Shown here one piece after another: positions 1 to 64,000 of a DNA stretch of 64,000 nucleotides (its first letter is position 1; every line of letters begins with the position of its first letter). The position numbers and the translations under genes were made by a program. Source of the DNA: Promethearchaeota archaeon (GTDB taxonomy: Archaea > Asgardarchaeota > Lokiarchaeia > Sigyniarchaeales > SOKP01); NCBI GenBank assembly GCA_019057795.1, contig JAHLWS010000053.1, forward strand, positions 58,261-122,260, written 5' to 3'. The notes beneath the pieces are model-generated. The model searched no databases and was not told the DNA's origin. It worked only from the letters and a program-made list of their open reading frames with translations.

Positions 1-3
1 GGT

Positions 4-204
4 TTGATTGGTTGGTGGTTGTTAATTTGGATGTTATGTTTTTGGTTTATTACGCCATTTTTTGTTAGTTTTATTGTATATAAATACGAATACGATAAAG
101 AGGAATGGAGCTGGAAGAATATTATAAAACCAGGTATTGGAATATTTTTCTTATTATTTATGATTGTTACTGTTATTACACATACATTTTTAGCTTTTCC
201 CTGA
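4..204 (+). CDS. small membrane protein, possibly 5'-truncated at the window edge
   Basis: Two hydrophobic segments; the frame is open to position 1. Confidence 0.5.
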   Translation: MIGWWLLIWMLCFWFITPFFVSFIVYKYEYDKEEWSWKNIIKPGIGIFFLLFMIVTVITHTFLAFP

Positions 205-210
205 ATTGAA

Positions 211-714
211 CTATAATTGTATTGTTTGTTTTATTTTCTTCTCAATCTTCCCCTTAGAACTAAAGACAATTTCGTCCAATTTATATATCCTGTTGCAGTA
301 AATGCATTGAATTTTAAGTGGTTTTTCTTCTAGAACCATGAATTCTGTTTCAATTGGTTCATTGGAATTAGAAATGCATGTTTTGTTCCGGCATAAAATT
401 AATTTCTTAATTACTTCAGGGAGGTTTACCTTTTTCTTCTCAATAACCTTATATTCTTCAATTAAAGAGATATTCGCATTTGGAGAAAGTATAGAAATTT
501 GTTGCATTTGTTTTTTGTTGAGAAAGACGCCTTCAATTTTTATAATATCTTTTCTTTGATACTTCTTAGACGAAACATTAACACCAATTGTAATAAGATT
601 TGGAGATTCGTCAAGTCCCGTTAAATTCATAATAGTTAACGCGTATCCGGCGTCAATATGGTCAATAACGGTTCCCTTCTTTAATCTGGCTATTTTTAAT
701 TTTTCTTCCAACAT
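211..714 (-). CDS. pyrI: aspartate carbamoyltransferase regulatory subunit
   Basis: GTVIDHI and KDIIKIE motifs; C-x4-C...C-x2-C zinc site. Confidence 0.95.
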   Translation of the reverse strand: MLEEKLKIARLKKGTVIDHIDAGYALTIMNLTGLDESPNLITIGVNVSSKKYQRKDIIKIEGVFLNKKQMQQISILSPNANISLIEEYKVIEKKKVNLPEVIKKLILCRNKTCISNSNEPIETEFMVLEEKPLKIQCIYCNRIYKLDEIVFSSKGKIEKKIKQTIQL

Positions 715-779
715 TTACTTAATTATTAAAAATTATTTAATTGAAAAATTTTACTAAAAAAAATTATTACTTCAATTTC

Positions 780-1871
780 TTAAATTAATATTAATATCGA
801 TATAAAAAATAAAACTGTTGATACAATAAAATTATAAGACAAGTTATCGTCAACCTCCAAATCCAAAAAATCTAAAAGTCCAATAATTACAGCTCCAACT
901 AAGGGAATTAAAATTAAACTTACGGGTTTTAACATATATACTTGTCTTAAAAGCAACAAAGTGATAACTCCAGAGACATAGGCAACGCTCATACCCGCAA
1001 ATAAACCCTCATAAGTTTTTTTTGTATTTCGAATTTTCTTGCGTCCAAATTTTTTTCCGACTAAATTTGCAGTCATATCAGCAAAAATTGACATCGTCAT
1101 TGAAGTGCAAATTACCAATGGACCTATAGGTTGAAACATCCCATATAAGATTATTATTGAAAAACAACCAATTCCCATGGATATATGTGGGCCCAATCTC
1201 ATGTGTCGCTCTTTTTTTCTTAAAATTCGATTAACTGGCTTCAAAGGGTAGAGGTCTGGCCTTAAAATTCTAATAAAATCGGCAGATAACATACCAATTA
1301 AAGAGGCTCCAACTAAAAAAACTACCAAATATTGAGTAAAAATCATTTTATTAGCCTGTGTGTTATAGATGGAAAAGAAGATCTCTGAAATGATATTAGG
1401 GAAAAATTCTAAAACATATACAAATATGTTTTGAACTAGAAAACCTAAAGTGAAATAAAAAAAAACAATCCCTAAAACAACCAAATGAGTTAATTTTCTA
1501 TAAAGCTCGTATTTAAATGGAAGAACCTCCGAGAATAAGGAGAAGTCTTCTTTCCAAGGTTTCTCTTTTAAATCTCTTTTAACAATTCGCTTTTCTCTAT
1601 AAATCGAATAATAAAAAAGAGGAAGAAAAAATATGATGAAGGTTATCATAAAAATATCAAATGGAAATACTATAAAATCAATATTCGAAATGTGTAAAAA
1701 GTTGATTGTAATTAAATTGATTGTTATACTAATTATTAGTATTAGAGAGTTTACCAAATTATTAATAAAGGCACCTCTTTCGCCTCTTTTCTTTGCTAAA
1801 AAGGCTATATATAATGAGATTACCCCATAAATGTATAAGGTGCCTGTAATAATAAATGATAAAATATTCAA
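780..1871 (-). CDS. dolichol/phytol kinase-like polytopic membrane protein (CTP_transf_1 family)
   Basis: ELYRKLTHL, D-x2-A-x2-VG-x2-FG, KTYEG and DDNL motifs; many TM helices. Confidence 0.8.
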   Translation of the reverse strand: MNILSFIITGTLYIYGVISLYIAFLAKKRGERGAFINNLVNSLILIISITINLITINFLHISNIDFIVFPFDIFMITFIIFFLPLFYYSIYREKRIVKRDLKEKPWKEDFSLFSEVLPFKYELYRKLTHLVVLGIVFFYFTLGFLVQNIFVYVLEFFPNIISEIFFSIYNTQANKMIFTQYLVVFLVGASLIGMLSADFIRILRPDLYPLKPVNRILRKKERHMRLGPHISMGIGCFSIIILYGMFQPIGPLVICTSMTMSIFADMTANLVGKKFGRKKIRNTKKTYEGLFAGMSVAYVSGVITLLLLRQVYMLKPVSLILIPLVGAVIIGLLDFLDLEVDDNLSYNFIVSTVLFFISILILI

Positions 1872-1982
1872 AAATCAACAATCTCCTTAAGTTTTCTTAT
1901 AGATATTATCTGTGAAATATTAAAATCTTTATTAAAATTGAATTGATAAACAATTAAATTAAAAAAAAATTGAAAATTTGAC

Positions 1983-3383
1983 CTAAAAACGGGTTTCGTC
2001 AATATTGGGCATATCAAGTGCGGTTAAAGCTTTTTGAATTTCTTCGTACGGGAGCTCGTAATCTATTAAATTGCCAATCATGTATTCTTTGTATGCTAAT
2101 AAATCGAAAAACCCATGACCACTTAGACAGAATACAATATTCTTCTTTTCGTTGTTCTCTTTAGCCAATAAGGCTTGATCTATTGTTTCTTTTATAGCGT
2201 GAGCAGCTTCAGGTGCGGGTAATATGCCCTCTGTTTTAGCAAACATTAATCCTGACGCAATAACTTCAGTTTGATGGTGCATAACAGACGAGATTATCTT
2301 CTTACTTGATAAAATTGAAATTATCGGCGCCATTCCATGGTAACGTAAGCCTCATGCGTGAATTGGGCTAGGAATGAAATTGTGTCCGAGCGTATACATT
2401 TTTAAAATTGGAGCTTTTTTCGCCGAATCACCGTAATCCCATCTATACTCTCCTTTATTAACGCTTGGACAGGCTCTTGGTTCTACCCCAACAATCTCTA
2501 TATCAGGGTTTTTACCTTGGAGTTTGTCTCTAACGAAGGGTATTATTAATCCACCTAGATTAGAACCTCCACCCATACATCCTATTAATACATCAGGTTG
2601 AATATCAATTTTGTTAAGTTGAGCTTTCACCTCTTGTCCTATTATCGTCTGATGTAATAGAACAAAATTTACAACGCTACCCAATGAATATCTTGCTTTA
2701 TCACTTCTCATACTATGCTCTATTGCTTCAGATATAGCAATTCCTAGGCTTCCAGGGTGATCTGGATCGTTTTCATAGTAATATTTTCCAGAATCCGTAA
2801 GGTTAGAGGGGCTTGCATGAACTTGTGCATTAAAAGCTCTCATTAATATTTTTCTTCCAGGTTTTTGCAAAAAACTAGCTCGTACCATATAAACCGTGCA
2901 ATTTATATCGAATAAATTACACCCGTAGGACAAGGCTGAACCCCATTGACCAGCGCCAGTTTCAGTTATCAACTCACTTACCCCATCTCTTTTAGAATAA
3001 TAGGCTTGAGCTAAGGCTGTATTTGGTTTGTGTGAACCAGTTGGAGATACTGATTCGTTTTTAAAAAAAATTTTAATGTCATCGCCTACTATTCCAAGTT
3101 CTTTTTCTAAACCACAGGCTCTATGAAGAGGGGTGGGGCGGTATGATTTTGCAAAAAGCTCCCTTAATTCTTTCGGGATGGAGATTAATGGATCTTGAGA
3201 AATTTCTTGAAGTACACATTCTTTTGGAAATATTGCAAAAGCAAGTTCTGGAGGTGCAGGTTTTCCATCCATTGGATTTATTAAGGGCGTCATAGGAGCA
3301 GGTAAATCGGGTAAAATATTAACCCATTCCTTTGGTATTTCGTTTGGTTCGAGTAAAATTCTTATTTTATTAAAATCTATCAT
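1983..3383 (-). pseudogene. trpB2: TrpB2 (stand-alone tryptophan synthase beta-type PLP enzyme) interrupted by an in-frame TGA at 2352-2354
   Basis: PTGSHKPN (PLP lysine), TETGAGQWG and GGGSN motifs. The two ORFs 2352-3383 and 1983-2333 are in one frame and read IHA*GLRYHGMAP across the stop, versus the family motif IHAGGLRYHG. Read-through gives 466 aa. Confidence 0.85.
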
Positions 3384-3541
3384 ATCTTATTCCTTTTTAA
3401 TATTATCTCATCATCTATTTTATATGATGTCTCATTTTAAGATTGGAGCCCAATTATAATAATGCCCAATTGCAAATGCAATTGAAATTTAAAATTCGAT
3501 GTTTAGAAATAAAAAGAGCGCGAAGTATGGTTTATCCATTG

Positions 3542-3563
3542 AAAAAGCGTTTTCATGAACGCC
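3542..3563 (-). terminator. hairpin plus U-tract overlapping the leader-peptide stop codon (attenuator-like)
   Basis: GGCGUU-CAUGAA-AACGCU followed by UUUU on the minus strand. Confidence 0.45.
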
Positions 3564-3603
3564 AAGGCCACTGCCAACAAAAAAGAATATCTTTAGTAAC
3601 CAT
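3553..3603 (-). CDS. putative Trp-rich leader peptide MVTKDILFCWQWPWRS
   Basis: ATG GTT ACT AAA GAT ATT CTT TTT TGT TGG CAG TGG CCT TGG CGT TCA TGA. Three TGG codons within five; ends 170 nt upstream of trpB2; TATA-like TTATATAA at 3621-3628. Confidence 0.65.
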   Translation of the reverse strand: MVTKDILFCWQWPWRS

Positions 3604-3686
3604 AGATATAAACCATGCTTTTATATAATGATATTATTATTGTCAGAAACTTATAAAGTTAATCCTCTGTGTTAAAAATGTATCTG

Positions 3687-4091
3687 TTATTTCCCTTCAA
3701 AAATATTTGCTAAATTTTTAGCTGCTACCCTCATTACTTTAACGGTCTTCATTAAAGTGTCAATAAGAGTTCCCGCACATACAATTACTAAACGTCCGGC
3801 ATTACTGACGATAATGTAGCCATCTTCTGCCCTCACAATTATTTCACTTAGCTCTTCTTGAAATAATGTTTTGATTGTTGAGCTTCCGGTCATCAGCAAA
3901 GCGCTCGCAAGCCCACAGAATTGATCTCCGTCAACTTTATATTGCGGAAGCGCCGAAAATGCGATCTGGTACCCTTCTACGCTTACGAGAGCAATGGCTT
4001 CTATGTCTGCGTTTGAAGTTATAAATGTAATTTGAGGGCTAATTTTTTCAATTTCTTCAGGTCCTATTCCTAATTCGCTTCCAAATTCGAT
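3687..4091 (-). CDS. Roadblock/LC7 domain protein, about 134 aa, probable non-canonical ATC start
   Basis: The frame stays open upstream of the annotated TTG (3899) and encodes the N-terminal half of the domain (ITSNADIEAIALVSVEGYQIA...FCGLASALL). An SD-like GTGA lies 6 nt before ATC at 4091. Confidence 0.8.
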   Translation of the reverse strand: MEFGSELGIGPEEIEKISPQITFITSNADIEAIALVSVEGYQIAFSALPQYKVDGDQFCGLASALLMTGSSTIKTLFQEELSEIIVRAEDGYIIVSNAGRLVIVCAGTLIDTLMKTVKVMRVAAKNLANIFEGK

Positions 4092-4343
4092 AATACATCA
4101 CATTCTGGGGTAATTTTTTAATTTATTTGAATTTAAAGATTTTACAATATTTTTATTATAATTAATATAATGTTGATACTTTTTATTTTTTTATTTTTTG
4201 TTCCTCCTACTTTTAATAGAGTTACTATTTAAATCTTTTATCTGAAGAAAACAAAATCCTTAAAAAAATAATTTCTATTGCTAAAAGTTAAAATAGATCA
4301 TTATTATTCTATATAAAAATAAATTTGAAAAAAAAATGAAATT

Positions 4344-6650
4344 ATGATAACTACAAGAGAATCAATAAATTATCAATTTTCTTTAATTTTTGGTTACTCT
4401 AGTCCAACAGATTTAATAGTTGGTGATGTAATTGGGCCGGGCAAGTTAACTAAAGAAAGGGTTAACGAACTAACGCAAGAGGTAATTAAATTCTTGCGTA
4501 TGTATAACGCCATTCTAAGAGATTACTCAGGTTCAGAAGTTTTTAGTATTGAATTTGAGTTGTATAATTTTGACGAAAAAGATGCGATGGTTAATATTTA
4601 TCCAAAATCTATGTTATTAATTCCTGGTAAGTTTAAAGACTGTGAAAGTTTATTACTTGCTTTAAAACCGGAAACGGGATATTTAGATCCTCATAAATCA
4701 AGGAAATCTGTTAATCATATTAGTAGACTATTTTTTGAAGTGGAAGAGTTTACGAGTCGTCCCGAATTGGGAACTAGTGATAAAACCCAAGTCCTTAAAA
4801 AATTTGCGACGCGTTTTAGCAAAAAACTTTATGGAGAGTTAATTGAAGATAAATGGAATAAAAAATTAATTGGTTTAAGCGTTTCTCTTCCAACAGAGAA
4901 AGAAATGTTAATTACTTATGCTGCGATAAAATCTGACACCAATTTTCTATGGAATAAAAGACCTATTGAAATGATATTTTCAAATCATAAATATGAGCGC
5001 CTTAAATCTCCATTTACTGGCAAATCGATAATTGATCATCTTAAATACACAATATCTGAGCCTAGTGCTAATTTTATAATAGAAAAAACCTTAAACTTAG
5101 GGACTAATCTCATAAAATTAGCAAATACTGGGACTATAGATGAAATACAAGATAAGTTAATCTCTTTTCTTATCGTAAAAATCAAAGAAAAACTAGAGAA
5201 TGTTAAAGAATTACATTCTGGAGATTGGGTAATTTCTAATATTGAGATCATAATCAAAGAATTGGAGTTAAAGGTTGACAATTTTTTAAAACACTCTAAT
5301 AATTTTCTAACTACTGGGGAGACTGGAGGTTTACTCGAACTTTTGGATAAATATAACAAATATATTATTGGTATTGCTGGAGATAACCTCAATATTTTTA
5401 AAGAACTTAGTCAATTTGCAACTGAATCTATTAAGTTATCAATTAGTAGAGGAGAAAAATTTAGAGCCATAGAATTAAGCTCTGTAATCAATTATTTTGC
5501 TGAAGTTATTAAGAATAGTTTTATGTTAATAAGAGAGTCGTTTCCTCAATATCTTTCAAGACGTAGACTAAAAACCTTGACTCATTATTTTATTGGTAAT
5601 TTAAACGAAAAATTCAATAAAGAACAGAAACCTTCGAAAACTTTAGGTCAAAATATATTAACTAAATTTGAACAATATTTAATAAGCCAAATAGAAATAA
5701 GTCCAAGCGTATTGTCAAAAGTAAATAAATTTAATGAAGATTCTTTAGCAAGAGAATTTAAAAAAACGATAAATGGGAATATTAAATCGTTCTTTGAAGG
5801 GATTAAGTTAAATATAAGCGATTTAATTGCCTTTGCAGAAATTCAAATGGAAAAAGACTCGAACGTAATAAAATCACATATAATTAAATTTGAGCGATAT
5901 TCTAACGAACTAAAATATTTATTGAATTATATTCTAAGATACACTACGATAAATCGGTTTTTAAAAGAAGAACCAGATGTTGAAATAACAGACCCAGTAA
6001 CTTTTACGAATAGATTTCATCGATTCTTAGAAAAGAGAGTTGGTGGGATTGATTTAGCTTGGAAAACTTATGTACTAGATTGGATAAAAGATTATGCTAA
6101 GAAATTCTTTAAAATAGAAGAAAAAAGAAATTGGTCTTTAGATGAGACCGTATTTGATTTCATAAGATATCTTGAAGAAAGGGAATCAAAAGAGCAAGAA
6201 CCAGAAAGTTTTCTCAAGTTGTTAGATAAATATATCTTAACCGTCTCAGATGAGAGGGAAAAAGAACATTTAATAGATTTTTATAAACATTATGTGTTTT
6301 GCATTGATATAAAGACAGAATTTCCAAAATACATTCAAAATAATGTTGAAAAGGAAATCAATTTATTAAACATTGATCGAGAAAAAATAATTCCCGTTAA
6401 ATATTTCAGCATTGATGGGGCAGAGCCGTTCTATAATTACATAAAAGAGAGAAAACTGAAGTATTTTTCGAAGTTAATACCGAGGCCTGTATCCTTGATT
6501 TTAAAGCATGAATTAACAAATGAAGAAAAAGAATTGTTTAATGCTGATTTATATCACACTTTTAATTTTAAATATTGGTATAACAAAGCCAAATATGATA
6601 TCGCAGATAATTTTAAGGAAGTATATCGAGAATGGATAAAAGAGTTATGA
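4344..6650 (+). CDS. large hypothetical protein, predicted mostly helical
   Basis: 768-aa ORF with host-like composition; no recognisable motif. Confidence 0.8.
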   Translation: MITTRESINYQFSLIFGYSSPTDLIVGDVIGPGKLTKERVNELTQEVIKFLRMYNAILRDYSGSEVFSIEFELYNFDEKDAMVNIYPKSMLLIPGKFKDCESLLLALKPETGYLDPHKSRKSVNHISRLFFEVEEFTSRPELGTSDKTQVLKKFATRFSKKLYGELIEDKWNKKLIGLSVSLPTEKEMLITYAAIKSDTNFLWNKRPIEMIFSNHKYERLKSPFTGKSIIDHLKYTISEPSANFIIEKTLNLGTNLIKLANTGTIDEIQDKLISFLIVKIKEKLENVKELHSGDWVISNIEIIIKELELKVDNFLKHSNNFLTTGETGGLLELLDKYNKYIIGIAGDNLNIFKELSQFATESIKLSISRGEKFRAIELSSVINYFAEVIKNSFMLIRESFPQYLSRRRLKTLTHYFIGNLNEKFNKEQKPSKTLGQNILTKFEQYLISQIEISPSVLSKVNKFNEDSLAREFKKTINGNIKSFFEGIKLNISDLIAFAEIQMEKDSNVIKSHIIKFERYSNELKYLLNYILRYTTINRFLKEEPDVEITDPVTFTNRFHRFLEKRVGGIDLAWKTYVLDWIKDYAKKFFKIEEKRNWSLDETVFDFIRYLEERESKEQEPESFLKLLDKYILTVSDEREKEHLIDFYKHYVFCIDIKTEFPKYIQNNVEKEINLLNIDREKIIPVKYFSIDGAEPFYNYIKERKLKYFSKLIPRPVSLILKHELTNEEKELFNADLYHTFNFKYWYNKAKYDIADNFKEVYREWIKEL

Positions 6651-9046
6651 TAAGTGGAGTAAAGCGAAAAACTACTGCCGTAGAAAGCACTTATAGATTT
6701 TTTCAGACGATTGATCTGATAATTTCGCACTTGAAGCGAGAGGCCGATAAAAAAATAATTTTTGCATTGATTCACACAGCCCCTACATTGCGCTCACTAC
6801 TAATTGCTACGGCGGCAGTACATTTGTACCATTATATGGGTATTAGAGTGCAAGAATCGTTGGAGTTAAACAAATTTACTTTCGATTCAACTAAAGAACT
6901 AGAATTAAAAGAAAAAAAAATTTTGATAGAGGAAGTTGATTCTTTATTAAAAACATCATTTGAATTGGAAGGAAGCATATTTAACAATATAATTGATTTA
7001 GAGAATTTGTTTTTGACGCTATTAATTGAAGAAAGAACCGGTAATCTTCAACAAACTCAGAGAGTAAAAAAAATAAACGATATTGAAACCCAAATTGAAC
7101 GCGAACTGTTAAATATTATCTCTAAATTCCCATCCTTTTATTTTTACGATTTTATTGGGGATTTAATTGGGCTTAATGATACTATAAAAAGAGAAATCTT
7201 AGAGGAAAGCGCGGCATTTAAAGGTATATCGATTGAGATGGAAAAAAAATTAGAAAGAGAGGATAAAGAGGATAAATATATTGAAGTATCCACATTGAAT
7301 CGCTTAATCGAAAGAATGCAAAAGCAATTTGAGTTCAAATCATACAAGGAGTTACAAGTTCAGACAATGCCTATAAGAATGATAAAAAAAAGAATATTAG
7401 AGTATGAATTTAATAAGTTTCCAATTTCAGTTCCAGGATTAAGAACTTACTTAGAAGGAAATAATTTAAAAAAGAGAATAATAAGGTCTATTGAGAGTGC
7501 TTTCAAAGAAAATATAAATTACGAACAATTTGAGGAGAAAATCCAATCAGAATTAAAATCTGAATTAATAAAGCAATTTAAAACAAATCCAAACGATTTT
7601 ATTTATTTTCTTCAAAGTTTATATGAATCTAGTTTTGAAGATATTATTTTTTTAATTAACAAAAGAGGAATTAAGGATATTTTACATTTAATTAATATTG
7701 ATTATGAGATAGTTGAAAATGTAAAGAAAAATATGATTAGATATAACATTAAAGAGCAAGATTTAATCGTTTTAAACGATAAAAAGAAAAATTTGATTAA
7801 TTTAGCAAAAAAAACATTGTGTAATCTTAAATTTCCCTTTCTTGAAAACATAATAACAAAATTTGGAAATTTTACAGAATTTAACCTGTTAAAAATTCTT
7901 TATAGAAATGATGTTGAACTTGAAGAGTTATGGAAAATTTTAGAGAAGACTTTGGATTTTTCAATTAATGATTTAAGAGAATTCGTAAGGAAAAAGCAAA
8001 TAATCGACAAAAAATTTTTCCAAGATTTAGGTTTGAGTAATTATTCCCAAATAATTCTTCTTAATGATTTTGATAAGATTTTGAATAATTTAGTGAAAGA
8101 TCTATTTTACTTTATTTTATCTAAAATTTTAAGACAACTAAGTCGAATCATTGAATTGTATGGCATAGTTTCAAACGATAAAGCATTATTTACTTCAGCG
8201 TTAAAACGAGCAGGAGAAACTATAGATATTGAAGATTGGGCTCAAATAAAATTAGAAGAATTAAGCATCGAACGTTTGATAAAAAGGCAAAATGAATTAG
8301 TTGTTGTTTTTAACGCTAATAATCAAGTTTTTCTTGTAAATGGTTTTATATTATCACGTTTAACTAATACATCATTAGAGGAAAGCATTTTTCAATTGAA
8401 AAATGAAGATAGTTATATCTACAAAGAAATCTTACCTTTAAAATTAAAAGGTGATTTGATATCCCCCATTTCATATTGTATCGCCTATGATTTAATCAAA
8501 AGATTTGAAAGTTTTGAAGAAGTAGAGAAAGAAAAAGTTGAGATTGCCACAGAAGTTGAAAAGAAAATAGAGGAAGATAAGAAAATAGAAATTCGTAAAA
8601 TACAAGAAGAAACCACTCTTAATTGGATTGAACGGAAAATAACTTCTACTTTAATGGGCATAAATCGTCCTGGTATGAACCCACATCAATTCTATTGGCA
8701 AAAAAAAGATACTAAAATCGCAACTGAACAGATTAAAATACATAGCGGATTAGAAGGTGGCTGCTTTAATAGAATTTGTGAATATATTCATTTTGCTGTA
8801 GAAAAAATTAAATCTCAGATGGTAAATATGAATTTACCTAATTATGACAGAATTAAATCTGATGTCTCTGCTATTATAGATAGAATTTTATCTGAAAGAT
8901 TGGGTCATGCACCAAATTCTGTTGAAATTGATAAAATGCTTGATGGAGAGAGATACGAAATAGGTAAAGAAATTGCAAAAAAGATTGGGGTACTTTTAGA
9001 CGACGCAGTTTATTTAAAATTCAAGAAAAAACGAAGAAATAATTAA
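6632..9046 (+). CDS. large hypothetical helical/coiled-coil protein
   Basis: 804-aa ORF overlapping the previous gene (operon); E/K-rich coiled segment. Confidence 0.8.
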   Translation: MDKRVMISGVKRKTTAVESTYRFFQTIDLIISHLKREADKKIIFALIHTAPTLRSLLIATAAVHLYHYMGIRVQESLELNKFTFDSTKELELKEKKILIEEVDSLLKTSFELEGSIFNNIIDLENLFLTLLIEERTGNLQQTQRVKKINDIETQIERELLNIISKFPSFYFYDFIGDLIGLNDTIKREILEESAAFKGISIEMEKKLEREDKEDKYIEVSTLNRLIERMQKQFEFKSYKELQVQTMPIRMIKKRILEYEFNKFPISVPGLRTYLEGNNLKKRIIRSIESAFKENINYEQFEEKIQSELKSELIKQFKTNPNDFIYFLQSLYESSFEDIIFLINKRGIKDILHLINIDYEIVENVKKNMIRYNIKEQDLIVLNDKKKNLINLAKKTLCNLKFPFLENIITKFGNFTEFNLLKILYRNDVELEELWKILEKTLDFSINDLREFVRKKQIIDKKFFQDLGLSNYSQIILLNDFDKILNNLVKDLFYFILSKILRQLSRIIELYGIVSNDKALFTSALKRAGETIDIEDWAQIKLEELSIERLIKRQNELVVVFNANNQVFLVNGFILSRLTNTSLEESIFQLKNEDSYIYKEILPLKLKGDLISPISYCIAYDLIKRFESFEEVEKEKVEIATEVEKKIEEDKKIEIRKIQEETTLNWIERKITSTLMGINRPGMNPHQFYWQKKDTKIATEQIKIHSGLEGGCFNRICEYIHFAVEKIKSQMVNMNLPNYDRIKSDVSAIIDRILSERLGHAPNSVEIDKMLDGERYEIGKEIAKKIGVLLDDAVYLKFKKKRRNN

Positions 9047-9144
9047 ACATGTCAAAATAAAATAACAAAAATATTAAAATCATCATAATTTAGTTTATAT
9101 ACAAATTTTAATTTAAAACACCATTAAACGCGTATGATTAAACC

Positions 9145-9411
9145 ATGTCGTGGCTTAAAAAAGAATTGGGCTATTTAAAAGATTCATTTTCTCAAATAAT
9201 TAAAGGTTTTATTCTTTTTGTTTGCGCAACTTCTGGTTTAGGATGTGCTTTATTATTAAGACATCTAGGATATAATGGGACTATAATTGCATTTACCGGA
9301 ATAGTTATAGAAGCAATTGGCTTATTTTTGAGCTACTTATTTTTCCAAAAGCATTTTACGCCAGAAGAGGAAGATGAGACAATGCAAAAAGGGAAGAAAG
9401 CATTTAAGTAA
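9145..9411 (+). CDS. small two-TM membrane protein
   Basis: Two hydrophobic helices and a charged tail. Confidence 0.7.
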   Translation: MSWLKKELGYLKDSFSQIIKGFILFVCATSGLGCALLLRHLGYNGTIIAFTGIVIEAIGLFLSYLFFQKHFTPEEEDETMQKGKKAFK

Positions 9412-9418
9412 ATTAGAA

Positions 9419-10153
9419 TTATTTTACAAAGTCTTCCCATTTCCTTTTATTAATTCGATGAGAAACCAAATAATCCTTTACCTCTGTTAACAAAATTACG
9501 GGGTCATATTCCCACGCTTCCGTTTTATTAAAAGAAAGGCATTTAATTTGTTGTAATTCAAATTTTGACTTTATTAAGAGGCCATAAGTCGCAACTTGTG
9601 GTAATGAATTCATAAAGTTTCCTTCTGGTTTATAATCAATCACTTTTACTATGCTGTCTTCTATTTGAATAAGATCTATGTGTCCTGTAATGTAGTTATT
9701 GTTAACCTTTTTCCAGATTGGAACTTCAATTGCGATTGAATTCTTATCTTTGATTAAAATGTTCTTTAAAACAGGTTCGTGACCAGGAATTTTTCCAATT
9801 TTATTGATATTAAAACTTTCAAATACATTTTGCGTGAAATTTGGTAATTTAGAATCTGAACCGAGGTATCGTATTTTTCCTTCTCGAATTAATTTTTTAC
9901 TGAAACTTGTGATAAAAGCCGGTTTTAACCCTCTCATTTTAAATTGTGATACGCGAGAAAGTCCTTGTAAATTGAACAAGTCATTGGGAATATCTCCTTT
10001 GTATATTCTCTTAAAATAAGAACCTAGCTTAATGAATTCTTCTCGATTAGGGTTCTTTTGCAAAATCTTTTCCTTATGATGAGCAATATTCCAATTAAAA
10101 GCATAAGGGATGTTCTGATGTACAAAAACCTTTTTCTTAAGCAATTTTACCAC
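9419..10153 (-). CDS. PD-(D/E)XK nuclease superfamily protein
   Basis: E...GHIDLI...IDYK...Q-x3-Y motif set (RecB-like). Confidence 0.75.
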   Translation of the reverse strand: MVKLLKKKVFVHQNIPYAFNWNIAHHKEKILQKNPNREEFIKLGSYFKRIYKGDIPNDLFNLQGLSRVSQFKMRGLKPAFITSFSKKLIREGKIRYLGSDSKLPNFTQNVFESFNINKIGKIPGHEPVLKNILIKDKNSIAIEVPIWKKVNNNYITGHIDLIQIEDSIVKVIDYKPEGNFMNSLPQVATYGLLIKSKFELQQIKCLSFNKTEAWEYDPVILLTEVKDYLVSHRINKRKWEDFVK

Positions 10154-10420
10154 TCATTAATATAGAATCGCATTTTTAGCGGAATTGTAAATCGTATTAA
10201 TATTTAATATTAATAGTGTTCCAAATTTAAAAGAAAATTATATTAACAAATTATTAATTTATTGTTAGCGAGTAAGATATTTTCAGTTACGAATCGATTG
10301 CTATTAATCTTGTTTAGATTTTTACGAATTTGAAAATAAAGCTTAAATATTTATTAAAATGTCTCCAAACAAAAAATTTAAAGACGATTTTATATTTATT
10401 ATTATAACTAAGATTGAATA

Positions 10421-10495
10421 GGACCTGTAGCCAAGCCTGGATATGGCGTCGGACTTCTAATCCGAAGATCGCAGGTTCGACTCCTGCCAGGTCCA
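10421..10495 (+). tRNA. tRNA-Arg(TCT), no intron
   Basis: GGACCTG/CAGGTCC acceptor; TCGGA-CT TCT AA-TCCGA anticodon arm; GCAGG-TTCGACT-CCTGC T arm. Confidence 0.95.
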
Positions 10496-10603
10496 CTTCA
10501 TTAAACCAAAGAATTAGCTCCTGTTTTTATAATTAAAAACATAATTTTTATTGTATTTTATTCCCTTATATTCAACTTAGTTGTTTAATTATTCAACTAT
10601 ACA

Positions 10604-11761
10604 TTAAATAATGTACTTAATTTTTACATCCACCACTATCAAATCGGATTTAGGAGAAAACGGTTTAACGATTTTAGAGTTAATTATTTCCTCTATGTAC
10701 CATCCCATCCTATTTAACTTGGTTCTTAAATTTTCAATTCCTTTTTCAATTGGATTTGGTTTTTCACAGAATTGATATAAATGCAAAATTCCGCCTGTTT
10801 TTTTCATCAGGAAGCACGCTATATCTACATAATTAATAGATTGTTTCGGTAAATTCATTATTGTTCTATCTACGCTGTTTTTTAAATTAATTCCTAATTC
10901 ATTGGATGAATTTATAAGGTCCATGATATCTATGTTATAAGCAAGAATTTCTCCTTTCAGTTTATTTAATTTTATATTTTTAATGAGATATTTATGTGCC
11001 GTGGGATTAATATCGAAAGAATAAATTTTTACATCGTTGTTTCTTGCTATTTGAATAGAGATTGGCCCAACCCCCGCAAACATATCTACGATTAATTCAT
11101 TTTTTGCAAATTTGAGTAAACTTAACCTTTTTCGCTCAAAAACTAATCTTGGAGTGAAATATGTATTTTTTACATCTAATTTAAAAATACAATTATTTTC
11201 TTTATGAAAGGTTTCAGGGTTATCTACGCCAATAATAGGTTGTAATTCTTTTAGCCTATACTTTCCTTTTACTTCGCTCTTTTTCTCGTAGACTGTTTCT
11301 ACCGTCTTATTAACTTTTACTATCGCTCCAGCTACTTTTTTCTTATATAATGAGATTTTGTCCACACTTAATGAGCTAAATCGGTCAAATTCGATAACCG
11401 AAATCTTTCCAATAACATCATAGGATTTTGGTATTAATTCTATAATATCTTCTGGTAATTCGCCTACTAAAGCTTCTTCAAGGGAGCGAAATTTAGAGCG
11501 TGGGTTCAGTTCCCCTTTGGCGCTAATAATTTCAAATTTTAAACCGTTTACATTACATTCATTTAATTTGTTAATGTTTTCTTTGTTCTTTATTAAAGGA
11601 AAGAGCACATAGACTCCACTATGTATAACTTTTTTCCTTTTGTCTACAATGAATTCATCTGATAATTTTGTTTTAATTAAATTCAGAAATTTTTCAGCAG
11701 AATCCTTTTTAATTTTTAAAAATTGAGTGTCCTCTTTTCCAATTTTACTCATATTCATCAT
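10604..11761 (-). CDS. trm5: Trm5/Taw22-family tRNA (guanine-37-N1) methyltransferase
   Basis: SYDVIG, YFTPRL-x2-ER, DMFAGVGP and MNLP motifs. Confidence 0.9.
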   Translation of the reverse strand: MMNMSKIGKEDTQFLKIKKDSAEKFLNLIKTKLSDEFIVDKRKKVIHSGVYVLFPLIKNKENINKLNECNVNGLKFEIISAKGELNPRSKFRSLEEALVGELPEDIIELIPKSYDVIGKISVIEFDRFSSLSVDKISLYKKKVAGAIVKVNKTVETVYEKKSEVKGKYRLKELQPIIGVDNPETFHKENNCIFKLDVKNTYFTPRLVFERKRLSLLKFAKNELIVDMFAGVGPISIQIARNNDVKIYSFDINPTAHKYLIKNIKLNKLKGEILAYNIDIMDLINSSNELGINLKNSVDRTIMNLPKQSINYVDIACFLMKKTGGILHLYQFCEKPNPIEKGIENLRTKLNRMGWYIEEIINSKIVKPFSPKSDLIVVDVKIKYII

Positions 11762-12176
11762 TAAATTTGAAAAGTATTGAAATATTTTTCTTGGAATTAG
11801 TTAATTTGCTAATAATATTCCTGTTCAATTCCCTTGAGGATTTTGTACAATTTATTAGAATGGTTCTATCGCATATATAATTGCTTTTTCGAAAAACTAA
11901 GTCTTTTTTACTTAGCAAAGTTAAGTTATTACTGCCATAGCCATAAAAAGAATCGACTATATCGTCTACTTTTATTACGACATCGATCTTTTCCCCGTTC
12001 TTAATTTTTTTCTTTAATACCGGATTTAAATCATAACAAGCTTTTGACGCCTTAATACCCAAAATACAAACCCCCTTTTTAGTAAGATAATCGTCCTTAG
12101 TTAATTCTATAGTTGTATTATGAGTACATTTAATAAAAGGATGGCCAATTGCATTGATTGAGTCTAATAAAATCAT
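11745..12176 (-). CDS. DUF371 family protein
   Basis: GHP-x4-H-x-TTIE-x-TKD-x2-LT-x2-G-x-CI and FRKS-x5-RT motifs. Confidence 0.85.
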   Translation of the reverse strand: MILLDSINAIGHPFIKCTHNTTIELTKDDYLTKKGVCILGIKASKACYDLNPVLKKKIKNGEKIDVVIKVDDIVDSFYGYGSNNLTLLSKKDLVFRKSNYICDRTILINCTKSSRELNRNIISKLTNSKKNISILFKFNDEYE

Positions 12177-12179
12177 TTC

Positions 12180-13832
12180 TTATTCTTCCTTTAAAAATTG
12201 AAAAAGTTCATCTATTTGTTTAACCACACAAGAATTTGATTTGTATATTCTATTTAAGATGCTTTTAAGCCTATTAATTGGATGTTTGTTTGGAAATTGT
12301 GTAGATTCGTTAAATTGGTTAATATAAAATTCTGGAATTAGAAGGACGCATTTCTTATAATTATTCGAATTAATTTTTAAAAACGCTTCTGAATTTTTTA
12401 TGGAATTTTGATAAAAAACATCATTAATAGAAGAGGAATCAAGTGATTCATATTGGCCCATTGGAAATGTATCAATTAATTCATATGGAACGATCCCATA
12501 AATTATAGAATAAAAAACCAAATGGATGTCCTTTCTTTGAAGAGGTTGATTGTTGTTTATTAGATCTAACCAGTTACCCGTGGTAGGCGAGTTTATACCT
12601 TTTACATCCAGTTCGGGTAAAATTATTAGATATTTAGCTTCTTTAGGGGGGCGGTAATCGTTAATTATTTTTTGTTCGTATCGATAAATTAAAGGTCTAT
12701 CTACACTTTCGGTACAAGCATAAAGCCTTCCATGATTTTTATATACTTTCTCGTAAATCTCAAAAAAAGGTTTATTCTTTTTTATTAGACTGGCGGCTTT
12801 CACTAAATTAGGATGAGCTCGAATTCTTTGTTCGACTAACTCCCATAGATTTCCTTCTCTTATTGCTTGTCTTATCGTTCTTAATTCAGAGAAAGATAAG
12901 TATAAGTTATGTTTTGCGAGTAGTTCAATCCTTAAATTATCTTTAAATTTTTTAATCTCTTTTGGGGAAAATTTCGAGCATATAGGGCAATGGCAGGGGA
13001 ATTCTTCTAATTCTTCAAGCTTTTTAGTACCTGTTGATAGGGTAAAATAACGATTTTGCTTTGCAAACAATATGTATGCTGCCGAATCCATTAAATCACA
13101 ACCACATGCAACCGCCAAAGAAAAATATTGCGGTAATCCTAAACCAAACATATGAATTGGTTTGTTGGGAACAATAAACTGTTTTACAGTCAATAACATT
13201 TGTGTGGTTAATTCAAACCTGTAATTTAAAAACGCTTTTACTATTCCGCCGATAGCATAGACTCCAAAATCTAGTTTGTTCATTTCGAGTGAGCTTTCTT
13301 TCAGCAAGTCTAAATGTTTTCCTCCATGTATTGGACCAAACCAATAACAATCTGAGCGTGATCTCCTTGAAATATTACTTTTTGCCCTTTGAATAGTAGT
13401 TAACACTTTTTCCTTTGCAACATCGTAGTGATCTTCTAATTGCACTGGTATATCTAATATAACAGAAAAATCTGCTCCTATGCTTTCTTGAAATTTCTCA
13501 ATACTGTTCGCATCAATATCTAATGAATCTTTATTATACATATATTGTTGAAACGCACCACTATCGGTAGCTATTATTCCATCATAATTTAAATATTCGT
13601 GAAGTCCTTTCTGTAGAACTTGAGTTCTTAAGTTTTCCTTTTTATAAATAATGTATGCGTTAGTAAAAAGACATTGCGCACCAATTTTCTTTAATTCGAG
13701 AGGGGAAATTATGTTTTTGTAAGGATGTACTACTGGAAATAAATTAGGTGTAAGCATTTCTTTATTGTTTAATTTAATGCTACCTAAACGCGCTAATGCA
13801 TCGATATCATTTATTTCAAATTTCATATTCAA
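12180..13832 (-). CDS. tgtA: archaeosine tRNA-guanine(15) transglycosylase
   Basis: TDSGAFQ, HMFGLG, DLMDSAAY, C-x-C-x2-C and HNL motifs; LWELVE-x-R-x-RAHP. Confidence 0.95.
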   Translation of the reverse strand: MNMKFEINDIDALARLGSIKLNNKEMLTPNLFPVVHPYKNIISPLELKKIGAQCLFTNAYIIYKKENLRTQVLQKGLHEYLNYDGIIATDSGAFQQYMYNKDSLDIDANSIEKFQESIGADFSVILDIPVQLEDHYDVAKEKVLTTIQRAKSNISRRSRSDCYWFGPIHGGKHLDLLKESSLEMNKLDFGVYAIGGIVKAFLNYRFELTTQMLLTVKQFIVPNKPIHMFGLGLPQYFSLAVACGCDLMDSAAYILFAKQNRYFTLSTGTKKLEELEEFPCHCPICSKFSPKEIKKFKDNLRIELLAKHNLYLSFSELRTIRQAIREGNLWELVEQRIRAHPNLVKAASLIKKNKPFFEIYEKVYKNHGRLYACTESVDRPLIYRYEQKIINDYRPPKEAKYLIILPELDVKGINSPTTGNWLDLINNNQPLQRKDIHLVFYSIIYGIVPYELIDTFPMGQYESLDSSSINDVFYQNSIKNSEAFLKINSNNYKKCVLLIPEFYINQFNESTQFPNKHPINRLKSILNRIYKSNSCVVKQIDELFQFLKEE

Positions 13833-13853
13833 TCACTTCTAAATCAGAATTTG

Positions 13854-14474
13854 TCAATCGAAAAATTCTTGTAAACGGTTTTCTTGAAATAATTTTTCTA
13901 ACCAGTCAATATTCCCTGCGTAATACTTTTCTAAATCTTTTTCTTTTAGAATAACATCCATTATCGTTTTAGTTATTGATTCAAAATTTATTTTTGTGGT
14001 ATCAATTTCTAATATGGGCGTATCTAATTGTTTATTTAAAAAAAAATTTACGCAGTTTCCTAAAATTTCTGATTGAACATTTTCTCTAATTTTTTCTATT
14101 TTATATCCTCTTTTTTTTAACCTTATAAATAATTCGTCTGGATCACATCTCAATATTATAACCCAATCGATATATCGTTTGGGAACAATGTCTGAAAAAT
14201 GACTTTCAATTATTAAAAACTCAAAATTTTCTTTTCTATATTTTTCTATTAACTTAATCAAAAAGGGAATTAATTTACTTCTATTTATAATAGATGTTTC
14301 TCTTTTAGTGTCGTAATCTATTATTAAATCTTCTGAAATTGCTAATTCATTTAAACTAATTACTTTAACTTTAAGGTAATTAGCGATGTTGTTTGAAACA
14401 GTAGTTTTTCCTGTTCCTGGTGTGCCAGAGACCACTAAAATTTTCATGTTTAAATAAGTAAAATCAACCATCAA
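13854..14474 (-). CDS. AK6/Fap7-type adenylate kinase
   Basis: GTPGTGKTT, IIESH and RL-x2-RGY-x3-K-x2-EN motifs. Confidence 0.9.
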   Translation of the reverse strand: MMVDFTYLNMKILVVSGTPGTGKTTVSNNIANYLKVKVISLNELAISEDLIIDYDTKRETSIINRSKLIPFLIKLIEKYRKENFEFLIIESHFSDIVPKRYIDWVIILRCDPDELFIRLKKRGYKIEKIRENVQSEILGNCVNFFLNKQLDTPILEIDTTKINFESITKTIMDVILKEKDLEKYYAGNIDWLEKLFQENRLQEFFD

Positions 14475-14571
14475 ATATAAAAATAATATTCTGTAAATAG
14501 AAATAAAATTATCACTTAATTACTTCAAGCTAGCTATAATAAAAATTAGCATAATTAATGAAAAGTTTCAA

Positions 14572-14645
14572 TGGGAAAGGGGGGCTTCGAACCCCCGACC
14601 TCACGGTTATCAGCCGTGCGCTATACCAGGCTAAGCCACTCTCCC
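14572..14645 (-). tRNA. tRNA-Ile(GAT), no intron
   Basis: Reverse strand GGGAGAG/CTTTCCC acceptor; CACGG-CT GAT AA-CCGTG anticodon arm. Confidence 0.95.
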
Positions 14646-14801
14646 GATGCGATCCCGCTTATTTCACCAAATTACATAAATATCATAAAATATGGTTTTT
14701 TAATATTTACCTAAAGATTAGATATTTAAAAAATTTTTGGCTTCTAAAGCCTCAAATTTTAATAGAATAAAGAGCATACTTTTTTATAATAATCTTAAAA
14801 A

Positions 14802-15242
14802 GTGAATTTAATGCCTAATATTTTAAACTATTCTATTATTGGGTTAGAGGATTATCTAATAAGTTTTGAAAGTTATTGTTCACCTTGTGAAATCCAAAAG
14901 TTTTGTAAATATGGAAAAACAGAACCTTTTTCGATAACGATAAACTGTGGCGATTTAAATAGGGCAAAAGAAAAAATTAAATTTGACCAGCTTCAGAAGC
15001 TTCAAAAAAAAGAGGACGTTTCTGTCACTTATGAAGAACTAATTAAGAAAGTGAAGATAAACTTGCAAAACATTTTTAGTCAAATATGGAAAGAAAAAGT
15101 CAAAGCTCAAAAAGAGGAAATTAGATGTATAGATTCGAGAAAAACAGACTCTATGCTTGTTGCTCAACAAGGTCAAGACTGGTGGCAAGACTTTGTTACA
15201 ACAATGAAAGAAATAAATCAAGAGTGTGAAAAAATCCTGTAG
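14802..15242 (+). CDS. hypothetical Cys-cluster protein
   Basis: C-x2-C-x5-C...C pattern followed by a helical region. Confidence 0.7.
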   Translation: MNLMPNILNYSIIGLEDYLISFESYCSPCEIQKFCKYGKTEPFSITINCGDLNRAKEKIKFDQLQKLQKKEDVSVTYEELIKKVKINLQNIFSQIWKEKVKAQKEEIRCIDSRKTDSMLVAQQGQDWWQDFVTTMKEINQECEKIL

Positions 15243-15644
15243 ATCAACCTTATAATTTGAATATAGCACCAAAAAAACGAATTTAATTTTTTAAATTTGA
15301 AAATTTTATATCTAATACTTTCTATTTGGTATTTTATATATAAAAGTAGGAAACCTAGAAAATCTATGATAAATTTGGTGATATCTGTTTCAGGTGTAAT
15401 AATTTTTGGATTTACAACATTTATGCCATTAATGCTATAGGATATTGTAGACAGTAAATAATTTTGATCGAAAGATTTATATATCCAAGGTGGATATAAT
15501 ACATTTGCATTCAAGGAAGAAATCGATTTTCAGTCACAAGAAATTTAGATTTACAAATAATGCATTTTTCAGTTAGTTTACATGGGAATTTAGTAGTTTT
15601 AATATTTAGTTTGAGAATTATTTTTTTAAAAAGAGGTTTTCAAT

Positions 15645-16532
15645 ATGGAAATAAAATCTGAAGTTAGAAATTTATCAAATTTATGTCCAGAATGTGAGGG
15701 AAAGACAATTTCGATTCAAGAAAAGGGCGAAATCGTATGTCGTCAATGTGGGTTAGTTATAAGCGAAAGGATTGTAGATACAGCTCATAGTGGTAAAAGA
15801 GCTTTTACAAAGCAAGAAAAAGAAAGAAGGGAAAGGATGGGATCTCCAATCTCTATTTTGTTACCTGATATGGGTTTAAGTACCATTATTGATAAAAATA
15901 ATATAACAAATCCTGATTTAAAAAGAGCTGCAAAATGGAATTCTCGTATGACTTGGGATAAAAGGAATATGTTAATCGCCACAACTGAGTTAAAAAGAAT
16001 AGGAAGTAATTTAAATTTACCCATTCATGTGAAAAAAGCAGCCATTAGGTTATATATTGAAGCATTTAAGAGAAAATTATTACGCGGTAGATCTATAAAT
16101 GGGATGGTTGCCGCTTGCTTATACTTCGCTTGTAGAGAAAGAAGGATTCCTAGAACTCTTCAAGAAATATTAGATGAAACTTCTATTAATGCAAAAAATG
16201 TAAGAAGATGTTACAGAACATTAATAAGAGAATTAAATTTGAAAGTGCCTTCTACTGATCCGATTGCTCTTATACCAAGGTATATTGCTGAATTGGGATT
16301 AGACGCCGAAACTGAAAAAACTGCAATAAAAATTTTACAATCTTTTATTTCAAAATATTCGACAAGTGGCAAAGATCCAAAAGGTTTGTGCGCAGGAGCA
16401 TTATATTTAGTATGTAAAAAGAAAGACAAGAGGATTTCTCAAAAAGAAATTTCTAATGTTGTAGGAGTCACAGAAGTGACTCTTCGTTCTAGGTATAAAG
16501 AATTGATAAATAAATTAAACATTAAAATATAA
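15645..16532 (+). CDS. tfb: transcription initiation factor IIB
   Basis: Zn ribbon CPEC...CRQCG, two cyclin repeats, GKDP and VTEVTLRSRY motifs. Confidence 0.95.
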   Translation: MEIKSEVRNLSNLCPECEGKTISIQEKGEIVCRQCGLVISERIVDTAHSGKRAFTKQEKERRERMGSPISILLPDMGLSTIIDKNNITNPDLKRAAKWNSRMTWDKRNMLIATTELKRIGSNLNLPIHVKKAAIRLYIEAFKRKLLRGRSINGMVAACLYFACRERRIPRTLQEILDETSINAKNVRRCYRTLIRELNLKVPSTDPIALIPRYIAELGLDAETEKTAIKILQSFISKYSTSGKDPKGLCAGALYLVCKKKDKRISQKEISNVVGVTEVTLRSRYKELINKLNIKI

Positions 16533-16542
16533 TTTTTTTCTT

Positions 16543-17124
16543 TTAAAATTCTTTTTTCAGAAGGAGTTTAATAAAATCTGGAAGGGTTATTAAATAGCTT
16601 TGAGCATTAGGAAGCTGTTCTTTGATCTTTATAAATAGTTGAGAATAATGTTCTGCCCTATCCTTTTGTTTTAGAACTTCGTTGCGCGATTGTTCTCGTA
16701 TTGGCTCAACAGGAATTCCACGTAATACTGATCTAGCAGGAATTGTTAAGCCTGGTGGAATTTGGCTTTTATTGATAATTATTGAACCTTCACCAATTGA
16801 ACTTTCTTCGTAAATAAGAGTACCTTCCATAATTTGAACATAATCTTCCATAAAACACCCTAAAATGGTAACTCCCGACTCAATAATGCAATATCGCCCT
16901 ATATGAATTGAACTTTTTTGGGATCTTGTAAACATCATAACGCCATTAAATACGGTAGTGTACTCTCCAATATTAATTTTAGAGTTTTCAGCACGTATAA
17001 TAGAGCCAGGCCATATAATAGCATTATCATTTACAGTGACATCACCTATTAAAGTAGCAAGTGGAGATACATAACTATTGCTACTGATATTAGGACTTCT
17101 TCCGTTATACTCAAGTAATACCAT
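16543..17124 (-). CDS. gamma-carbonic anhydrase-like hexapeptide-repeat protein
   Basis: ATLIGDV, IWPGSIIRA and left-handed beta-helix repeats; the usual His ligands are not evident. Confidence 0.8.
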   Translation of the reverse strand: MVLLEYNGRSPNISSNSYVSPLATLIGDVTVNDNAIIWPGSIIRAENSKINIGEYTTVFNGVMMFTRSQKSSIHIGRYCIIESGVTILGCFMEDYVQIMEGTLIYEESSIGEGSIIINKSQIPPGLTIPARSVLRGIPVEPIREQSRNEVLKQKDRAEHYSQLFIKIKEQLPNAQSYLITLPDFIKLLLKKEF

Positions 17125-17286
17125 TATTTTTCATCTCTTTAAATAATTTTATTTTATATTAAAACTAAAAAGAAGGTAATATTTTAACCATTTAAATTTA
17201 ATTTATTTATTAATTTCTATGGATTCTTTTCACTATTATTGGTATTATTTCATCCTTAATTTTAAGATAAAAATTAGAAATCTCAT

Positions 17287-18114
17287 TTAGTTATGAATTT
17301 TAACAGGATTTTTGGCATCATAAAAGTAGAACTCGTCGTGTGGAAATTCTAAACTTAAAAAATTATACAATTTTCTCAATGCTATCATTTGGCAATTGTA
17401 AAGAGGTATTTGAATTAAGTTTAAACCTGATTCTCTCGCGTAATCTGCAAAATTATGATTCATATTTCCTGAAAGATAGCAATCACATCCATACTTTAAA
17501 GCTTTTCTTAAGTAACTTAAATCCGTTGTTTCCCCTCCTACAATACAAATTCTATTAATTTCTGCACTTGATTTGCCTACAAATGAAATTTTTTCTATTT
17601 GTAAATTTGATTTGATCCTATTCAATAAATTATCTAAGTTTAATGATCTTTTAGTCCTTGTGTATAAGTTTGGTAAACAAATCCTCCCAATAGGAACGAT
17701 CTCGCCTTTATCATTCTCGATATTAAAAGGTTTATCCAATTTTAAATATAAAGATTCCATAATTGTTTCTGAAATTCCACCTTCTGCAGCAATAAAAGAT
17801 GAACTTAGTACAAATACTAATGTTGGATATTTAGAAAGCAAAGTTAATCTATTTATTAATAATTGGTTAAAATTAGTAATTGGTTCATTAATAAGACCGT
17901 AAAGGGAAATAATTAGATTGATTTTATTTTTGATTGCATAATGAATTGATTCTAAACTTAAGTCAACTGAAAGCAATATCCTTTTAATATACTTTTTTTT
18001 ACTGACTTGACCGTAATGTAACCCGTAATTTTCGGAATTAATCCTATATATTCTCGGAGATAATTTTTTTTCAAATAAGGATTTAATCTCATCAAAAAAC
18101 ATTTTAACCATCAA
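17287..18114 (-). CDS. Nif3/YbgI-like protein (degenerate metal site)
   Basis: YGL-x2-G...ILLSVD...LII, GRI, ICIVGG and DCYLSG pattern. Confidence 0.75.
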   Translation of the reverse strand: MMVKMFFDEIKSLFEKKLSPRIYRINSENYGLHYGQVSKKKYIKRILLSVDLSLESIHYAIKNKINLIISLYGLINEPITNFNQLLINRLTLLSKYPTLVFVLSSSFIAAEGGISETIMESLYLKLDKPFNIENDKGEIVPIGRICLPNLYTRTKRSLNLDNLLNRIKSNLQIEKISFVGKSSAEINRICIVGGETTDLSYLRKALKYGCDCYLSGNMNHNFADYARESGLNLIQIPLYNCQMIALRKLYNFLSLEFPHDEFYFYDAKNPVKIHN

Positions 18115-18221
18115 CCTTTAAGGCATTAATTGAGATTGTAAAAAACTACAAAAATTAAAAGTCTGCGTAGGTTTTTTAAAAATTAATATAAAAAATTATT
18201 TATATGGATCGAAAATAAAGA

Positions 18222-18647
18222 GTGAAAGTAATGATAAAAGACGATAAATGCATTTTTTGCAAAATTATTGATAAAAGTATTCCGTCTAAAGTTTTATTTG
18301 AAAATGATAAGAATTTAGCTTTTTTAGACATTTTTCCAGTTTCAAAAGGCCACACGATTGTTATTCCTAAAAACCACTATAAAAATTTAGAAGAAATTCC
18401 TAATAATGAATTGTCAGAATTATTTGAAACAGTTAAAAAAGTATCTATTTTAATCCATAAAAAATTAAAAGTTGATGGTTATAATATTCTCCAAAATAAT
18501 TTTAGAGCAGCTGGTCAAGCGGTTAACCATTTTCATGTTCATATAATTCCTAGAAGGAATGAAGATGGAAAATTTAAATTATTTATCCCAAAAAAACAAG
18601 CTAAAGAAGAGGAACTTAATCAAATACTAAGAATTATTAATGGGTAA
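18222..18647 (+). CDS. HIT family nucleotide hydrolase
   Basis: CIFCKII, AFLDI-x-P-x3-GH and HFHVHIIPR motifs. Confidence 0.95.
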   Translation: MKVMIKDDKCIFCKIIDKSIPSKVLFENDKNLAFLDIFPVSKGHTIVIPKNHYKNLEEIPNNELSELFETVKKVSILIHKKLKVDGYNILQNNFRAAGQAVNHFHVHIIPRRNEDGKFKLFIPKKQAKEEELNQILRIING

Positions 18648-18730
18648 GCAAGTACTGATCAATTTTTAGAATTAGTTTAGTTTAAAAACATATTTTATCA
18701 TTCTTTTATAAAAATAATTTGTTTTAAACC

Positions 18731-18955
18731 ATGAAAAAAAGAGTTTTCATTAAGAAATTTTATAAAATCTTAAAAAACAAATTAAAGGAATACTTTTCAG
18801 ACGAATATGGTGGAAATCTTCTAGAATATGTTTTATTAATTGGATTAGCTTTATTCATTTTTTTTATTATAGTTGGAGTTATGACTTCTTTATTAGAATG
18901 GCCATTAGAACTATCTAGTAACCTTTGGGATGAATTTGGTGCTACTTTTACTTAA
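18731..18955 (+). CDS. Flp-like pilin with a class III signal peptide
   Basis: Basic N-terminus, then DEYG|GNLLEY followed by a hydrophobic helix. Confidence 0.6.
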   Translation: MKKRVFIKKFYKILKNKLKEYFSDEYGGNLLEYVLLIGLALFIFFIIVGVMTSLLEWPLELSSNLWDEFGATFT

Positions 18956-19027
18956 AAGAATGCCTTAAAATTGCATTCAATTAGATCAAATTTCAATCTA
19001 ATAAAATATTAAAGAAATATGAAAATT

Positions 19028-19402
19028 TCAATCAGAATTTTTTATAACTAAATTTTCAATAATTTTAATATTGTATCTTTCTGTCCAAATATGAATACTT
19101 TCTAATACATATTTTCTATCTACTTGTAAAAAATCAACAAAATCTTCAAAGGGTATTTTATTAACTCCTTTAAATAAATTCTTAATTTTATTATTAATGG
19201 TAATATCATCAGGAGGAAATAGTTCTCTCTTCTTTGCTTTCATTTTTTCTATAACATCATCAAATTTACCATAGTCAAAAAAATGTTCTACAATCCTGCT
19301 GATTACTGAAGCAGGAGTGTTTCCAAAAACACCAACTAATTCTTTTACTTGGTTCATGCTAATTTTACTTAAAGTAACCGTTGTTCTCGTTGTTTCAGTC
19401 AT
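19028..19402 (-). CDS. ribbon-helix-helix DNA-binding protein with a C-terminal HTH-like region
   Basis: RTTVTLS beta ribbon followed by two helices (TPASVISRIV). Confidence 0.6.
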   Translation of the reverse strand: MTETTRTTVTLSKISMNQVKELVGVFGNTPASVISRIVEHFFDYGKFDDVIEKMKAKKRELFPPDDITINNKIKNLFKGVNKIPFEDFVDFLQVDRKYVLESIHIWTERYNIKIIENLVIKNSD

Positions 19403-19626
19403 TTTAGTAATTAAAAGATTTTAATTTACAATTATAACATTATTTTTGTCGTTTTTAAATTTATGTTAATTGATGATAATAAGGCATAAATAAGCATCTT
19501 TATATAAAACTCGATACTATAATATATCATAGAACTAGGCATTGGTATTTAGGTTAAAATGTCGATAAATTGTCGAATTGACAGTTAATACCAATGTTCA
19601 AAAATAAATTATTGGAGGAATAAATT

Positions 19627-19875
19627 ATGGCTAATAAAACAGAAATAGATTTTGGATATAAAGAATATTTAACACCAATTCAATATAATTTGATTAAAAC
19701 ATTACAAAATGGTGGACCTTATACTCGCAAAGCTTTAGTTAAAGAGCTAAATACTCCAAGAACTACCATATATGATAACTTGCTTAAATTGCAAAAAAGG
19801 AAGTTTATCGAAAAATTTTCAAGGAATAATGGAATGAGAGGTAGACCCCTGGTTTTTTGGAAACTAAAGAATTAG
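19627..19875 (+). CDS. winged-HTH (TrmB-like) DNA-binding protein
   Basis: LVKELNTPRTTIYDNLLKL...GRPLVFW. Confidence 0.8.
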   Translation: MANKTEIDFGYKEYLTPIQYNLIKTLQNGGPYTRKALVKELNTPRTTIYDNLLKLQKRKFIEKFSRNNGMRGRPLVFWKLKN

Positions 19876-19943
19876 ATTTTTAGAACTTTTTCTTTTTCAG
19901 TTTTTTTTATTATTTATTGAATAATTAATAATATTATTAAAAG

Positions 19944-20121
19944 CTCCAAAATTTCCATTGCAGGTTTTAATTATAAAACAGTAAGAAATTTATGTATATA
20001 GATTATAAAGCAGCCCCAGTTTTAAATTACTCATAGATATTTAAATTATTCTATTAATGAATTAATTTACTAAAATAAACTTTTGTTAAAAGCTTAAGAT
20101 TTTGCAGTGGAAAAATAGGAG
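19944..20121. other. candidate replication origin: inverted ORB-like boxes flanking an AT-rich spacer
   Basis: TGCAATGGAAATTTTGGAG (minus strand, 19944-19962) and TGCAGTGGAAAAATAGGAG (plus strand, 20103-20121), 15/19 identical, lying between convergent genes. Confidence 0.45.
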
Positions 20122-20169
20122 TACACAAATCTTATTATATTCATACTAATTTGATTGTTTTTTAGAACA

Positions 20170-21987
20170 CTATTTAGGAATATAATAGTATTCATTAATT
20201 CTTTTTTGATAAGCATCTTTAGTACTACCAGTCTTATTAATTCGAGGCCGTTTCGTCAAATTATCTCTTCTAAAAGTGATTCCCATCAATTTTAAAAATA
20301 AATTAAATCCGTCTCTTAAATTTAATGGGGCAAAAGCCTTACCTTCTAACCCAGGTATTCCTTCAAATACTAAAATAGAATCCGCTATAAAATCTTGGGT
20401 TATAATATCATGTTCGACTACAAAGGCTGATTTCTTTAATTCTTCAATGGATTTTCTTAACAGTTGAGCTACTTGTAATCTCATTTCAACATCTAGAAAA
20501 GCAGATGGCTCATCTAACAAATAAATATCAGCTTCAGTTGATAAACAATTGGCTATAGCCACCCTTTGTAATTCGCCACCACTTAATTCAGAAAACCTTC
20601 GTTCTTTAATTTCTTCTAATTTTAAGCCATTTATTAATCGTTTTTTGTAGGATTGACTTAGATACGGAGCCAATCTAATCTTATTGACAATTTCAGAAAC
20701 AAATCTTGATTCAATTTTAATATATTGAGGTTTGATTGAAACTTTTAACTTTTTACTTTCAGCGTTTTCAAAATTAGTCTGATTTTCATTATTAGATTTT
20801 ATTTTATTAGCTATTAAATCGATGAATGTAGATTTGCCAATTCCATTAGCCCCAAGAATACCTATAATTTCGCCAGCGTGGATTTCACTCCCATCTACGG
20901 TTAGATGGAAATCACCTAATGTTTTTTCTAAATCCTCATAAGAGAGTACAATAACTCCAGAATCAAATGACGAATCTATAGGTGGTCTTTCATGAAATCG
21001 AATTGGTTCATTTCTAATTCTTACATTTTCATCTTTAATATACCCATTTAAATAAATATTAATGCCTACTCTTACGCCTTGAGGGTGTGATATAATTCCA
21101 TATGCTCCAGGAATTCCATAAAGTAGGGATATATAATCGCTTAAGTAGTCTAATATTGCTAAGTCGTGTTCAACAACTACAACGGTTTTATCGTTATCCG
21201 TAAGAGATCTAATCAATTTAGCCATGTTAATCCTTTCACTAACATCTAAATAAGAGCTAGGTTCATCAATAAGATATACATCTGCATCTTTGAGATAAGC
21301 GGCAGCAATGGCAACCCTTTGCAACTCACCACCCGATAAAACAGATATGTTTCTATCTAAGATTTCATTAAGGTTAAGTTGCTTAACAATTGTATCTAAA
21401 CGATCATTAACATCGTTTTTTTTTAATAAATTAAAAACTTTTCCTGAAACATGTTTAGGTATAAGAGTAATATTTTGAGGCTTATGAACAATCTTAGATT
21501 TTTTAGTAAACAACTCTATAAAATACTGCTGCAATTCTGAGCCTTTAAAGAAATTAATTATAATATCATTACTTGGAACCTCATCATTAAACCTTCCAAG
21601 ATTCATTCTTAACTCTCCTGATAATATATTTAACATAGTACTTTTCCCTATCCCATTTTGACCTATTAATCCCAGTACCTTTCCTTTCTTAGGAATGGCC
21701 ATTCTAAATAAGGAAAATTGATCTGGGCCATAACGATAAGTCATTTGGTTTTTTAATGGATCTGGTAAATTAACAATGTTTATTGCATTAAAAGGACATT
21801 TTTTTATACAAATTCCACACCCAGTACATAGACTCTCTGTTATTATTACATTTTTCCCTTCCGGGCTTAATTCTATAGTTTTTTCTCCTGTTCTTACCTT
21901 TGGACAATATTTAATGCATGGTTTTTCCCCAAAAGGGCTACATTTATCAGGTTTACAGCGATCTTTATTAAGTACAGCGATTCTCAA
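20170..21987 (-). CDS. rli: ribosome recycling ATPase ABCE1/Rli1
   Basis: N-terminal 2x[4Fe-4S] (CTGCGICIKKCP) and two ABC domains with LSGGELQ. Confidence 0.97.
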   Translation of the reverse strand: MRIAVLNKDRCKPDKCSPFGEKPCIKYCPKVRTGEKTIELSPEGKNVIITESLCTGCGICIKKCPFNAINIVNLPDPLKNQMTYRYGPDQFSLFRMAIPKKGKVLGLIGQNGIGKSTMLNILSGELRMNLGRFNDEVPSNDIIINFFKGSELQQYFIELFTKKSKIVHKPQNITLIPKHVSGKVFNLLKKNDVNDRLDTIVKQLNLNEILDRNISVLSGGELQRVAIAAAYLKDADVYLIDEPSSYLDVSERINMAKLIRSLTDNDKTVVVVEHDLAILDYLSDYISLLYGIPGAYGIISHPQGVRVGINIYLNGYIKDENVRIRNEPIRFHERPPIDSSFDSGVIVLSYEDLEKTLGDFHLTVDGSEIHAGEIIGILGANGIGKSTFIDLIANKIKSNNENQTNFENAESKKLKVSIKPQYIKIESRFVSEIVNKIRLAPYLSQSYKKRLINGLKLEEIKERRFSELSGGELQRVAIANCLSTEADIYLLDEPSAFLDVEMRLQVAQLLRKSIEELKKSAFVVEHDIITQDFIADSILVFEGIPGLEGKAFAPLNLRDGFNLFLKLMGITFRRDNLTKRPRINKTGSTKDAYQKRINEYYYIPK

Positions 21988-22073
21988 AACTTTTTCACCA
22001 CTTTTTAAAATAATAAATGATAAATAATTTTTATCATTTACTCGGCTTAGGTTTAATTAATTAGTGAAATAAT

Positions 22074-23801
22074 TTGGTAAATAAGTTATTAGTACATTGG
22101 CTAGAAGAAACAGTGGATAAAATTTCTGAAAGAAATTTAACAGAATTAACTCTGTCTACTGGAAAAACCCCTTCAGGACACGTTCATATCGGAATTTTAA
22201 GAGAAATAATTATCTGCGACGCTTTAAGAAGAGTATTTGAAGAAAAGGGCCCTAAAATAAATTCTTATCTATTTATGGATGATTTTGACGCAGCTAAAAG
22301 GTTTCCACATTACATCGATAAGACATTTCAGAAAGAGTATTTAGGAAAACCATTTGCTTTAATACCCTGTCCTTTTGAAAATTGTGGATGTGAGAGTTAT
22401 GGAACACATTTTGGAAATGAGTTAATTTCCACCTTTAAGTATTTTGGTATAAAAAATGAAATTATATGGACTTATAGATTGTACCAAAAAAAAGAAATGC
22501 AAGAAAAAATAAAAATTTCTCTAGATAATACAAACCAAATTAAGGAGATTTTAAAAAAATTTATTCTACCTACTTTAGATGATGAACGGAAAAAATTATT
22601 CAAAGAAACGCAAAAAACATGGATACCTGTAATGGCAATTTGCGATAAATGTGAAAAAATACAGGATCGAGACAAAGATGGCACAATACACCCTAATAGG
22701 GTAATAAAATATTTAAACAAAGAACACGAGGTCTTATATGAATGTCCTGCATGTAGCTATAAGGGAAGAGTATCCATTTATAGTGGTAAACTAAAATTAA
22801 ATTGGCGGATCGATTGGCCTGCTAAATGGGCGTTATTTAAGGCTACTTGTGAACCAGCGGGAAAGGATCATAGCGTAAAAGGAGGCGCATACGATACCGG
22901 GTTAGAAATATGCCAAAAAATTTTTAAATATGAAGGGCCAATAAAACTTCCCTATGAATGGTTAAGATTAGGGAAACAAGATATGAAAACTTCAAAGGGT
23001 ATAGTTTTTACTCCACAAAAATATTTAGAATTAGCAGATCCAGAACTTTATAGAATGTTAATCTTAAGAACAAACCCTATGAAGCATATATCTTTAAGAA
23101 TTGAAGAGATTCCTCAATATTATGATTATTACGAAAAAATGGAAAATATATTTTATTCTCTCGAACAACCCGAATCTAAGGAAGAATATAATTTTTATAA
23201 GTATCTCTATCCATTAACCAAAGTTAACGATATTCTTGATACAAAACCAATCAGAATGCCATCAAAACTTTTAATTTTTCTTTCACAAATGCAAAATATA
23301 TTGAGTTTAGAAAAATTATATGAAAAGGGAATATCATCTTTAAGAGATAAGAAAATTCAAAATGCTATTTCGATAGATGAATTTAAATTCCTCTTAAAAA
23401 GAACGGAAAATTGGATTAATGAAGTTAAAAAATTAATTGAGAGTATAAAAGATGACAAGGTTAAAAGAAATATTTTGAGTAAAATTGACATTTTTACGAT
23501 TCCCGAAACAATAGACAACAATCTCATTAAAAGCTTAAGTGAAGACCAATTGGGAGGCCTAATGTTGTTTAGATCTTATTTTGTGCAAAATAATGATCTA
23601 GACGCTGATTCAATTCAAAACAAGATTTTTACTATAGCTAAAGAAGAGCAAGAGATTCCACCAAGAAAAATGTTTGAAGTCTTTTACCTAATCTTATTAG
23701 GGAAAAAGTTTGGACCCCGATTAGGACCATTTTTATTGATGATAGATAAAACTTGGTTTTTAAAGAGATTAAATCAAATACTCGACGAAGACCATAGATA
23801 A
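22074..23801 (+). CDS. lysS: lysine--tRNA ligase, class I
   Basis: TPSGHVHIG, KLNWRIDWPAKW, EPAGKDH, MKTSKG and GPRLG motifs. Confidence 0.97.
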   Translation: MVNKLLVHWLEETVDKISERNLTELTLSTGKTPSGHVHIGILREIIICDALRRVFEEKGPKINSYLFMDDFDAAKRFPHYIDKTFQKEYLGKPFALIPCPFENCGCESYGTHFGNELISTFKYFGIKNEIIWTYRLYQKKEMQEKIKISLDNTNQIKEILKKFILPTLDDERKKLFKETQKTWIPVMAICDKCEKIQDRDKDGTIHPNRVIKYLNKEHEVLYECPACSYKGRVSIYSGKLKLNWRIDWPAKWALFKATCEPAGKDHSVKGGAYDTGLEICQKIFKYEGPIKLPYEWLRLGKQDMKTSKGIVFTPQKYLELADPELYRMLILRTNPMKHISLRIEEIPQYYDYYEKMENIFYSLEQPESKEEYNFYKYLYPLTKVNDILDTKPIRMPSKLLIFLSQMQNILSLEKLYEKGISSLRDKKIQNAISIDEFKFLLKRTENWINEVKKLIESIKDDKVKRNILSKIDIFTIPETIDNNLIKSLSEDQLGGLMLFRSYFVQNNDLDADSIQNKIFTIAKEEQEIPPRKMFEVFYLILLGKKFGPRLGPFLLMIDKTWFLKRLNQILDEDHR

Positions 23802-23821
23802 GGAAAAAAATAAATATTAAT

Positions 23822-24007
23822 CTAACGTGGTTCTTCAGTTTTCTTTTTTCTTTTCCACTTATACCATTTCTTTTTTTCTTGTAGCTTCATATAGCAATCA
23901 GAACAATAAGTAATACCCTCTTCAATAATTTGGTCGCACTTCTTACAATGCTTATGTGGAAAAATATATTCTTCTGACTTCTTTTTGTATCTTTCGTATT
24001 TACTCAA
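23822..24007 (-). CDS. DUF2116-like Zn-ribbon protein
   Basis: PHKHC-x2-C...YCSDC. Confidence 0.75.
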   Translation of the reverse strand: MSKYERYKKKSEEYIFPHKHCKKCDQIIEEGITYCSDCYMKLQEKKKWYKWKRKKKTEEPR

Positions 24008-24052
24008 TTTAAATCTCCAAACAAGTATTAATTAATTTATATAAGTGATAAA

Positions 24053-25312
24053 TTATAACTTTTTCACTCCAGAAACTATTTTTATTCTAAAAAATTGAGC
24101 TTTCTTTAACTTTTGTCTTATTTCTAAAGGATGCAAGGGGAAATGTGAGAGGAAAGTTTCTTTATTATCTATTACATTATTTAAATTATACTTCCAATCA
24201 TGTAGGACTTTATCGATTTTCTCTGGGTTTACTAAAGCAAATACAGATCCTCCCCCTCCCGCACCTGTTAATTTTGCCGCATAAACATTAGGATGATCTT
24301 CAATTAAACTTATTAAAATATTATTAGCTAATCCAATTCCATGGATAAACCCAACATATCTCATTATGTCATTCAAGATGGCTGTATTTTCTCTAAAATA
24401 TTTTCCTAACAAATTCCAATCCTGTTTCATTATCGCAAAACGGGATTTCCAAGAAATTTCTGCTAGTTTTTTATAACTATTTAAAATTTTTGGGTCTTTA
24501 TGTAAATATACATTTCTTAATTTCTCATGAACGCTTCCACTTTCATGCGATACCCCAGAAAAACAAATAATAATTGGTAAACTTTTAATATCATATAATA
24601 AATCAATTCTATCATAAATTGCTAAAGGTTCCATTGAAAGCTCCTTATGATGCAATTTTCCATAATAAGAACAAAAACTTAGCCCTCCCCTAGCTATTAC
24701 ATAGCGATCTCCATATCCCGCAGTTATTTTTAAATCGTCATCTTCGACTTTAGTCGCCATTTCTGCAATGATATCTCTATTTATTGGAAAATCCTCTTTA
24801 TTTATGCATGTTAAATTTTTATATAATCCAAAATATTTTGCAAAACCATATAAAATAGCGATTATTATTGCTGCACTCCCGCCTAACCCACTTTGGCGAG
24901 GTATAGTAGTTATTATACCAATTTCAAAATTATTATTTTTAAATTTCTCCAAAAACACAGAGCATGTTTTAATAAATCTATAAACGCTAGCATAAAAAAG
25001 TTTAAAATCTTCATTATATTTTTTTTTAAACTCTAAAATTTGTTTTGAAATTACTTCTTCTTTCTCAATTTGAACAATAATATTATCTGATATATTTTTA
25101 ATTGAATATAATTTTACAAAGCTAGAATCTACCCTACTTTTTATATAAACAAATGCTGATAATGGATTATTTACACCATTGATTGCTACAGAGGGCATCC
25201 AAAAATCCCCTTCTACCGCATCTAAGGGATTTATTAGATTAATCCTCGATGGAGCTTGAACAACAACCTCAGGATTTAGGTTATTAATAAAATATAAGAT
25301 TTGCTTTAACAT
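24053..25312 (-). CDS. GHMP-family sugar kinase
   Basis: APSRINL, IPRQSGLGGSAA and AKLTGAGGGG motifs. Confidence 0.9.
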   Translation of the reverse strand: MLKQILYFINNLNPEVVVQAPSRINLINPLDAVEGDFWMPSVAINGVNNPLSAFVYIKSRVDSSFVKLYSIKNISDNIIVQIEKEEVISKQILEFKKKYNEDFKLFYASVYRFIKTCSVFLEKFKNNNFEIGIITTIPRQSGLGGSAAIIIAILYGFAKYFGLYKNLTCINKEDFPINRDIIAEMATKVEDDDLKITAGYGDRYVIARGGLSFCSYYGKLHHKELSMEPLAIYDRIDLLYDIKSLPIIICFSGVSHESGSVHEKLRNVYLHKDPKILNSYKKLAEISWKSRFAIMKQDWNLLGKYFRENTAILNDIMRYVGFIHGIGLANNILISLIEDHPNVYAAKLTGAGGGGSVFALVNPEKIDKVLHDWKYNLNNVIDNKETFLSHFPLHPLEIRQKLKKAQFFRIKIVSGVKKL

Positions 25313-25530
25313 TTTAATAACGCTTCTTGATGTTTAATTGATTATTTTAAAAAAATTGATTTAAACTAGTCTTGTTTTATAGAATTTTTAATCCTATAAA
25401 GAAATTTTATATAATACTTATAATATTTTTTTACTTTTTCTGAACTTAAAAGTTATTAAAATCTCTCTTTAAATTGGAATCTGTAAAAAAATGCTAAGTT
25501 TTTATAATTTCAACAAAGAAATTTTATGAC

Positions 25531-26667
25531 ATGGTTAAAAAAGGCAAGTTCAAATTACTCTCCTTTTTAATTGAGAATCAATTAATTTATTATAAAAGTT
25601 TAAACAAAAATAAAAAATTAGTAGCTTTTTCAATTATAGAGACTAATAGTCTACTAAAAATAATTCCAATTCTTAATGATTTCCTTAAAAAAAGGTTTCT
25701 GCTTTATTATTCAATTCAGATTAATATCCCTAAAAAAAGAAGAAAATTAATTATATTAAATTTTATTAGTAATGATAAAAATAGAATTGTAAAATTTTTT
25801 AGTTTAATTTATCAACAAATAAGTGAATGCGATAAATCTGCTAAGTTTTTGAAAAAACGTTATTTAAAAAGACAGTTTTTACATGTTATTTCAAATAAGA
25901 TTAATGTAGATATGAACACTATGAAATTAGGAGATTCATTAATATTAAAACATGATGATGATTTACAATTTTTACATTTTTATCAAATAAATTGCCCTTT
26001 TATAGAAAATAAAAGCGTTTCTTTGCATAATTTACTAAAATTACTCAATAATTTTAACCGGAAAGGATTTTTGATCTTTAATATAAAGGTTAATAACAAA
26101 GAAGAGCTCATATACCACACTTATTTTATCGACATCAAATATGAAAAAAATAATTCTTCACTGGACATTGAAAAGGAAGTTAATTCTCTGTTTAATTGTG
26201 AACTATTTAAAAATATAGAAGTAAATTTGAAACTCCTTTATTGTATTTTATGGAGGACTAACATTTCTGAGATTTATTACAATTTAGAAAACGGAGTTAA
26301 TCTATTTTTATCTTTAAGCCAATTCAATTTTCAAAAATTATCAAAGTTCAATACTCAGTTTGAAAAGGCTTTGCAATTGAATCAAATTAATTTTCATAGA
26401 TTGAACCGAAATCTCTTATTGATTGAAGATAAAATTCTATTTTTAATTTTTAAAGATTTTCATCGCGAAGATATTTTGAGACTTTTAGAAAAATTCTATT
26501 CAAGATATTTTGTAATTATTTTAATTTTAAATCGGGACGAGTATAAAAAGTTATTAGATGTTAATAAAATAAAGTTCTTGGAGAATCTAAAAACTTTGAA
26601 CTATATGGATTTTGTGAAACTCAATTTTTCAGTTTTGAAAAATGAATATGTATTAAAAAATTCCTAA
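25531..26667 (+). CDS. hypothetical protein
   Basis: 378-aa ORF; its 3' end overlaps rpl23 convergently. Confidence 0.65.
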
Positions 26668-26916
26668 ATCAATAGCAATATCTTGAGCAGAATAATCTGA
26701 GCGTAGTTTAATTAGGGCTTTTTTTTCTCCTCGAGGAGTAATTATTGTATTAACCTTTATCACTTTTACATTATGAATTTTTTCTATAGCTTGTTTAATT
26801 TGACTTTTATTAGCTCTTTTATGAACAATAAAAACCAATTTATTTTCTCTCTCAATTAGATCAAATGTCTTTTCCGTTATTAAAGGTCTTTGAATAATTT
26901 TATAATATCTTTCCAT
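26653..26916 (-). CDS. rpl23: 50S ribosomal protein L23
   Basis: P-x2-TEK, NKLVFIV, KVNT and GEKKA motifs. Confidence 0.97.
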
Positions 26917-26917
26917 T

Positions 26918-27706
26918 TTAAATTAACGCCTCATAATTCTTTAAATCATTAAAAGCAGATTGAGCCCATAGAATTAATCGTCCTGACAACCCTCCTGGTG
27001 CTAAATTGGCGATTGACAAATTTTCAAACTTAACAACATCCACTCCCGGAATATTTCTTGAAGCCTTTACTATTCCGAAATCGTCTTTTATAACAACTAA
27101 AATACTTTTTTTATTTTTGTATTTACGTCCTCTCCTTTTCCCTTTTCCGGCTCTAATTTTTTTGCCTTCTTTAACCTTAACCAGGTCATCTTCCAAACCT
27201 AATTCAGAGAGGATTGAATACATTAATTTCGTTTTTTTAACAGTTTGAATTTTATCATCAATTACTAATGGTATTTCTGGGACTTTATCAATGAGATGAC
27301 CTCGGTTTTTAACCCAATCTAAATCGCCAGAAGCAGAAATCGCGGAAATTAATGATAATTTGTTTACCTTTTTATTTATTTTTTTCTTAACAATTTTCTC
27401 TGTTTTAATAGGGTGTGCCCTTCTTCCGCCTTTTGCGAAAGGAACCCTCCCAACATTCCGAGCTGTGGGGAATCCTGAACCCTTTATTCGTGGAGCCCTT
27501 GAGACTCCATGTCCTGTGCCCCAGCCCTTAGCTGTATTTCTTAACCCTGCTCTCTTATTTCTACCTTGAACTTGTTTATTTCTACTGAAAGAAATTTCAC
27601 TTGCTTTTCGAATTAGATCTTTTCTAGGTTTTGTACTAAATATTCTTGGCATATCAACTAAAATTTTTTTTTTACCATCTAAATCATAAACATTAACTTT
27701 CTCCAT
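26918..27706 (-). CDS. rpl4: 50S ribosomal protein L4
   Basis: [25 protein letters not shown]-x-RGR and LAPGG motifs. Confidence 0.97.
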
Positions 27707-27713
27707 AAAATCA

Positions 27714-28733
27714 CTATTTTCTTTGTTGACTTTCTCTACTAATAAATGTTATTTCTGGTGATTTAACCATAAACGACTTTACTGGTCTTATTGTTTTTCT
27801 TATTCTAATTAACCGATTTTTTGGTCCCGGTATGGATCCTAACACAAGAAGATATTCTCCGTTAACTTTGCCATATCTAATGAAACCCCCCTTAGGGTTT
27901 ATTTCTTCTTCATTTTCTCCAATGACCATAATTCGTTTATGATATTCCGTTCTTTGATGATACCCCATTTGCCCAGGACGCGGAACTGTATAAAGAACTC
28001 GGGCCGGATGCCAAGGACCTATACACGCTACAACTCTTCTAGCTTTACTATTTTTTCGGGTTAATATTTTCACGCCATATCTTTTAACGGGCCCTTGAAA
28101 TCCTTTTCCTTTTGTAACGGCTAATATATCAACCAATTCACCTTCTATTAAAACATCCCTTGCCTTAATTTCTTTACCTAAATATTCTAAAGCAAAATTA
28201 AATTCATCTATTGGGGATCCAATAGAGTTCAACTTAATTTCAATAATATCGGGCTTTTTTCTTGGTAAAGATGTAAGATGCGGTTGAGTTTGAAAAATCC
28301 CTCTAATATCACTTGTGTTATTTAAGGTTTTAGAGAGTTTTTTTTTAATTTCATCATAATTGTATTTTTCGAAATTCGGAATGTTAATTTTGCGAGTAAG
28401 ATAATTATTTAATTCAGTAGAAAAAATATCTCCCTCTATATATTTTCCATACTCATCTTCATTATAAATTCTAATTCCAATGAGGATTAAAGGAGGAACT
28501 TCAATAACTGTAACTGGTTTCATCAATTCTTTTCCATAATAAGGACTATTTTTTTGATCTTCTATATATGTAATATGAGTCATACCTGCTTTGAAACCAG
28601 CAAACCCTAAAAATATAACATTTTTAGATGTATCTAACCAGTGTCTTACCCTACCTTTAGCAGATGTGGCTCTTTTTCTAGGAAGAAACGCTAATGAACC
28701 GTGTCTTGGAGCATGTTTTTTGCGGTGACCCAT
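27714..28733 (-). CDS. rpl3: 50S ribosomal protein L3
   Basis: PRHGSL-x2-LPRKRA, GFKAGMTH, TKGKGFQG and GPWHP motifs. Confidence 0.97.
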   Translation of the reverse strand: MGHRKKHAPRHGSLAFLPRKRATSAKGRVRHWLDTSKNVIFLGFAGFKAGMTHITYIEDQKNSPYYGKELMKPVTVIEVPPLILIGIRIYNEDEYGKYIEGDIFSTELNNYLTRKINIPNFEKYNYDEIKKKLSKTLNNTSDIRGIFQTQPHLTSLPRKKPDIIEIKLNSIGSPIDEFNFALEYLGKEIKARDVLIEGELVDILAVTKGKGFQGPVKRYGVKILTRKNSKARRVVACIGPWHPARVLYTVPRPGQMGYHQRTEYHKRIMVIGENEEEINPKGGFIRYGKVNGEYLLVLGSIPGPKNRLIRIRKTIRPVKSFMVKSPEITFISRESQQRK

Positions 28734-28865
28734 ATGTAATCACTTACGACTTTAAAACTCTAAATTATTTAAAATAAAAAAAGTTTTGCATTCAATCATA
28801 AAATTTAAATTCCTTAAATTAAAAAAATGGGCTTTTTAAATTTATGTTATAAAAAAAATAGATAG

Positions 28866-31052
28866 ATGACATTAAAATTTGAAAATTTAAGTCATATACA
28901 AGTAAAAGAGACTTTAAGTAGCAAAGAAGAGAAAATTTTAGTTATTGATTGTTCTGAGTGTTCAGGGGCACTAGAGGATTTATTTCAAAATGGAGAATGT
29001 ATATTATGTGTTCTAAAAAATTTATATTTAAATAGAAAAAAAGTTTTTGAAAATTTAACAACAAAAATCCATGATCCATTAATCGAACGAGATCAAATTT
29101 CATTATTTTTGAATTATTTTAAAAGAATAAACTATATTAAAAAAATTTGGAGAAAAATTGAGAGTATAGGAAAAAAGAAATGTATATATCAAGAATTTAA
29201 TTGTAAAATCACAGCTTTATGTGCTATGTTTCTCTCTTTAAATAATGATCTTATCTTAAATCCACTTTATGTTTTCAATTTTATTTCTGAGAAAATTGAT
29301 GAACTTAAAGATCACGAATATTTTAATAGAGAGTGCCAAAATTGCTCTAAAAAAGTATTGGTTTTACTGGAAACTCTCTTAAATGCCCTAAATGAACTGA
29401 AAATAATTCAAAGTTATAAAAGATTTCTTAAAAGTAATAGTAATTCCAAAGATTTAAACAAATTTTACGAAGAATTCTTTTTTAAAAAATCGTTATTTTT
29501 TAAAGAAAAAAGAAGTTTTGACAAAGCTTTAATAATATCTACTGGTGATTTAATTGAAAAATATAAAACGGGAGATAATCAAATATTTCAAATTTCTATT
29601 TATAATATTGCTAATGAATATGAAAAAAAATATACTGTACAATATTCATATGAATCCGTAGTTGATGAAAACTATTTTAAAAAGGTTGTACAAGATGTCA
29701 AAAACAATTTAAAACTCCTCGAAATTAATATAATCGCTCCGTTAGAAAATTTAATAAGTATGTACAAAAAAGAAGCTTTAATTTATTTAGATTCAAAATA
29801 TAAGTTTCCATTAATCGAAAGGGAAAGAATTGCATATATCGCTGCATTATGTAAATTAAACATAGAAAAGATTTTTCCTCTATTAATTGACGATTTTATT
29901 GAAGAAGTTTTTTTAGATTCTCCAAATGATAAGATATACATAAATCATCAAAAATTTGGACGTTGTAGAACAGATATTAAATTTGAATTAAAGGAAATTG
30001 AGAGATTAAAAACATTTTTAAGAATATATAGTGGAAAGAGACTTGACTATTCCAATCCAAGTATTAAAGTAGTAATAAAGAATAAATATTTTTATTGCAG
30101 GTTTGCGATCGATGTTGAACCTATTCAGTTAAATAATTTCGCGTTAGATATAAGAAAGTTAAATAAAAACATATTAACTGTTCAAGATTTACTGAAAAAC
30201 GGAACCATTAGTCCCGCAATAGCCGCATTTTTATATTTGTCGCTAATAAGAAGGGTGAATATCACGGTTACTGGTGAAACCGACACTGGAAAAACAACAT
30301 TAATAAACGCATTAGATTTATTAACACCAAAAGAATTTCGAAAAATATATGTAGAAAATGTGATTGAATCATTAAACCAATCAAAATACGAGAAACATCA
30401 ACTAAAATATAAAGTTGATTCACTCCAAGTAGGATTAAACCATAAACTTTCAAAACAAAATCAAATTAGGAAATTATTACATCGTACGCCTGATATTATT
30501 TATTTAGGAGAAATTCTAACTAAAGAGGAAGCTGAGGCAATGTTTCACTGTTTAGCTGCTGGGTTAAAGGGATTTCAAACGATTCATTCTAACGACATCG
30601 CTTCTTTAATAAATAGAATAATTCATCATTTCAAAATTCATATTTCCTGTTTAAGAGATTTAGGTCTTATCGTTTTCATGAGAAAAAATCGAGAAAAAAG
30701 ATTTGTTGATTCAATTTCGGAAATAAATAATAATATTGAAGATAATAAAGAAATTTATCAAACCCTTTTCAAATTCAATCCTCAAAAACAAAACTGGGCG
30801 AACCTAATAAGTTTATTTAACTCAAACATTATCTGTAAGCTAAGAAAATACGAAGATATTAGTAAAGAAAAATTTCAAGTATTATTTAATCTTTATAAAG
30901 ACATGTTTAATACTCTTCAAATAATTGATAAACTATCAATTGATAAATTAATTAAGTTTTTTGATCAAGTTTCTTTTCATTCTTCAGATAATCTAGAGAA
31001 CCTTTGTTTATTTTTAGAAAATTGGAAAAACTCATGTAGTTTAAATTTATAA
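28866..31052 (+). CDS. type II/IV secretion (TadA/VirB11-like) assembly ATPase with a Cys-rich N-terminus
   Basis: Walker A GETDTGKT, R-x-PD-x3-LGE Walker B and TIHS His box. Confidence 0.85.
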   Translation: MTLKFENLSHIQVKETLSSKEEKILVIDCSECSGALEDLFQNGECILCVLKNLYLNRKKVFENLTTKIHDPLIERDQISLFLNYFKRINYIKKIWRKIESIGKKKCIYQEFNCKITALCAMFLSLNNDLILNPLYVFNFISEKIDELKDHEYFNRECQNCSKKVLVLLETLLNALNELKIIQSYKRFLKSNSNSKDLNKFYEEFFFKKSLFFKEKRSFDKALIISTGDLIEKYKTGDNQIFQISIYNIANEYEKKYTVQYSYESVVDENYFKKVVQDVKNNLKLLEINIIAPLENLISMYKKEALIYLDSKYKFPLIERERIAYIAALCKLNIEKIFPLLIDDFIEEVFLDSPNDKIYINHQKFGRCRTDIKFELKEIERLKTFLRIYSGKRLDYSNPSIKVVIKNKYFYCRFAIDVEPIQLNNFALDIRKLNKNILTVQDLLKNGTISPAIAAFLYLSLIRRVNITVTGETDTGKTTLINALDLLTPKEFRKIYVENVIESLNQSKYEKHQLKYKVDSLQVGLNHKLSKQNQIRKLLHRTPDIIYLGEILTKEEAEAMFHCLAAGLKGFQTIHSNDIASLINRIIHHFKIHISCLRDLGLIVFMRKNREKRFVDSISEINNNIEDNKEIYQTLFKFNPQKQNWANLISLFNSNIICKLRKYEDISKEKFQVLFNLYKDMFNTLQIIDKLSIDKLIKFFDQVSFHSSDNLENLCLFLENWKNSCSLNL

Positions 31053-31053
31053 A

Positions 31054-31482
31054 TTGTTAAAATCAGATATGACAAATCTGTTAGAAAAGGCATTATTAAT
31101 GGGTTTTGGAATTTTTGTTTTAACTATTTTTCTATCAATGATTAATCCATTTATTATACAAATTTCTGAATTTAATAGAACAATAGAAAATGACATAATA
31201 GCCTATGAAAGTTTCTTTAATGAGGTAGATATAGCTGTCAAATTCATCATTGAAAATCCAGATGCGATTTATTTAAGAGAAATTGATTATCCTAAAAATT
31301 TGAATGTTACATTTGATGATTTTTATGTTAAATACGATTTTTTAATTGAAAATAAATTAAATTATAAAATATATGAATATAATAAACCTTTTATAAATCA
31401 TTTTTACAGAAATTTATCTACAACTACTTTCATATTAAATGTTTCATGTTTTCAAAACTTTATTGCTGTATATTTTAATTAA
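31054..31482 (+). CDS. pilin-like protein
   Basis: MTNLLEK followed by a hydrophobic helix; lies between the ATPase and platform genes. Confidence 0.55.
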   Translation: MLKSDMTNLLEKALLMGFGIFVLTIFLSMINPFIIQISEFNRTIENDIIAYESFFNEVDIAVKFIIENPDAIYLREIDYPKNLNVTFDDFYVKYDFLIENKLNYKIYEYNKPFINHFYRNLSTTTFILNVSCFQNFIAVYFN

Positions 31483-31491
31483 TTTTAAAAC

Positions 31492-33030
31492 ATGACTGAT
31501 TCTATGGTATTAAACGATAAATTAATCAGTTTCTGTCAGAAAATTCATCCTTATAACATCCCTTGTATAAAGTTCAAAGAATTGGATGTTAGGTATAAAT
31601 TAATATACAAAAAAGAATATAAAATTGACGAAAATGATATTAATAAAGCTAGTTTTATAATATTTCTAATATCTTTTATAGTCCTCTTTATTACTTCAAT
31701 ATTTATCACAAATTTTAGTTTAATAATAGTAACAATTTATTCTTTTACCTTAGCATTAATTTTTTCTTATACTTTTAATATTAGGTTTTTTAAAGAGATT
31801 AAAAAGAAAGAGAAGCAAATAAATGCCTTATTGTATCTTGTTAAGATTTATTTTTCCTTAATTCAAAAATCATTAGGAGAAAACGCAGATTATTCCATCA
31901 ATTTTATTAAGTTAATTAAAGAGTATAAACTTCCAATATCAAAAGACTTTGGAGAAATATTAAGTAAAATTCAGCTGGGTGAAAATCCAGAAGCTTTGTT
32001 GTCTGAGATTATTACACCCTCAGAAGATTTTAATTCTTATTTAAAGAACTTACTCTTATCAAATTTCAGTCATAATAGCAATAGTGATGTTTTTAGTGAA
32101 AATTCATTAGAAAAACAATTTAGAACATATCTGAGAGAAATTGAATCTAAATTAACCGTTATATTCTTTATTGGCTTATTTTTCCCCTTAGGTTTATGTT
32201 TTTTAATCTTATTTCAAAGAATTAATTATTTTTTATTAATTTCTATTTTACCGCTTTTTTTCTTCTCTTTAAAATTTCTAAATAAAAAATTTTTAAAAAA
32301 TGACTTTTTTTTGTTAGGATTAATAAACAATTACTCAAAGAAGGAGAAAACAAAATTTGATGAATTTATTTCCTTCCTTATTGGTTTTACTATGAATTTA
32401 AAAAGAAATATTTCTCCTGAAATAGCATTTATTAAGTCATATTCCCAAAATAAACGACAATTTAAATTATTAGAAAAACCATTAAAATCACAAGTTTCAC
32501 AACTTTTAAACTTCTCTTGCTCATTTGACGAAATACTAGAAAACCTACATTTTGAATTGAAATCGATACGATTTAAATTAATTTTGAATGTTATAGGGAA
32601 GATTGTTGCTGAGAATGCTTACCTCTCTCATGAAAAGATAACAGATATCTTAAATGTAATATCAAATCACCAAAAACTCGAAAACCGGTTAGAAATAATA
32701 ATACGAGGAGAAAGATTTAAAGTTTTATTGTTTTTATTTTTGTTACCTATAATTATTGGAGGAATTGGAGGGTTAGTTCCATTATTTAATTTTTTGATTA
32801 GCAATGTTAATTTTAATCCTGGTTTCAACTTAACTTCTTTATTCGATTTAATATTTACTTATGATTTTATTATAATATTTTTCTCCCTCTTATATTGTGT
32901 TTATGTATCCTCCTATTATTTTTTAAGAATAATAAACTACGAAAGAAGGAAAATTTTATTGGTTGTTTCTAATACATTATATGGATTAGCATTTTTCTTC
33001 TCGTGTATAAATATATTAAATTACATTTAA
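31492..33030 (+). CDS. TadB/TadC (T2SSF)-like membrane platform protein
   Basis: Duplicated cytoplasmic domain (IQLGENPE.., KRNISPE..) separated by TM pairs; in an operon with the ATPase. Confidence 0.7.
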   Translation: MTDSMVLNDKLISFCQKIHPYNIPCIKFKELDVRYKLIYKKEYKIDENDINKASFIIFLISFIVLFITSIFITNFSLIIVTIYSFTLALIFSYTFNIRFFKEIKKKEKQINALLYLVKIYFSLIQKSLGENADYSINFIKLIKEYKLPISKDFGEILSKIQLGENPEALLSEIITPSEDFNSYLKNLLLSNFSHNSNSDVFSENSLEKQFRTYLREIESKLTVIFFIGLFFPLGLCFLILFQRINYFLLISILPLFFFSLKFLNKKFLKNDFFLLGLINNYSKKEKTKFDEFISFLIGFTMNLKRNISPEIAFIKSYSQNKRQFKLLEKPLKSQVSQLLNFSCSFDEILENLHFELKSIRFKLILNVIGKIVAENAYLSHEKITDILNVISNHQKLENRLEIIIRGERFKVLLFLFLLPIIIGGIGGLVPLFNFLISNVNFNPGFNLTSLFDLIFTYDFIIIFFSLLYCVYVSSYYFLRIINYERRKILLVVSNTLYGLAFFFSCINILNYI

Positions 33031-33048
33031 GAAAGAGTTGAAGAATTC

Positions 33049-33351
33049 CTAACTAAATAAAAAAACATAAATTAATTCTATAAACAAAAAAATTCCAATA
33101 AAAATAACGATTAATTTAGAATAAGACACCACAGTTTTAAAGAACACAGTTTCAAAACCTTTACTAAAAGCAAAAACCTCTATTTCATTTAAAATTTGAA
33201 AAAATGGCATCAAAAAAATAAAAAACAAGACTATAGAAATAAAAATTGCAATAGGCTCAGCAGATATAACCGAAAACGCAAAAATAAAAATAAAAAATGC
33301 TAATAACGAATAGAATTCAAATATAATTAAATTAATCTCTGACATGTACAA
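33049..33351 (-). CDS. small membrane protein
   Basis: Three hydrophobic helices. Confidence 0.55.
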   Translation of the reverse strand: MYMSEINLIIFEFYSLLAFFIFIFAFSVISAEPIAIFISIVLFFIFLMPFFQILNEIEVFAFSKGFETVFFKTVVSYSKLIVIFIGIFLFIELIYVFLFS

Positions 33352-33551
33352 TATTTATTAAAGAAAAAACTATTTAAATTTCTAAGATTATAAAAAGTAT
33401 TAAAAAAAAAATAGAGAATTAGGAAGAATTTTATAATATATTATAATGTTAATAATTATTTTGAAATTATATTTTTATTAAAAAGATTGCAATAACTACT
33501 GTAATATTACTAATTACTATAGAATAATATGAAAAGGGGTTAATTAAAATT

Positions 33552-34040
33552 ATGAGAAATTTAAAAATGAAGGGATTAAAGTATAGTAATGGGAAATACG
33601 AACTATTTAATGAACGTTTTGTATTTTTCCCTCCACAAATCATTGACATTTTATCATCAATTTATGGGGAAGGTGTAAAATCTTTATTAGTGTGGTTAGG
33701 TAAAAAAGTTGGTTGGGCATTAATTCAAAAGTGGGATGATAATTTAAAATCTAAAACATTAAATGATCTAGTCAATCAATTTAGTAGTATATTAAGCAAT
33801 CATGGTTGGGGTCGTTTTACACCCAAAAAGATTTCTGATAATTTAATTGTAATTGAGCTACATCATAACATTTCTAATGATTTAGGTAGCAAATCAAAAT
33901 ATACCTGTTATTACATAACAGGACTATTAGCTGGCTTTGGCGAATATGCTTTATACAGAGTAAATGTTATAGAAAATAATTGTTGTATAGAAAATCCTAG
34001 TTTAGGCTCATGTGAATTTAGAATTGAGAAAAGTATTTAA
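33552..34040 (+). CDS. V4R-domain protein
   Basis: G-x3-G, HGWG, C-x4-G-x3-G and E-x2-C-x7-CEF motifs. Confidence 0.85.
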   Translation: MRNLKMKGLKYSNGKYELFNERFVFFPPQIIDILSSIYGEGVKSLLVWLGKKVGWALIQKWDDNLKSKTLNDLVNQFSSILSNHGWGRFTPKKISDNLIVIELHHNISNDLGSKSKYTCYYITGLLAGFGEYALYRVNVIENNCCIENPSLGSCEFRIEKSI

Positions 34041-34049
34041 AGACATAAT

Positions 34050-34436
34050 TTACCAAGGGTCCCATTCTTCAGGGTTAAGTACTTCACTTTCATTATTTCC
34101 AATATTTTCCTCAGTTGGTTTAGCTTGGAATTCAAGATAATCATTATTTTCCTCGATTACCTGTTTTTGGGGGTCACTCTCGCTCGAAATTAAACTTTCT
34201 GTTAGAATTATTTGATCTTCGCCAATTACAACATCTTTAAAAGCAGTGATTAAGGATAGAAAATTAAAAAATTCTTCTTTAGCCATTTCTACGATTAAAG
34301 ACTCGCTATTTTTTAACAAAGTAAGTTTAATTATCCGAACTTCACCACTTATTTCTACTGAAGTTAATTCTATACTTTCATTTTTATTTTTTAGCTGAAT
34401 TTTCCACGAAGTTTCTCTAGTTTTTTCAATTTCCAT
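34050..34436 (-). CDS. hypothetical protein with an acidic tail ending EEWDPW
   Basis: Beta-rich N-terminal domain plus a helix, then an acidic low-complexity tail. Confidence 0.7.
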   Translation of the reverse strand: MEIEKTRETSWKIQLKNKNESIELTSVEISGEVRIIKLTLLKNSESLIVEMAKEEFFNFLSLITAFKDVVIGEDQIILTESLISSESDPQKQVIEENNDYLEFQAKPTEENIGNNESEVLNPEEWDPW

Positions 34437-34585
34437 TCTTTAAATTACACTCTTAAGATAATTAAAATTCAATAATTTAATAAAAATTAACTAATTTATA
34501 ATTTTCTTTATAATTTTCATATCGTTTTTAACTAATAATGCTAAAAAAGGGAACTCACTTTTTCAAATTATTTAACAAAGATAAT

Positions 34586-35245
34586 TCAAAGATAATTGAA
34601 TATTAAAAAATTATATACAAAAAAAATAAGGATAAGGATTGGAGGTCTATATTGGGTTAAAAATTGAAATTTTTCTGTTTTATTATTATAAAATAGAATT
34701 AATGATTTTAAGAGATATTTTTCGCCAGTGGATTTATTGAGTTGTGAAAAATCTCTAAATTTATAAAATATTTCAATAAATATTTTTTGTATTTTTGAGA
34801 AATTTTCATTTTCACTAAAAAACATCTCATAGACATTCATATTTGTTAAATTGTGTGTAATTAGATAACTAATTATTCCCATTATTAAATATAATAACAA
34901 TAAAATGGAAAAAAATAAAAGTAACCATTGAAAATTCAAATAATATATTGGATTAAAAAGAAACAGCATTGTTAATAACTTACCATCACTTCCTCCTATT
35001 ATCTTTAAACAAAATAATATGAATGATAAAAAAAACGCTAAGAAAAGAAACCATATCTTTCCTATTATAAAAATTATTATATTATTATAAAAATGCAAAA
35101 ATTCAATAAAAATTAAGAAGCTACCTATTAAAAAAAGAACAGAAAGAACTTTATTGGGTATTATTCTAAACCTGATATCTCGATACATGCAATAAAATAA
35201 AACTATATTTGAATAGAAAAAAAAAAAGAAAACATTTAAAATCAT
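34586..35245 (-). CDS. prepilin peptidase (A24 family)
   Basis: DIRFRIIPN and GGSDGK aspartyl motifs within TM helices. Confidence 0.85.
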   Translation of the reverse strand: MILNVFFFFFYSNIVLFYCMYRDIRFRIIPNKVLSVLFLIGSFLIFIEFLHFYNNIIIFIIGKIWFLFLAFFLSFILFCLKIIGGSDGKLLTMLFLFNPIYYLNFQWLLLFFSILLLLYLIMGIISYLITHNLTNMNVYEMFFSENENFSKIQKIFIEIFYKFRDFSQLNKSTGEKYLLKSLILFYNNKTEKFQFLTQYRPPILILIFFVYNFLIFNYL

Positions 35246-35249
35246 TTGT

Positions 35250-35534
35250 TCATAATTCTCCTTCCCAAATTTCTATAAATTTCTTTAAACTCTTTGCGCG
35301 AATGTTTTCAGTTTTATATCGATATATTTTAATCCGTCCAAATATTTTTTCTTGAATCAGATTTAAGGATTTTAAATGGTTTAGATGAGATTTAACGCTT
35401 GTGTGATTCAGTCTTGATTTTTTTATAATTTGAGATATTGATAATTCATGGTTTATAGCAAGTATTTTTAATATTTTTATTCTCGCTTTTGAACCCAATA
35501 AATTCTCTATGTTAAAATTTTCTTTAACTATCAA
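35250..35534 (-). CDS. ArsR-like winged-HTH protein, coupled to cdc6
   Basis: LLGSKARIKIL...HL-x2-L...FGRIKIYR; 4-nt overlap with cdc6. Confidence 0.85.
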   Translation of the reverse strand: MIVKENFNIENLLGSKARIKILKILAINHELSISQIIKKSRLNHTSVKSHLNHLKSLNLIQEKIFGRIKIYRYKTENIRAKSLKKFIEIWEGEL

Positions 35535-36745
35535 ATCTTAATTCCCTTAGATTGTAAAATGTTTATGATTATTTCTTCAAATTTTGAAAGTGAAATCTCT
35601 TGAACTGCAATTAAAGCCCTTCGACCTTTTATAGACTCACTTTTGATCTCCACAGTAATTAAATTCTCTCTTTTAAAATCTTGAAGATAATTCCATAATT
35701 GTGAATACGACCGCGGTTGAATTCCTAAATTTTCGCATAAAATCAAATATGAATTTGTAATTACTATTGAAGAAATTTGAATCTTTCCACTTTTCTTTAA
35801 AGCTTTTATAATTGCTAATAAGAAAATTACTTTCTGTAATGTCATATATTTTAAAATATCTAGAGTAGAAAATGGAACTATATCATGATTTCCAAGACGT
35901 ACGCATTCCATAGTGATATATTTTAAATCCTGATTTTCAGCAATTTTACTTGATTTCCATATAAGATTTAACCCATATCTAATATCTCCACTTTGATAAA
36001 CCAAATCTGATATAGTTTTGATTAATTTGTTAGAAATTATATTCTCTTTTAAACTTATCTCTGCTCTGTACTTCAAAATGTCATACAATTGCTCTTTTGT
36101 GTAATTTTTAAATTTGATTATATTCCTTTGAAGCGTACTCATAGTACTAACATCTAAGTTGCTTAAACACGAGATATTTCTCGCTATTCCAATAATAGAA
36201 ATGCGTTGTCGAGCGTTAAAAGAATCATCGTTAATTCTCGTAAGAGAATATACCAGATCTCCACCATTATTTATTAAATAACCTAATTCATCCAATACAA
36301 TTAAAAGCTGTAAGTTTTGGTTATTAACTGAGTCTACAATAATATCTAGTAAATCTTGGGGCGAATATCCTCTTTTTGGAAAATTTTTGTTAAGTGCGCG
36401 AACGATTTTGATTAGAACTTTGTAACTAGTTCTTTCTTTCCTACAATTTATATGTACATATTTGATTAAAATTGATCTTTTTTCTGCGGCATTTGTTATC
36501 ATCTCTCCAAACAATTTAATTGCTGCTGTTTTCCCTATTCCCGTTTTTCCTATAATTAATATTTTACGCGATATAGAATTTGGATTTGTTATTAACACTA
36601 AAAAAAGTTGAGATAATAGCGCCAATTCCTTTTCTCGATGTAGTAACTTCTTTGGAACGAAATTAATATCAAGTTTACTCTCGTTTTTGAATAATGAAGG
36701 TTTTTTTAGTAAATCTTCAAAGTAGTCTATTGTTATAAAGAACAC
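35531..36745 (-). CDS. cdc6: Orc1/Cdc6 replication initiator
   Basis: P-x2-LLHRE, GKTGIGKT, HINC, VLDE, GDIR motifs and a C-terminal wH domain. Confidence 0.95.
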   Translation of the reverse strand: MFFITIDYFEDLLKKPSLFKNESKLDINFVPKKLLHREKELALLSQLFLVLITNPNSISRKILIIGKTGIGKTAAIKLFGEMITNAAEKRSILIKYVHINCRKERTSYKVLIKIVRALNKNFPKRGYSPQDLLDIIVDSVNNQNLQLLIVLDELGYLINNGGDLVYSLTRINDDSFNARQRISIIGIARNISCLSNLDVSTMSTLQRNIIKFKNYTKEQLYDILKYRAEISLKENIISNKLIKTISDLVYQSGDIRYGLNLIWKSSKIAENQDLKYITMECVRLGNHDIVPFSTLDILKYMTLQKVIFLLAIIKALKKSGKIQISSIVITNSYLILCENLGIQPRSYSQLWNYLQDFKRENLITVEIKSESIKGRRALIAVQEISLSKFEEIIINILQSKGIKI

Positions 36746-37006
36746 CCGATAAAATTATATTAAAAGTTAGAAAATTATTGTATATAATAAAATACAGAGT
36801 AGTAGTTTTTGATTATTAAAATAATAATTTAACATTTAATCAAACAATTTTCTCTCTGGAAATACCAAACAAATCTCGTAATATCAATACTCACTCTCAA
36901 AATACTTAAAAAAAATGCGTAATAATTTTTTGTCGGACATTTCATGCCATCATTGTATCTATAGAATCTACAATTTAAATAAATATTAACAAATCAAATA
37001 AATAAA

Positions 37007-38224
37007 TTAGAATTTAAATGTTAGATCTCTAATTAATTTGAATTTTGTTCTTTTTCTAATATTAACTTTCATACAAATAGAAGTAAAAAGGATAATTAAA
37101 ATCGAAAAAAGAAAAATGTTTGTTGTAAAAAATAAATTAAAAACCCCTTGACTTAAAAAGTTTTGAATTTTAAAGTTCAAAGTTATTGTTTTATTTTCTA
37201 GATATTTGGTGCCGTTGAATACGATGTCAACATAAAACTTTTTTTCATTTTCTTTAAATCTAAAGTTATTTGAAGAGATTTCAATATCTACAAATCCCGA
37301 TTGGTTGGTTTTAAATTGATCTTCATATTCCAATGTTAAATCATTATAAATAATTGTTTTTAAAATCTGGTTTTTAAGTGGTTTTATACTTTGGTTGAAA
37401 AAATAGAAGTAAAGGTTGATTGTTATTATATAATGGTTTTCTAAATTGTTATCGAATCTCAATATTTCTACGAAAATTGCTAGTTTTTCTACAAAAATTT
37501 CATAAGAAAATGTAGCATTATTATAAATCATGTTATTTCTTATGTCAAAGATTATATTATTTTCTCCTAAATTTAAATGAGAAATTGTTGATATATTAAA
37601 TGAAATTTCCCCACTCTCGTTTGTTGTAAAATTATTTTGATAAAGTATTTTCTTATTAGAAATTATTTCAAAATGAAAAGTTTCGTTAACTAAATAAGAG
37701 TGGTTGTCTGTGCTATAAAATTTTGCTGTAAAAAAGTTATAACCTCCGTATTTTAGAACGCTTTTAAAACCGATTAATTGACACATCACATTTCTTTTTA
37801 ACACATTTACGATTATAATTCCTCTAAAAGCATTTACAGACCCCCCCGCTCCATTTTGATCTTTGTAAAAATGGTATAATTTAATAAATAATGTATTAGT
37901 ATAATTCGAAAATGAAATATTTAAAAATTCAATATTAATTGTCCAATTCTTTTCTGAATATCCAATTTCATGGTGCTCTGAAGAATTCCAAAGAATATTA
38001 TCAAAAATATCAAAAATTTGAACTTGGAAATACGAGATTTCATGCTCAGGGTCATAAATTAATTCCCATGAAGCGTTAATGTTAATTTTTTCGTTATTAT
38101 AATAAATATCGTTATCGCTTGTAAAAACAAAAACATCGAAGGAAAAACTTTTAACGGACTTGGTAATTAGTATTATTGATAGAACGAGACACAGGAATAA
38201 AACTATTACATTTTTTTTGTTCAC
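37007..38224 (-). CDS. secreted, membrane-anchored beta-sandwich (Ig-like) surface protein
   Basis: Signal peptide, repeated TN-x-SG motifs, many N-x-S/T sequons, C-terminal TM and basic tail. Confidence 0.7.
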   Translation of the reverse strand: MNKKNVIVLFLCLVLSIILITKSVKSFSFDVFVFTSDNDIYYNNEKININASWELIYDPEHEISYFQVQIFDIFDNILWNSSEHHEIGYSEKNWTINIEFLNISFSNYTNTLFIKLYHFYKDQNGAGGSVNAFRGIIIVNVLKRNVMCQLIGFKSVLKYGGYNFFTAKFYSTDNHSYLVNETFHFEIISNKKILYQNNFTTNESGEISFNISTISHLNLGENNIIFDIRNNMIYNNATFSYEIFVEKLAIFVEILRFDNNLENHYIITINLYFYFFNQSIKPLKNQILKTIIYNDLTLEYEDQFKTNQSGFVDIEISSNNFRFKENEKKFYVDIVFNGTKYLENKTITLNFKIQNFLSQGVFNLFFTTNIFLFSILIILFTSICMKVNIRKRTKFKLIRDLTFKF

Positions 38225-38329
38225 AACAATTCTTTATATTAAATTATAAAAACTTAGATAATTTCAAAAAACATTTATTTTATCAAATATTTAAATTCAA
38301 AACTAAGAAATGTGTTTTACTGAAAGTAG

Positions 38330-38527
38330 ATGGGAAAAGTTAGAACTATATTAATAAAAAAGGTTTCAAAAGAGTTAATAAATAAATATCCTGATGTTTT
38401 TACTACGGATTTTGAAAAAAATAAAGAATTATTAGATAAATATCTTGAAGTAGACTCAAAACACTTAAGAAATCGAATTTCGGGATATATCGTTAATCTA
38501 ATGAAGATCAGATCTCGAGAACAATAA
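38330..38527 (+). CDS. rps17e: 30S ribosomal protein S17e
   Basis: MGKVRT...FTTDFEKNK...SKHLRNRISGY. Confidence 0.97.
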   Translation: MGKVRTILIKKVSKELINKYPDVFTTDFEKNKELLDKYLEVDSKHLRNRISGYIVNLMKIRSREQ

Positions 38528-38562
38528 AAAATTGAGTTTAATTATAATTATTTATTGAGGGT

Positions 38563-38943
38563 GTGGTGTTTATTAAAGAAGACGCAAAGAAAATGGCCGA
38601 TCTTCTAAGAACGGGTCATAAAATGCTAAATTTATCTTGTCCTATTTGTAATAATCCAATTTTTCAAAATAAAGACGGAGTATCTTTTTGTGTAATTTGT
38701 AATAGAGAAGTAATTATGGCAGACAGCGTTTCAGATAAAAATTTTGAGGAAAAAGAAACAATTTTGAACAAAAACACCAAACAAGGCAATATACCAAGCG
38801 TATTAATAACCGTTCTTACTGATAAATTAAATTGGATTACTCAAAAATTAAAGAAAGAGAATCAATTGGATATTATCGAAAAATATTTAAAAATATTATT
38901 TGATCTTTTAAACCTGTTAGAAAAAGCTAAAGGCTTTAAATAA
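38563..38943 (+). CDS. UPF0148/SSSCA1-like Zn-ribbon protein
   Basis: MADLLRTG-x-KML-x3-CPIC-x2-P...FCVIC. Confidence 0.85.
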   Translation: MVFIKEDAKKMADLLRTGHKMLNLSCPICNNPIFQNKDGVSFCVICNREVIMADSVSDKNFEEKETILNKNTKQGNIPSVLITVLTDKLNWITQKLKKENQLDIIEKYLKILFDLLNLLEKAKGFK

Positions 38944-38974
38944 TTAAAAAGGTATTAAAAGATTTATGTGTTAA

Positions 38975-39084
38975 TGCTTCTGCCGGGATTTGAACCCGGG
39001 TCACGAGGGTGAGAGCCTCGCATGCTTAATCCTTTTTTCTGTATTAAGAAATCAGTAAGTTTGACCGGACTACACTACAGAAGC
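38975..39084 (-). tRNA. tRNA-Glu(CTC) with a 35-nt intron at 21/22 (39026-39060)
   Basis: GCTTCTG/CAGAAGC acceptor; CGAGG-CT CTC AC-CCTCG anticodon arm; BHB GGTC-AA|A ... GATT-AA|G. Confidence 0.9.
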
Positions 39085-39332
39085 AAATAAAATATTATAA
39101 AGCCACTGTTTTAATAAATTTTAACTAAATATTAAATTTAATTAAAACAATTTTTAGTCTTATTATATAGATTAAATTCAGTTAAAAGAGCCGAAAATCA
39201 ATTGAATTACCATACAGATTCAAATTATTGACGATTGAAAGAAGCACTAAAATAAAAAAAATAATATATATTAAGTAATATTAAAAAAAGAAACATTAAT
39301 TAAATTGCATTCGATATTTAGCTTTTTATATA

Positions 39333-40382
39333 TTACATTGAAATTTGAAATTCATTTGTTATGAAGATTGGTTTAAGTAAATTTACATAGTGGTCTCTAA
39401 TAGAATATTCTGCGATCTTAGTTGCGTCTGAAATTAGTTTTTGAGTTAATACGGCTTTTTGGTTAAACTCTCTAGATAATAACTTATCAGCTAAATATAT
39501 TACAGCCCCAGTTAAAATAAAAGGATTTCGGCCACCTCGATGCCATTTAGTCAAGCTATTTAGAATCCTTCTGCATTTACTTGTTAAATTGCGTTTATAA
39601 TCTTCTTTTGACCAATGATTTCCTTTTTTAATTAATCTATCATCCAAATTTTTATGATTTATAATACTATCTATTAATCTAATTAGGTAATCTTCACTTT
39701 TATGTGGGATTGCATTGCTATTCAAATGAAATTTATATCTTATTCCATCTCTCAAAATTAGCCTTGGATTAACTCTATGACCAAAATTTTGAAAGGCATT
39801 AGAAATTTCATTTATTGTAACTGGGGCATTATGATACTCTTTACGAACAGAATAAAAAATACAAAATGCGATCAAAGAAATATTATTTATGATTTTTTGC
39901 TCATTTTTAACTATCTTTTTATAATAATACGCAGCGTTGTTTCGGATATTTTTATTTAAATTAAGGTAAATAGATATCTTATTCAAGATATTGAAGATTC
40001 TATATTCGGTTTCATGATTTTTAATCCTTAGAAATTGAGCATAGTTTTTCTTTAACCTTCTGTATAATTTCTGCTCATCAGGCGGCAATAATTTTCCTGT
40101 TTTATCTTTAAGATATTTTGACTTCTCATAATCCATAAAGGTCCCCAATCCCCCAATATAATCTGTTCTTTCTCCTAATGCAACATACTGTTTATTCATG
40201 TTATTTTTTACATTGGTCGCATTAAAGATGTATGACGAATCCTTATAAATTTTATCTAATACTAAACCACATTCCTTACATGTCATTTCGAATGAGTTTG
40301 TTATGACACTACCCCCACATTCAGAGCATTTTTCATAAACTTTACTCTCTTTTGTATTATTTACCAAATTTAATTCACACAA
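39333..40382 (-). CDS. TFB paralog (transcription factor IIB family)
   Basis: Zn ribbon CSECG...CKECG, cyclin repeats, GRNP and IAEYSIRDHY motifs. Confidence 0.85.
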   Translation of the reverse strand: MCELNLVNNTKESKVYEKCSECGGSVITNSFEMTCKECGLVLDKIYKDSSYIFNATNVKNNMNKQYVALGERTDYIGGLGTFMDYEKSKYLKDKTGKLLPPDEQKLYRRLKKNYAQFLRIKNHETEYRIFNILNKISIYLNLNKNIRNNAAYYYKKIVKNEQKIINNISLIAFCIFYSVRKEYHNAPVTINEISNAFQNFGHRVNPRLILRDGIRYKFHLNSNAIPHKSEDYLIRLIDSIINHKNLDDRLIKKGNHWSKEDYKRNLTSKCRRILNSLTKWHRGGRNPFILTGAVIYLADKLLSREFNQKAVLTQKLISDATKIAEYSIRDHYVNLLKPIFITNEFQISM

Positions 40383-40574
40383 ATTAATCGTTATAATTTA
40401 AGTAATTTAGAAACCCTTTATCTCGATTTTGTAGAATTTTTATTGTTTCCAATTGGAAAATAATTCCATTAAAATATATAGAACCTCTATAGCGAAGGGC
40501 TGAGGGATTATTGGAAGTAAAAAAAAATAATAGCATTTTTTAACTTTTAATTTATACTACATTTTACATCAGAT

Positions 40575-40868
40575 TTGTTATTCTTAAAAAAAATCATTTT
40601 AAAAAGAGATATTTCAATGAGTCAATCTCCAAACAAACTCGAAAAAATAAAAAAAATAACTTCAAGCCACAGTAATTTGTTTAAAAGAATTTTCAAAGAA
40701 TTAAACCTTATTATAAAAGGGAAGAGAGAAATTATGTATTCCGATATTATTAATCTGATTATACGAGAAGGTTATAAAGGAGAAAAATATAATGAAATAA
40801 TTTTATGGTGTAATTATAATATAAGACAAGGGAAATATATAGTTGTAATTGAACAAATAAAGCTCTAG
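40575..40868 (+). CDS. hypothetical protein (likely start ATG at about 40617)
   Basis: Short basic ORF divergent from the TFB paralog. Confidence 0.55.
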   Translation: MLFLKKIILKRDISMSQSPNKLEKIKKITSSHSNLFKRIFKELNLIIKGKREIMYSDIINLIIREGYKGEKYNEIILWCNYNIRQGKYIVVIEQIKL

Positions 40869-41136
40869 AAAAATCTTTGAAATTAAATAAAGAAAATTTA
40901 AAGAAGTTTTATGTATTAATAAATAAGGTTAACTTGAAAATTGATTTTCATTTTATTCTTTACTCTTTTAAATTGCTAAGAAATGAAAACTAAAATAAAA
41001 TTATAAATGTGTAATTATATTAATATTTAATAATATTATTATATAAAGACCAAAGCGATCTTTCTATATGTATATAATTTAATAATAATATGTTTTTTCA
41101 GCCTTTTAAATAGCAAACTTTAATGAGGATTTTTCT

Positions 41137-41817
41137 ATGGTTAGATGGACGGCAGATCATAATATATATATAAAAATACTCTATTGGGGTATGGGGGGAT
41201 CAGGAAAAACAACTATAGTAGACACATTATATAGATTAACTAAAGAACAAAAAAAAGATATTACTCCAACTGGAAATCTAACTAAAATTTCTATGGCAAG
41301 CGGGTCAACATTATATTTTGATAGAGGTATTTTTCAATCAACTAAACAGAATAAAGTATATTACCATGTCTATACTGTTGCTGGGCAGAGCAGGTTCTCT
41401 CCTTTAAGAAAAAAGATTTTCAAGGGTACAGATGGGGTTATTTTTGTCGTTGATTCACAAACACATTTTTTTGAAGATAATATTGAGTCCCTAAAAGAAT
41501 TAAAAAATATTACAAGGGGTAGGTTAATTAAAGAAATTCCCTTGATAACAATGTTAAATAAGCAAGACCTTAGTGAAACTATTGGAGAAGAAGATTTTAA
41601 ACAAGTTCTCAAGGAGGAAAAACTCTGGTATGAACCTGATCATGAATTATATATTTGGAATCCCATAATATACAAAACATGTGCATTATACGACAAGAAA
41701 ATAGATGTTTATCGTAGTTTCACCGAATGCGCAAGAAGAACGGGGCTATATCAAATATATGGGGATGGTAAAGCACCTGTTGGAAATAATTTTAGCAGAG
41801 ACCTCCCTGAATTTTAA
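41137..41817 (+). CDS. MglA/Arf-like small GTPase
   Basis: GMGGSGKTT, TLYFD, TVAGQ, NKQD and TCA motifs. Confidence 0.9.
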   Translation: MVRWTADHNIYIKILYWGMGGSGKTTIVDTLYRLTKEQKKDITPTGNLTKISMASGSTLYFDRGIFQSTKQNKVYYHVYTVAGQSRFSPLRKKIFKGTDGVIFVVDSQTHFFEDNIESLKELKNITRGRLIKEIPLITMLNKQDLSETIGEEDFKQVLKEEKLWYEPDHELYIWNPIIYKTCALYDKKIDVYRSFTECARRTGLYQIYGDGKAPVGNNFSRDLPEF

Positions 41818-42176
41818 AAATAGATACGAATATTCAATTTTTTCTTGTCATGCTAATAATTACATTTTAATCAAAATTTAATAAAAAGGAAAAAATTCTC
41901 ATTTTTTAAATAGGTATAATGCGTTTTATTTTTAAGAATTATTAAATAAAATTTATTATTCAAAGGATACCAGGATTTCCCTAAGGTTATAAAAATTCAA
42001 TGAAAATAACTAACATACATGACCTATTAAATTTAGGAATGAAATGTTATAGTTACCTTGAGGATTATAAGAACCAAAATCTCTTAAATATAAATTTTCC
42101 TATAATTTAATAATTTATATAAATTCTTAATCATTTTATCTAACATAAACCAATATTATTTTATGTTGAAATAGTT

Positions 42177-42359
42177 ATGGGAGTTTATAATAGCATAAAA
42201 GGAGAATTACCTAACCAATTTTCAATTTTTCAGTTAATTAGTATTTTAGGAGTAGATGCTCAAGAAGTACGTAAGGTCAGAAATTTATTAAAGCAATTTC
42301 ATAATAAAGGTTTTATTAAAAGACTCTCAAAAAATATGTATGAAAAAATTGAAAAATAA
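42177..42359 (+). CDS. small winged-HTH protein
   Basis: FSIFQLISILG...VRNLLKQF-x2-KGFIKR. Confidence 0.6.
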   Translation: MGVYNSIKGELPNQFSIFQLISILGVDAQEVRKVRNLLKQFHNKGFIKRLSKNMYEKIEK

Positions 42360-42367
42360 ATAAATTA

Positions 42368-42976
42368 TTAATTTGTTATACTCATTTTTAAAGTTAATTG
42401 GGGAAAAATAAAAGTTATAACCCGATTAAAAGAATCTAATACTCCTTTTCCTTCAATTGCGATTGTCTTATTAATAGAAATAAACTTAAACATATTGAAA
42501 TTTATTTCACTTAAAAACTCGTATTGGTTTAATTTTTGAGGATCTTCTATATCGTATTTATTAAATGAAATAACTATGGGAAGGTTATAAAATTCATTTT
42601 TAAACATAGTTTTTAATTCATTCCATGATCTCAAATTATGTTGTAAACATTGAGCTCTTGAATCAACAACAAAAATTAACCCATCAACACCATTTAAAGT
42701 AGCGGGTCGGGTGCTTGCATAAAAGTCTTGACCGGTAGCAGAATAAATAAGAAATTTTAAACTCCATTCTGCACCCTTAAATTGTAAAACACCAAAATCA
42801 AACAATAAAGTTCTCCCAACGGTACTATCAATAGAATGTAGGTTTTCCTCTTTGTTGAAATAAGAAAATAATTGTTTTATTGATGTCGTTTTTCCTGACA
42901 TGGCAGGACCGTAATATACGATTTTAACTTGCAAATTTTTTTTCTCATAATCATATATCAAATTAATTAACCCCAT
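42368..42976 (-). CDS. MglA-like small GTPase
   Basis: KIVYYGPAMSGKTT, RTLLFDF, SATGQ and NKYD motifs. Confidence 0.9.
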   Translation of the reverse strand: MGLINLIYDYEKKNLQVKIVYYGPAMSGKTTSIKQLFSYFNKEENLHSIDSTVGRTLLFDFGVLQFKGAEWSLKFLIYSATGQDFYASTRPATLNGVDGLIFVVDSRAQCLQHNLRSWNELKTMFKNEFYNLPIVISFNKYDIEDPQKLNQYEFLSEINFNMFKFISINKTIAIEGKGVLDSFNRVITFIFPQLTLKMSITN

Positions 42977-43863
42977 AAAGATTGCATACTATCTAGGGCA
43001 TTGACTTTTTTCCCATTTTCAATTAAAATTGAAAAGTCTTCCCCCCATTCTTTATTAATAAAAGATATTATTCTATCAATGGGAGCGTCTTCATAATCTA
43101 TAGTTTCTAAAAGAGTTTTACTCCCAATTTGCGTTTTCATTTCTATGTTATTTAATAGATTTAACCTAGATAAAATAGAAAATGCTCGTTTAGAACCTGA
43201 ATAAAAATTTTGAATCTCTTTTTTAAGGATATTCTTTTTCAATTCTTCTTTTTCTCTATTAAAATCTAATAAAACATCTATTAAATCTTCATCAATTTCT
43301 TCAGATTTAATTTTCCCTAATAGAACTCTTTTCATTTTGATGATGGCTTTCTCAGTATCTTGGGAAATCTTTTGTAAAATACCGTGTTCAAATTGAAGAT
43401 CAAGTAGTTTCCAATTTATGCCCACTAATTCGATAGAAAATGAATTAGAAAAGAAAGCAATACCCAAAAAACAATTAATTTTTTTTTTAATGCTATTAAT
43501 AAACTGACGAATCTTATCTTTTTGCTCAAGTATTTCAATTCCAATTAACCAAGAATTAAAACGCTTAAATTGATTCAGAGCTTTGAGAGCAACACTAGTA
43601 GGACATCGTATATATATTTTTTGAGTATTATAATCAATATTTTCATTCATTACTAAGTCATGATATTCTGTGATAGAAATAAAATCTGTATAAAAAATAA
43701 ATTCTTTCCGAAAATGAATCAATTCTGATAAATCTATTAAAAAATCATCGATTTTCTCTGCGTTATTACCATAAACGATAATTGGGATTCTATTTAAGAT
43801 AGTATAAAGTATTAGCGTTGTATCAGTTGTTTTTAATTTTTCCAATAACTCAAAAAAAATCAT
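42967..43863 (-). CDS. hypothetical protein, possibly core-DENN-like
   Basis: N-terminal ILYTILNRIPIIVYG...IDDFLIDLSELI resembles cDENN; lies between Roadblock and GTPase genes. Confidence 0.5.
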   Translation of the reverse strand: MIFFELLEKLKTTDTTLILYTILNRIPIIVYGNNAEKIDDFLIDLSELIHFRKEFIFYTDFISITEYHDLVMNENIDYNTQKIYIRCPTSVALKALNQFKRFNSWLIGIEILEQKDKIRQFINSIKKKINCFLGIAFFSNSFSIELVGINWKLLDLQFEHGILQKISQDTEKAIIKMKRVLLGKIKSEEIDEDLIDVLLDFNREKEELKKNILKKEIQNFYSGSKRAFSILSRLNLLNNIEMKTQIGSKTLLETIDYEDAPIDRIISFINKEWGEDFSILIENGKKVNALDSMQSLWG

Positions 43864-43872
43864 TTTTTCACC

Positions 43873-44889
43873 TTATCCTTTGATAATTAATTCACCTAGC
43901 ATAGTCTTAATATCAAAGGGCCTTTGATCCTGAATTTCAGACGCTTTCTTAATAAGAGAATGTATTTTGTTTGAGAATTGCGGAATAATTAATCGTATCA
44001 AACCTAGTTTTTGTCGAGATTTACCCATCTCAGTACTAAATATTGCTTTTCCCAAACCATGTATAAATTGAAATGAGTTTTCACAATCTAATAGTATATT
44101 CTCCGCATTCATCTTTTTAAGCAACCAAGCGCACCTATTTGCTGTTTGAAAAAGTGAATAGCTCATTGCAGAGATATTATCTAAATTTTTTTCCTTATCA
44201 TTGGTGTTTTTCAAAATTTTTGATGCAATAAATCCCCCTTCTATGGTAATATGTGCGTATTTTAAATCAGGAATTGCAATAGAAAAATTGCTTAAAACTT
44301 TTCTTAGCTCCATAGATATATTTTCTGATAAATTTAACGAAAAGGAAGACACTTTATAATTAAAATTCTCATTCTCTTTAACATTGAAGCCTTTTATTAT
44401 GCTTTGAATCCGTTGTTCATCAAATTGAACTAATGGTGGTTTAAAAGATTCGCCAGAAGTAATGAGAGTAGTTTTGATCTTTTTTAAACATTCACTAGTT
44501 TGTAAAAAAATCCCCCCTAAATTTGTATTTGGCTGAGCTGTAATTGCTATAAAAAACTCGTGTTTATTATCGAGAATTCCTTGCTCTTGCAAAATCCTAT
44601 TCAAAGAATAATGTATCGGACTATTAAGAGGAGCTATTAAAATTTTTGCTTTCTTTCCCTCTATTAAGATATATTTTAAATCGTTTGGATGCAAATGTAT
44701 TCCAACATTAAAGATCGCACTAGTGGCAGAACTAACATTAAAGATTTCATCTTTAGAAAACCAAACTCCGGCTGACTGAATTGGATTCCCATCTCTTTGA
44801 GTTAAAACCGCATTTTCTACTCCTTTCAACTGTTTTATTTGATCCAGGTGAATACCTATCTTTTCTCTTAAATCCATTTTAATTCGCAA
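43873..44889 (-). CDS. tandem Roadblock/LC7 domain protein
   Basis: Two repeats: GVENAVLTQRDGNPI...VSSATSAIF and DLKYAHITIEGGFI...ISAMSYSLF. Confidence 0.8.
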   Translation of the reverse strand: MRIKMDLREKIGIHLDQIKQLKGVENAVLTQRDGNPIQSAGVWFSKDEIFNVSSATSAIFNVGIHLHPNDLKYILIEGKKAKILIAPLNSPIHYSLNRILQEQGILDNKHEFFIAITAQPNTNLGGIFLQTSECLKKIKTTLITSGESFKPPLVQFDEQRIQSIIKGFNVKENENFNYKVSSFSLNLSENISMELRKVLSNFSIAIPDLKYAHITIEGGFIASKILKNTNDKEKNLDNISAMSYSLFQTANRCAWLLKKMNAENILLDCENSFQFIHGLGKAIFSTEMGKSRQKLGLIRLIIPQFSNKIHSLIKKASEIQDQRPFDIKTMLGELIIKG

Positions 44890-45209
44890 AGTTCCTTAAT
44901 TAAATTAGTATTTTTAAATTAAAACTTAGATTTTTAAACTACGAATATTTGTAAAATTAACAAAACAAAAAAATTTAAAATGAATCCTTCTTATATATTA
45001 CTATAACAAATCGCATCTTTACCGGTGTGAGCTTGGATTACGGTATGCAACCGTTATATGAAAAGTTAATTCACTGATGCGATATAAAATATGTAGTTAT
45101 AGTTTAATCGATTATAACTGAAGAAAGATAAATTAATAACCCTAAAAAGTAAATTAATTCCAAATTTAAGAACTAATTTGCGACTAACTCAATATTTATT
45201 TAGATAATT

Positions 45210-46701
<1,492 letters not shown>

Positions 46702-46777
46702 TTTATTTAAATCTTAATTACTTGGAGTTTGTTATAAGAGTTATTAATTAGCTTTCAATCCTTTTTTTTATCATAAT

Positions 46778-46879
46778 GGGCCTGTAGATCAGTAGCAGAT
46801 CGCTTGACACATAATTAGCAATTAGCTTGATGCGAGATTTGCACTCAAGAGGTCACGGGTTCAATTCCCGTCAGGTCCA
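46778..46879 (+). tRNA. tRNA-Ala(TGC) with a 30-nt intron at 32/33 (46809-46838)
   Basis: GGGCCTG/CAGGTCC acceptor with G3:U70; BHB CTTG-AC|A ... CGAG-AT|T; spliced arm CTTGA-CT TGC AC-TCAAG. Confidence 0.9.
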
Positions 46880-47064
46880 CTTTTTTCTTGTAAGATTGAT
46901 AAAGCGATATAAAAATCTTTTACTTTTTTAATTTTTTATTATTGTTAAGATAAAAAGCTCAAAAAACAAATTCAAATTTTTATTAATAAGACATAATCTT
47001 ATTTTATTAAACTGTAAAATCAGAACTTTTTTTAATTATTCTTTATATTCTATGAATAACAACT

Positions 47065-47220
47065 ATGAAGTTTATAAGTTATTTTGTGATCATCATTTTA
47101 TTTCTATTTCAAGATTTAACTCCAGAACAAGAAATGTTTAATTTCATATTAGTTTTCCTTGGGATTATTTTGTTAATCGTTATTTTAGTGTATATTTTGT
47201 TAACTTCAAGGCAAGAATGA
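47065..47220 (+). CDS. 51-aa membrane microprotein (not in the ORF track)
   Basis: MKFISYFVIIILFLFQDLTPEQEMFNFILVFLGIILLIVILVYILLTSRQE; TTTATAT about 20 nt upstream. Confidence 0.5.
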   Translation: MKFISYFVIIILFLFQDLTPEQEMFNFILVFLGIILLIVILVYILLTSRQE

Positions 47221-47226
47221 TTCTTT

Positions 47227-48438
47227 TTATTTTGCTGATACAATTTTAATGACATCATTATGTCTTAATTCATAATTCTCTCCTAATCTCTTTTTGGTTC
47301 TCGCATCAATACCAAAAATAAAATGGTCAGCTAAATCAGTATGAATTTTATCGCGAACAAAATTCTTTAATAAGGTACCTTTTTTGACGAGGAAAGCATC
47401 TGGTAGAACATTCCCATTGTTATCTGTATATTTATTAATATCCGAAATGGGGTAAACACAGATTTGATTTAAAATGTTAAAAACAGCAAAATTTAACGCT
47501 TTTTGAATCCCCGTTTCTTTAAACGGGTTAAGAATTATCTCTTGTATCTTATTTAACATCTCTAATTCTTTTTGGCTTAAATTTTGATCACCCAAGATAT
47601 TAAAATTATCTGAACCAGGCAGATAAACAACCTTTTTCTCTTGGTGGTATTTTCTTAAAAAATATTCAGCTAAAGCACTACAAGGAATAACTTCTCCATC
47701 AAGTTTTTTCTTTAATTCAACAAAATTTTCCATACCATTTTCTTTATCAATTTTATTAGCTAAAATAAGAATAGGTTTTGAAAGCTCTCTTAAATTTTTC
47801 GAAAAAATTAAAAGCTCATCATCTGACCACGATGAAGGGTTTTTATCTTCTAAATTTGATTTTTTTAAAGCTAATCCAATTTGATGCCTTTTAACCTTTA
47901 TTCCTGAGAGCCTTTTATATAATTCTTCAACAAATTTTTTCTTTTCCCTAGTAAATAAATTTAAGAATTTACTCCAATCTTCTCTTTCTAAGATTTGTTT
48001 AAACCACAGATTAATTTCATTTTCAAGGAATATTATATCTTCGTAAGGGTCATTTTCACCAATTTTTATTCTTTTCCCGTTTTTATCGAGAGAACCGCTA
48101 ATATCAACAATATGGATAAGAATATCCGCTTTACTTAAATCGTTAAGGAATCTATTTCCCAAGCCTTTTCCCTTATGAGCGTCAGGAACTAAACCAGCAA
48201 CATCGAGCACATTTATGGGAATAAAACGATTACCAAAGATGCAATAAGAATTTTTTGGATTATCCTTGACATTTAATTCTTTACAAACACATTTTAACTT
48301 TATATATGCCACTCCTTTATTCGGCTCAATGGTTGTAAAAGGTAATTCACTCACTTTTGCGTTTGTTAAGCATGCTGCATTTAAGAAAGTTGATTTTCCA
48401 GCACTTGGTTTTCCAATAATCCCTATTAAAAAATTCAT
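47227..48438 (-). CDS. YchF/Obg-family GTPase (archaeal type) with a TGS domain
   Basis: GKPSAGKST, PFTTIEPN, DVAGLV, GLGNRFL, NKID and VLPD motifs. Confidence 0.92.
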   Translation of the reverse strand: MNFLIGIIGKPSAGKSTFLNAACLTNAKVSELPFTTIEPNKGVAYIKLKCVCKELNVKDNPKNSYCIFGNRFIPINVLDVAGLVPDAHKGKGLGNRFLNDLSKADILIHIVDISGSLDKNGKRIKIGENDPYEDIIFLENEINLWFKQILEREDWSKFLNLFTREKKKFVEELYKRLSGIKVKRHQIGLALKKSNLEDKNPSSWSDDELLIFSKNLRELSKPILILANKIDKENGMENFVELKKKLDGEVIPCSALAEYFLRKYHQEKKVVYLPGSDNFNILGDQNLSQKELEMLNKIQEIILNPFKETGIQKALNFAVFNILNQICVYPISDINKYTDNNGNVLPDAFLVKKGTLLKNFVRDKIHTDLADHFIFGIDARTKKRLGENYELRHNDVIKIVSAK

Positions 48439-48607
48439 TATTTAATACTAGAATTCCAATTTCTTAAAATTTATTTATTTTTCTCTTGTTCATTGTATAA
48501 TTTATTAATATAATATCAAATTTATCATAGTTCTTTTTTTAACCATAACAACTGCATCTTTTTCGCTATTTTTAACCGTTATTAAATTGGTAGAACTCTG
48601 ATTTTCC

Positions 48608-50329
48608 CTATTCCTTATATTTTTCAGTCTCTTCAAAAAATCCTTCAGTTAACAATAACTTATCGATAAACTTATCAAATTCCTCAACTTTTTTATCTTC
48701 TTCTTCCAATTTAACCGAACATAGTTCACAATAATCGGAGTTCTGCTTGATTTCTTTTCTACAAAACTTACAAAAACTTTTTTTCTCAACATTTTTATCT
48801 TCTGACGATTTAGCTTCCTTCTGTGCTTCTTTTTGATTTCTTGTCCGTTCCAAAATCTCCTTGTTTTTTTCCACGATTTCTTCATTTGATAGCCAACTCC
48901 TCTTAATGTGTTCCGTTTCCATCGCGAATGGTTTCTCAATCGAGTTAATTCTAATTAGACATTGCCCCTTTTTTAACATCGATAAGTATTCCTTCTGCCA
49001 ATCTTTTAAGTTTAGTAATTCTTGCATTAAGTCTTTTTGCATGTGTACTTGAAAAGACACCAAAACACCGCAATTTGCTAATATTTCCCTGCTAATGTTA
49101 GGGCGGGTCGCGAGCGAAATCAAACATTCCCCAGTCCCCCTCAACAACAACGCGATATCCTCGATGTAAGAAGTGAGTTTTGTTCTACTACTAAGTTCTT
49201 GGGGAGCGAAATACTGAGCGTCTTCGATAATAGTTATGTGCTTAATTCCATGATAATTTTTGCTCCCCATTTCGATGTTCTTATCCCACAAATATTTAAG
49301 CACCATGTTCAAAAAAAACAACGCGTCTTCTTTTTCCCCTCCTTTGCGAATAATCGAGCTTAAGTCCAATAAAACTCTGTGGTTAAACAGCTCTTTCACA
49401 TTAAGGCCTGTTTTTTTGTCGAATATGTTTTTTAATGTGCTTACAGAATAGCGACGGATTCTATTTGTAATCGCTTGAACGCTTTTTTTCAAGGTGAAAT
49501 CTTCTTGTTTCGCGTAATATTTCTCAAATTCGCTAAAAAATTTGTCCCAGCTCCCATTTTCTTTTTTTGGACAAATTTCGTATAGAATGTCGATAAATAC
49601 TTTTTCCATTTGAGGCGAATAATCGACATTCTCTAACAAACCCCCGCTTTCGAAGATTTTAAACACCCGTTCCGCGTGAATGTATGGATCCGCCCCCTCA
49701 GGATCGAAAATATTAATCGAAAAGTTCTCGCCTGGCTTAAGTATCAGCAAATTATCAATTTTCTCCTGTAAAAAGTGGTATTCTCCTTTAAATTCCGACA
49801 AAAGAAAGGGGATGTCGTATTTTTTGGTAAAATGCAACAAAAATTGTTGCAAAAAATTGCTTTTTCCCGTCCCCGTCGTTCCACATATAAACATATGTTG
49901 CGCTAAATCGTCAATGTTGAGGTTAAATTTATGCTTTACCTTTTTCTTATCGATAATTCTTCCTATGTTTATGTTACCGATCTTAGACTCGGATTTTGAA
50001 GGACATTCCATAATTAATTCAAACCGATTTGACGATTTAAAAGTATATACGAATAGAACTGAAGAACTAGCTAAAAAAAATTGAGAACACCCTATAAAAA
50101 CCATTTCTATAATAGAAGACGGCTTGCTCGTAAATAACTCTAAATTCGTTATAAAAAAAGCGTACAATATCGCAGTTAGCGATATAATAACGCATTGCAT
50201 CGCTATTATCATAATACGGTGCTTTATTTCTCGCTTTTTACGCTTTTCTTTTGAATTTGAGTAAAAGATAAACAAAACCAAAGCAAAAGGAATAAGCGAT
50301 GAAATAAAATATGGTAATAGCATGTCCAT
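48608..50329 (-). CDS. membrane-anchored HerA/DUF87-like ATPase with a C-terminal Zn finger
   Basis: Three N-terminal TMs, HMFICGTTGTGKS, FKGEY, IIEDAQ and LLRGTG motifs; C-x2-C...C-x2-C. Confidence 0.8.
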   Translation of the reverse strand: MDMLLPYFISSLIPFALVLFIFYSNSKEKRKKREIKHRIMIIAMQCVIISLTAILYAFFITNLELFTSKPSSIIEMVFIGCSQFFLASSSVLFVYTFKSSNRFELIMECPSKSESKIGNINIGRIIDKKKVKHKFNLNIDDLAQHMFICGTTGTGKSNFLQQFLLHFTKKYDIPFLLSEFKGEYHFLQEKIDNLLILKPGENFSINIFDPEGADPYIHAERVFKIFESGGLLENVDYSPQMEKVFIDILYEICPKKENGSWDKFFSEFEKYYAKQEDFTLKKSVQAITNRIRRYSVSTLKNIFDKKTGLNVKELFNHRVLLDLSSIIRKGGEKEDALFFLNMVLKYLWDKNIEMGSKNYHGIKHITIIEDAQYFAPQELSSRTKLTSYIEDIALLLRGTGECLISLATRPNISREILANCGVLVSFQVHMQKDLMQELLNLKDWQKEYLSMLKKGQCLIRINSIEKPFAMETEHIKRSWLSNEEIVEKNKEILERTRNQKEAQKEAKSSEDKNVEKKSFCKFCRKEIKQNSDYCELCSVKLEEEDKKVEEFDKFIDKLLLTEGFFEETEKYKE

Positions 50330-50754
50330 TAAAACATTAATTTTGATGAAATGTTATAAACTACACAAAATTTTAACCTTAAAAGCTTAATTTACGGGAT
50401 GACTAGAGCGAATTTATATCGATTTTTAATTTACCTAAAAATAAATGTATCTTATGAAAAAACTACCTGTCAAAATAAGAAGCAGAGCCGTTTAATGACG
50501 TTTTTAGATTATAAGAAGATTTACTCTCTCAGAAATATGCCAATTGAGTCAATATACCCTAAAATAATAAGTAAATAAAGAAAAAATAATTAAGGTGCTA
50601 ATTTCTTAGTTTTAATGCATTCTTTAAAAACATTTTCACTAAGGAAATTTGAAAGAATTCATATTCGTAAACTTTTTTAATTTTATGACTTAGAGATCAT
50701 TATATAAGTAATAAAAAATTTTGAATTAAAATATTGGAATAAAGTGATTTTAAA

Positions 50755-52359
50755 ATGGCACAGTTAAGCGGCGTCCCTATAATTATTTTAAAAGAGGGTA
50801 CAGAAAGAAAACAAGGAAAGGACGCCCAAAAAAATAATATAGCTGCAGCTAAAGCAGTAGCAGAAGCAGTAAGAACAACACTTGGCCCTAAAGGTATGGA
50901 TAAAATGCTTGTTGATTCTTTAGGAGACGTAACAATAACGAACGATGGTGCAACGATCTTAGACACTATTGATATTGAACATCCAGCGGCTAAAATGATA
51001 GTCGAAGTTGCTAAAACGCAAGATGATAAAGTTGGCGATGGAACTACTACGAGCGTTATTATTTCTGGAGAATTATTGAATCTTGCCCAAGAGTTAATGG
51101 AACAATCAGTTCACCCGACGATAATAATTAGAGGTTATAGAAAAGCTTTAGTAAAGTCTAAGGAAATATTGAAAGAACTATCTACTAAAATTGATATTAA
51201 CGATAAAGAGACTTTATTGAAAGTTGCAGGAACTTCAATGAATAGTAAATTAATTACGGGAGTTAAAAGTCATTTTGCAGATATTGCTGTTAAAGCGGTA
51301 AGCCAAATAAAAGAAAAACGTGGAGAACGTATTTTAATCGATTTGGATCAAATTCAAATGATAAAAAAAGAGGGAAAAAGTCTAATAGATACAAAAATCA
51401 TAGATGGAATTATAGTGGATAAGGAAATTGTACATCCTATGATGCCAAAATCTCTCAAGGATGCAAAAATTGCATTAATTAACTCCTCTCTTGAAGTTCA
51501 GAAAACTGAATTTGATGCCGAGATTAGAATTCAAACACCTGATCAAATCAATAAATTCCTTGAAGAAGAAGCGAGAATGCTTAAATCCCGTGTTACAAAA
51601 TTAAAGGAAGTTGGAGTCAATGTTGTATTTTGTCAGAAGGGTGTTGATGACAAGGCACAAAACTTTCTTGCCCAGGAAAACATCATAACGATTCGTAGGG
51701 TTAAAAGATCTGATATGGAAAAACTTGCTCGAGCTACAAATGCAAAAATAGTGAACAATATCTTCGATATTTCAACTGAGGACTTAGGTAAAGCAGGAAA
51801 AGTAGAAGAAAAGAAAATTGGAGATGACAATATGATTTTTGTATCAGGGTGTATCGATCCTAAGGCTGTGAGTATATTAATAAGAGCTGGGATTGAACAT
51901 GTTGTGGATGAAGCTGAAAGAATGTTCGATGACGCACTATCAGTAGTAAAAGCAGCAATTGAAATGCCTTACATCTTACCTGGGGGTGGAGCCTCTGAAA
52001 TTGAGTTAGCTAAGCGATTAAGAGCTTATGCTCGTTCAATAGGTGGTAGAGAACAATTAGCAATTGAAATCTATGCTAATGCCCTAGAGATAATCCCTAA
52101 AACATTGGTTGAAAATGCAGGTTATAATCCAGTTGATTTGATAGTAGAATTACGTTCAAAACATGAATCAGATATAGGAAACTCGTATGGTATTAATATT
52201 GATACTGGTAAACCCGATGATATGATAGAATTGGGTGTTATTGAACCATTAATGGTATTAACTCAAGCTATTCAATCAGCAACCGAAGTTGCTTCTATGA
52301 TTTTAAAAATTGACGATGTAATTGCTGCTTCAGGACTTTCGAAACACTCTGAAGATTAA
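50755..52359 (+). CDS. ths: thermosome (group II chaperonin) subunit
   Basis: [25 protein letters not shown] and ILKIDD motifs. Confidence 0.97.
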
Positions 52360-52402
52360 TTTTTTTTAATTTTTTATTTTTATTAGATCATCTAAATTTT
52401 TG

Positions 52403-52864
52403 TTAAAATTTATTCAATTTTTTAAATTCAACACCCCATGAAAATTTTGAGAGTATTAAATCTGCGTAAGTATGAAAATTTGTAATATAAAGCGCTGACG
52501 CTAATGCCTCAACAGAGCTCAACTTTTCCACTTTGCCATAATTTACGGGGTTTGCAGCGATAAGTGGGGGTAATCTTCTGCTGTTTTTTAAGTTAAAGTT
52601 TTTCAAATTGAAAATTTTTTTCCAAGAGCAATCCACGACAATTAGACCGTACTTCAAAATTATCTCCCTATCGTTATCATTTATTATTTTTTTAGAAAAG
52701 GGATCTAAAAAAATAGCATTATAGTTTTTTCCTCTAATTTTAGACACGATTTTTAGCAAATTGAACCTTGCTAATTTTAAGGCTGTGCATTTTTTCCTAT
52801 CACATTCATTAAAATGGAGGCAAAACAGTTTTGGAATGGATTCTTCCAAATTAGATTTAATCAT
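52403..52864 (-). CDS. tsr3: rRNA aminocarboxypropyltransferase Tsr3
   Basis: CD-x-KKCT, DCSW, RRLP-x-LIAANPVNYG, LSSVEA and FSWG motifs. Confidence 0.92.
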   Translation of the reverse strand: MIKSNLEESIPKLFCLHFNECDRKKCTALKLARFNLLKIVSKIRGKNYNAIFLDPFSKKIINDNDREIILKYGLIVVDCSWKKIFNLKNFNLKNSRRLPPLIAANPVNYGKVEKLSSVEALASALYITNFHTYADLILSKFSWGVEFKKLNKF

Positions 52865-53855
52865 ATTTAAAACTAGTTAATACGTTTACCGATTTTATGA
52901 AGCTTTCAGTAGTTCGCTCAGTCCCAATTATTTTCAATATTGAAAATATGATATTTCGGGATTCACACATAATTGGAATTCCCCCATATGCCAATGTGAA
53001 GAGACCTATAAAAGAAATCTCTTCCATATTTAAAGTTCCTTCCACTTCAGAGAATTTTAATTTTCCAGAAGGACAAGTAATAATTCCGTAAAAATTTTCA
53101 GGATCTTGCCCAGAAATTGCTACATAACACAATAACTCACCGATTGAACTGCTTTCAGATTCTTCTTTCATTTTTTGAAAAGCAACATTAGCACTGGCTG
53201 AAAACGCCTCAACCGAAATTGGTAAATTTCGGCCACTAACTTCCCTAGCATCTAAAGTCAAGCCTGTTGAGCATACAAGACTATACCTTATATATATAGG
53301 GTTTTGTATTGAGTCCAAAACATAACTTACTGCTGGTAAAAGATTGGTAGAATCAAATTTTTCTGGAGAATAAGATACGAAAGGAACTTCAGACCCCATA
53401 CCAAAGAGGTAAATCGCACTTCGTACTTTGTTTGAAAAATATTCAAGATCTCTCTCAGTTTCATTATTACTACCGAAAAAATCTCCTAATTTCTGTTTTA
53501 TATAGTACATAGAACTCGCTAGATTATCTGCATCTAATGGCCATTCTTTGTGATAATCATGAACAATTGTTAAGAGAGTTTGATTTATCCTAATCGTTAT
53601 TAAACAAACCTTATCAAAGAATGAAAACGAAATAACTTGATCCTTAATATTCAAATCTTCCCAACTTTCTTCGCTCGCAGAAAATGCTGCTGAAGCTAAA
53701 CTAGTAATGCGATTAGGATTTACCTCAATATCACTTTTCCTTCCAATTTTAGCTATAGAAAGCCCATTCAAATCACATAAGATTACCAAAATTGTACCTT
53801 GAGATGCCCTCAAGATTGAAGTCAAATATTTTATTAACGAATCTCTTACACTCAT
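52857..53855 (-). CDS. tandem Roadblock/LC7-like protein
   Basis: LVILCDLNGLSIA...ITSLASAAF and YSLVCSTGLTL...FSASANVAF repeats. Confidence 0.7.
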   Translation of the reverse strand: MSVRDSLIKYLTSILRASQGTILVILCDLNGLSIAKIGRKSDIEVNPNRITSLASAAFSASEESWEDLNIKDQVISFSFFDKVCLITIRINQTLLTIVHDYHKEWPLDADNLASSMYYIKQKLGDFFGSNNETERDLEYFSNKVRSAIYLFGMGSEVPFVSYSPEKFDSTNLLPAVSYVLDSIQNPIYIRYSLVCSTGLTLDAREVSGRNLPISVEAFSASANVAFQKMKEESESSSIGELLCYVAISGQDPENFYGIITCPSGKLKFSEVEGTLNMEEISFIGLFTLAYGGIPIMCESRNIIFSILKIIGTERTTESFIKSVNVLTSFKYD

Positions 53856-54032
53856 AAAAAAACCTAACTTTTTTATCTAACCTTATAATTCTATCTGCTT
53901 TAATAACAATAATCTTAATTCTTAAATATTTCTTATTTTTATTTTCTATTTAATTATTTTTATCTTTTAAAATTCTTTTAAAATTTCACCATACTCTATG
54001 ATATTAAAAGGTAAGGGAAATTACTTTTCTTA

Positions 54033-55082
54033 ATGTCAACAAGAAATCATATCGAATTTTATAGGGAAAAGCTTGATTATCATAAATATCAATCTGAAAT
54101 CAATAATTACATTAATAAGATAGTTCACGAATTCACAAAAGCGTATAAAGGAATTACAAATTATCGAATACTTGAAGTTTTTTGGGATTTAGTTGATAAA
54201 AATATCAGTTATGATCCAGGAAATTGGTATCATGTATTTGCAAGTTTCTTTGGAAAATTGGTTATCATTGAAATAATATATGTTGAAAAAAAAATTCATA
54301 AATTCCATAAAAATATTCACAATGAGTGGGTAGGATATTTGGCAAAACTTCTCATACCACATGAACCTCAAATATCAAATAAATTCTTTATTAAGTTAAT
54401 TCAAAACATGCCTGTCCCAGATTATGAATCCGTATTAGAATTATATGAGGAAGGAATAATCTTATTCAATGAAAATCTTAAAGAAATATTCTTTAATAAT
54501 TCCATTAATCCTCATGAAAAGATCTTGAAATTTAAAGCAAATTTCTTGAATTTATTTGATGTTTTTTTGGCAAAGTGCTCATTTATTGATAAAGAATTAT
54601 CCAAACACGGAGAAACTGCTCACATAAATAGTCTACATGAAATTTTTCAGTTAAATAACTCTAATGAAAGAACTCCTCCTAAACTATTGAGAAAAACTTT
54701 AATTGTGTTAAATCACATTAGAAATGCTATTTCGCACAGCTCAAAAGCAGGAATTGTTTATTTTGAGAAAAAAGGAATAAGGATAAGAGATTTCAATAGA
54801 AAGGGAAAATTAACATTTGAGCGTTTTTTTACTTTTGAAGAATTGTATGATTCTTATTATTTGTTATTAATATTATTAATGGAATTTGAATTAATGGCTA
54901 TAATGTTATCTTTACATAGAGTTATACGAGAGTTAAATTTCAAATATAATAAAAGGCTTAAATGTAGTATATGTGGTCATGAATGTGTGGTTTTCGTACA
55001 CCCTGCGAGATCAAATGTGGTATGTGATAAATGTAAAACACGTCATCGTATCATTGATAATGAAACAAATAGAAATCAATAG
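54033..55082 (+). CDS. putative HEPN-motif protein with a C-terminal Zn ribbon
   Basis: R-x4-H motif IRNAISHS in a helical context; CSICG...CDKC. Confidence 0.55.
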   Translation: MSTRNHIEFYREKLDYHKYQSEINNYINKIVHEFTKAYKGITNYRILEVFWDLVDKNISYDPGNWYHVFASFFGKLVIIEIIYVEKKIHKFHKNIHNEWVGYLAKLLIPHEPQISNKFFIKLIQNMPVPDYESVLELYEEGIILFNENLKEIFFNNSINPHEKILKFKANFLNLFDVFLAKCSFIDKELSKHGETAHINSLHEIFQLNNSNERTPPKLLRKTLIVLNHIRNAISHSSKAGIVYFEKKGIRIRDFNRKGKLTFERFFTFEELYDSYYLLLILLMEFELMAIMLSLHRVIRELNFKYNKRLKCSICGHECVVFVHPARSNVVCDKCKTRHRIIDNETNRNQ

Positions 55083-55433
55083 AGAAATATGGAGAAAATC
55101 TCTCTCAATTCCGTTACAGAATTGAAAGTTAATAGTTTCAATCAAACCTCAATGTATTAAAATGATAGAATGTTGACGATTCAAATCATATGTGGTATAA
55201 AAGAATTTAATAATAAATTTAATCTAAAATCTTTTATCTTTTCTAATAGTTTCTTGCTTCAAAAAGAATACTTTTTAGCTTGATTCTCACACTTTTTAAT
55301 AATAAATAAAGGAGTATGTATTCTTAAATTTATAATTATGATTTAAAGAACTAAATACATGTAATATTTATTTTTCATTAGTAAATTAATATAGTCCACA
55401 AATTTATATTGATGAATTTCTTATATAATCATA

Positions 55434-55518
55434 GAAACGGTACGAGGGATGTGGGTTTTACTCACTAACCTCAATCGCTGATTAGTAGAGAAAATTATTT
55501 AATTAATTATTCTCTACT
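55434..55518 (+). ncRNA. candidate structured ncRNA convergent with the DUF3800 gene
   Basis: Nested stems CGGU/GCUG, GAGG/CCUC and GUGGGU/ACUCAC, then AGUAGAGAA/UUCUCUACU; TTTATAT at 55403-55409. Confidence 0.5.
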
Positions 55519-56309
55519 TACACTAATTTTTCTTTTATTATCTCTAAATAATCATTAGGATAAATTTTCAATCCTTTTTGAAGACAATCAGGATATTCAC
55601 GAAATTTATTTTTGATTAATTCGAAACAAATTTTATTTATTTCATCTAATTCCTCTAATCCTTCGCCATAGCAAATGTGTCTTAACCATCTTCTAACACA
55701 AAAAGCTACATTATCAGCTATTTGAATTCCCATGCTTTCCTTAGATTTTAGGAAATATATTTTTGGTATAATATTCCTTATTTCTATATAACTAGGATGT
55801 TCTTTTGAATAAATTGCTTTCTTTAATATATCTATTTTGTATTTATTCCATTCACCCTCATCATCCATAAAAATAGTTAAAAAATCACATCGAGTTAATT
55901 CTTGAACAAACATTTGTAATCTTTCGATTAACATTAAATTAGCCCAAAATCTAGGGTCTTTACCTTCATCTAATTCCTTTTTAAAAATGGCTACAGAAAT
56001 GATTGTAAGATTTAGGTATTCGATTATTTCAAGTAATTTTTTATAGATCTCTAATCTTTGTTCATAAGTTAATCGTTTAAATTCTTTTTTCATCTTATCT
56101 TTCTTTTTATTTTTTAATAACTCTTTAACATGGAATTCAACATCTGGATTTAATTGATATTCAAATACTAATTGTTCCCTAAAATTAGACATTATAGTAT
56201 CGATTTGTTGAAAATCCTCTTCTTTAATTAAAATTGCAGTCAATGAAAAAATCTTACTTTCATCATTCATATGAGGAGATCCTGATTCATCTATGTATGC
56301 TAAGACCAT
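55518..56309 (-). CDS. DUF3800 domain protein (RNase H-like fold)
   Basis: N-terminal YIDESG, EFH and IQIADNVA (QxAD) motifs. Confidence 0.85.
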   Translation of the reverse strand: MVLAYIDESGSPHMNDESKIFSLTAILIKEEDFQQIDTIMSNFREQLVFEYQLNPDVEFHVKELLKNKKKDKMKKEFKRLTYEQRLEIYKKLLEIIEYLNLTIISVAIFKKELDEGKDPRFWANLMLIERLQMFVQELTRCDFLTIFMDDEGEWNKYKIDILKKAIYSKEHPSYIEIRNIIPKIYFLKSKESMGIQIADNVAFCVRRWLRHICYGEGLEELDEINKICFELIKNKFREYPDCLQKGLKIYPNDYLEIIKEKLV

Positions 56310-56554
56310 TTTTTAGTTTGCTTTAATTTATTAGAATTTTAATCTCTTTGAATCAATTAAAGGATTTAATAGACTAATGAAAATACAAATTTATAAATTT
56401 AAATGGTTTTATTTTAAGAATATATTTGAGTTCTCTAATTTTTGTATACTCTTTTTCTTCTCACACATTTTTTCTTTTTACTAAATAAATAAAAAATTTA
56501 TTTAGTTTTTCGCATTTTAAATACTAAAACAATTACAATATTTGTTATTTTAAT

Positions 56555-56639
56555 GCGGGAATTGCCAAGTCTGGTCTACGGCGCTGGACTTAGAATCCAG
56601 TCTCAGAGGAGTTCGGGGGTTCAAATCCCTCTTCCCGCA
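56555..56639 (+). tRNA. tRNA-Leu(TAG), no intron
   Basis: GCGGGAA/TTCCCGC acceptor; CTGGA-CT TAG AA-TCCAG anticodon arm; long variable arm. Confidence 0.95.
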
Positions 56640-56850
56640 TTTATTATATTTTGCTTTAGATAATTTGATATTTATAATTGATCTTTCTTAAAATCGAATA
56701 TTCAATAAATTTTTAACAAATTTTAGCGTAAGACTTATTATAATAAAATATAAAAGAAATTAGCCACCTTAAATATTTATCGATAAAAACCCAAGTAAAG
56801 CAATAAATTGATTATTTCACTTCTAGGATATAAAAGAGGTCTTTAAAAAA

Positions 56851-57432
56851 ATGGTATGCCAAATTTGTGGAGCAAAATCTGGATTTTATCCATTATGTAA
56901 GAATTGTAATAACTTAAAAGAAGAAGGTATAATAACTAAATGTGACGATTGCGGTATTTGGAAAAAAGATGCAAAACCGCTATGTTATGAATGCTGGCTT
57001 AAAAGTAATAAGGCAAAACAAAAAGCATCAGATGATTACAAAATCTCAGGTATCGAAGCTGAAGAGAAAAATTTCCGATCCAAATTTAAAGCTAAATATA
57101 GAACAGATGATGGTCATATGGTCAGGTCAAAAGCAGAGCAAGCCATCGATAATTGGTTATATCGTCAGGAAATCGCTCACGCTTATGAAAGACGAGTTCC
57201 AGTCGAAGAATACCTCTACTGCGATTTTTTTATACCAAAAGGGAAAGTATGGATAGAATACTGGGGTTTTCAGGACAAAAAATATTTAAAAAGAAAAGAA
57301 TTGAAGAAAGAACTCTATAAAAAATATGATAGGAAGCTAATAGAGCTAACCGATAAAGACATAGAAACTCTTGATGATATTTTACCAGTAAAACTACGAC
57401 CTTATTTTCCGGACGACTTTAGTTTTGATTAG
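56851..57432 (+). CDS. Zn-finger plus restriction-endonuclease-like (Vsr/DUF559-type) nuclease domain protein
   Basis: Two N-terminal C-x2-C...C-x2-C modules; GHMVRSKAE, CDF and IEYWG motifs. Confidence 0.7.
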   Translation: MVCQICGAKSGFYPLCKNCNNLKEEGIITKCDDCGIWKKDAKPLCYECWLKSNKAKQKASDDYKISGIEAEEKNFRSKFKAKYRTDDGHMVRSKAEQAIDNWLYRQEIAHAYERRVPVEEYLYCDFFIPKGKVWIEYWGFQDKKYLKRKELKKELYKKYDRKLIELTDKDIETLDDILPVKLRPYFPDDFSFD

Positions 57433-57729
57433 AATCTTTCAAAGACCTATTTTAAATCTTTTTGATGCCGAGATAATTCTCTATGATTCCCAAGATAGAT
57501 TAAAAGATTAATACAGTCGAAAATAATCTCCAGCGAAAATTCAAAATGCCCAAATTAATATCGAAAATTTTTAGCAATACACCATATACCCCAAATCTTG
57601 CCATTCTCGCTTTCTCAATTTCTTACATAACAAAATTTAAAATCGAACCTTAATTTGTCTTTTATATCAAAATAATTGTTTTTAGCATTCTCTTTAAAAA
57701 AGAATACAAAGAAACGTTATTTTTTATAT

Positions 57730-57864
57730 GCTTCTGTAGTGTAGTTCGGCCAATCTTTTCTCAAACCTCTAGGAAAGGGCTTGGCATGCTAGGCTTTCAC
57801 CCTGGTGACAATACGGAACATGTCGAACCGTATCATTAACCGGGTTCGAATCCCGGCAGAAGCA
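57730..57864 (+). tRNA. tRNA-Glu(TTC) with two introns: 21/22 (57754-57783) and 48/49 (57810-57839)
   Basis: BHB1 GGCC-AA|T...GGCT-TG|G; BHB2 GGTG-AC|A-ATACGG...CCGTAT-CATT-AA|C. The spliced product closely matches the tRNA-Glu(CTC) in this window. Confidence 0.9.
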
Positions 57865-57896
57865 TTATATATAAATAGCATAGGAATTGAAAAGTA

Positions 57897-58111
57897 GCCT
57901 CGATAGCTCAGTTAGAATTGGAAAGAGCACCGTTTCGGTGTGTTTGACTAAGTAGAACAATGTAAAATTGTTGCCTACAGCACCCGGCTTTTTTTAGCCA
58001 TTGTGGGTTCATATGATGGCGGGATTTACCACAAAACCGGAAGTTAACCGGGCGGTCGCATGTTCGATCCATAAAACTCTTGAATTCCAAGGTTTGGAAA
58101 AGCTCGGGGCG
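57897..58111 (+). tRNA. tRNA-Asn(GTT) with four introns (18/19, 22/23, 33/34, 63/64)
   Basis: Exons 57897-57915, 57952-57955, 57979-57989, 58043-58072 and 58102-58111 join into a canonical 74-nt cloverleaf; each junction has BHB/BHL geometry. Confidence 0.8.
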
Positions 58112-58127
58112 CTTTTTCTCCTTTTAT

Positions 58128-60308
58128 TTACTTACATTTTATTTTTTTGATTTTTTGAAGCTCTTGGAGCCCTTTTTCACTTAAGATGATGTGCCTATCG
58201 TTATTTTCACTTGAGATGATAACAAGTTCTTTTTTAACGAGATTTACTAGATTTTTTCTAACATTTCGCGTAATCACTCCGGCGCTGTCGGCTATATCTT
58301 TTGTTCGTATTATTGTTTTATGGTGAGTTAACTTTGCGATATGTACGAGATATTTCATCCACGCTTCTCCATATCCATATTCACTATTTTGGAGCTTTTC
58401 CAAATCCTTATTATTTAAAATTTTGATTGAATTTCTATTATTATCATTATCAAAATTCAACTTGATAGGATCCTTTTCAAATTTTATATATTGGCCTACA
58501 TCCTTTTGGTGGATAATAGTATTAGTAATTTTGCTTTCCTCTTTAGGAGCTTTCATACTACTTATTTTATTTTTTTGATTAATTTTTGGTTTTATCGTAA
58601 GTTCTCTATCAATATCTTTTGGAAATTTGAAATTACGAACATTTTTTTCTAGTATGTTAAAATAGGTTTTAACCTGCCCCCAATGTTCTGAACTGATAAT
58701 TTCTTCATGTTGCGTTTTAAAGTTAGTGGAGTGAATCATTTGATGACAATTACTACATAAGCTTACGCAATTTTTTTTTATTAGTTCATTTTTAATTTGG
58801 TTTAGTTCATAACTTTGGATTTTTGACCACAATCTCCATTTATCATCGTTTACATCCCTATGATGAAATTGTATAGTGGGTAAATTATTCTGAGTTGTAA
58901 TTTGTTCACATCCTACACATTTTCCTCCATATAATTTGTTGACTATGGTAAATTTTTTTATTTGGCGGACCACATTTTGGAGTTCAGCGATTTTAATCGG
59001 TTCAGATAAATTATTTCTTATATCTTCTCTGATTTCCTTAGTAGTCGCATTGAGGTTAAAATTTGTGCTCTTTATTATATTTCCAAAGTTTTTATAAGTT
59101 TTTGTTCTTTGTTTGGTGTGACAATTTCTGCAGAGAATCTTTACTTTTTCCTTTTCTAGAATCTCTTTTGTTCTTTCCCAATTTTTATACATCCTTTCGT
59201 GCCATGAAGTCTTTTTTATAGATGGGTCAGTATGGTGAAATTCAAGAGCAGGGAGTTTTTCAGGGCCAGTATTACAATCTGGGCATTTCGCACCGAATTT
59301 TCCGTTGTTTAAATTTTCCATAACTTTAACTTTATTTTTGAGCGCAAAGATTTGTTTTTGTTCGCCGTCACATTTCTTACAAGTGCTTTTAGGGTATAAG
59401 ATCTCATTTTTCCGACGGAAAGTAAAGTTAGCGTAGGTTTTAATTTCATGACATCTTCCGCATTCCTTACTTTTGCCGTCAAAATATAGCTTTTTTAACG
59501 ATAAATCTGGTTTTATTGGTATTTGTAATAATTTTCGCCATCTAGATATTGTTCCTTGGTCAACACCACATATTTTCCCAAGTTTTGTACCATTTAGGTT
59601 CCAAGTTGGGTTATGATATACCGTTTGAAACCATGTTTTATGTCGATACAGCGGATTTTGTCTGGAAGGGTCTTTTGTTGGATCTAAAGCGATTTTGTTA
59701 TGCTTAACATATCTATTAGGCTTGTTGGTTATGTTCCAATTTTCTGCGGTACTTTTCCAATCGAGCTTTTTTATTTCTTCTTTAATTTTTTCAAGGTTAA
59801 ATGTGTCGTTTTTTATATTTTGATTAGAGTGCGTATGATCTCTGTTAAGGTTATTAACATCGAAGTTCTTGTTGTCTTTGGCTTCAATTTTAGGTAAAGC
59901 TATTTTGTTTTTTGTTATTTGTGAGGCGTCCAGCTTACTCGGTTCAATTTTATTTTTAGATTTCTCGGGTGTAAATCGTTGAGGTTGGATTCTATGTTTT
60001 GGTTCTTTCTGTATATCCATCTGTCGGAGTTTAATTTTATTTCTGGACGGAGTTAGAGGGTTAGATTTTTGATGTTGGATTTTATGTCTTGGCTCTTTCT
60101 TTGGATCTATCTTTCGGGGTTCAATTTTGTTCTTCGGTTTGTCTTTCGGCTTCTGGCTCGAGCCCTCGATTTTTTTATCCTTATAGTCGTTTTTTTTATT
60201 TTTTGGTTTGTCGTCTGGTTTCGAAGAGATTTTACCCTTTTCGGCTTTCTCGGTATTAGGTTTTTCGTATGATGTTTCAGGTTCCGACTTGGGTGAGTCG
60301 AGGTCCAT
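58128..60308 (-). CDS. multidomain protein: low-complexity N-terminus, HTH, Zn finger, two HNH-like modules and a C-terminal wHTH
   Basis: C-x2-C...LEFHH-x-D...LCRNCH and C-x2-C...IQFHH-x-D...LCSNCH; LGKICGVDQGTISRW; TKDIADSAGV. Confidence 0.75.
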   Translation of the reverse strand: MDLDSPKSEPETSYEKPNTEKAEKGKISSKPDDKPKNKKNDYKDKKIEGSSQKPKDKPKNKIEPRKIDPKKEPRHKIQHQKSNPLTPSRNKIKLRQMDIQKEPKHRIQPQRFTPEKSKNKIEPSKLDASQITKNKIALPKIEAKDNKNFDVNNLNRDHTHSNQNIKNDTFNLEKIKEEIKKLDWKSTAENWNITNKPNRYVKHNKIALDPTKDPSRQNPLYRHKTWFQTVYHNPTWNLNGTKLGKICGVDQGTISRWRKLLQIPIKPDLSLKKLYFDGKSKECGRCHEIKTYANFTFRRKNEILYPKSTCKKCDGEQKQIFALKNKVKVMENLNNGKFGAKCPDCNTGPEKLPALEFHHTDPSIKKTSWHERMYKNWERTKEILEKEKVKILCRNCHTKQRTKTYKNFGNIIKSTNFNLNATTKEIREDIRNNLSEPIKIAELQNVVRQIKKFTIVNKLYGGKCVGCEQITTQNNLPTIQFHHRDVNDDKWRLWSKIQSYELNQIKNELIKKNCVSLCSNCHQMIHSTNFKTQHEEIISSEHWGQVKTYFNILEKNVRNFKFPKDIDRELTIKPKINQKNKISSMKAPKEESKITNTIIHQKDVGQYIKFEKDPIKLNFDNDNNRNSIKILNNKDLEKLQNSEYGYGEAWMKYLVHIAKLTHHKTIIRTKDIADSAGVITRNVRKNLVNLVKKELVIISSENNDRHIILSEKGLQELQKIKKIKCK

Positions 60309-62362
60309 TAGTAACCACCCCAGGCTTCAGGTTCAACATCTAAAGTTTTAATTATATATTCTTCTGCGGAAGCCCCGTTAAAAACCAAGGCATTTCGCGG
60401 TTCTTGGTTTTTTAGATAGCTAAGTTCTTTATTATCTAGTGTAAAGTATTTTCCACATTCAAGGTCGAGTCTGAACACGATTTTCAAGCTTGGAGATTTT
60501 GTTACGCACCGGAACAGGGATGAGGGTTCTTGGTCGATAATAAGAAATCCGAGGCCTCTGCTGCGGTATTCTTCGAGTAGCATTTTAAACACATCTTCGA
60601 GTCGCTCTTTGGCGATGACATTGTCGTCATATGGGTTATTAGAGAGAGCTTTTGCGAGGATTGCATCTGGTTCATCAATGACGATGAGATTGTTGAGTTG
60701 ATTAGATTCCAAGGAAGATGTAAGCGTTATAATCATTTGAAATAGCGCGTTTGTTAAAATGCGTTGCGTCCATATGCTGCATTCAGTTAAGTCGAAGTAG
60801 AAATTTTTACCGTTCCTCCATTCAGTAAACCAACGGGGAGTTTCGGCCGTTAAACACAGGGTTTTTTCGATAATTGGGCTGCTCAACCTCTCGAGCACTT
60901 TATTTGAGATTTCGCTTGTAATGTTGGTATGAAATTTCTCATGGTATCCTTGTTTAGGGTTGTCAAGGTAATCTAAAGTTTTTTCGAAGAGAATCCGAGG
61001 GTAATTAGGTAAATTCTTGCCTTTATCCTGCTCCATCATTACATTTTTAAGAACTGTGGTTGTGGTTCCTTTTAAGCCGAGGGAAGCTGTAAGATACATA
61101 GCGGTTTTTTGTACGTATTTATCCAAGTCTGTAGTATCAGAATTAGGTTTTACGAAATAAGGAATCTTTAAATCGTCGTCTCCATATGTTAGAATTTCAT
61201 CTGAGTGAAAGAATCGTTCTTGGTTTTTTTTGGAGAGTCCTATTGTTAAAATACCGACGTGAGGTGCTTTAGTGGCAATTTCTTGAACGATTCTACTAGC
61301 ACAGTAAGTTTTCCCAGAACCAGTGGAGCCGACAATGATTCCACTTAGAGCCAAATCGTTAATTCGAATATAGGCGTTAGATCCTGAGAGAACTCCTTGT
61401 CGGAACATTTTACCAAACCAAATGTAATTTTTATTATCCTCAGTTATAGGTAAATCAACAATTTTTTCGTTCTCAAGAATATAAGGCTGTGGAAGTCCTG
61501 AATGGCGAGGGAAGTTAAAATCAACGCTTTTAGGTGAGATAAAGTGAGGTACTTCATGTTCGGGTATGGTTTCTTGAAGTAAATAATACCCCCTTCCCGT
61601 TTGGATATTATCGGTATTTTTCCAAAAGCAATTTCCTACAAGAATTTTTTTCCAAGTGTCCGGAAATGTATTTGCTATGCGAGCTTTCTCCATTTTGATG
61701 TTATAAGTGCTTTTCGCCAAGAATTCTAAATCCGATTTAAGCATAAGTCTTTGGAAATCAGTCGTTTTACGATTATTATGCGTAATTCTGATGAAAATCT
61801 TGACCTTAAATTCTTTATGGGCGGTAGAATCCTTTAAATAAAAACCGCCCCTAGAATCTATAGCATCGTCTTTTTGCCAAACAAGATAAAATCGGAGGTT
61901 CCTGTGCGAATCTTGGTCATTTCTGCTGCTATGAATGAAATTTTTTATCAGAGAGATTTTATCTGGATTATGGATTTTTGGGAGGCAAAGTTCATAGATT
62001 GTCTTTTTTTCTTCGAACATAAAAGGATAAATTGGAACTATCTTTACTTTCCCGTCCAATCCAGGAAAAACTCTCTTAAGGATGTTCAAAAGCCTATAAC
62101 CTTTTATATGGGCTTCTTCGAGAGTTAAAGTGTTTATAAAAAATTCCCAACCAATTTCATTGCCGATAGAGCTAAGTTCCAATCCGTAAACTGTTTGGTC
62201 TTGGAAATAATTTCGCATCCAAGTTTTTCCAATTTCGTATCTTTCTTTTAAACCATAACCAAAAATAGTTTCTTTTTCTTGTTTTAATGGGCCTTGTGTG
62301 ATTTTAATTTTTACCAGCCATATTTCGGCTTCCAATTCCATAAGATTCAATCCTTTCCTCAT
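60308..62362 (-). CDS. HerA/VirB4-like (DUF87) ATPase
   Basis: GSTGSGKT, VIDEP, EYRSRG, IDQEPS and KIVFRL motifs. Confidence 0.8.
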   Translation of the reverse strand: MRKGLNLMELEAEIWLVKIKITQGPLKQEKETIFGYGLKERYEIGKTWMRNYFQDQTVYGLELSSIGNEIGWEFFINTLTLEEAHIKGYRLLNILKRVFPGLDGKVKIVPIYPFMFEEKKTIYELCLPKIHNPDKISLIKNFIHSSRNDQDSHRNLRFYLVWQKDDAIDSRGGFYLKDSTAHKEFKVKIFIRITHNNRKTTDFQRLMLKSDLEFLAKSTYNIKMEKARIANTFPDTWKKILVGNCFWKNTDNIQTGRGYYLLQETIPEHEVPHFISPKSVDFNFPRHSGLPQPYILENEKIVDLPITEDNKNYIWFGKMFRQGVLSGSNAYIRINDLALSGIIVGSTGSGKTYCASRIVQEIATKAPHVGILTIGLSKKNQERFFHSDEILTYGDDDLKIPYFVKPNSDTTDLDKYVQKTAMYLTASLGLKGTTTTVLKNVMMEQDKGKNLPNYPRILFEKTLDYLDNPKQGYHEKFHTNITSEISNKVLERLSSPIIEKTLCLTAETPRWFTEWRNGKNFYFDLTECSIWTQRILTNALFQMIITLTSSLESNQLNNLIVIDEPDAILAKALSNNPYDDNVIAKERLEDVFKMLLEEYRSRGLGFLIIDQEPSSLFRCVTKSPSLKIVFRLDLECGKYFTLDNKELSYLKNQEPRNALVFNGASAEEYIIKTLDVEPEAWGGY

Positions 62363-62369
62363 TTTAACC

Positions 62370-63128
62370 TTACCACTGAGCTTCTCTCCTATGTTTTGCG
62401 GGTTTAACGCGTCGTCGAGTTAACTTTTTTATATTCACTCTTTCAGAACCAGTTGAACTTCTCTTGCCTAAAACTTGTTGAATAAATGCCCTTAATCCTA
62501 TAAATCCATATTTATATACATGATACCCTAAGAAAATTAAAAAATATGTCAGAATTTCGTGAAAAACTTCAAACTGAAAATTTGTGACACCAAACCAAAC
62601 TGTATATATTGATAATAACAATAAGCAAATCTGATAGAGCGAATATCTCCAATCAAATTGGAAGGAACTAAAAATTGCAAATAAATCAGCTAATGAAGGC
62701 GACGCACTTAACACCAATGACACCATAATAAAAATATACAGATAGAAAATTACTACTTCCAAGCTTGGATTCTTTAATTGCTCCCATAAAAAGAAAAAGA
62801 GCCAGAACGAAAGATAAAGGGGTGCAAATCCGATTAATAACACTTGTAAAAAGGTTAATTTATTAAACTCTTTTAATTCAATTCTTCCACCATACTTCAG
62901 ACCAAATTTTGACTCGTTATCAGAATGCTCTAGTATTTTCATGGTTCGGATTTGAGTATCAGTCAATAGACACATTAAGATGTGGCAAAGTTCGTGTATT
63001 AATATACTTAAAACTGCTAAAACTTGAAAAAATTTGTTTAACGGCTCAGGTGCTACCACTAAAAGAACATATGACATTACCACTGAAAATACCGCAAAAC
63101 CTACCATAAATATGATTTCTTCGAACAT
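62370..63128 (-). CDS. M50-like membrane zinc metalloprotease
   Basis: HELCH within a TM context; FAPL and PS-x2-D motifs. Confidence 0.75.
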   Translation of the reverse strand: MFEEIIFMVGFAVFSVVMSYVLLVVAPEPLNKFFQVLAVLSILIHELCHILMCLLTDTQIRTMKILEHSDNESKFGLKYGGRIELKEFNKLTFLQVLLIGFAPLYLSFWLFFFLWEQLKNPSLEVVIFYLYIFIMVSLVLSASPSLADLFAIFSSFQFDWRYSLYQICLLLLSIYTVWFGVTNFQFEVFHEILTYFLIFLGYHVYKYGFIGLRAFIQQVLGKRSSTGSERVNIKKLTRRRVKPAKHRREAQW

Positions 63129-63246
63129 TAGTCGCTACTATTATAATTTTTTATTTATTTGGTAACTTTATAAATTCGTTTTATTTAAAAGGAAAAATAT
63201 CGTTTGAACTATAGAACTATAATTGATGGTATTCGTCTCGTATTCA

Positions 63247-64000
63247 TTATAAACCCTTGAATAGCCCAATTTCTTCTAAAAATTCAACCTTATTTTTAAA
63301 CCCTTTTTCTTTGTTTTTAATGCCGTGGAGATCGAACAATTTCCTTTGAATGGATTTTTGAAGCGTTCCCTGACTAATACGTAAAAACTCACATATGGGA
63401 CCCAGGGCGATATCTTCACGTTTAGAGCGTATTTTTGCTATTCCTATAACTAAACCGGCAATAACATCGTCTTTCGAATCTTTTATTAAGCCCCAAAACT
63501 TATCCAATATCTTCTCTGATTGAAAGTATAGGTTCATTCCCAATTTTTTCTCATTAATAACGCCCCCCATTCGATTAAGAATGTATTTTTTCCGATCCCT
63601 GTTTTGGTATTTTGACCAAAAGTCTTTCATGCGGCTTCTGAAAACATTGAATTCTGTGTTTGATAAGTCCGAATTTTCAAGAAGGGTTCCTTGGTCAATA
63701 ACTATATTATTTTTTTTATAGTAAAAATAGATCACGCAAGGGATTAACTTCTCAGGATTCCGAAATTTCTTACTTTTTTTAAAATGAGGGCGAATCTCGT
63801 TATATTTTTTAAGAATTTTCGATATATCCTTATCTGGCCGTCCCAGCTTTTCAAGGAGGGTTTTAGTTTGAATGAACGCAGCTTGCATAGTTTCCTCGGG
63901 ATGAGGAATCATAGAATTTAATTTATTTAAATATGCTATTTTTCCTCTATTGTTAGACCGTTCTCGTTCTCTTTCGTTTCCCATCGTAGTTTTAAGGGTA
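63247..64000 (-). CDS. divergent TFB-like cyclin-fold protein, 5'-truncated by the window edge
   Basis: The frame is open beyond 63984 (TLKTTMGNERER, resembling the TFB linker); two cyclin-like repeats (RNPEKLIPCVIYF; VIAGLVI...ICEFLRISQGTL). Confidence 0.55.
   Translation of the reverse strand, partial: TLKTTMGNERERERSNNRGKIAYLNKLNSMIPHPEETMQAAFIQTKTLLEKLGRPDKDISKILKKYNEIRPHFKKSKKFRNPEKLIPCVIYFYYKKNNIVIDQGTLLENSDLSNTEFNVFRSRMKDFWSKYQNRDRKKYILNRMGGVINEKKLGMNLYFQSEKILDKFWGLIKDSKDDVIAGLVIGIAKIRSKREDIALGPICEFLRISQGTLQKSIQRKLFDLHGIKNKEKGFKNKVEFLEEIGLFKGL

What the first reader, a model, noticed from the sequence alone, without database searches (positions are those of the whole stretch)
57897..58111. 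tRNA-Asn(GUU) gene split by four introns, including a 4-nt exon
Seen: removing 57916-57951, 57956-57978, 57990-58042 and 58073-58101 gives GCCTCGA TA GCTC AGTTAGGTA GAGC A CCCGG CT GTT AA CCGGG CGGTC GCATG TTCGATC CATGC TCGGGGC G, a canonical archaeal tRNA-Asn. Every cut falls after the second base of a 3-nt bulge next to a 4-bp helix: AGTT/GACT, AGGT/GCCT, CCGG/CCGG and ATCC/GGAA (3 of 4 pairs). Established: archaeal EndA cleaves BHB/BHL motifs, and the multi-intron tRNAs I know of (Thermoproteales) carry up to three introns. Inference: four introns, all at non-canonical sites including the T-stem, would be an extreme architecture. Standard tRNA finders would likely miss it and could report the genome as lacking tRNA-Asn.
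Basis: partly seen in the sequence, partly recalled or inferred. Interest (0 to 1): 0.88.

Follow-up and report, generated by a model that had tools for sequence, protein, structure and literature searches.

The report
Four-intron asparagine tRNA, Loki archaeon
The only asparagine tRNA gene found in this Loki-type Asgard archaeon is really cut into five pieces by four small introns, one piece only four bases long; four or five introns per tRNA are already reported in Asgard archaea, so this is a well-supported new example, with hints that such introns shift position and are swapped between species.

Summary
Observation confirmed; the record claim is not. Removing the four inserts gives a 74-nt tRNA-Asn(GUU), 70/74 identical to an intron-less orthologue. 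It is the only Asn(GUU) gene found in a Promethearchaeia (Loki) genome. Two other metagenome contigs carry the whole 215-nt gene with 1-2 differences, which makes misassembly unlikely. The introns sit at 18/19, 22/23, 33/34 and 63/64. Of 77 distinct orthologues, 15 have four occupied sites and 6 have none. The genome encodes two EndA subunits (the catalytic one with the broad-specificity loop) and RtcB. Intron 2's helix is complete only after intron 1 leaves, so intron 1 probably goes first. Four-intron Asgard tRNAs were listed in 2024 (PMC11291895), and up to five inserts per gene in a 2026 preprint. This scan also noted similar genes on other DNA. Added here, all inferred: intron 1 is a relative of the usual 22/23 intron re-sited by 4 nt; near-identical introns cross species lines; non-canonical introns in this genome peak at 29-31 nt. 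No RNA read shows splicing.

The parts
57897..57915 (+). Exon 1 (tRNA positions 1-18)
57916..57951 (+). Intron 1 at 18/19 (36 nt); central helix AGTT/GACT 4/4, no adjacent flanking helix; core hairpin homologous to the 22/23 intron of relatives; contains AGAGCACC, a copy of the spliced D-stem strand
57952..57955 (+). Exon 2, 4-nt micro-exon GTAG (G19-G22)
   Evidence: present in every parsed orthologue; same arrangement in G042 and G008
57956..57978 (+). Intron 2 at 22/23 (23 nt); helix 3/4 before and 4/4 after removal of intron 1; a family seen only in G000, G042, G008 (and L228, L229)
57979..57989 (+). Exon 3 (positions 23-33)
57990..58042 (+). Intron 3 at 33/34 (53 nt); CCGG/CCGG helix plus 4-bp intron helix; longest of 47 orthologous introns (others 22-37 nt)
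57996..58026 (+). Possible nested fifth intron inside intron 3 (31 nt, 9-bp hairpin, weak TTTT/GGGA helix); unproven, about 15%
58043..58072 (+). Exon 4 (positions 34-63, anticodon GTT at 58043-58045)
58073..58101 (+). Intron 4 at 63/64 in the T-stem (29 nt); ATCC/GGAA 3/4 plus 5-bp intron helix; identical in G050 and one G009 copy
58102..58111 (+). Exon 5 (positions 64-73, discriminator G73; CCA not encoded; T-rich run follows)
57730..57864 (+). Neighbouring tRNA-Glu(UUC) with two 30-nt introns (57754-57783, 57810-57839), 32 nt upstream; possibly the same transcript
   Evidence: co-transcription is inference

Best explanation
A functional, single-copy tRNA-Asn(GUU) gene of a Promethearchaeia (Lokiarchaeia) archaeon, interrupted at 18/19, 22/23, 33/34 and 63/64. 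Shown from sequence: the boundaries, the product, that no second copy was found, and the presence of the enzymes. Inferred: the precursor is cut by the (alpha-beta)2 EndA at one near-canonical and three relaxed bulge-helix-bulge motifs, and RtcB joins the exons after each pair of cuts. Intron 1 is removed before intron 2, because the 3' bulge of intron 1 and the helix of intron 2 use the same bases and intron 2's helix is completed only by the new junction. Introns 3 and 4 can go independently. CCA is added afterwards.
For: Product accepted by ARAGORN and folds as a cloverleaf. Intron-less orthologue L162 differs at 4 of 74 positions, forming two compensatory acceptor pairs. 77 distinct orthologous genes use the same five sites. 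Central helices co-vary with the exon: every gene with C16 has G opposite (6 of 6); T28 faces A in G042, G008, G050; G59 faces C in G047, G054; 46 of 47 introns at 33/34 keep 4/4 pairs. No second Asn(GUU) in a whole-genome scan or a census of about 44 tRNA genes. Whole gene with 2 and 1 differences in two other metagenome contigs. EndA alpha matches PDB 3p1z at E 4e-34, with the loop aligned to YGQPLDVEKPR and the catalytic His kept; a second subunit lacks that His; RtcB present. The cost of forming intron 2's motif falls from 5.7-6.6 to 1.9-2.5 kcal/mol once intron 1 is gone; in G042 and G008 the same helix goes from 2/4 to 3/4.
Against: No spliced RNA was seen; none of the Asgard inserts in the 2026 census has been shown spliced in a cell. 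Three of four motifs are relaxed and each costs 2-4 kcal/mol to form. The census did not find Phe, His, Arg(CCG) or Ser(CGA) genes, so a missing tRNA gene in this 87-contig assembly cannot be excluded. The order argument rests on pairing and folding energies only.
Confidence: 0.93

Rival explanations
1. Assembly chimera: halves of different strains joined at the conserved 30-nt exon 4.
For: Exon 4 is nearly identical across species, and contigs of independent runs break inside it. The genome is a draft with 7.5% contamination.
Against: Contigs Ga0209986_10002747 and Ga0114923_10000477, with different flanks, carry all four introns in one piece.
Confidence: 0.02
2. Pseudogene or inefficiently spliced copy, with the working tRNA-Asn in an unassembled part of the genome.
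For: Several tRNA types are missing from the assembly; motifs are relaxed.
Against: Exons have no defects; helices co-vary; relatives have their Asn gene at this same locus after tRNA-Glu; the gene is kept at 99% in L228 and L229 while an adjacent duplicate Glu copy has decayed.
Confidence: 0.03
3. Alternative cuts give other products: introns 1 and 2 leave together with the 4-nt exon (70-nt tRNA, 5-nt D-loop), or a 37/38 cut in intron 3 gives a UUU anticodon.
For: Both alternatives can form 3 of 4 central pairs.
Against: They cost 9.8 and 8.7 kcal/mol against 4.1 and 3.1 for the proposed cuts. The skip loses the conserved GG of the D-loop. The Lys form has U37, is not conserved in orthologues, and a separate Lys(UUU) gene exists.
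Confidence: 0.02
4. The gene has five introns: a 31-nt intron is nested in intron 3 and is removed first.
For: Intron 3 is 16 nt longer than any orthologue. The inner motif has 4/4 pairs and a 9-bp stem (0.5% of shuffles; 3% given the hairpin). The length fits the 29-31 nt class. The two variant positions in L228 and L229 keep the hairpin. Eight relatives have a 30+30 nested intron at 63/64.
Against: Three of four pairs are G-U and the motif costs 7.2 kcal/mol. The outer motif forms without removing it. The motif GGATTTACCA, contiguous in sister species' simple introns, spans the proposed 3' cut. No allele lacking the 31 nt was found.
Confidence: 0.15

Closest known systems
Four- and five-intron tRNA genes of Asgard archaea (Valentin-Alvarado 2024, PMC11291895, Supp. 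Data 4; Goswami 2026, bioRxiv 10.64898/2026.10.13.758758)
   Same: Same phylum, same number of introns, non-canonical D-arm and T-arm sites, missed by standard finders, two EndA paralogues.
   Different: Those focus on Atabeyarchaeia and Jordiarchaeia/Freyarchaeia; the preprint text does not name Loki or Promethearchaeia. Their Asn genes have two introns. In this genome most tRNAs have 0-2 introns and this is the only four-intron gene found. Re-siting of an intron and exchange between species were not among the routes the preprint tested.
Nested or stepwise multiple-intron pre-tRNAs of Thermoproteales (Sugahara 2007; Tocchini-Valentini 2009, as cited in PMC3978253)
   Same: The last intron forms its motif only after another is removed.
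   Different: Up to three introns per gene were reported there (PMC3239211). Thermoproteales introns recur between tRNA types; here the best cross-type identity (0.59) equals the shuffled maximum.
Cyanidioschyzon merolae multi-intron tRNAs (Soma 2013, PMC3728597)
   Same: Ordered BHB processing, shown there by RT-PCR.
   Different: Eukaryote, at most three introns, motifs fold independently.
Intron heterogeneity at tRNA-Thr of Caldiarchaeum subterraneum (Sugahara 2012, PMC3293823)
   Same: Intron content differs among close relatives; recombination proposed.
   Different: There a mobile element left a tRNA fragment; no second copy of the Asn 3' end was found in this assembly.

Membership tests
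Archaeal tRNA-Asn(GUU) gene | Spliced sequence folds as a cloverleaf with GUU anticodon, U33, purine 37 | tested here: met
Archaeal tRNA-Asn(GUU) gene | Homology to uninterrupted tRNA-Asn of relatives | tested here: met
   70/74 to L111 and L162, 69/74 to L117 and L165
Archaeal tRNA-Asn(GUU) gene | Mature tRNA made and aminoacylated | not testable with these tools
   only assembled contigs of RNA runs were available
BHB/BHL intron removed by EndA | 4-bp central helix with cuts two bases into each bulge | tested here: met
   4/4, 4/4 after intron 1, 4/4, 3/4; co-variation in orthologues
BHB/BHL intron removed by EndA | Strict hBHBh' motif with both flanking helices | tested here: not met
   none has both flanks; only relaxed HBh' forms, which (alpha-beta)2 enzymes accept
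BHB/BHL intron removed by EndA | Host encodes a broad-specificity EndA and a ligase | tested here: met
   catalytic subunit with loop Lys and His, second subunit, RtcB
BHB/BHL intron removed by EndA | Cleavage and ligation shown | not testable with these tools
   no assay or junction read
Stepwise (nested-type) multiple-intron pre-tRNA | One motif is complete only after another intron is removed | tested here: met
   intron 2: 3/4 to 4/4 pairs, 5.7 to 1.9 kcal/mol; in silico only
Thermoproteales-type intron transposition | Similar introns in different tRNA types of one genome | tested here: not met
   best cross-type identity 0.59, shuffled maximum 0.59
Integration site of a mobile element (attB) | Duplicate of the tRNA 3' end at the far side of an island | tested here: inconclusive
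   variable island downstream, no duplicate found, but the contig ends 5.9 kb later

The most novel reading that the evidence does not exclude
The gene records how Loki tRNA introns accumulate. An existing 22/23 intron was re-sited 4 nt upstream to 18/19, a new intron entered the vacated 22/23 site and left the 4-nt exon, and intron-bearing segments of the gene move between species by recombination at the conserved exons. The introns involved mostly belong to a class of about 30 nt. Neither route was tested in the 2026 census, which calls intron arrival the open problem.
Probability: 0.35. Interest if true: 0.65.

Novelty: new member of a known kind. Interest (0 to 1): 0.36.

Why it matters
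As a record it does not matter: four and five introns are already reported in Asgard tRNAs. Practically, finders miss the gene, and ARAGORN with its intron option mislabels a Thr(CGU) gene as Asn. Its value is as a test bed. One locus has 77 natural alleles with 0-4 occupied sites, a predicted obligatory splicing order, one hairpin at two positions 4 nt apart, and alleles that disagree with the species tree. That makes the open question of how archaeal tRNA introns arrive and move testable with population sequencing and a simple EndA assay.

Tried and rejected
RNA evidence: two RNA runs of one sample hold a contig over 57897-58012/58021, unspliced, with the upstream flank of a relative. It may be precursor or DNA; no spliced joint was seen, and contigs cannot show absence. 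Not used as evidence. The joined form of introns 1-3 in two DNA runs is read as intron-less alleles of relatives. Attachment-site copy of the Asn 3' end: none found; no match in viral contigs. Copies of the four introns elsewhere in the genome: only scattered 14-15-mers. Birth of introns by copying the adjacent exon as a general rule: only the 18/19 and 22/23 family starts with an exon copy; the starts of the 33/34, 59/60 and 63/64 introns do not (by inspection). Homology of 59/60 and 63/64 introns: weak (19.4 vs 16.4 shuffled), left open. Shared AUYU(A/C) loop: 6 of 37 stem-closed against 0.5 in shuffles that destroy the hairpins, but plain occurrence not significant (P 0.08); left open. Exon skipping and the Lys(UUU) cut rejected. 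The first automatic parse of orthologues merged micro-exons and was replaced by a fixed-site parser; G012 was reassigned by hand to 18/19. The first whole-genome census timed out. Sugahara 2007 was not held and is cited through reviews. The sigma-70 promoter scan does not apply to archaea. A TATA-like run at 57865-57876 is not conserved in L228 or L229.

Full report
OBSERVATION. They leave exons of 19, 4, 11, 30 and 10 nt and a 74-nt product that ARAGORN calls tRNA-Asn(gtt) and that folds into the cloverleaf. In tRNA numbering the introns lie at 18/19, 22/23, 33/34 and 63/64; none is at 37/38. ARAGORN with and without its intron option and Rfam miss the gene. The splice helices alone are weak evidence, since 279 boundaries with four central pairs can be drawn in the precursor. 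The proof is comparative. A spliced alignment that does not use the motif, run with an intron-less orthologue over the whole genome, gives 92.8 bits here; the next hits are Lys and Ile tRNAs, and the reversed genome reaches 26.9.

ORGANISM AND UNIQUENESS. Genome G042, whose rpoB region is 97% identical to the window's genome, carries the same Asn gene as the record 'Promethearchaeota archaeon Loki_b31'; others of the genus match records named Promethearchaeia. A template-guided census found about 44 tRNA genes with 45 introns: roughly 12 genes with none, 22 with one, 8 with two, Ile(UAU) with three, and this gene with four. No second Asn(GUU) was found. Phe, His, Arg(CCG) and Ser(CGA) were not found either, so the assembly may lack tRNA genes. 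Two other metagenome contigs carry the full 215 nt with 2 and 1 differences inside different flanks.

ORTHOLOGUES. 77 distinct tRNA-Asn genes from the genus and class use five sites: 18/19 (19 genes), 22/23 (33), 33/34 (47), 59/60 (49) and 63/64 (33). Six have no intron, 21 one, 5 two, 30 three and 15 four. L162, intron-less, differs from the spliced product at four positions that form two compensatory acceptor pairs. Intron bases co-vary with exon bases of the central helix at three sites. Eight relatives have a 60-nt insert at 63/64 whose outer helix scores 0/4 until an inner 30 nt with a 4/4 helix is removed; with it L172 has five introns.

MECHANISM. The genome encodes an EndA catalytic subunit closest to PDB 3p1z, with the specificity loop and its lysine aligned and the catalytic histidine kept, a second subunit without that histidine, and RtcB. 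This loop confers tolerance of relaxed motifs and is reported for Asgard (PMC5829648). Intron 3 has a GC-only central helix and a 4-bp intron helix; introns 1, 2 and 4 are relaxed. The last two bases of intron 1 form its 3' bulge and would also be part of intron 2's helix. After intron 1 leaves, the helix becomes AGGT/GCCT and its folding cost drops from about 6 to about 2 kcal/mol. So intron 1 before intron 2 is the likely order. This is inference; no RNA shows it. Skipping the micro-exon or cutting at 37/38 costs more and gives abnormal tRNAs. A nested 31-nt intron inside intron 3 is possible but weak.

HISTORY (inference). (a) Intron 1 is homologous to the common 22/23 intron of relatives: best-hit score 22.5 against 14.0 (sd 0.4) for shuffles, the clearest excess among all site pairs. 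The two never occur in one gene (19 and 30 genes; 7.4 expected together if independent, though kin are not independent). G012 still begins its 18/19 intron with GTAG followed by the 22/23-type hairpin. The simplest reading is one intron re-sited by 4 nt, with an unrelated intron at 22/23 in G000, G042 and G008 creating the micro-exon. The direction is not established. (b) Alleles disagree with the species tree. In rpoB and secY trees G008 groups with G002 and G056 (100/100), apart from G000 and G042, yet shares 91% and 89% identical introns with G042 at 80% rpoB identity. G056 has T-arm introns 90% and 97% identical to G005 (rpoB 77%) but a 33/34 intron only 50% identical, and its flank resembles G002. 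L228 differs from the window at 11% of four-fold sites in the thermosome gene but at 2 of 141 intron bases (P 8e-6 at that rate; 0.035 at the all-site rate). Exchange of gene segments between species fits; slow evolution of some intron families and draft-genome errors are the alternatives. (c) In this genome 24 of 37 non-canonical introns are 29-31 nt against 0 of 8 canonical ones (Fisher P 0.001; some boundaries approximate). No copying between tRNA types was detected.

COMPARISON. Three introns was the stated maximum in 2011. The 2024 Nature Communications supplement lists four-intron tRNAs in Freyarchaeia and Atabeyarchaeia, and the 2026 preprint reports up to five and notes that none has been shown spliced in a cell. 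Stepwise removal is known from Thermoproteales. The preprint tested copying between tRNA types, mobile elements and reverse transcription, not re-siting or exchange between species. Earlier notes of this scan describe three-intron Asn genes, a four-intron His gene and 4-nt micro-exons on other DNA, and about 30-nt BHB-like inserts in protein genes of this genome; these are unchecked leads, not support.

VERDICT. Real and very likely functional; a new member of a known kind, not a record. Interest 0.36. The more novel reading, that the locus shows introns shifting and moving between species, has probability about 0.35 and would merit about 0.65.

Noticed in passing
window 57730-57864 (+): tRNA-Glu(UUC) with two 30-nt introns, both 4/4 helices, 32 nt upstream of the Asn gene; missed by ARAGORN.
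   Followed up: partly
window 38975-39084 (-) and 46778-46879 (+): tRNA-Glu(CUC) with a 35-nt D-arm intron and tRNA-Ala(UGC) with a 30-nt intron, both missed by the default scan.
   Followed up: partly
G000:C52:62412-62480 and 67395-67497 (-): The 3' half of tRNA-Arg(GCG) is repeated about 5 kb away together with its whole 30-nt T-loop intron (2 differences), as expected for the attachment site of an integrated element; a possible carrier of intron-bearing tRNA ends.
   Followed up: partly
L099, L106, L113, L125, L131, L135, L136, L172: 60-nt insert at 63/64 reads as a 30-nt outer intron with a 30-nt inner intron in its 3' bulge; L172 would have five introns.
   Followed up: partly
L228:5455-5510 and L229:1910-1955: The region before tRNA-Glu is duplicated and the second Glu copy has collapsed to a relic of about 45 nt just before the Asn gene.
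   Followed up: partly
G000:C73:95215-95394 (-): [quoted passage not shown]
   Followed up: partly
G000:C70:5455-5567 (+): tRNA-Ser(GCU) appears to carry a 31-nt intron in the 5' acceptor strand (about 6/7).
   Followed up: no
G000:C73:91757-91909 (+): tRNA-Sec(UCA) with two introns (33 and 30 nt).
   Followed up: no
window 58128-63984 (-): Variable island after the tRNA: 726-aa protein with repeated Cys/His motifs and no Pfam hit, weak HerA-like ATPase, weak M50 peptidase-like gene; absent at this place in several close relatives, parts repeated on C84 and C82.
   Followed up: partly
G009:C148 and G009:C430: Genome G009 holds two tRNA-Asn copies with the same 5' half and different T-arm introns; strain mix or contamination.
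   Followed up: no
L148:4090-4200: A tRNA-Asn 5' part runs into a tRNA-Leu 5' part on a short contig; probably an assembly artefact.
   Followed up: no
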